Below are positions 1-18,579 of a stretch of DNA of 18,579 nt, piece by piece. How positions within the stretch are numbered: the first letter of the stretch is position 1; each line of letters opens with the position of its first letter. Origin of the DNA: Chthonomonadales bacterium (lineage in GTDB: Bacteria > Armatimonadota > Chthonomonadetes > Chthonomonadales > Chthonomonadaceae); contig JBBQPO010000108.1 in assembly GCA_038217285.1 (NCBI GenBank), positions 1 through 18,579 of the forward strand, read 5' to 3'. Both the position numbers and the translations under genes were made by a program. The notes beneath the pieces are model-generated. The model did not search any database. It was not told the origin of the DNA and saw nothing but the letters and a program-made list of their open reading frames with translations.

Positions 1-43
1 CCTACCCCAATAAAAGTGGCATGGGCATCGCCCCGCAGGACAA

Positions 44-439
44 ATGACCATGATAAAACGGTTCACCTTCGCCCTCTCCGGGTCGAAAACAGGGCCGGAC
101 GGCTCCGGATCCTCCGACCAGCGCTTCGTATCGAATTCAGGCCGTATCGTCATAGGACCCGCTGACTGGAATGTGGACTACTCGCTCGCCCTCCCCGGCA
201 TTAAGCCTGTTCCATCCCAATTCACCGTCACCTGGAATGTCGTCCCCCTGTTTCAGGACGAGATCATAGCGGCAGGAACTCAGGATAAGACGAGGGAGAC
301 AGTCGTCACGGTGGCGCAGGGCCTGACGAACGGTCCACATACAGTTGCAATCACCGGCGATCCGACGACTGTCGCTGGGATCCGCGTATATCGCCCACCT
401 GTTCCGGCCCGACAGCCAGCCATTGCTGACGCAAAATGA
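44..439 (+). CDS. Hypothetical protein or fragment resembling the C-terminal beta-rich part of SGNH/GDSL-associated proteins
   Basis: 131-aa ORF with coding-like composition (FTFALSGSKTGPDGSG..FVSNSGRIVI..ETVVTVAQGLTNGPHTV). An in-frame TAA at 11-13 prevents extension. The ATG at 44 overlaps a TGA of another frame (ATGA). The family resemblance is from memory only. Confidence 0.5.
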   Translation: MTMIKRFTFALSGSKTGPDGSGSSDQRFVSNSGRIVIGPADWNVDYSLALPGIKPVPSQFTVTWNVVPLFQDEIIAAGTQDKTRETVVTVAQGLTNGPHTVAITGDPTTVAGIRVYRPPVPARQPAIADAK

Positions 440-481
440 GTCAGGCAATCCACTGGCTCCTTCAGCATACTCCTAAAAACG

Positions 482-777
482 CCTCCTTTCCGACGCGGCT
501 TATCTTGTCCTTTAGATTTGCCTTGACCAGGAACGACCCCCTCGCGCTTTACTCCCCGCCCCTCAAGGAGCGGTCTGATGCGGAAAGCCCCCTAAAGGGG
601 GCTGGGTCGGACGTGAGCAGGGACGATGGCGTAAGGGTGCCAGCCATCGCTGGTGGAGAGATTTGCTCTCCCTTTCAGCCTTCCCAGGCCCATTTATGGG
701 CCTTTACCTTCCCGAACAGGCCGCTCCTTTAGGGGCGGCGGCTTAAGGGACAAGATAAGCCCAACACGGGAAGGAGG
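482..777. repeat. REP/MITE-like nested inverted-repeat element
   Basis: GGCTTATCTTGTCC (497-510) is the exact reverse complement of 748-761, extending imperfectly to CCTCCTT (482-488) / AAGGAGG (771-777). The inner arm 556-577 matches the reverse complement of 717-738 at 20/22. Hairpins AGCCCCC-TAAA-GGGGGCT (586-603) and AGGCCCA-TTTA-TGGGCCT (686-703). Confidence 0.75.
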
Positions 778-839
778 TGCCCAATCCCTTCAAAACCTCG
801 TTGCCAACAGATCAGAGGGTCGGTGTCCAGCAGGTACAT
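729..839 (-). pseudogene. Truncated PIN-domain (VapC-like) toxin
   Basis: ATG at 839-837 overlaps the antitoxin stop (TGATG). It reads MYLLDTD, the typical PIN-domain N-terminus, then runs into the repeat element after about 20 codons and stops at 729. Confidence 0.65.
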
Positions 840-1057
840 CAGGTGATTTCCGGATCGTCTTGTGGGCGCAGAGACTCGCGATATTCGCGTCCAAGCTGCA
901 TCGCTTCCAGTAATTCGGGGCCATCTTTGTAGACGCCAACGATCCGTTTCCACCAGGGAACCTCCGTTTGCGATTCCGTTGCGGTACGTTCCTGCTTCAA
1001 GCGCTGCACTTCCGCTTCCAGCGCGGTCAGTCGCTCCTCAATAGTTACGTTCGCCAT
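839..1057 (-). CDS. Putative type II antitoxin (small protein upstream of a PIN toxin)
   Basis: 72 aa with an N-terminal coiled coil (IEERLTALEAEVQRLK) and PWWKRIVGVYKDGP..EAMQLGREYRES. It is translationally coupled to the PIN remnant, with GGAGG upstream of the ATG. Confidence 0.75.
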   Translation of the reverse strand: MANVTIEERLTALEAEVQRLKQERTATESQTEVPWWKRIVGVYKDGPELLEAMQLGREYRESLRPQDDPEIT

Positions 1058-1198
1058 ATTCCGGCCTCCGGGTGCTTAGGCAATTCCCAAGAATTACCGC
1101 TCCACATTCGGGCCACTTCTGACCCCAGCCGAGGCAGAATTGTGGAGCGATAATAGTTTGGCGGCTCCTTAGTTCTGAATATATGGTACCACTTCAAA

Positions 1199-1229
1199 GG
1201 CGAAGTCTGCCCGCACGGACTCAGTGCCT
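1199..1229. repeat. REP-like palindrome (single copy)
   Basis: GGCGAAGTCTGCCCGCACGGACTCAGTGCCT resembles GGCAAGTCCGCCTTCGCGGACTCAATGCCT at 3937-3966. It lies just downstream of the ABC operon stop. Confidence 0.6.
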
Positions 1230-1242
1230 CTCGGGCGAGGCT

Positions 1243-2028
1243 CTAGGCCGAGGCCCCGGTGTAGTGCTTCAGGCCGAATCTCCAGAAGAACGAGGAGGCC
1301 GCTAAACTGATTACACCGACTGCGCAGGCGACTCCCAGAGGCATCTGACCGGCGCGACCGGAGAGGGCCTGCGCTGGGATGGTGATGATGAAGGCGACCG
1401 GAATGCCGTAGGTGAGCGCGCCGCGCAGCCATGCCGGATAGATCTCGATCGGGTAGCGCGCTGCCTCGAACCCCTGCCAGACGATCTGCTCGATGTTATC
1501 GACGCGGACGAACCAGAACGTCAGCGTTACCAGAAACAGCCAGAGCGAGTAGACGACGGCGCAGCCTGCGGCCATCGTGAGCGCGAACGATGCTGCCTGC
1601 CCGATCCCAATATGTGCGCCCAGACGTCCGACCGCATAGGCGGTCAGGCCGATCCCGACCAGCACATTGGCCGCGCGCCAGATGACGATCGTTCGAAACG
1701 AGGCCAAAAACTGCGCACTCACCGGCTTCAGAAGCACGAAGTCGAGTGTGCCTTCGCGCACCTGCGTCATCACGTTCCGCATGTTCGGGGCGATGAACAT
1801 CTCCGTGAGGCCGTCCATCACATAGTAGACCGCCACCAGCACCAACACCTGCTGGTAGGTCCAGCCCTTCAGTGTCGAGGTGTAGCCGTAGGCGATGGCA
1901 AGGCCGCCGACCGTGGCGACCAGGCCGAGCAGGCTCGCGACGATCCGCGTAAAGAAGTCCGCCCGATACTCCATATCGGTCTGTATGCTCGTGCGATAGA
2001 GCACCTTCAGCAGTCGTAAATAGCGCAT
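1243..2028 (-). CDS. ABC-2 family transporter permease
   Basis: Multi-TM protein with VREGTLDFVLLKPVSAQF, RYPIEIYP and a C-terminal GLKHYTGAS. Start moved to MRYLRL at 2028, just after the upstream stop at 2031. Confidence 0.9.
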   Translation of the reverse strand: MRYLRLLKVLYRTSIQTDMEYRADFFTRIVASLLGLVATVGGLAIAYGYTSTLKGWTYQQVLVLVAVYYVMDGLTEMFIAPNMRNVMTQVREGTLDFVLLKPVSAQFLASFRTIVIWRAANVLVGIGLTAYAVGRLGAHIGIGQAASFALTMAAGCAVVYSLWLFLVTLTFWFVRVDNIEQIVWQGFEAARYPIEIYPAWLRGALTYGIPVAFIITIPAQALSGRAGQMPLGVACAVGVISLAASSFFWRFGLKHYTGASA

Positions 2029-2030
2029 GG

Positions 2031-2849
2031 TCAGGCTCCTACCGACGAGTACTGTCGTATACCCGCCTCCCACAGCGTTCGCAACAGAACGACAGCGACC
2101 ACGAGCCAGACACCCTGCAGCGCAAAACCTGGCAGGATCTGTTCCGGCGGCACCCGGCCCAGCGCCAACTCGACCGGAAAGGAGCCCATAGCACGGAAGG
2201 GGGAGTAGAGCGCAAAGGCCGCGATCCAGGCAGGCATCAGCGCGATGGGCGCGATACGGCCTGCGAGGAAGCTGTCGAGCGTAAAGTAGAGTTGGTTGAT
2301 CGCGTCTACCCGTGTGGTCCAGAAGGCCACCAGGGCCAGCGAGTACTGCAAGACATACCGCAGCACACAGGCGACCGCGAGCGCCGGGATCGCCAACAGC
2401 GAAAACGCATTGAGGACGATGTGCGGTTTTAGGAGCCAGAAGAGAATCGCCCAGACCGGGAGCAGCATCGCACTGGTCGTCAGTTTGAACGCGATATTGG
2501 ACGCGGCGTCGCGGTGGATCGGATGGACCGGCTTGAGCAGCGCCGGGGAGAGTCCGCCGTTCTGCACGCGCATCGCAAACTCGAAGGCGTCCCAGGACAT
2601 CATCAAATGTCCAAAAACCATATAGACCAAAAAATAAGCGGCGAAATCTCCGGCGGCGAACGAGGCCCCGTTCGCCTTGTTGACGATGGTTCCACCCCGC
2701 GCGGCAGAGACGGCCGACCAGACCGCCAGGGAGATCAGCGGCCCTATAAATCCCCAGACCGCCCAGATCAGAATCGTAAAGCGATACTGCAGCATCGAGG
2801 CGATCGCCACCCGCAGATTCGCTCGGTAGAGGTCAAGCCAGTACTTCAT
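2031..2849 (-). CDS. ABC-2 family transporter permease
   Basis: 272-aa multi-TM protein with NGGLSPALLKPVHP and a C-terminal GIRQYSSVGA. It overlaps the 3' end of the ATPase gene. Confidence 0.9.
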   Translation of the reverse strand: MKYWLDLYRANLRVAIASMLQYRFTILIWAVWGFIGPLISLAVWSAVSAARGGTIVNKANGASFAAGDFAAYFLVYMVFGHLMMSWDAFEFAMRVQNGGLSPALLKPVHPIHRDAASNIAFKLTTSAMLLPVWAILFWLLKPHIVLNAFSLLAIPALAVACVLRYVLQYSLALVAFWTTRVDAINQLYFTLDSFLAGRIAPIALMPAWIAAFALYSPFRAMGSFPVELALGRVPPEQILPGFALQGVWLVVAVVLLRTLWEAGIRQYSSVGA

Positions 2850-3834
2850 TTTTGGGCGCCTCCTGAAACACCTGTTCGATAACGGCCTCGATAGGAGGAT
2901 CGGCGACGGTCAGGTCCAGAATCGGCAGATCTTGAAGCAGACGCGCGACCACCGCCGACGTCTCCGTTCGGGGCAGACGCAGGGTCACTTTCAGCCCGTC
3001 CTGCTCCACGACCTCGCCGAACTGCGCGACCAGGGCGGCGGCCTCCGCGTTTTCGACATCCACGGTGACCAGTTTGAAGGGTGCGATGCGTTCCGAAAGC
3101 GCGTCGATGGGGCCATCGTACAGCAGGCGTCCGCGATGAATCACAATGATACGCTTGCAGAGGGCCGTCACATCGGCCATGTAGTGGCTTGTCAGCAGAA
3201 TCGTCGCGCCGTATTTCGCGTTATGCTCTGCGATGAACTGCCGGATACGCACCTGCATGCTGACATCGACGCCCAGCGTAGGCTCGTCCAGAAACAGCAC
3301 TTTGGGCCGATGCAAAAGGGAAGCGGCCAGCTCACACTTCATGCGTTCCCCAAGCGACAAATTGCGTACGGGCTTCTTGATAACATCGCCAAGTTCGAGC
3401 AGTTCGACCAACTCCTTGAGAGTCTGCCGATAGTCCGCCTCGGGGATGGCATAGACCGCCTGGTTGACCGAGAAGGAGTCGAGGGCCGGAATATCCCACG
3501 TCAACTGATTGCGGTTGCCCATCACCAACCCGATATGCTTCAGATAGGCTGGCTCCCGCTTCCACGGCACGTGCCCCAACACATGCGCCTCGCCTCCTGT
3601 CGGGTGCAGTAATCCGGACAGCATCTTCAGAGTGGTCGTCTTCCCAGCACCGTTCGGCCCGAGAAAGCCAACGATTTCGCCCGCCTCCACGGTAAAACTG
3701 ACACTGTCCACCGCCCGCACATCCTTATACTTGCGCTGAAAAAGGCTTCGAATCGAGGCCCCTACCCCGGCCTCACGCTCATGCACCCGATAAACCTTCT
3801 CCAGGCCCTTTAGAACAATCTGTGCTTCCACCAT
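2833..3834 (-). CDS. ABC transporter ATP-binding protein
   Basis: Walker A GPNGAGKTT, signature LSLGERMK, Walker B VLFLDEPT and H-loop LTSH. Start placed at MVEAQ (3834) because of an upstream GGGGAG and because the promoter lies inside the longer ORF call. Confidence 0.93.
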   Translation of the reverse strand: MVEAQIVLKGLEKVYRVHEREAGVGASIRSLFQRKYKDVRAVDSVSFTVEAGEIVGFLGPNGAGKTTTLKMLSGLLHPTGGEAHVLGHVPWKREPAYLKHIGLVMGNRNQLTWDIPALDSFSVNQAVYAIPEADYRQTLKELVELLELGDVIKKPVRNLSLGERMKCELAASLLHRPKVLFLDEPTLGVDVSMQVRIRQFIAEHNAKYGATILLTSHYMADVTALCKRIIVIHRGRLLYDGPIDALSERIAPFKLVTVDVENAEAAALVAQFGEVVEQDGLKVTLRLPRTETSAVVARLLQDLPILDLTVADPPIEAVIEQVFQEAPKNEVLA

Positions 3835-3852
3835 TCGTTTCTCCCCGTCCAC

Positions 3853-3881
3853 ATTATAGCAGACTGCCCGACACATGTCAA
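3853..3881 (-). promoter_or_regulatory. Sigma-70 promoter for the ABC operon
   Basis: Minus strand reads TTGACA (3881-3876), a 17-nt spacer, then TATAAT (3858-3853): a perfect consensus 18 nt upstream of the ATG. Confidence 0.88.
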
Positions 3882-3911
3882 CGCTAATATTTTCGCTCTT
3901 AACGGTGTTCA

Positions 3912-4017
3912 CGGGTTTGAAACCCCGCGCTGAAATGGCAAGTCCGCCTTCGCGGACTCAATGCCTTAACCCGCGAAGGCAGGTTTGCCCTTTCAGAACG
4001 GCAATTCATTGCCGGGG
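3912..4017. repeat. REP-like inverted doublet (REPIN/BIME-like)
   Basis: CTGAAATGGCAAGTCCGCCTTCGCGGACT (3930-3958) pairs imperfectly with AACCCGCGAAGGCAGGTTTGCCCTTTCAG (3968-3996). Flanking mini-hairpins GGGTTTGAAACCC and CGGCAATTCATTGCCG. Confidence 0.75.
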
Positions 4018-4326
4018 AGAGTGTGCACGGGCTACGCAGGGTTGCTTAAGGCCTTCTTTCCTCAAGGTCACACTCCGTGCCACCTTTAGGAAAGCGACGG
4101 CGAGGGGGGAAGTCTCTTCGGTGCGATGAATCGCCGTGAGCTCGGTGGTGGGTTGGGGTTCCTCGAAGTGTCGATAGGCGATTCCCTCGCGGTGCGCGTC
4201 TTGAACGGACGCGGGAACGAGAGTAACCCCCAGTCCTGCGGCCACCAGACTGATGGCTGTGTGGATCTCAGCGGCCTCCTGCGCGACCTGTGGCGAGAAT
4301 CCGGCTCCTTCGCACAGGGAGATGAG
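4006..4326 (-). pseudogene. LysR-family regulator, C-terminal substrate-binding fragment
   Basis: LISLCEGAGFSPQVAQEAAEIHTAISLVAAGLGVTLVPASVQ..GIAYR..ETSPLAVAFL is a typical LysR C-terminus. There is no HTH, and the sequence upstream in this frame is the antisense of an ACP. Confidence 0.8.
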
Positions 4327-4509
4327 GAGCGGATCACTCCGGAGACATCCTTGATAGGAGATCTGGTAGCGGACTCGCTGGACGTCGTGGAGATCACGAT
4401 GGAATTGGAGGAGGCTTTCGATGTGGAGTTTGGAGACGACGCCGTGGCCCTGACCACAGTGCAGCAGATCGTGGACTACATTCAAACCAAACTGGACGAC
4501 CAGCGGTAA
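4321..4509 (+). pseudogene. acpP: Acyl carrier protein, 5'-truncated
   Basis: DEERITPETSLIGDLVADSLDVVEITMELEEAFDVEF..LTTVQQIVDYI contains the DSL phosphopantetheine site. Helix I and the native start are missing and replaced by LysR antisense sequence. Confidence 0.75.
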
Positions 4510-4797
4510 ATAGATGCTGTTGTCAGCCTTTCGACTGCTGCCTGTCACTACCAATAGTCACCCCCCTCGCGAAGCACACGGCCGATCTGGAGGTGCGCGA
4601 GACGGTCGAAGAGTGCCTCCCCTTTCTATAAAGGCACCTGGAACAGGAGCGCGCCAGTCAGACTCTGCTTTGCGCCTCAAGCGCAAGCGGGGCGGATCCG
4701 GCGCTTCTGTTGCGGCTGGCGCAAGAAGCCTCAAAACACGCCCCCAACGAGATATTACGCTCCAGCGCTGCGCCTGAGTCCGATGTCGCAAAGAGCG

Positions 4798-7077
4798 CTA
4801 CTCCAGAAGCAGATACATCGTGTTCGCAGGGAGGGCGAGGGCAAACGTCGCGCCCTGGCGTGTGCCGGTAATCTGGCGGACGGGGTAGCCTGCGGCGTCC
4901 AGCAGAGTGGCGCGGTGGAGGGTGGGATTCTTAATGGCGAGCGTCATCTGCGTGCTGCTGATCTGCCAGGGCATCTTGCCGGTGTTGATGATCTCGAAGC
5001 CGTGGAAGGTCTCCTTGCCGTCGTCGCTCTTGAAGTCGGTGGGCATCGACTGCCAGCCGGTGGGGCGGGCATAGGTGCCAACCTGCACCAGCAGTTTGGC
5101 GGATTCGCGGATAGGCTTGTCGTCGAGTGTCACGACGAGCAGGGTTGCATAGTCGTTGGCGGAGCGCAGGGCCACGTCCGTGAAGTTGAACGAACCGCGC
5201 TTTTTGAGGAACCCGGTGACGCCCTGCGCCTTCGGCGTATCGACGGTGCAGATCCCAAGGCCGTAGTCGAGCTGGATCTCGCCGGTGTCGCTCTTGACGG
5301 TTTTCGCGCCTGCGTCGATGTATTTCGTCATGTCCACCGCTGTGCTCTTGGCAGGATCGCCGCCATACTTGACTTCGACCGGGCCGACGAGAAACGCCAA
5401 CGGGTCGACGCCCTTCTGGATATTGGACCTGTCTACGGTGTTACCGGAGTAGCGGTTTGGGTCGAAACTCTTGTCTTCCGCGATCACGGGAACCTGCCGC
5501 TGCCACATAGAGGCGAGGGTCCGCTCCTCGTGAACCGCAGGCGCGCCCTGCTTGATGTAGCCGCGCCGGAACATGAGGGCGGCGGCCGGGAAGCTTCCCA
5601 TAAGCGTCGGCGTCGCGCATGTCCATTTGTGGAGCGGGTGCTGGCTTCCCTTCAGGTTCAGGAAGGTGAAGTAAGGGTCGGCTTCGTAGTCCGTCGCTTC
5701 GCCCGCGTCGAACCAGTAGAGGCTATCGACGCCGGTTAGAGACTGGTAAGCCGCCATCAGGAACGGCCCTTCGGTCTGACAGCCTTCCGGACTGACCCAG
5801 GTGCTCTCGGTGATCACCATGGGATGACCGACGACCTGTTTAAGGTTGGTCGGCAGCGCGCGGGGATCCAGCAGGCAGGAGTTGAGCGTAAAGTGGTGGC
5901 CGGGATCGATGCGCCAGCCGTTATTGTCGCCGGTATGCACCCCGCCCGTATATTTATTGACCGCCAGGACGTCGGCGGCCGTATAGGTCCAGCGCTCCAG
6001 GTCGTTGAGCCGAACCGGATCGGCGGTGATCCAGTTGGAAGCGTTGATCAACTGCTTGCAGCCGAGGTCCTTGTGGTAGTAGTCGGCGATGTCGGTATAG
6101 AACTGACGCTGCGTCTCCGCAAAAAACCGGGTCTGATCGTCGAGACGCCGTGCCACGCCGCCGGTCTGAGGCTGCGTGAACATCCAGGTGTCGTAGAGGC
6201 CGACCGAGCCCTTCGCGAAGTCGTCCTGATCGGTATGGGTGCCTTCCCAGGCCTGCCCGGCCTTCGCCAGAGTGCCGTATTTCTTGGTGAGCCACTGGCC
6301 GAACTTGCGCCCCAGGACCAGCTTCTGGGGCGCGTGCAGCCCCTGCATCGTCCAGAAGAACATCCCGTCCTCATTCTGCACCTGAATCAGCGCCACCGCC
6401 GGATCTTTCGCGAGGGGGATGCCGGTGTGCGGATTGGTCCGTGCGTAGAGCGCCTTGACCCAGGCGCGGTAGCCGACCTGGAGCTTCTCGTTAAAGAAGA
6501 GCACGCCCCAGAGGTCAGTGCTGCCGGTATAGCCATCGATGCCCCATTCGGTCGCCTTCTTGCCGTTTGCCCAGTAGGGAGATATCGTGGTATAGATCCC
6601 CTCTTTTTTCATGGCAGCGACGCAGTTCCAGATGCCGTCGATCTCCTTCTCGTTGACTGCGGTGATCGGGCCGTCCTTGTCGGGAGCGATCTGCGTATGC
6701 AGCCGGACCATATTGACGCCGATTCGCGCCAGGAATCGGGCCTGCTTCGCCATCTCTTCCGGCGATTTCCGGTAGATGTCAGAGCCGACAGACCAGAAAC
6801 GCACAGGCTGACCGCTGCCCAGAGCGAAGCCGCTACCATCAGGCGAAAGCTTGACGAACCCGGTCTCCCCGGCGATCTTCTCATTCAGGAAGCGCAGGTC
6901 GAGCAGCGCGCCGGGGCGAGACGTGTCGGCGGGATAGGTGAAGGGCCATGTGCCTGTTCCAATGGGCTCCGCACGCTGGCCGGGTGTGGCAACTGGGGCG
7001 AGGAGCGCGCCCACCGCCAGCGCCAGGGAGAGTTTGGAAAGCAAAGCAGGACGGAAGGCCCGTTGGTGGCTGTTCAT
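4798..7077 (-). CDS. Secreted glycoside hydrolase, clan GH-A-like (GH5-related TIM barrel) with C-terminal extension
   Basis: 759 aa with an N-terminal signal-like segment. Motifs GVNMVRLH, NPHTGIPLAKDPAVALIQVQNED (candidate acid/base Glu) and PMVITES (candidate nucleophile Glu). Confidence 0.75.
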   Translation of the reverse strand: MNSHQRAFRPALLSKLSLALAVGALLAPVATPGQRAEPIGTGTWPFTYPADTSRPGALLDLRFLNEKIAGETGFVKLSPDGSGFALGSGQPVRFWSVGSDIYRKSPEEMAKQARFLARIGVNMVRLHTQIAPDKDGPITAVNEKEIDGIWNCVAAMKKEGIYTTISPYWANGKKATEWGIDGYTGSTDLWGVLFFNEKLQVGYRAWVKALYARTNPHTGIPLAKDPAVALIQVQNEDGMFFWTMQGLHAPQKLVLGRKFGQWLTKKYGTLAKAGQAWEGTHTDQDDFAKGSVGLYDTWMFTQPQTGGVARRLDDQTRFFAETQRQFYTDIADYYHKDLGCKQLINASNWITADPVRLNDLERWTYTAADVLAVNKYTGGVHTGDNNGWRIDPGHHFTLNSCLLDPRALPTNLKQVVGHPMVITESTWVSPEGCQTEGPFLMAAYQSLTGVDSLYWFDAGEATDYEADPYFTFLNLKGSQHPLHKWTCATPTLMGSFPAAALMFRRGYIKQGAPAVHEERTLASMWQRQVPVIAEDKSFDPNRYSGNTVDRSNIQKGVDPLAFLVGPVEVKYGGDPAKSTAVDMTKYIDAGAKTVKSDTGEIQLDYGLGICTVDTPKAQGVTGFLKKRGSFNFTDVALRSANDYATLLVVTLDDKPIRESAKLLVQVGTYARPTGWQSMPTDFKSDDGKETFHGFEIINTGKMPWQISSTQMTLAIKNPTLHRATLLDAAGYPVRQITGTRQGATFALALPANTMYLLLE

Positions 7078-7108
7078 GGTTAGATTCCTCTATCAGCGCT
7101 TCTGGAAT

Positions 7109-10100
7109 TTATTTCGAAGCGGGCTTTGTGTCCGGCAGGGCGAAGGCGATGTAGGCATCGCCGCTTTTGGTGCGTAGTTTGCCGCCGCCACCGGCCGCGA
7201 TGACGACATACTGCCGACCGTTTACTCGATACGTGGAAGGCGTGGCGTAGCCTCCGTTCGGAAGCTTGAACTCCCAGAGCAGACGGCCCGTCGCCTTGTC
7301 GAAGACGTGAAACTTCTCGTCTTTGGTGCCTCCGATGAAGACCAACCCGCCCGCCGTGACGACAGTGCCGCCGAAGTTCTCGGTACCGGTCTGCGGGACG
7401 CCTTTGGCGGTCAGCTCGGGATATTCGCCCAGACGTATCTGCCAGGCGAAGGTGCCGGTGTTCAGGTCGATGGCAGTCAGGCTCCCCCACGGCGGCTTGT
7501 TGCCGGGATAGCCGAGCTGGTCGTTGAAGTAGGTGTAGCCGCCGAAATCGTAGCCCCCGGCGGCATTGGGCCGGATTACGGAGATATAGGCAACGTTATT
7601 GGAGTTGACGTAGAGCAGGCCCGTTGTCGGATCGAAGGAACCGCCGCTCCAGTTGGCGCCACCGTGGAAACCCGGAGAGACGACGGTTCCCATCGTCGTC
7701 GGCGGGGTGTAGGGCTGACCGTACCGCAGACCGCGCAGCATCTGCGCGACATAGTCATGCGATTCCGGGGAGATGTCGGTGATCTGGTCTGCGGTGAAAT
7801 AGCCGCGTGAGAACGGCGGCGGTCTGACCGGTTCGGGCTGCGTCGGGTGCGCCTGCTCGCCGGGAATGTCCGAGGGCGTTGAAGGCTTCTCCACGACATC
7901 GAAGAGGGGCTTGCCGGTCAGGCGGTCGAAGAGGTAGCAGAAGCCGGTCTTGGTGAGCTGCGCGACCGCTTCGACTCGTTTGCCGTTGTGCAGAACGGTG
8001 ACGACGATGGGCGGACAGGGGTTGTCGTGGTCCCACAGGTCGTGATGGACCGCCTGGAAGTGCCAGAGGCGTTTGCCGGTGCGGGCATCGAGGGCGATAG
8101 TGCAGTTGGCGAACAGGTTCGCGCCTTTACGATCCGCACCGTAGAAGTCAGACGCGGCGGAGCCCAGTCCGGCGAAGAGAATGCCGTGTTTATCGTCGAG
8201 CGTATAGCCGGACCAGGCGTTGACGCCGGTGCGATCTTTCCAGCCGTCGCCCTCCCAGGTTTCGCTGCCGACCTCACCCGGCCGTGCGACCGTGTGGAAC
8301 CGCCAGACCTCCTTCCCGGTGCGGACATCGAAGGCGCGCACATCGCCCGGCGCGCCGGGCTGCCCTTCGGAAACCAGAAAGCCGGTGTAGACCAGGTTCT
8401 CGAAGACGGCAGGCGCGGAGGTGACGCCGTAGGCCGTGCCGCGAATATCGCGCTCGATCCCGATCCGTAGGTCCAGGATGCCGTTCTTGCCAAAGGCAGG
8501 GTCGGGTATGCCCGTATGCGCGTCGAGGGAGAAGAGGCGACCGTCCGGCGTTCCCATCAGGATACGGCGTTGGCCCTTCGGCTTGCCGTCCGTCCAGTAG
8601 GCGACACCGCGGTTGACGCCACCGGAATGCGTGCTGTATTTCCAGATCTCGCGCCCGGTCGCGGCGTCGAGCGCGACGATTTTGAGGTCGGCCGTCGTCA
8701 CGTACATCACGCCGTCCACGACGACCGGCGTACACTCGATGGTGCTGCCGGGCGAGGCGCCTCCGCCGTGGTAGGTCCAGGCGACTTCAAGCCGTGCGAC
8801 ATTGCTCCGGTCGATCTGATTTAGCGTCGAGAAACGCATCCCGCCCTTGTCGTTGCCGACATTGAGCCAGTCCAGAGAAGTGCGCCTGTCCACGACCGGC
8901 AGCGGCCCGGCAGGGGTCGGATTCTGCTCGGCGACGACGGCAGTCTCACCCCGGCGTCGGGCCGGGTTGTTCAGGCGTCCCATATCCGCATAACGCCCCT
9001 GCTCCAGAGCGTCGAAGCGCCAGAGTCCTAACGAGGCGTCTTCCAGAGGGAGGGGGGCGACTGGTACTGCTTTGATGTCGAGCGCCGACTGAGAGATTCG
9101 CACGTCGTCGATCAGGCCATCACAGCCGATCTCGCCGGAGACCAGACTGCCGAACGCCAGTTCACCGGGCTGCGAGGTACCGACGTTCGCGACAATCGCC
9201 TGATCCACGGCCTGCCTGCCGTCTACATAGAGACGCACACGACCGGCCGTGTAGACCATCGCCAGGTGGTGCCAGTGGTCGTCGCAGACATCGAAGCCGG
9301 AACGGACATGGTCCGGTGTCACGCCTGGCATATAGACCGTAAACTGCCCGGTCTGTGCGAAGGTAAACATCTCCCAATGGGTGCTGGAGCTCTTGTCTTC
9401 ATTCGCGACCAGGATGTTGAAGTTGGTCTTCGAGTGTATTTTGGCCCAGCACTCGACCGTGAGCGGGGGAGTGCGGTAGGCCACGCGGCCCGGCGCGAAC
9501 GCCCCACCGACGCGGGCGTCGAGGGCTTTCCCGAACCGTCCTTCCGCCAGAGGCTCTCCGGTCACTTTCGCCTGATTTTTCGCCGTCTGGAGCGACTGTT
9601 CGACGGTCCACTGGCTGCCCACTCGGAAGGGCGCGTTGGTGACCAATGCTATGGGCGGATCGAAGCTGAGCCGGTCGAGGCGTGCGGCCCAGGCTGCCCC
9701 TCGCCGGATCAGCGCCCCTGCGCTGCGCACCGCTGGCCCATCGTGCCCGAGCATCGTCTGAAAGATTCGCCCCTTCCCATAGAGATAGGTCCAGGCCAGT
9801 GGTTCGTCCTGGCCGGTCACTTTGGAGTGTGCGGTAACCAGGGGCACAATGGGCTGATCCCCGACCTGCTTGAAGTAGAGTTCGTCCGTGGTGTCGAACG
9901 CCTTCAGTCCGGCGGTGATGGGATCCTTCGTTGGGGCAACATCGACATGAAATGGGCCGTAGGGGTCGTGACCGCTCGGCAGGTCATGCATCCAGGCGCG
10001 GCGGACGATGCGGGTCCGATACTCTTTCCACTCCGACTCTTTGTTGGGCAGGGTGTAGTTGAAAGCGCCGTTGGCGAAATGAATGATCGCCAGGCCGCCG

Positions 10101-11203
10101 CCGTTTTCCAGGTAGCGGACAAATCCGGCCTTCGCCGCCTCGCTCAGACCGGGGCGATCCCAGTTGTTGTAGTTCATGACAAGCAGATCGTAGCCCGCGA
10201 TTTTGGGCGTCACAAGGTCTTCGATCTGTTCGGTGACATCGACCTGGAGGCGTGGATCCTGTTCGAGCGTCTGAATCAGGGCGGCGGTCAACTGCCGCCA
10301 GTCGTGGCCGGGATGATGGTAACCGGTCAGGATCAACGCTTTCACCGGCTGTTCCAGCCGCGAATCGACTCCGCCCGCTGGTACCTCGACGCCCGCCGTC
10401 CAGACGATAGCGTTCAGGATCAGACGCCGATAGTCGGGCAGCCACCAGTTTTTGAAGAAGTGTCCGCCGGTGTAGCCGAAGCCGCGCCCGCCATCCTTAC
10501 GCTGAACCGCCCAGCCCACCGGATAGTCGGTCGATTCGTTCGGCGGACGGCTGAGCAGAATCGGAGTCACCCGCGCATCGTCGGGCTGGAAGCGAATCTT
10601 ATAGTAGAACTCCTCTTCCACGGTAAAGGGCTTGACGCCGCGCAGTATCGGACTTGTAGCCGCGCCGAGCGTAACGGGAGCCGTATAGGTCTGAATGGCG
10701 GAGTACCAGTGGTTGGGCGCCGTTCCGGTTTCGTAATCGAAATAGCCGCCGACCCAGTCGGTGATCTGGGCCTGGAACCGGCTCGGGGCGAAGGTAGACC
10801 AGTGGAACTCCATCAAACCGCAGCCACGGCGCATTTGCCGCTCGATCACCTTCAGCCGGTCACCCACATAGAGCGGATGGTCGGCCTCATTGCGGTCGCT
10901 GCCATCGGTGACGAAGACGATGGTGTCGGCATCGTCGAGAGTGCGTTCGTCTTCGGGCCAGCCGTGAAAGCAGGCCTCCGTCCGCACGTTTTTGAGATTC
11001 GGGGCGGTGTCGAGCAGGGTCTTGAGCAGGATCACGCTCTTCTCGTATTCGTGCGTCTGCTTGTCGTGTCCGATCATCGACCCAGCGATGAGGACGATCT
11101 TCCGCATTCGCACTGCCGGGGCCGCACTCACCACGCCTGTCGTCAGACTCAGCGTTATCCCTGCCGCCAGCGCCCACATCCAGGTTTTCAAAACCAGGTG
11201 CAT
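7109..11203 (-). CDS. Secreted multidomain protein: two ThuA-like domains, LamG/concanavalin-like domain and PQQ-dependent glucose/quinate dehydrogenase-like domain
   Basis: Signal peptide; ThuA-like 1 (KIVLIAG..GGRGFGYTGGH); ThuA-like 2 (KALILTGYHHPGHDW..GKGRIFQTMLGH); LamG (LTVECW..DDHWHHLAMVY..GLIDDVRIS); PQQ propeller (RFSTLNQIDRSNVARLEVAW, NRGVAYW, HHDLWDHD, GGANWSG, PPWG, GTENFGG, YATPSTY). Confidence 0.88.
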   Translation of the reverse strand: MHLVLKTWMWALAAGITLSLTTGVVSAAPAVRMRKIVLIAGSMIGHDKQTHEYEKSVILLKTLLDTAPNLKNVRTEACFHGWPEDERTLDDADTIVFVTDGSDRNEADHPLYVGDRLKVIERQMRRGCGLMEFHWSTFAPSRFQAQITDWVGGYFDYETGTAPNHWYSAIQTYTAPVTLGAATSPILRGVKPFTVEEEFYYKIRFQPDDARVTPILLSRPPNESTDYPVGWAVQRKDGGRGFGYTGGHFFKNWWLPDYRRLILNAIVWTAGVEVPAGGVDSRLEQPVKALILTGYHHPGHDWRQLTAALIQTLEQDPRLQVDVTEQIEDLVTPKIAGYDLLVMNYNNWDRPGLSEAAKAGFVRYLENGGGLAIIHFANGAFNYTLPNKESEWKEYRTRIVRRAWMHDLPSGHDPYGPFHVDVAPTKDPITAGLKAFDTTDELYFKQVGDQPIVPLVTAHSKVTGQDEPLAWTYLYGKGRIFQTMLGHDGPAVRSAGALIRRGAAWAARLDRLSFDPPIALVTNAPFRVGSQWTVEQSLQTAKNQAKVTGEPLAEGRFGKALDARVGGAFAPGRVAYRTPPLTVECWAKIHSKTNFNILVANEDKSSSTHWEMFTFAQTGQFTVYMPGVTPDHVRSGFDVCDDHWHHLAMVYTAGRVRLYVDGRQAVDQAIVANVGTSQPGELAFGSLVSGEIGCDGLIDDVRISQSALDIKAVPVAPLPLEDASLGLWRFDALEQGRYADMGRLNNPARRRGETAVVAEQNPTPAGPLPVVDRRTSLDWLNVGNDKGGMRFSTLNQIDRSNVARLEVAWTYHGGGASPGSTIECTPVVVDGVMYVTTADLKIVALDAATGREIWKYSTHSGGVNRGVAYWTDGKPKGQRRILMGTPDGRLFSLDAHTGIPDPAFGKNGILDLRIGIERDIRGTAYGVTSAPAVFENLVYTGFLVSEGQPGAPGDVRAFDVRTGKEVWRFHTVARPGEVGSETWEGDGWKDRTGVNAWSGYTLDDKHGILFAGLGSAASDFYGADRKGANLFANCTIALDARTGKRLWHFQAVHHDLWDHDNPCPPIVVTVLHNGKRVEAVAQLTKTGFCYLFDRLTGKPLFDVVEKPSTPSDIPGEQAHPTQPEPVRPPPFSRGYFTADQITDISPESHDYVAQMLRGLRYGQPYTPPTTMGTVVSPGFHGGANWSGGSFDPTTGLLYVNSNNVAYISVIRPNAAGGYDFGGYTYFNDQLGYPGNKPPWGSLTAIDLNTGTFAWQIRLGEYPELTAKGVPQTGTENFGGTVVTAGGLVFIGGTKDEKFHVFDKATGRLLWEFKLPNGGYATPSTYRVNGRQYVVIAAGGGGKLRTKSGDAYIAFALPDTKPASK

Positions 11204-11327
11204 CTTCGCCTCCTCATCCGCCGAAGAGGCCGCGTCGCCTCTCCCACGAACCTGCCCGTTATCGTTCGTGGCATTCTATTCACTATCGCAGCGAAGATTC
11301 CCTGTGCCGTTCGAAGTGTTACTCATT

Positions 11328-11343
11328 TGGCACGATTTGTGCA
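11328..11343 (+). promoter_or_regulatory. Sigma-54 (-24/-12) promoter
   Basis: TGGCACGATTTGTGCA matches TGGCACG-N4-TTGCW with exact GG-N10-GC spacing and one mismatch. It lies about 75 nt upstream of the PEP-CTERM gene. Confidence 0.7.
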
Positions 11344-11416
11344 GTGATAATAATAGACCTGATGCCAGAGCAAAACAGTTCGTTAGGCCTTCTAATGATA
11401 TGCAAAGGAGAACATC

Positions 11417-12160
11417 ATGACGTGCCGCCCATCTGTCCGAAATATGTTTCTATCCGTTTCTATAAGCCTGCTTGGTTTTGTCGGTACTCCACGTCTCGCC
11501 TTCGGTCAGGCCAACCCGCTTCCTTCCGGCAGTACGATTCCCGGCACCTCCTGGCAGGTGCAATACGCTGGTCCGATCTCCCTGTCGTTTGATGCGTCGC
11601 AAAACGGATTTAGTACTAAGGGTACCCTGATCGAGACGACGACGCGCAATAACATCGATCCCCTGACGATCAGTTTCCAGCAGGTGTTCGAGACCTCAAC
11701 GTCGAGTGTTTCCGGGGGTCTGCGCCTGCTTTTTAAGGAGACAGTGACCAACCAGTCGACGAAGGACTGGGCCGGTTATACCATGCAGTTGATCGACAAC
11801 ACTCCAGCCCCGAACAATCCCCCGAGTGATTCGCATCCGCCAGAGCCACATTTTCATCCGAACGATTCCGGAGCGACCTTCCCACCCTTCAATCCTGTAA
11901 ATCTCCCTGATCCCGCCACTACTCTCAACATTGGCGATGGCATCAATAAGGTCGCCATTGGCGGGGACTTCAACGTGACGAGTCTGCTGCTCCACGAGAG
12001 GCAGTTTGCCATCGGCATCATTCCCGACCCCGGACGAAGAACATTCGACCTGGTGGAGACGCCAATCCCGACTCCGGAGCCAGGAGGCGTCGCTCTCGTC
12101 GCCACGCTGGTGCTGGTCGGAAGTGTGTCGCTGCGAAATCGCCGCAGAAAGACCGTCTGA
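11417..12160 (+). CDS. PEP-CTERM sorting domain-containing surface protein
   Basis: AAGGAG RBS, an N-terminal signal-like segment, an S/T/P/N-rich body, and a C-terminal PTPEPGG followed by a hydrophobic helix and RNRRRK. Confidence 0.9.
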   Translation: MTCRPSVRNMFLSVSISLLGFVGTPRLAFGQANPLPSGSTIPGTSWQVQYAGPISLSFDASQNGFSTKGTLIETTTRNNIDPLTISFQQVFETSTSSVSGGLRLLFKETVTNQSTKDWAGYTMQLIDNTPAPNNPPSDSHPPEPHFHPNDSGATFPPFNPVNLPDPATTLNIGDGINKVAIGGDFNVTSLLLHERQFAIGIIPDPGRRTFDLVETPIPTPEPGGVALVATLVLVGSVSLRNRRRKTV

Positions 12161-12361
12161 GCCTGCCGTAAGGTAAGCATGGGAACCGCCCTTGACTGGC
12201 GAGTTCCGCCGCTGATCATGTATGGCATGTCATCAGAGTGGGGAGCAGTCTACCGCTTCCCACTCTATTTTGTGAGAAGCGAGTCTATCAGCGCCGACAC
12301 ACAGGCAGTCTTAAGAAGGCTTAGAACCGAGGGGCGACAAAAACCGACTGACAATGAACCC

Positions 12362-13945
12362 GCTCAGCAATGCCGGGGCGTTCGGCAACGTCGGCTTGTA
12401 GTCTAAACGTCAAATGTCAAGGATCAGCCTTTAAACAGGATCATGGGCCGACTGCAAGATCTATTTGGGCACGGTACACTGCCGCCCTGGTCCTGTGAAT
12501 GACTCAGAACCACCGAAGAATCCAAGCAGCCGGTCTACTATCTGAGACGTACTCGTCATGGGATAGACGAAGAAGAGGCGCTTCTGGACGTGCCACGTCA
12601 GACCTGCCTTCGCTGGCTAAAAGAACTGAAGAGTTATACCCGACTGCCCAAAGAGGAACAAGCGAAGTTTCGAGCGGAGTGCCCCTGTCTCCAGGCATGC
12701 ATTCGCACCGGGGAGGGTTTACTGGACGGTGAATGCCGCCCCCTCGGCGAAGCCTTCGCTGCCCTGGCAGACAGCCAAATGGAGGCGCTTCTGGACCAGA
12801 GCAGCGTTGACCTGCCCAATCTTATTTTTTCTCCGGAAGCTCAGGGGGTCTTAAGAATTCCGTCCACTCCTAACGGGGTACCCAATAGCAGTTCCACGCT
12901 CGGCCAATCTACTTCCGGTGCAATCCTGCGGTTGGAGCGCGAAGGTGAAAGTGAAATGAACAGTGTGTACTTTATGAGCGTCAATCCACATAAAAATGCG
13001 TACTGCACTCGTAGTTTTATCTTCGACACGCAGAGGCAGTTGACAGGGTTGCTGGACACCGAGGAGATGCAACTGCCGCCGACCGCGCAGCAGAGTCCCG
13101 TAGTAGACCTCTTCGCCCATCGGCAAAGCCAGGCGTCCGCCAATCCTTCGTCCATGACGCTGGAAACGGCCTTGCAGTTGATTGCGAAGGAATCGGGCAT
13201 TTCCGTCTACGCGGAGGTGTTTCCCAAATGGCCAATCCAGGTAGACCAGACAAAAGGGACGCCAGAGCAGTTGATTACTCTCCTCTGCGCCAAAGCAGGC
13301 TATCGCTGGCGCAAGGTCGGCAAGGACGTTTTAGTTTACAGTAGGTCCTGGGCCCAGGACCGTCAGGCAAATGTCCCTCAGCCGTTGCTTGATCGGTGGC
13401 TGGCTAACTTCGTTAAGGAACCGCCAAACTATTATCGCTCCACAATTCCGCCTCGGTTGAAGTCAGAAGGGGTCCGAATGTGGAGCAGTAATTCTTGGGA
13501 GTTGCCTAAGTACGGACACCATGGGTTTCCCGATCTGTTAGAGATGGCACGTCTGCGGGATGGACAGGTCAGAAACCTGATCCATTGGATGGATGTTCAA
13601 GCTCCGCTGTCGAATCGCAATTTGGGATGTATGCGTGTGCTGGGAGCGCTCGCGCCTGCTGAACTTCGGTTCGCTTTCGACCCCCAAGGGCAACTTGTGG
13701 GTACACTGGACGGCTCCGTCTTCGCTATTTTGCAGAAGGAGTTCAAGCACATGGTTAGTTTACCCATCCTTGTTAGTTTACCCATCCTTGTTTTCATCCA
13801 ACGCGATCCCGACCAGACCTATCAGGATCAGAATGGAAAGCCTATCGCCCGTAAGAGCACTACAGTAACGCTCCAGGATCAAACAGGCATGATAAAGAGA
13901 TACTCGATCATCGAGCCGTCTGAACGGCCTCATTATAGGCAATAG
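12362..13945 (+). pseudogene. Hypothetical protein with a degraded 5' end; the intact portion is ORF 12590..13945
   Basis: The same frame reads as protein-like upstream of the GTG at 12590 (NVKDQPLNRIMGRLQDLFGHG..WSCE*LRTTEESKQPVYYLRR) across TAA 12404-12406 and TGA 12500-12502. An internal segment LETALQLIAKESGISVYAE resembles STN/secretin-N modules. The 5' boundary is approximate. Confidence 0.5.
13754..13792 (+). repeat. In-frame 18-bp tandem duplication
   Basis: GTTAGTTTACCCATCCTT twice plus GTT, giving VSLPIL-VSLPIL-V. Confidence 0.95.
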
Positions 13946-13983
13946 TCGGCAGAATAACTATGCCGGTGTCACGCACCGATCCA

Positions 13984-14012
13984 GTGCCATGCGATGGGAA
14001 ATGGCGTATAAT
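13984..14012 (+). promoter_or_regulatory. Candidate sigma-70 promoter for the selenoprotein gene
   Basis: GTGCCA (13984-13989), a 17-nt spacer, then TATAAT (14007-14012). Confidence 0.45.
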
Positions 14013-14144
14013 GCAGGCAGGGTTATCTTGGGCGACGCGGATACCCCGATCACAGAACCTGGATCGGCTGTTTGTGCTGCGTCTGCCCTCAGGTTGAAAG
14101 CAAAAGGGGAATCCGGCAGCACACTACCGGGAGGAGTAAATTCT

Positions 14145-15182
14145 ATGCAGAAACGACCGATTTTTCTGGCTTTGCCCTGGCTGTGCGTCGTGGGCGGCGG
14201 ACTGTCGAGTCCTGCCGTGCAGGCGCAGAGTCGGGCCGAGCTCGTCTCGAAGGGCGAACGCTTCGAAATCAAGCAGGTTCTAAAGGCAGAGGGCACGACC
14301 GTGGTCCTGTTCGTGCAGGAGACGAGTGTCATCGAGCAGCAGTTCTTGACCGACCTTAAGACGCAGTTGCCGAAGGACGACAAGGTGATCCTGGATGTGG
14401 TGCGCCTGAAGGCCCTCACGGCGCCAGTGGCTCTGCAATATAGGATCAAAGCGACGCCGACGGCCATCGTCTACGATCGCTTCGGACGGGAGCTTGCCCG
14501 CACCTCGCAGCCGGACGAGATTCGCGCGGGAGTGCGCAAGGGCATGTTGATGGGGCGCATCAAGTGGATCGATGAAGACGATCCCAAAGCGCCAGAAGTC
14601 TACGGAGCGCCTCCGGAGGCGCTGAAACAGGGGATCCCTGGCATTGTGAAGACGATGGCGCTCCGCCCGGAAGCCTACAAGATGTTCAACATCATGTCGC
14701 AAATCCACTTTTCAGACGGCTTCCTGAAGCGGCGGGAGCATGAGATGATCGCCGCCTATGTCTCCTCGCTCAACAAGTGCAAATTTTGACTGGGCTCACA
14801 TGCTGCCGCGTTGCGGGAGCAAAATGTAGACCAGGATCTCGTCGATGCGATCGGCACCGGCGACCTGAGCAAAGTAAAACTGACGCCAAAGGATCAGGCG
14901 CTGCTGACCTACGTCAAACTCTTGACCCTGAACTCCGCGCATACGCAGGACGCGGACGTACAGACGATGCGGGAAGCCGGTTGGACGGACGAACAGATTT
15001 GGGAAGCCTCCTTCGAAGTAGGCATGTTCTCCTTCCTCAATCGAATGTCCGACGCGCACGGCCTCGACTATCCGAAGGGCGGATGGATGCCGCCGCAACT
15101 GCGCGCACAACTGGAGCAGGCAAAGCCGGCACAACCTGAGCAGGCAAAGCCCAAGGAACCAGGAGGCGTCGCCCCACGTTAA
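14145..15182 (+). CDS. Predicted selenoprotein: signal peptide, Cys-less thioredoxin-like domain and AhpD/CMD-like peroxidase-related domain with CxxU (UGA at 14787-14789, codon 215 of 345)
   Basis: GGAGGAG RBS before the ATG at 14145. EMIAAYVSSLNKCKF-TGA-LGSHAAALREQ continues in frame into ORF 14811..15182, which encodes the second half of the AhpD-like fold (LTPKDQALL..AGWTDEQIWE..FSFLNRMSDAHG). A stem-loop follows the UGA directly. Confidence 0.88.
14790..14834 (+). promoter_or_regulatory. Putative bacterial SECIS element
   Basis: By-eye fold: CTGG/CCAG, TC/GA, ACAT/ATGT, GCT/AGC, a G.G mismatch, then CCGC/GCGG closing a GTT loop (14810-14812). The loop starts with G and begins 20 nt after the UGA. 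Confidence 0.65.
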
Positions 15183-15248
15183 GGCGGGAAACTCGTTGAT
15201 GGCGCAGACCGACGCCATCGTGAACCAGGCGTTCCAGGAGGTGTTGGC

Positions 15249-16223
15249 ATGAGGGTACTTCAGGCAGAACCGCAGGACTGGCCGAAGGCGATAGAAGAGG
15301 CCCGAACTTTGGGATGTGAGGCGATGGCATGGGCCCTTACGTCTCCGGTCGGGGAGGCCGTGCTCCAGGCGACGCAGGCAGCAGGACTGGAATCGCATGC
15401 CTGGCTGCAGGTCGCGCGTGACCCATCCGCCGTGGCGCAGCATCCCGAGTGGATGCACTGTCCTCAGCACCACGAATGGCTGACGCGCTTTCCCGACTAT
15501 TCGGGCGGGCATCCGGCCGTCGTCGCGCCCTACCTCGGCCTGAATACGCAGGCCGCTTTTCAGTACGCCCTCGCCACGGCCAGACAGAAGATCGAGGCCG
15601 CGCCCTGGGCGCGGCGGGTCTGGCTGGCCGATATTCAAGGTCCGCCGATGGGCTGTGGATGCGGCAATCCGTCCTGTCGCAGTTGGGACAATGCGCCGGG
15701 GCCGAAGCTTGCCAGCACCCCCTACGATCGTCCGGAAGTTCTGTTTCCTCTGGAGTTCTCCACCGCGCTCACGGCGGCGCTGCCGAACCGAGACGTTGTG
15801 CCCGTCCTCTGCCCGGAGTGCGAGCGGTTTATCGATCTCGACGGTGTGCCGGATCCGGACGGCCCGCAGGGCACGGACCTGTGCCAGGGAATCCCCTGCG
15901 GCGACATCTGCACCCTCCAGTATTTTCCCAGTCTGCTCGCCGGTTTCCGCCGACAGGGTGGGCAAATCGGGCTGCTCTTGATGGTGGACGCACTGGAGAA
16001 GAACCATCCTGTGTTCGGCGCGCCTCGCCAATGGGCGATGCACGCCCACCGACACTACGGAACGGATATGATCGCCTGCGTCGAACTCGAGGACGCGGGC
16101 CGGTTCGATAAGGCGCTGATCTTAACGAACGCTCCGCAGGACTGCTGGCCGGTTCCTCCCCCACCCGGCTATCGTGCCGAAGTTCCGCCGATAATGTGCG
16201 GCTACTGCCCGCCTGTGTTCTGA
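15249..16223 (+). CDS. Cysteine-rich hypothetical protein, possibly metal or Fe-S binding
   Basis: AGGAGGT RBS; 324 aa with clusters HCPQHH, CGCGNPSC, CPEC, CQGIPCGDIC and CGYC. No obvious signal peptide. Confidence 0.8.
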   Translation: MRVLQAEPQDWPKAIEEARTLGCEAMAWALTSPVGEAVLQATQAAGLESHAWLQVARDPSAVAQHPEWMHCPQHHEWLTRFPDYSGGHPAVVAPYLGLNTQAAFQYALATARQKIEAAPWARRVWLADIQGPPMGCGCGNPSCRSWDNAPGPKLASTPYDRPEVLFPLEFSTALTAALPNRDVVPVLCPECERFIDLDGVPDPDGPQGTDLCQGIPCGDICTLQYFPSLLAGFRRQGGQIGLLLMVDALEKNHPVFGAPRQWAMHAHRHYGTDMIACVELEDAGRFDKALILTNAPQDCWPVPPPPGYRAEVPPIMCGYCPPVF

Positions 16224-16410
16224 CCGGTTCATCTGCGCCTGCAAGCGCTCCCTGAGTTCTTGAGCGTCGGTACTCACTACGGATGCTCTCCCTCTTTCAC
16301 GAATATTTCGATGGCCTACGAAGCAGGCAGTCCGCCTCTTCACGTCTCGCTAGGAGAAACGGGAAGAGGCGGACCGGTATCCGATAGACGCAAGTTTGCA
16401 GGGCTCGCCC

Positions 16411-16947
16411 CTACTGTAGCATCGCGTCGACGGCCTTCTCGACCTGGGGCAGTTTGGCTGCATCCACGTCTACGAAATTGCCTTTGATCGATCCCCTCCA
16501 GATGAGTACCGTGTTTTTGGCGGAGGGGCTGATCTTGTAGGCCGCGATGTCCTCTTCGTTGACGCCCTTGGGCAGAAAGACGAGCGGGATGGTGGTTTTG
16601 TTGTCGGCCGCGATCTTCTGAATGGCGTCTTTTGCTTCGGGACCGCTCATGAAGACCACGAAGCTCTTGAGGCGCTTGGACTTATGGCTGTCGACCATTT
16701 TCTGAATGTCGGCCACCAGCTTGGTCGCCTTGGTCGCGTCGCCGTTCACGAAGACAGCGACAACGGGGGAGGCGCCGTAGGCGCAGCGATAGCAGAGTTC
16801 CTTGCCCTTGTGCGGCCCGGTGACATCGACCACCTGGAACGCGCCCGGAAATGCGCCCGGCTTGAGCCCTGACTCTACGGCGGCGAAAGCGGTCACGGCG
16901 AGCATACTTGCGGCGGCCACGAACAGGCCCAGTTTCAGTTTCCTCAT
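16411..16947 (-). CDS. Secreted thioredoxin/redoxin-like protein with CxxC (CYRC)
   Basis: AAGGAG RBS, signal peptide ending AFA, and SGLKPG..AFQVVDVTGPHKGKELCYRCAYG..PVVAVF, which resembles a redoxin-like N-terminus. Confidence 0.75.
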   Translation of the reverse strand: MRKLKLGLFVAAASMLAVTAFAAVESGLKPGAFPGAFQVVDVTGPHKGKELCYRCAYGASPVVAVFVNGDATKATKLVADIQKMVDSHKSKRLKSFVVFMSGPEAKDAIQKIAADNKTTIPLVFLPKGVNEEDIAAYKISPSAKNTVLIWRGSIKGNFVDVDAAKLPQVEKAVDAMLQ

Positions 16948-17078
16948 TCAGTCGTCTCCTTGTGTCATCCGGCGCAGAAGCCGGGCTGGATGTCGGGCGC
17001 ACCCGAGAGTACGGGCGCAGCACCGGTAGTGCGGCCCGATGAAAAAGGGGCCGATGCGTGCGAGCGCGTTAAAGCGCC

Positions 17079-18578
17079 TCATAGTTCTCTTACGTATTCG
17101 AGAAGGTCTTTTCTCTCCGCGTCAGACAGTTCGTGCGCCTTCCCATGCATCTTTTTCGGGTTCTGCTCCGAAAATACCTCCTCCAGGGTCCGTGCCTTGC
17201 CATCGTGGAGGTAAGGGTCCGTGTCGTAGACTCCGTCCAGCCGAGGCACTTGCAGGTCCATGCCCGGAGGCGTCGTACCGATCCATGCTTTCTGCCGCCC
17301 ACCCGCGCGAGGGCCGGAATGGCACGATACGCAGCCGGCTTTGCCCTCGAACAGCGCTTTGCCGCGCACGGCCGGGGCGGTGAAGGCGTTGTCGGATGCG
17401 CGGAACGGGTTCAGGGTCAGCGGCAAAGATCCCACGTAAGCCGCGAGGGCATGAACCTCGGCAGGCGTCGGTTTTTCTCCCTGGAGAAGACCCGGTATCT
17501 CCTCCTCGATAAAGCGCTCCAGACTGGGTTCGTGGCCGCTCCAGCGATACGGGCCGCTCTCCCCGATGTGGCCACGCAGACCTTTCGCGTTGCGGTCGAT
17601 CTCCTTCCCCAGCGCGTCCTTCACATGCACGAACTTCCAGGAGATGCCGTCGGTGCCGCCGTCCGGATGGCAGGAGTTGCAGCTGAACTGCCCGCCCTTG
17701 ACGATGGTCGCCGTCGTGAACAGATACCGACCCAGCAGCGTGGGGTCTTTTCGGGCTGTCGGCCCCAGATTGATTCGGCGCGTTATGCGCAGCGACTGCG
17801 GATCGACGACCGCCAGATCGTTGCCGAGCATATTCGCAACCCAGAGCTCTTTTCCGTCCGGCGTGAAGGCCAGGCCGGACGGATGCGCGCCGATGTTCCG
17901 TACCGTCAGGGTGTTCCCGTCGCCGCTTACAGGAACGATATTGAGGCTGTGGCCGCCGCTGCAGGTCACAAAAGCCCGTCTGCGCTGCGCATCCAGAACG
18001 ACGGAGTCCGGATCAGCGACATCCTGGCCCATCAGGTCGAGCCAGAGGTTCTGGACGCCGTTGCGGGGACCGTCCGGAACTTGAAGGAACGCCTGATTGG
18101 ACCAGATCCCGATCGAGGTCTCCGTCGGCCTCTCGTTCTGGGCGCGCTGCCCGACGACGAACGCCTGACGCCCGTCCGGAAACACGGCGATTCCGCGCAG
18201 GTTTACGGCGGGCGTCCGCCCCTGCGCGGTTTCGATGCGGGTGGCGGTGTCCAGGTAGCTGATGGAGCCGGCGGTCATGTTCGCGGTGACGACCGTCGCG
18301 CCATCGGGGGTGATGGCCAGCGCGCGGGGTCGGCGACCGGTCGGGATCGTGCCCACGATCTTACGCGCCGCCACATCTATAATCGCGACCTGATCGAGTT
18401 GGCTGACCGAAACGTAGGCGCGGGCTCCATCCGGCGACAACACCACATCCCACGGCGCGCCCCGAAGCGGCAGAATCTCTGCCTTGCAGGCGTTCAGATC
18501 CACAAAGGCGACGGAGCCGCTGAGGCTGTTGGTCACGACCGCTAGCGCGCCATTCGGAGTGACTGCAACCCCCGTCGG
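17079..18578 (-). CDS. YVTN-type beta-propeller plus di-heme cytochrome c (cytochrome c peroxidase/MauG-like C-terminus); 5' end lies outside the window
   Basis: Propeller repeats (PTGVAVTPNG, PWDVVLSPDG, PRALAITPDG, PSGLAFTPDG), two CxxCH motifs (CNSCH, CVSCH), and PYLHDG..TLEEV..DLLEYVREL. The frame is open to the window edge. Confidence 0.88.
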   Translation of the reverse strand, partial: PTGVAVTPNGALAVVTNSLSGSVAFVDLNACKAEILPLRGAPWDVVLSPDGARAYVSVSQLDQVAIIDVAARKIVGTIPTGRRPRALAITPDGATVVTANMTAGSISYLDTATRIETAQGRTPAVNLRGIAVFPDGRQAFVVGQRAQNERPTETSIGIWSNQAFLQVPDGPRNGVQNLWLDLMGQDVADPDSVVLDAQRRRAFVTCSGGHSLNIVPVSGDGNTLTVRNIGAHPSGLAFTPDGKELWVANMLGNDLAVVDPQSLRITRRINLGPTARKDPTLLGRYLFTTATIVKGGQFSCNSCHPDGGTDGISWKFVHVKDALGKEIDRNAKGLRGHIGESGPYRWSGHEPSLERFIEEEIPGLLQGEKPTPAEVHALAAYVGSLPLTLNPFRASDNAFTAPAVRGKALFEGKAGCVSCHSGPRAGGRQKAWIGTTPPGMDLQVPRLDGVYDTDPYLHDGKARTLEEVFSEQNPKKMHGKAHELSDAERKDLLEYVREL

Positions 18579-18579
18579 C

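Follow-up and report, generated by a model that had tools for sequence, protein, structure and literature searches.

A selenoprotein of Armatimonadota that combines a putative Sec-pathway signal peptide, a thioredoxin fold without CxxC and an AhpD-like domain

Introduction

To our knowledge, AhpD-type centres are known only from cytoplasmic systems linked to lipoamide or NADH, and we know of no periplasmic electron donor for a centre of this type. The best sequence and fold matches of the protein described below are DR_1765 of Deinococcus radiodurans (6k40) and the structural-genomics entries 2oyo, 2pfx, 2prr and 3c1l. These are stand-alone proteins of 188-197 residues, presumably cytoplasmic, with Cys in place of Sec; their E, C-x-x-C and H align with those of the protein studied here, which differs from them by an N-terminal extension.

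Selenocysteine-containing members of this group have been in print since 2005, as an AhpD-like C-x-x-U family (PMC1088965, PMC2398784). The family (COG2128 / TIGR01926) was obtained from the Sargasso Sea and GOS metagenomes, and is listed in PMC1088965, PMC2398784 and PMC13188914. The passages of these papers on the family mention neither a signal peptide nor an N-terminal thioredoxin-like domain, whereas the protein studied here has both. A further model, NF041238 (AhpD_rel_CFYUT) with about 357 residues, combines a C-terminal AhpD-type C-x-x-U with a long N-terminal extension, as the present protein does; it is entered as 'alkylhydroperoxidase-related (seleno)protein' and is the Sargasso Sea 'hypothetical protein 1' in the relevant entry of PMC13188914.

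The window analysed here is the whole stretch of 18,579 nucleotides from a Chthonomonadales bacterium. A selenoprotein gene was identified in it, and the product was confirmed to be composed of three parts, namely a signal-peptide-like N-terminus, a redox-dead thioredoxin fold and a Sec-containing domain of AhpD type. This layout (export signal, thioredoxin fold without CxxC, C-x-x-Sec AhpD) had been proposed in an earlier note made from the sequence, and it was correct in each detail that was checked by HMM, AF2, hhalign and Foldseek. The interpretation of the gene in that note was partly supported, and the functions of both domains are what we infer. No description of the fused layout was found in the literature searched; the AhpD-like catalytic family was already known, and so was the presence of Sec in it.

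Gene structure and selenocysteine codon

The gene comprised 345 codons plus TAA in a single frame on the + strand, running from ATG at 14145 through TGA at 14787-14789 to TAA at 15180-15182, and all the peptide strings quoted in the earlier note were found in this frame. The following features were recognised in and around it:

14145..15182, + strand: whole selenoprotein gene, with the TGA and the downstream coding sequence kept in 5 of 5 related loci
13984..14012, + strand: promoter-like site GTGCCA-17-TATAAT, a consensus match and a weak lead only
14130-14136, + strand: Shine-Dalgarno sequence GGAGGAG, read from the sequence 8 nt 5' of the ATG
14787..14789, + strand: in-frame TGA, selenocysteine U215 in the context CKF-U-LGSH
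14790..14834, + strand: SECIS-like stem-loop directly 3' of the TGA, with a folding energy of -26.5 kcal/mol
14802-14820, + strand: apical hairpin with a GUU loop, kept in 6 of 6 sequences
15135..15179, + strand: C-terminal tail, low-complexity and rich in Pro, Gln and Lys, with low AF2 pLDDT

Purine runs resembling Shine-Dalgarno sequences were present 5' of the start in all six orthologues, which supported the claim that translation begins upstream of the signal peptide. For promoter-like sites, one was observed against 0.3 expected in shuffled sequences. The C-terminal tail differed between orthologues in both sequence and length.

The TGA was in frame in all six sequences compared, namely the window and five related genome loci (L001-L005), with conserved protein downstream; the tblastn matches crossed the TGA, and the protein identity between the window gene and the loci was 60-82%. 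Public gene calls would make this codon a true stop, with a product of 214 residues and a downstream frame that is a separate gene or non-coding, since 126 of the 129 close database homologues ended exactly before the Sec codon, at C-x-x, and 98 of the 120 entries of the wider clade stopped there as well. No selA, selB, selD or tRNA-Sec gene turned up in the window or the five loci, which would also suit a stop; tRNA genes of any kind numbered zero in the window and zero in the loci. However, termination at this point would split the AhpD domain inside its C-x-x-C motif, the next 130 codons kept the frame and were conserved in all six sequences, a conserved hairpin lay 3' of the TGA, and homologues with a natural Cys codon of TGC/TGT type read straight through. 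A true stop is thus hardly credible. Such natural Cys forms (C-x-x-C-x-x-x-H) were one close homologue, P0002, and 20 of the 120 wider-clade entries. The UGA therefore stands at the position of a Cys in homologues and is followed by conserved coding sequence, as in bacterial selenoproteins, and with no Sec machinery in the window and the five loci the evidence for Sec decoding in the Chthonomonadales host is entirely that of conservation. In one variant, P0279 (S-x-x-C), only the Sec-equivalent position of the pair was retained, which is consistent with this position being the nucleophile.

The energy of the SECIS-like stem-loop was unexceptional for the window sequence alone (z -1.08). Covariation was seen in one of the seven pairs of the apical hairpin among the six related sequences; this pair (30:44) was CG in three, UA in one, UG in one and GC in one, and the change on its 3' side alters the encoded amino acid. 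A search of the whole window with Rfam at gathering score returned 0 matches, with none on the SECIS-like hairpin. A crude C-x-x-U scan of long frames read through TGA, used for further selenoprotein genes, gave only noise besides the site at 14787.

AhpD-like catalytic domain

Two features describe the catalytic part of the protein:

14553..15134, + strand: AhpD-like / peroxidase-related domain (TIGR01926, Pfam CMD), residues ~137-330, from HMM, PDB and Foldseek matches
14742..14801, + strand: active-site stretch E200 ... C212-K-F-U215-L-G-S-H219, aligned with E...C-V-Y-C-A-V-S-H of 6k40

The domain scored 94.4 bits with TIGR01926 against a cut-off of 81.8, with residues 163-304 on profile positions 27-170 of 178, and it also matched Pfam CMD (E 4.6e-13). 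The sequence match to 6k40 (E 2e-21; 36% identity over 142 columns) aligned E, C, C/U and H, and the same entry was found by Foldseek with E 3.9e-10 and a TM on target of 0.69. The best Foldseek matches were 6k40, 3c1l, 2prr, 2pfx and 2oyo (E 3.9e-10 to 4.6e-08). E200 and C212 were each conserved in 128 of the 129 close homologues, and AF2 pLDDT was mostly 80-96 at residues 181-310 and 60-78 at 165-180. Score, the C-x-x-C/U-x-x-x-H motif with its upstream Glu and the all-helical AhpD/CMD fold place the domain in TIGR01926. The domain shares with the known AhpD-like selenoprotein family the C-x-x-U motif with Sec second, the hairpin after the UGA and a score above the TIGR01926 cut-off.

Two neighbouring families were excluded by score. 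Canonical AhpD (TIGR00777), with its cut-off of 191.95, gave 21.2 bits. For NF041238, where the cut-off is 175, the score was 49.3 bits, and this match covered the AhpD part only (profile positions 175-337 of 357); the motif is CKFUL in the window protein and CFYUT in NF041238.

Family membership suggests a role as peroxide or disulfide reductase. A different CMD/AhpD chemistry in the envelope, such as detoxification of reactive chlorine, thiol-dependent dehalogenation or action on selenium or metal compounds, appears rather unlikely, although TIGR01926 is defined only as 'peroxidase-related' with no defined substrate and the debrominase Bmp8 (6ohj) was also among the Foldseek matches (E 2.9e-05). 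The AhpD-family protein RcsA, for its part, acts in hypochlorous acid resistance according to the part of PMC9751292 that deals with it. Against this, AhpD-type redox centres have just this set of residues, E...C-x-x-C/U-x-x-x-H, and the mutant of the nearest characterised relative is H2O2-sensitive and CxxC-dependent in the account given in the relevant section of a review (PMC8945050).

Redox-dead thioredoxin-fold domain

Residues ~30-136 form a true thioredoxin-fold domain, in which the following sites were located:

14232..14552, + strand: redox-dead thioredoxin-fold domain, residues ~30-136, from AF2, Foldseek and hhalign
14325..14336, + strand: S61-V-I-E64 at the C-G-P-C position of thioredoxins by hhalign columns, at the N-terminus of helix 62-73
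14454..14459, + strand: T104-P105, equivalent of the thioredoxin cis-Pro loop by hhalign mapping

The domain had a pLDDT of about 90 in the full-length AF2 model and, when modelled alone, a mean pLDDT of 84 with a pTM of 0.76, which bore out the thioredoxin fold proposed in the earlier note; its strands and helices followed the order expected of this fold. Among the Foldseek matches listed against PDB, all were thioredoxins or thioredoxin fusions, with TM 0.53-0.68. When 1.84 billion representatives were searched with a profile, 57 matches were obtained, including WCGPC thioredoxins above the PF00085 cut-off, and the nearest genuine relatives of the domain were exported or anchored WCGPC thioredoxins. 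When the domain was aligned by hhalign with nine thioredoxins from this search (six were scanned and all were above the PF00085 cut-off, with P0171, P0174 and P0176 left unscanned), the probability was 98.9% and E was 3.2e-17 over 100 columns; S61 and E64 fell on both thioredoxin Cys, and P105 on the cis-Pro. Two long profile matches, P0159 and P0165, contained no Pfam thioredoxin domain; they were probably due to chance or low complexity and were set aside.

Fold and homology thus connect the domain to the PF00085 thioredoxins, notably the exported or anchored 'FYADWCGPC' ones, with which it has in common the order of strands and helices, the cis-Pro loop and a V-Y-D-R motif. It differs from them at the active site, where T-S-V-I-E replaces W-C-x-x-C, so that S and E stand for both Cys and the preceding Trp is missing. 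Since both active-site Cys are replaced, the domain cannot carry out dithiol-disulfide exchange or electron transfer. Its scores lie under all Pfam thioredoxin thresholds: Pfam gave no thioredoxin family either for the window protein with an E limit of 1 or for the domain alone with an E limit of 10, and Thioredoxin_2 appeared in one of six orthologues with E 0.066. A sequence search of PDB with the profile of the N-terminal domain gave five non-significant matches (E 0.25-1.6), a lead only, of which four carried thioredoxin-family names and one was a hypothetical protein.

The substituted residues were strongly conserved. In close homologues S61, E64 and T104 were each kept in 128/129 and P105 in 129/129; in the 25 divergent homologues, S was present in 19, and E/D, T and P in 25 each. 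The question whether homologues keep CxxC in this domain was answered in the negative, with 0/128 close, 0/25 divergent and 0/120 wider-clade homologues having it at the S61-E64 site. D111-R112 was near-invariant in the family; the D-R pair was likewise conserved in the genuine thioredoxin relatives, so it may be ancestral.

A Ser N-cap with an acidic residue at N3 at the start of a helix is known as a capping box. It is possible, if somewhat doubtful, that the domain has neither ligand nor partner and is the fossil of an exported thioredoxin fused to AhpD, kept as a scaffold for folding, solubility or oligomerisation. Its nearest genuine relatives being exported or anchored WCGPC thioredoxins would suit such an origin, and so would the lack of a conserved partner gene nearby; fold stability alone can explain S-x-x-E at the helix start, with the helix boundaries taken from the model and the capping box from general knowledge. 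However, T104-P105 and D111-R112 were near-invariant throughout the family, in the close and the divergent clades, and this is more than is usual for a passive spacer.

Signal peptide and export

One feature was assigned ahead of the first strand of the thioredoxin fold:

14145..14225, + strand: candidate signal peptide, residues 1-27, with n-region QKR, a hydrophobic core, and VQA followed by Q

The first 27 residues resemble a signal peptide of the Sec pathway, with K3-R4, a hydrophobic core and V-Q-A preceding Q28; AF2 pLDDT was below 50 for residues 1-28. A27 was almost invariant among orthologues. At least 15 residues preceded the first strand in 121 of the 129 close homologues, and in this set of 121 the features were counted with a simple script of our own, which gives crude figures. 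A hydrophobic core (10-residue Kyte-Doolittle mean of at least 1.6) was found in 120 of the 121, K/R ahead of this core in 115, and small residues at -3/-1 in all 121, the last criterion being lax. By these counts the basic n-region, the h-region and the small -3/-1 residues of a SPase I signal were all present, and the protein is probably exported. A Tat signal was rejected, as RR occurred in 11 of 121 n-regions but never within a Tat consensus, and K-R stands in the n-region of the window protein.

If the N-terminal stretch were an uncleaved anchor or a lipoprotein signal, the enzyme would stay attached to the inner membrane on its outer side. Many 208-residue homologues do have a lipobox-like L-[AVM]-A-C near residue 8-11, and in several homologues a Cys lies in the hydrophobic core. 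A signal peptide reaching up to such a Cys would have only about 10 residues, the lipobox-like Cys was missing in some members (L005, P0121), and P-W-L ahead of C14 in the window protein did not fit a lipobox, for which reasons a lipoprotein signal was judged unlikely. Since the conserved feature was instead an A-x-A-type site 4-6 residues ahead of the first strand, a tethered enzyme of either kind is improbable.

Proposed function

In protein disulfide isomerase (PDI), catalysis is carried out by modules that are thioredoxins too, and the redox-inactive b and b' domains serve binding. The window protein resembles PDI in that a thioredoxin fold without CxxC is joined to a redox-active module, and differs from it in that its catalytic module has a Sec-containing, all-helical AhpD fold.

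We consider it fairly probable that the protein is a secreted, most likely periplasmic selenoenzyme, in which an AhpD-like oxidoreductase is accompanied by a dead thioredoxin domain that binds a partner or substrate. Its most likely role would be that of a thiol/selenol oxidoreductase of the cell envelope, with the dead domain as a binding or structural module. After export the signal peptide would be cleaved, and the AhpD-like domain would act in the envelope. U215 would attack a peroxide, sulfenate or disulfide substrate, then C212 would resolve the intermediate to give a selenenylsulfide, which would be reduced again by some envelope reductant. S61 and E64, at N-cap and N3 of helix 62-73, would form a capping box that stabilises the fold without the cysteines. 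The conserved T104-P105 loop together with D111-R112 would present the surface where genuine thioredoxins hold their substrate, and since this surface is conserved, the most likely function of the domain is to bind a partner protein or a substrate, in the manner of the b' domain of PDI. Docking or substrate binding is thus its most likely role by analogy; the conserved S-x-x-E and cis-Pro may also be purely structural.

The arrangement of the two domains bears on this point. Segment 133-162 was of low confidence in the full-length AF2 model, whose pTM was 0.53, so the mutual placement of the domains is not fixed by the model. Prediction of a complex between the AhpD-like and the thioredoxin-like domain, made with the Cys form P0002, gave no answer (score 0.00, mark 0.32) and speaks neither for nor against such a contact.

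A more far-reaching reading is put forward tentatively, and we would sooner bet against it: the protein might be a phylum-wide, unrecognised enzyme of the cell envelope and the first exported AhpD-type selenoenzyme, with the thioredoxin domain as a redox-silent adaptor that recruits a partner. In such an adaptor an S-x-x-E helix cap would have taken the place of C-x-x-C while the substrate-holding cis-Pro face was kept, and it would bring to the Sec centre either a DsbD/CcdA-type membrane reductase or an envelope protein in its oxidised state. If this were true, the extracytoplasmic space would have a new pathway that either delivers reducing power or repairs peroxides or sulfenates. An exported AhpD-type centre raises the question of the electron source in the envelope. 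The loss of both Cys from a thioredoxin fold whose substrate-binding loop is kept clearly exemplifies the conversion of a catalytic domain to a possible adaptor, and the natural Cys forms make the family a simple, testable system.

Distribution, neighbourhood and annotation

The gene neighbourhood was compared in two ways. With tblastn, the 15 ORFs of the window matched the five loci only by the selenoprotein gene itself, and an all-vs-all blastp comparison of the 195 ORFs lying up to 7 kb from it (window and five loci) revealed no shared neighbour. With no conserved neighbour, no operon partner, reductant or substrate could be deduced. One weak pair of neighbours, between L001 and L002 with 24% identity, was the sole exception.

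The earlier note had treated the combination as one not known from described selenoproteins. Literature searches found no description of the thioredoxin-like N-terminal domain or of the signal peptide on an AhpD-like selenoprotein, and this part of the claim stood; the catalytic Sec family was no novelty, having been covered in the passages cited in the Introduction. The fused layout itself was found across Armatimonadota and was already present in public databases, which qualifies the novelty of the architecture, and the part that survives is that no Pfam or NCBIfam model recognises either the N-terminal domain or the signal peptide and that the names in use are generic. The ~136 extra N-terminal residues, formed by the signal peptide and the dead thioredoxin fold, were a constant part of the protein across Armatimonadota. 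A protein word search with residues 150-330 returned the same truncated family only, with no other layout and no NF041238 member.

The Sec forms were mostly annotated as truncated hypothetical proteins of ~210 residues. Since the Sec codon ends most database entries, a phylum-wide selenoprotein is largely invisible in annotation. The Cys forms were named 'peroxidase-related enzyme' or 'carboxymuconolactone decarboxylase family protein'. One of them, P0203 of the cultured species Armatimonas rosea, was annotated with a start that leaves out the signal peptide; another natural Cys form belongs to Capsulimonadales.

Gene structure and the in-frame TGA

The TGA at 14787-14789 is predicted to be a selenocysteine codon rather than a stop, and the interval that the earlier note had singled out belongs to one longer gene.

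Features of the selenoprotein gene
14130-14136, + strand, Shine-Dalgarno sequence GGAGGAG, with an 8-nt spacer to the ATG at 14145
14145-14570, + strand, 5' part of the selenoprotein gene (interval of the earlier note)
14787-14789, + strand, in-frame TGA, end of the first open frame from ATG 14145
14790-14834, + strand, stem-loop found by folding, immediately 3' of the TGA
14802-14820, + strand, apical hairpin with GUU loop, kept in 6/6 sequences (window and five loci)
14811-15182, + strand, downstream ORF, in the same frame as the ORF from ATG 14145

With the TGA translated as selenocysteine, a product of 345 residues with the motif N-K-C-K-F-U-L-G-S-H was obtained, and every peptide string cited in the earlier note was found in the translated gene. 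A word-based protein search revealed 148 relatives at E <= 0.001; among the 120 listed, all spanned 190-249 residues except P0002, a database homologue of 336 aa with an uninterrupted C-K-F-C-L-G-S-H at the window's TGA region. In 126 of the 129 close homologues C-[KR]-[FY] was the protein end, exactly at the window's TGA position, the remaining three being the window protein, P0002 and the chimeric-looking ORF P0179. A scan of species-representative genomes gave five related loci (Chthonomonadales, Chthonomonadaceae or unclassified MAGs). All five had an in-frame TGA at the same position, with conserved protein encoded by the next 110-130 codons and tblastn matches across the TGA of 60-82% identity. 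Neither Sec machinery nor tRNA-Sec was found within the window or the five loci.

A further protein search, started from the divergent Cys form P0132, gave at least 120 matches, with sources named as Capsulimonadales, Armatimonas rosea, Abditibacteriaceae and 'Armatimonadota bacterium'. Among the 120 listed, 98 stopped at C-x-x, 20 carried C-x-x-C-x-x-x-H, one (P0279) carried S-x-x-C and one was of another kind.

A true start downstream of the signal peptide, which the earlier note had allowed for, was argued against, since SD-like sites precede the upstream start in 6/6 orthologues.

The stem-loop after the TGA is a plausible SECIS element, an assignment resting on six related sequences. One pair of the apical hairpin covaried among them (CG in three, UA, UG and GC in one each); the 3' change gives a different amino acid, the 5' one a silent wobble in an Ala codon. 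The folding energy of the single sequence was unremarkable (z -1.08), and the search of the window against Rfam gave no match.

The family is systematically mis-annotated, with 126/129 close and 98/120 listed wider-clade entries stopping at the Sec codon, most of them under the name 'hypothetical protein'. In the Atlas, the truncated 214-aa form fell into a 'hypothetical protein' cluster of 51 members, commonest in Armatimonadota. P0179, from a contig of 1165 nt, has an unrelated N-terminal half ahead of the post-TGA part and is a probable chimera.

C-terminal AhpD-like domain

HMM score, motif and fold all place the protein in the known AhpD-like (TIGR01926) selenoprotein family. CMD (PF02627) was detected by Pfam (E 4.6e-13), and in NCBIfam TIGR01926 'peroxidase-related enzyme' reached 94.4 bits (cut-off 81.8); the scores for canonical AhpD (TIGR00777) and for the NF041238 equivalog were far under their cut-offs. 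The E, C, C and H of solved AhpD-like relatives (PDB 6k40, 3c1l, 2prr, 2pfx and 2oyo) aligned with E200, C212, U215 and H219. The AF2 model of this domain was mostly confident, and the same solved entries were the top Foldseek matches (E 3.9e-10, TM on target 0.69). The stretch 137-162 is conserved (W141, E144, D145, P147, Y153) with low AF2 confidence; it was counted with the AhpD-like domain as a probable part of it, since the N-terminal positions of TIGR01926 that had no match would be expected there.

Selenoproteins of this AhpD-like C-x-x-U type (COG2128/TIGR01926) have been in the literature since 2005 (PMC1088965, PMC2398784, PMC13188914), with 27 sequences reported in PMC1088965, 299 listed in Table 2 of PMC2398784, and the type included in a table of PMC13188914.

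N-terminal thioredoxin-like domain

Nothing was detected in residues 1-160 by Pfam or NCBIfam. When a profile (A2) of the 108-residue domain, combining the window sequence with those of the five loci, was searched against 1.84 billion representatives, 57 proteins matched at E <= 0.001. These fell into three groups: more divergent proteins sharing the layout, among them four Cys forms (296-349 aa); degenerate forms that were short and stood alone; and proteins bearing a genuine W-C-G-P-C site, of which the members scanned were above the PF00085 thioredoxin cut-off. Two long matches, P0159 and P0165, were set aside, being without a thioredoxin domain in the Pfam scan.

Aligned profile to profile with nine of the real thioredoxins among these matches, A2 gave a probability of 98.9% and E 3.2e-17 over 100 columns, with F-V-Q-E-T-S-V-I-E placed over F-Y-A-D-W-C-P-G-C and A-T-P-T over G-I-P-Y, the cis-Pro. 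In the full AF2 model (pLDDT about 90) the domain had the order strand-strand-helix-strand-helix-strand-strand-helix; modelled alone, it reached pLDDT 84 and pTM 0.76. Foldseek matches listed for the domain model were thioredoxins and thioredoxin fusions only (E from 7.1e-05, TM 0.53-0.68). The redox-dead thioredoxin fold of the earlier note, with SVIE at the CxxC position, was therefore correct in detail. The domain is a thioredoxin homologue, called thioredoxin-like rather than thioredoxin because it lacks the defining active site of the family and scores under the Pfam threshold.

Whether homologues keep CxxC, a point raised in the earlier note, was answered in the negative: it occurred in 0/128 close and 0/25 divergent N-domains, and upstream of the T-P motif in 0/120 listed P0132-seeded matches. 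The replacing residues are themselves conserved and the cysteine loss is evidently ancient: in the close set S61, E64, T104 and R112 were each kept in 128/129, P105 in 129/129 and D111 in 127/129, and the divergent set had S at the first position in 19/25, E or D at the second in 25/25 and T-P in 25/25. In the AF2 models S61 immediately precedes helix 62-73, in which E64 is the third residue, an S-x-x-E arrangement which we take to be a helix 'capping box' and read as standing in structurally for the active site that was lost.

Among distant relatives of the domain, P0139, P0143, P0152 and P0153 were tandem repeats of the thioredoxin-like unit. The last three kept a W-C site in at least one unit, while in P0139 the complete unit was degenerate and the other was cut off at the protein start. 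They look like stages of the same decay.

Predicted signal peptide and export

The window protein begins with M-Q-K-R, a hydrophobic stretch and V-Q-A, followed by Q28, and residues 1-28 had AF2 confidence < 50. Features expected of the signal peptide proposed in the earlier note were common in the 121/129 homologues with at least 15 residues ahead of the first strand: a hydrophobic core (10-residue window, mean Kyte-Doolittle >= 1.6) was present in 120/121, K/R ahead of it in 115/121, and a small -3/-1 site after it in 121/121, the last by a lax test. RR occurred in 11/121 without a Tat consensus. The N-terminal part varied in sequence and kept its character, with Ala at -1 nearly invariant. 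Since cultured Armatimonadota stain Gram-negative, the periplasm would be the likely destination.

Two homologues were unusual at this end. In P0261 (479 aa) a prepilin-type N-terminal domain protein is fused ahead of the family sequence, possibly a merged gene call; P0203 of Armatimonas rosea (291 aa) has neither signal peptide nor first strand, which may come from a mis-called start.

The literature searches gave no description of an AhpD-Sec protein that also has a signal peptide and a dead Trx fold, a combination that the earlier note did not know from described selenoproteins, and the passages on AhpD consulted make no mention of it; BSepDB could hold such entries. Public sequence databases nevertheless already contain the layout across a phylum, the Cys forms under generic names.

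Proposed mechanism

Computation established the layout, together with the Sec codon and the set of catalytic residues. The protein would be exported and its signal peptide cleaved; U215 would be the nucleophile on peroxide, sulfenate or disulfide, C212 would resolve the intermediate, and some envelope donor would recycle the redox centre. The role given to U215 fits P0279, the sole natural S-x-x-C variant among the matches listed, because that variant retains just the position equivalent to Sec. The redox-dead thioredoxin-like domain cannot transfer electrons. Its conserved cis-Pro face suggests that it may hold a protein partner or substrate; alternatively, it could be a scaffold only.

Neighbouring genes

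No window neighbour recurs near the gene in the five loci, and the selenoprotein gene appears to stand alone.

Other genes in the window
1243-3912 and 4006-4554, - strand, ABC-2 type transporter set (two ABC2_membrane_6 permeases and ATPase) and adjoining 182-aa ORF
7109-11203, - strand, 1364-aa ORF with ThuA (trehalose utilisation), Laminin-G/concanavalin-like and PQQ-dependent dehydrogenase beta-propeller domains
15249-16223, + strand, Cys-rich hypothetical protein of 324 aa, beginning 67 nt past the selenoprotein gene
16411-16947, - strand, 178-aa ORF with signal-peptide-like N-terminus and C-Y-R-C motif, 1.2 kb from the selenoprotein gene
17079-18578, - strand, beta-propeller (YncE/lactonase-like repeats), di-haem cytochrome c peroxidase/MauG-like and cytochrome c domains, extending past the window end

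The 324-aa protein had no Pfam or NCBIfam family match and its Atlas clusters were unnamed, with weak feature-based Atlas leads to GHL10/DUF4015 glycosyl-hydrolase-like families. The 178-aa ORF, which may encode a second exported redox protein, had no Pfam or NCBIfam match, a non-significant match to StoA (thiol-disulfide oxidoreductase, E 0.19), and no counterpart beside the homologues in the five loci. The ORF at 17079-18578 scored weakly, far under cut-off, against hydrazine-synthase subunit models, and its product is probably another envelope haem protein. The 1364-aa ORF is an unusually large fusion, in which the PQQ-dependent dehydrogenase beta-propeller is complete (PF01011, E 9.4e-189). 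The match of the 182-aa ORF was confined to the C-terminal part of a LysR substrate-binding domain; a truncated regulator is possible.

Follow-up and report, generated by a model that had tools for sequence, protein, structure and literature searches.

An in-frame UGA in an AhpD-like gene of Chthonomonadaceae is probably read as selenocysteine

Two open reading frames parted by a TGA codon lie in the same frame in the 18,579-nt stretch of DNA analysed here (the window; contig JBBQPO010000108.1 of the Chthonomonadales bacterium assembly GCA_038217285.1). Does this codon end one gene in front of another, or is it translated within a single gene? The upstream ORF covers positions 13989..14789 (266 aa) and the downstream ORF positions 14811..15182 (123 aa, opening with TTG); these and all further features are on the + strand. 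The codons around the break are AAC AAG TGC AAA TTT TGA CTG GGC TCA CAT, with the TGA at 14787..14789. The first-pass annotation had described the two ORFs as joined by this lone TGA, with no other stop before the end of the frame, and translation with TGA as U agreed with it: positions 14145..15182 gave 345 residues followed by TAA (the true stop, 15180..15182), with one recoded codon, U215, in the context VSSLNKCKFULGSHAAALR. In our judgement, 14145..15182 very probably encodes one 345-residue AhpD-like protein, whose UGA is read as selenocysteine (Sec) by means of a downstream hairpin.

The annotation had also begun the gene at ATG 14145 instead of at the mechanical ORF start 13989. ATG 14145 is the better start because a Shine-Dalgarno-like GGAGGAG (14130..14136) lies 8 nt upstream of it and a GGAG-type site stands ahead of the corresponding start in related loci (11/11 others for which a candidate start lay in range; locus L012 and the short paralogue in L011 gave no candidate start). 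A weak promoter-like match, GTGCCA-17-TATAAT (13984..14012; 10/12 consensus matches, one site vs. 0.3 expected in shuffles), falls at or after the mechanical start. The flanking ORFs of the window and of 12 related loci were scanned with NCBIfam (58 proteins) and Pfam (64 proteins) and gave no conserved neighbours, indicating that the gene stands alone.

The product of 14145..15182 belongs to the TIGR01926 subfamily of the AhpD/CMD superfamily and has its all-helical AhpD fold. The AhpD-like catalytic domain (CMD fold) occupies residues 163-311 (14631..15077). In NCBIfam, residues 163-304 matched TIGR01926 ('peroxidase-related enzyme') with 94.4 bits, above its cut-off of 81.8; PF02627 (E = 4.6e-13, 49.4 bits vs. 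a cut-off of 23) and the core domain TIGR00778 (38.9 bits vs. a cut-off of 27.8) were matched too. The best solved-structure matches were DR1765 of D. radiodurans (PDB 6k40, E = 2e-21) and its D. geothermalis homologue (PDB 2oyo, E = 1.5e-20). Both carry Cys at the TGA column (LNRCVYCAVSH in 6k40 against LNKCKFULGSH in the window protein), and the three proteins have the motif LN-x-C-x-[YF]-C-x-x-SH-x-AALRE in common. AlphaFold modelled residues 175-304 as helical (block pLDDT 74-92), although pLDDT is only 64.6 for the whole model, and the model matched 6k40_A with E = 8e-9, a TM score by target of 0.66 and an rmsd of 1.9 Å over 135 columns (35% identity).

The active site reads E200-x11-C212-K-F-U215-L-G-S-H219. 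Glu200 (GAG, 14742..14744) is a conserved acidic residue 12 positions ahead of Cys212 (TGC, 14778..14780), the presumed resolving Cys of the CxxU motif; residue 215 is the presumed nucleophile, and His219 (CAT, 14799..14801) completes CxxU-x3-H. The four columns are invariant in an alignment of 11 full-length sequences whose mean column identity is 69%. Among the cluster representatives covering each column, Cys is present in 107/112 at residue 215 and in 99/111 at residue 212, and Glu in nearly all at residue 200; His219 is likewise conserved in the representatives. These counts and the alignment to 6k40 and 2oyo bear out the earlier proposal that the TGA takes the place of the second Cys in the CxxC-x3-H motif of AhpD, with the His behind it.

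A break at this position might arise from a pseudogene or from a sequencing or assembly error, since TGA is one base away from TGC and TGT. Damage is indeed apparent in two related copies: the L007 copy has a TAA 57 codons past the TGA, and the L012 copy lacks its N-terminal part. However, when 12 related Chthonomonadaceae/Chthonomonadales loci were compared, TGA was found at 13/13 homologous sites and TAA or TAG at none, and its recurrence in independent assemblies effectively refutes such an error; the codon is thus not peculiar to one strain. In 11 of the 13 sites no further stop follows the TGA for 114-137 codons. The same break appears among proteins: 119 of the 120 listed database relatives (57-90% identity, ending in N-x-C-[KR]-[FY]) stop one residue short of the TGA column, the identity of the stop codon having been read at the 13 DNA sites and these relatives having been seen as protein. 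The remaining one, P0002, a close full-length relative (65% identity), reads CKFCLGSH. A stop shared by all 13 DNA sites and by 119/120 listed protein relatives is far beyond chance. Moreover, the two sides of the TGA gave nearly equal dN/dS (0.115 upstream, 0.119 downstream), with differences per codon position of.21/.14/.53 and.18/.13/.51 respectively; purifying selection is equally strong on the frame before and after the codon. A damaged or misread gene accordingly has almost no probability left.

That gene callers would cut this gene in two, as the annotation foresaw, is what the 119 shortened relatives display. Another 18 of 150 cluster representatives end at the TGA column and four begin at the residue directly after it. 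The aligned column was expected to hold Cys or Sec, and it holds TGA at the DNA sites and Cys in P0002 and in most representatives; full-length Cys forms are P0002, P0122, P0125, P0127, P0129 and P0130. The TGA column also recurs outside the long form: a short paralogue (L011:6580-7158) carries a TGA in the same column, independently of the long form. Long and short forms are both present in L011, and the long-form gene is found in two copies in one MAG. A mechanical scan of the window and the loci for other TGA codons adjoining Cys within long open frames yielded protein-like matches from this gene family alone.

The TGA could instead be a true stop that ends a 214-residue protein, with a second protein of about 123-130 residues restarted by stop-start coupling. 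In 11/13 sites the TGA is followed directly by GTG, which could serve as a start, the TTG at 14811 opens the 123-aa ORF of the window, and both halves are stored as separate database entries. In the window and in L002, however, the next codon is CTG, which is no start, and no Shine-Dalgarno-like sequence was seen before the TGA in the window. The break would also fall inside the CxxC-x3-H motif and part C212 from H219 within one domain, full-length Cys forms exist, and ordinary termination needs no preference for TGA over TAA and TAG such as that seen in 13/13 sites. We regard this reading as very improbable.

The opposite possibility, a change of the genetic code that makes every UGA of the genome an amino acid (table 4 or table 25), could account for the W or G found at the residue 215 column in three representatives (P0222; P0194 and P0187), if their genes were called under such codes. 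It is refuted by the use of TGA elsewhere, and its probability is minimal. TGA is the commonest stop in the window and loci, where it ends 73 of 140 long ORFs; these include Pfam-supported window genes, an ABC ATPase (2833..3912) and a cytochrome c protein (17079..18536). TGA is also the true end of the gene itself in five orthologues.

A hairpin follows the UGA. Its stem begins 12 nt past the UGA (14802..14820) and has eight positions, seven of them paired in the window with one G-G mismatch, closed by a GUU loop (14810..14812). The loop is invariant in 13/13 sequences, and 94.2% of stem cells are paired across them. Pair 18/32 is paired in all 13 sequences with four pair types, while pair 19/31 is unpaired in 5/13. 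Covariation over the hairpin, with two covarying pairs, was 0.197 compared to 0.087 in shuffles (0/500 shuffles as high) and 0-0.08 in slid controls. Third-codon-position variation was 0.27 over the hairpin vs. 0.54 further downstream, so that synonymous variation is halved; since the 13 sequences share ancestry and lie over coding sequence, protein constraint explains part of this conservation. The hairpin of the short paralogue differs in sequence but has the same GUU loop and lies 14-30 nt from its UGA. The structure does not stand out in folding energy, with non-significant z-scores of -1.13 over 64 nt and between -0.6 and -1.2 in five stretches of 45 nt, and Rfam returned no SECIS or credible RNA family for the whole window at gathering thresholds or for 14600-15000 at E values up to 10. 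By its conservation, covariation and position the hairpin appears SECIS-like, and it sits where a bacterial SECIS would be expected.

The single frame, the family membership, the conservation of the TGA, the coding selection downstream of it and the conserved, covarying hairpin are direct observations. As messenger-level data they fit insertion of Sec and of Cys equally, and Sec at residue 215 is what we infer from them. The NCBIfam and Pfam scans of flanking ORFs revealed no SelA, SelB or SelD within the 18.6 kb of the window or the ~155 kb of the 12 loci, nor did ARAGORN reveal a tRNA-Sec there, the sole tRNA being a tRNA-Leu in L012. At the level of the phylum, PMC13582414 reports Armatimonadota genomes that decode Sec and have canonical SelC.

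The same paper also bears on the possibility that the UGA with its hairpin is decoded fully or partly as Cys by a SelB-delivered SelC*-type tRNA (tRNA-ReC), which would yield a CxxC enzyme or a selenium-dependent mixture of Sec and Cys forms. It describes tRNA-ReC-like tRNAs beside canonical SelC in 5/5 Armatimonadota genomes with UXXU-type hydrogenases, and cites Vargas-Rodriguez et al. 2018 for UGA giving Cys when a SECIS is present (PMC13582414). All mRNA features of the window gene would suit Cys insertion as well, and Cys is functional at residue 215 in relatives (P0002 and the 107 representatives counted above). On the other hand, the genomes with tRNA-ReC also had canonical tRNA-Sec (PMC13582414), and they may lie outside Chthonomonadaceae. 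Furthermore, TGA has been retained at 13/13 sites despite a one-base route to TGC or TGT, which argues that the codon gives something that Cys codons do not. Decoding as Cys is, in our estimate, improbable, and decoding as Sec is the reading that we prefer.

Published surveys were consulted for both the lineage and the family. No mention of Armatimonadota was found in the 2026 selenoproteome literature searched, the deep-Sep study does not mention AhpD or Armatimonad, and search listings on Armatimonadetes and selenocysteine held nothing on the topic. A supplementary table of BSepDB names Armatimonadota 75 times and Chthonomonad four times; it was rejected as evidence for Sec, as this Table S1 holds all 64,762 genomes analysed. 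AhpD-like proteins are one of the commonest metagenomic selenoprotein families, and the annotation was right that CxxU forms are a recognised class: they are tabulated in PMC2398784, with 299 selenoproteins and 902 Cys homologues, and in PMC13188914, which lists TIGR01926 with CxxU. This family (COG2128/TIGR01926; 'AhpD-like 1' in the GOS and Sargasso Sea studies) is the domain family of the window protein, and published reports give it the same CxxU, with Sec at the second Cys, and a mixture of Sec and Cys forms (PMC2398784, PMC13188914, PMC1794560). The window protein differs in its source, Chthonomonadaceae (Armatimonadota), and in about 160 extra N-terminal residues, whereas the TIGR01926 model has 178 positions and a single domain.

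Other relatives differ in comparable ways. The two Deinococcus proteins have Cys instead of Sec, are single-domain (196-197 residues), and lack a signal peptide and a thioredoxin-fold domain. According to the review PMC8945050, deletion of DR1765 increases H2O2 sensitivity and the CxxC cysteines matter in complementation. The NF041238 family (AhpD_rel_CFYUT, a model of 357 positions) is likewise a two-part (seleno)protein with CxxU in a C-terminal AhpD-like domain; window residues 163-311 align to its positions 175-337, but the N-terminal half does not. Membership was rejected, as the score was 49.3 bits vs. a cut-off of 175 and the motif is CKFUL, not CFYUT. AhpD of M. tuberculosis (TIGR00777 type) shows the same Glu...CxxC...His arrangement, although the window protein scored only 21.2 bits against the TIGR00777 cut-off of 191.95. 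Koshkin and colleagues reportedly found in 2003 that the second Cys of this AhpD is the nucleophile. AhpD is described as a cytoplasmic Cys form that works with AhpC and lipoamide enzymes in PMC8945050; no ahpC or lipoamide gene was found near the gene analysed here.

The N-terminal half sets the window protein apart. Residues 1-28 (14145..14228; MQKRPIFLALPWLCVVGGGLSSPAVQAQ) were predicted by sequence inspection to be a Sec-type signal peptide, with a basic N-terminus, a hydrophobic core and an AxA-like end, a pattern common to 11/11 aligned rows; pLDDT is below 50 for residues 1-34. Residues ~45-139 (14277..14561) are modelled as a strand-helix-strand-helix-strand-strand-helix arrangement (block pLDDT 65-87), which Foldseek matched to thioredoxins (E = 2e-4 to 8e-4, 95-104 columns, TM by target 0.56-0.63). 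Pfam thioredoxin gave no match in the window protein and weak ones (E = 0.035-0.19) in the relative P0125. This domain lacks the CxxC redox motif, there being no Cys from residue 29 to C212, and S61 and E64 are invariant in the 11-row alignment where thioredoxins have CxxC. The predicted signal peptide and Cys-less thioredoxin-fold domain would be the distinguishing features of the protein.

In the mechanism that we favour, the product would consist of a signal peptide, a Cys-less thioredoxin-fold domain, a linker and the AhpD-like (TIGR01926) domain. The UGA at 14787..14789 would not act as a stop, as the hairpin 12 nt downstream, with its GUU loop, would reprogramme the ribosome. If it works like known bacterial SECIS elements, the hairpin may be bound by SelB carrying Sec-tRNA(Sec), and selenocysteine would be inserted at residue 215. 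The redox centre C212-K-F-U215, with His219 and Glu200, would then replace the usual CxxC of the family, its selenol taking the place of the better-conserved second Cys. The selenol might attack either a peroxide or a partner in its oxidised state. Its selenenylsulfide with C212 might subsequently be reduced by a reductant. The protein is presumably exported.

A more elaborate version, which we hold to be unlikely, makes the protein an exported two-domain module: the Cys-less thioredoxin-fold domain would dock with or bind the substrate for a periplasmic CxxU centre, and the UGA would be Sec or Cys (tRNA-ReC-type) depending on selenium supply. If so, a single gene would provide an extracytoplasmic reductase of peroxides or disulfides that is tuned by selenium, in a lineage not yet noted for selenoproteins.

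The window gene is a previously unannotated example of the established AhpD-like CxxU selenoprotein class; what is known of selenocysteine decoding itself is unchanged by it. For annotation, public databases store this gene and more than 100 relatives as 'hypothetical proteins' of 208-214 residues that break off at the catalytic position, and automated analyses consequently cannot see their domain, their active site or their dependence on selenium. For the organisms, the conserved TGA genes would provide internal, sequence-level evidence for Sec decoding in soil Chthonomonadaceae (Armatimonadota), which probably have AhpD-like selenoprotein genes of at least two kinds, a long one and a short one. 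The fusion with a signal peptide and a Cys-less thioredoxin fold, predicted by sequence inspection and from a model of medium confidence, suggests an extracytoplasmic role, not described for AhpD-like proteins.

ORFs 13989..14789 (+) and 14811..15182 (+) of the window were found in one frame in the ORF listing, joined, as the first-pass annotation had proposed, by the TGA at 14787-14789 (...TGC AAA TTT TGA CTG GGC TCA CAT...). Translation of 14145..15182 with TGA as selenocysteine (Sec, U) gave the expected 345 residues followed by a TAA stop, with a single recoded codon, U215 (...EHEMIAAYVSSLNKCKFULGSHAAALR...). As the predicted start, the ATG at 14145 is preferred to the mechanical one (13989), because GGAGGAG is located 8 nt 5' of it on the + strand (sequence inspection), a GGAG-type site precedes the equivalent start in 11/11 other loci giving a candidate start in range, and a weakly supported promoter-like match (13984-14012) falls at or after 13989.

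Residues 163-304 match the NCBIfam family TIGR01926 'peroxidase-related enzyme' (94.4 bits vs. a curated cut-off of 81.8), and Pfam CMD (PF02627) also matches the protein (E 4.6e-13). Membership of the two-part family NF041238 was rejected (49 bits, cut-off 175). Among solved structures, the closest matches are two AhpD-like proteins, one from Deinococcus radiodurans (6k40, E 2e-21) and one from D. geothermalis (2oyo, E 1.5e-20). In these alignments LNKCKF(U)LGSH pairs with LNRCVYCAVSH, and the TGA is therefore on the second cysteine of the AhpD CxxC, as annotated. An AlphaFold model based on 11 full-length sequences (pLDDT 64.6 on average; 74-92 in the blocks of the C-terminal domain) superposed on 6k40 at 1.9 Å over 135 columns. 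A search of 1.84 billion proteins was followed up in its 150 top-ranked cluster representatives; 112 of them extend over the alignment column of U215, and 107 of these have the anticipated Cys. The first-Cys column is less conserved (99/111), because SxxC, NxxC, TxxC and AxxC variants all retain the second Cys; the TGA codon therefore occupies the better-conserved cysteine of the pair. This second cysteine is said to have been identified as the nucleophile of M. tuberculosis AhpD by Koshkin et al. in 2003.

A scan of genome contigs found 12 loci (10 labelled Chthonomonadaceae or Chthonomonadales, one 'bacterium' and one Candidatus Melainabacteria) with 13 homologous sites, locus L011 having two genes. 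The codon was TGA at all 13 sites and TAA or TAG at none, so it is kept in related genomes and is not unique to the strain. In every case [LVI]-[GE]-S-H follows in frame, and the frame stays open for 114-137 codons past the TGA in 11/13 sites; in the second L011 copy it runs off the contig end. At L007:10622-10798 there is a TAA 57 codons past the TGA, yet the tblastn match continues to residue 327, suggesting a frameshift or assembly error. The first ~109 residues are missing in frame at L012:740-1456 (the MAG labelled Candidatus Melainabacteria), and both of these copies look damaged. The MAG SMAG_U9801 harbours two long-form copies on different contigs, L001 and L004 (75% and 74% identity to the window protein), with TGA in both.

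The protein entries show how gene callers split such genes, as had been predicted. Significant protein relatives numbered 148, of which 120 were listed. Of the listed ones, 119 have lengths of 190-249 residues and finish with N-x-C-[KR]-[FY], a single residue short of the U215 column; they are known as protein entries alone, in which the type of stop codon is not visible. The sole exception listed is P0002 (336 aa, 65% identity), which reads CKFCLGSH. In the 150 cluster representatives, which are more distant, 18 end at the column and four begin at the residue directly after it. Three cluster representatives (P0222, P0194 and P0187) have W or G in this column and may have been called under a code reading TGA as Trp or Gly, in which case they would be further hidden Sec forms.

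Ten genes entered the codon alignment (L007, L012 and the second L011 copy, being incomplete, were excluded, and P0002 is without DNA). Pairwise differences by codon position were.21/.14/.53 before the TGA and.18/.13/.51 after it, and Nei-Gojobori dN/dS was 0.115 upstream vs. 0.119 downstream, which means that the stretch past the TGA is also translated in this frame. TGA is otherwise an ordinary stop: it terminates 73/140 long ORFs (non-overlapping, from the window and loci together) and five orthologues of the selenoprotein gene themselves, which excludes a genome-wide code change.

A stem of eight positions with a GUU loop (14802-14820, +) starts 12 nt past the UGA. In 13 sequences the loop and 5/8 stem pairs are invariant and 94.2% of stem cells are paired; pair 18/32 is paired in 13/13 with four pair types (CG 6, UA 3, UG 3, GC 1), and pair 19/31 in 8/13, with a G-G mismatch in the window. 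Covariation was 0.197 vs. 0.087 in shuffles (0/500 as high) and 0-0.08 in slid controls, and RNAalifold finds the same stem. Third-codon-position variation was 0.27 in the first 12 codons past the TGA vs. 0.54 further on, which fits an RNA constraint on top of the coding sequence. Against the hairpin, the comparison uses a small set of related coding sequences, the folding energies do not stand out (z = -0.6 to -1.2), and no Rfam family matches the hairpin region or the window. The short AhpD-like gene directly upstream of the long form in L011 (L011:6580-7158, +, 192 aa; long form from L011:7253 onwards) reaches a TIGR01926 score of 116 bits, with TGA at the equivalent Cys position (NRCFY-U-IESH), and the two are therefore selenoprotein genes in tandem. 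The short gene's stem is unrelated in sequence but forms 7 pairs around an identical GUU loop, 14-30 nt away from the UGA of that gene, and provides an independent case of the recoding signal.

Neither the window nor ~155 kb of related loci contained a tRNA-Sec, SelA, SelB or SelD. At the phylum level, passages of PMC13582414 describe Armatimonadota genomes with canonical SelC and Sec-type hydrogenases, and report tRNA-ReC-like tRNAs, said to decode UGA + SECIS as Cys, in 5/5 of them. Insertion of Cys, or of a Sec/Cys mixture, is consequently a real but minor alternative to Sec. A quick unrooted maximum-likelihood tree was built on the shared N-terminal part of 48 rows (the window, every fourth (30) of the 119 close truncated forms, 10 of the 18 distant ones, and 7 forms with Cys or Ser). 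The Cys protein P0002 fell inside a clade of truncated forms (99% support), at least four state changes were needed on well-supported branches, and several Cys rows were on long branches. Sec and Cys states appear interspersed, and the tree shows only that; such interspersion is described as usual for thiol-oxidoreductase selenoproteins in PMC1794560.

The known family does not include the first 160 residues. Of these, 1-28 resemble a Sec-type signal peptide, with a basic start, then a hydrophobic core, and AQAQ at the end, a pattern present in 11/11 aligned relatives. Residues ~45-139 were modelled as strand-helix-strand-helix-strand-strand-helix (block pLDDT 65-87), and model comparison with PDB thioredoxins gave E 2e-4 to 8e-4 over 95-104 columns. 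This putative thioredoxin-fold domain has zero cysteines; Pfam thioredoxin models gave no match to the window protein, and only weak ones to the relative P0125. Cys-type relatives sharing the two-domain layout occur among the cluster representatives, with CxxC (P0122, P0125, P0127, P0129, P0130) or SxxC (P0128).

Of the characterised relatives, DR1765 is the closest; it shields D. radiodurans from H2O2 and requires its CxxC cysteines to do so, as summarised in the review PMC8945050. The Sec215/Cys212 pair would, by analogy, act on a peroxide or on an oxidised partner protein as a reductant, outside the cytoplasm if the signal peptide is real. Neighbouring genes differ at every locus and give no pointer to a partner or reductant. 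The flanking genes 12590-13945 (+, 451 aa) and 15249-16223 (+, 324 aa) have no Pfam or NCBIfam match and are not kept beside orthologues in the other loci. Elsewhere in the window, 7109-11203 (-) encodes 1364 residues fusing ThuA, LamG/concanavalin-like and PQQ-dependent dehydrogenase beta-propeller parts; its scores do not reach the thresholds for any of the named PQQ dehydrogenase families in NCBIfam. The gene at 17079-18536 (-) joins a beta-propeller to cytochrome c / MauG-like haem domains, has weak similarity to hydrazine synthase subunits, far below cut-off, and is overlapped on the opposite strand by a 470-aa ORF with no family match. Two candidate ORFs also overlap on opposite strands: the match of 4006-4554 (-) is confined to the substrate-binding C-terminal portion of a LysR regulator, and 4126-4509 (+) has a phosphopantetheine-attachment (carrier protein) match.

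Catalogues have included AhpD-like selenoproteins with CxxU since 2005-2006. The class invoked by the first-pass annotation is listed in the tables of three papers, as 'AhpD-like (COG2128)' in PMC1794560 (Table 1), as 299 'AhpD-like 1' selenoproteins with 902 Cys homologues from ocean samples in PMC2398784, and as 'AhpD-like protein, TIGR01926, CxxU' in PMC13188914. The window protein passes the TIGR01926 cut-off of this family but differs in its own lineage, predicted signal peptide and modelled Cys-less thioredoxin-fold domain, a layout for which a literature search that covered the main text of two 2026 papers found no description. Also particular is how its subfamily is deposited, with nearly all entries being truncated and labelled hypothetical proteins. 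Both the original observation and its interpretation stand, and the gene is well supported as belonging to a well-known selenoprotein family, though mis-annotated at present; it is not a new kind of system.
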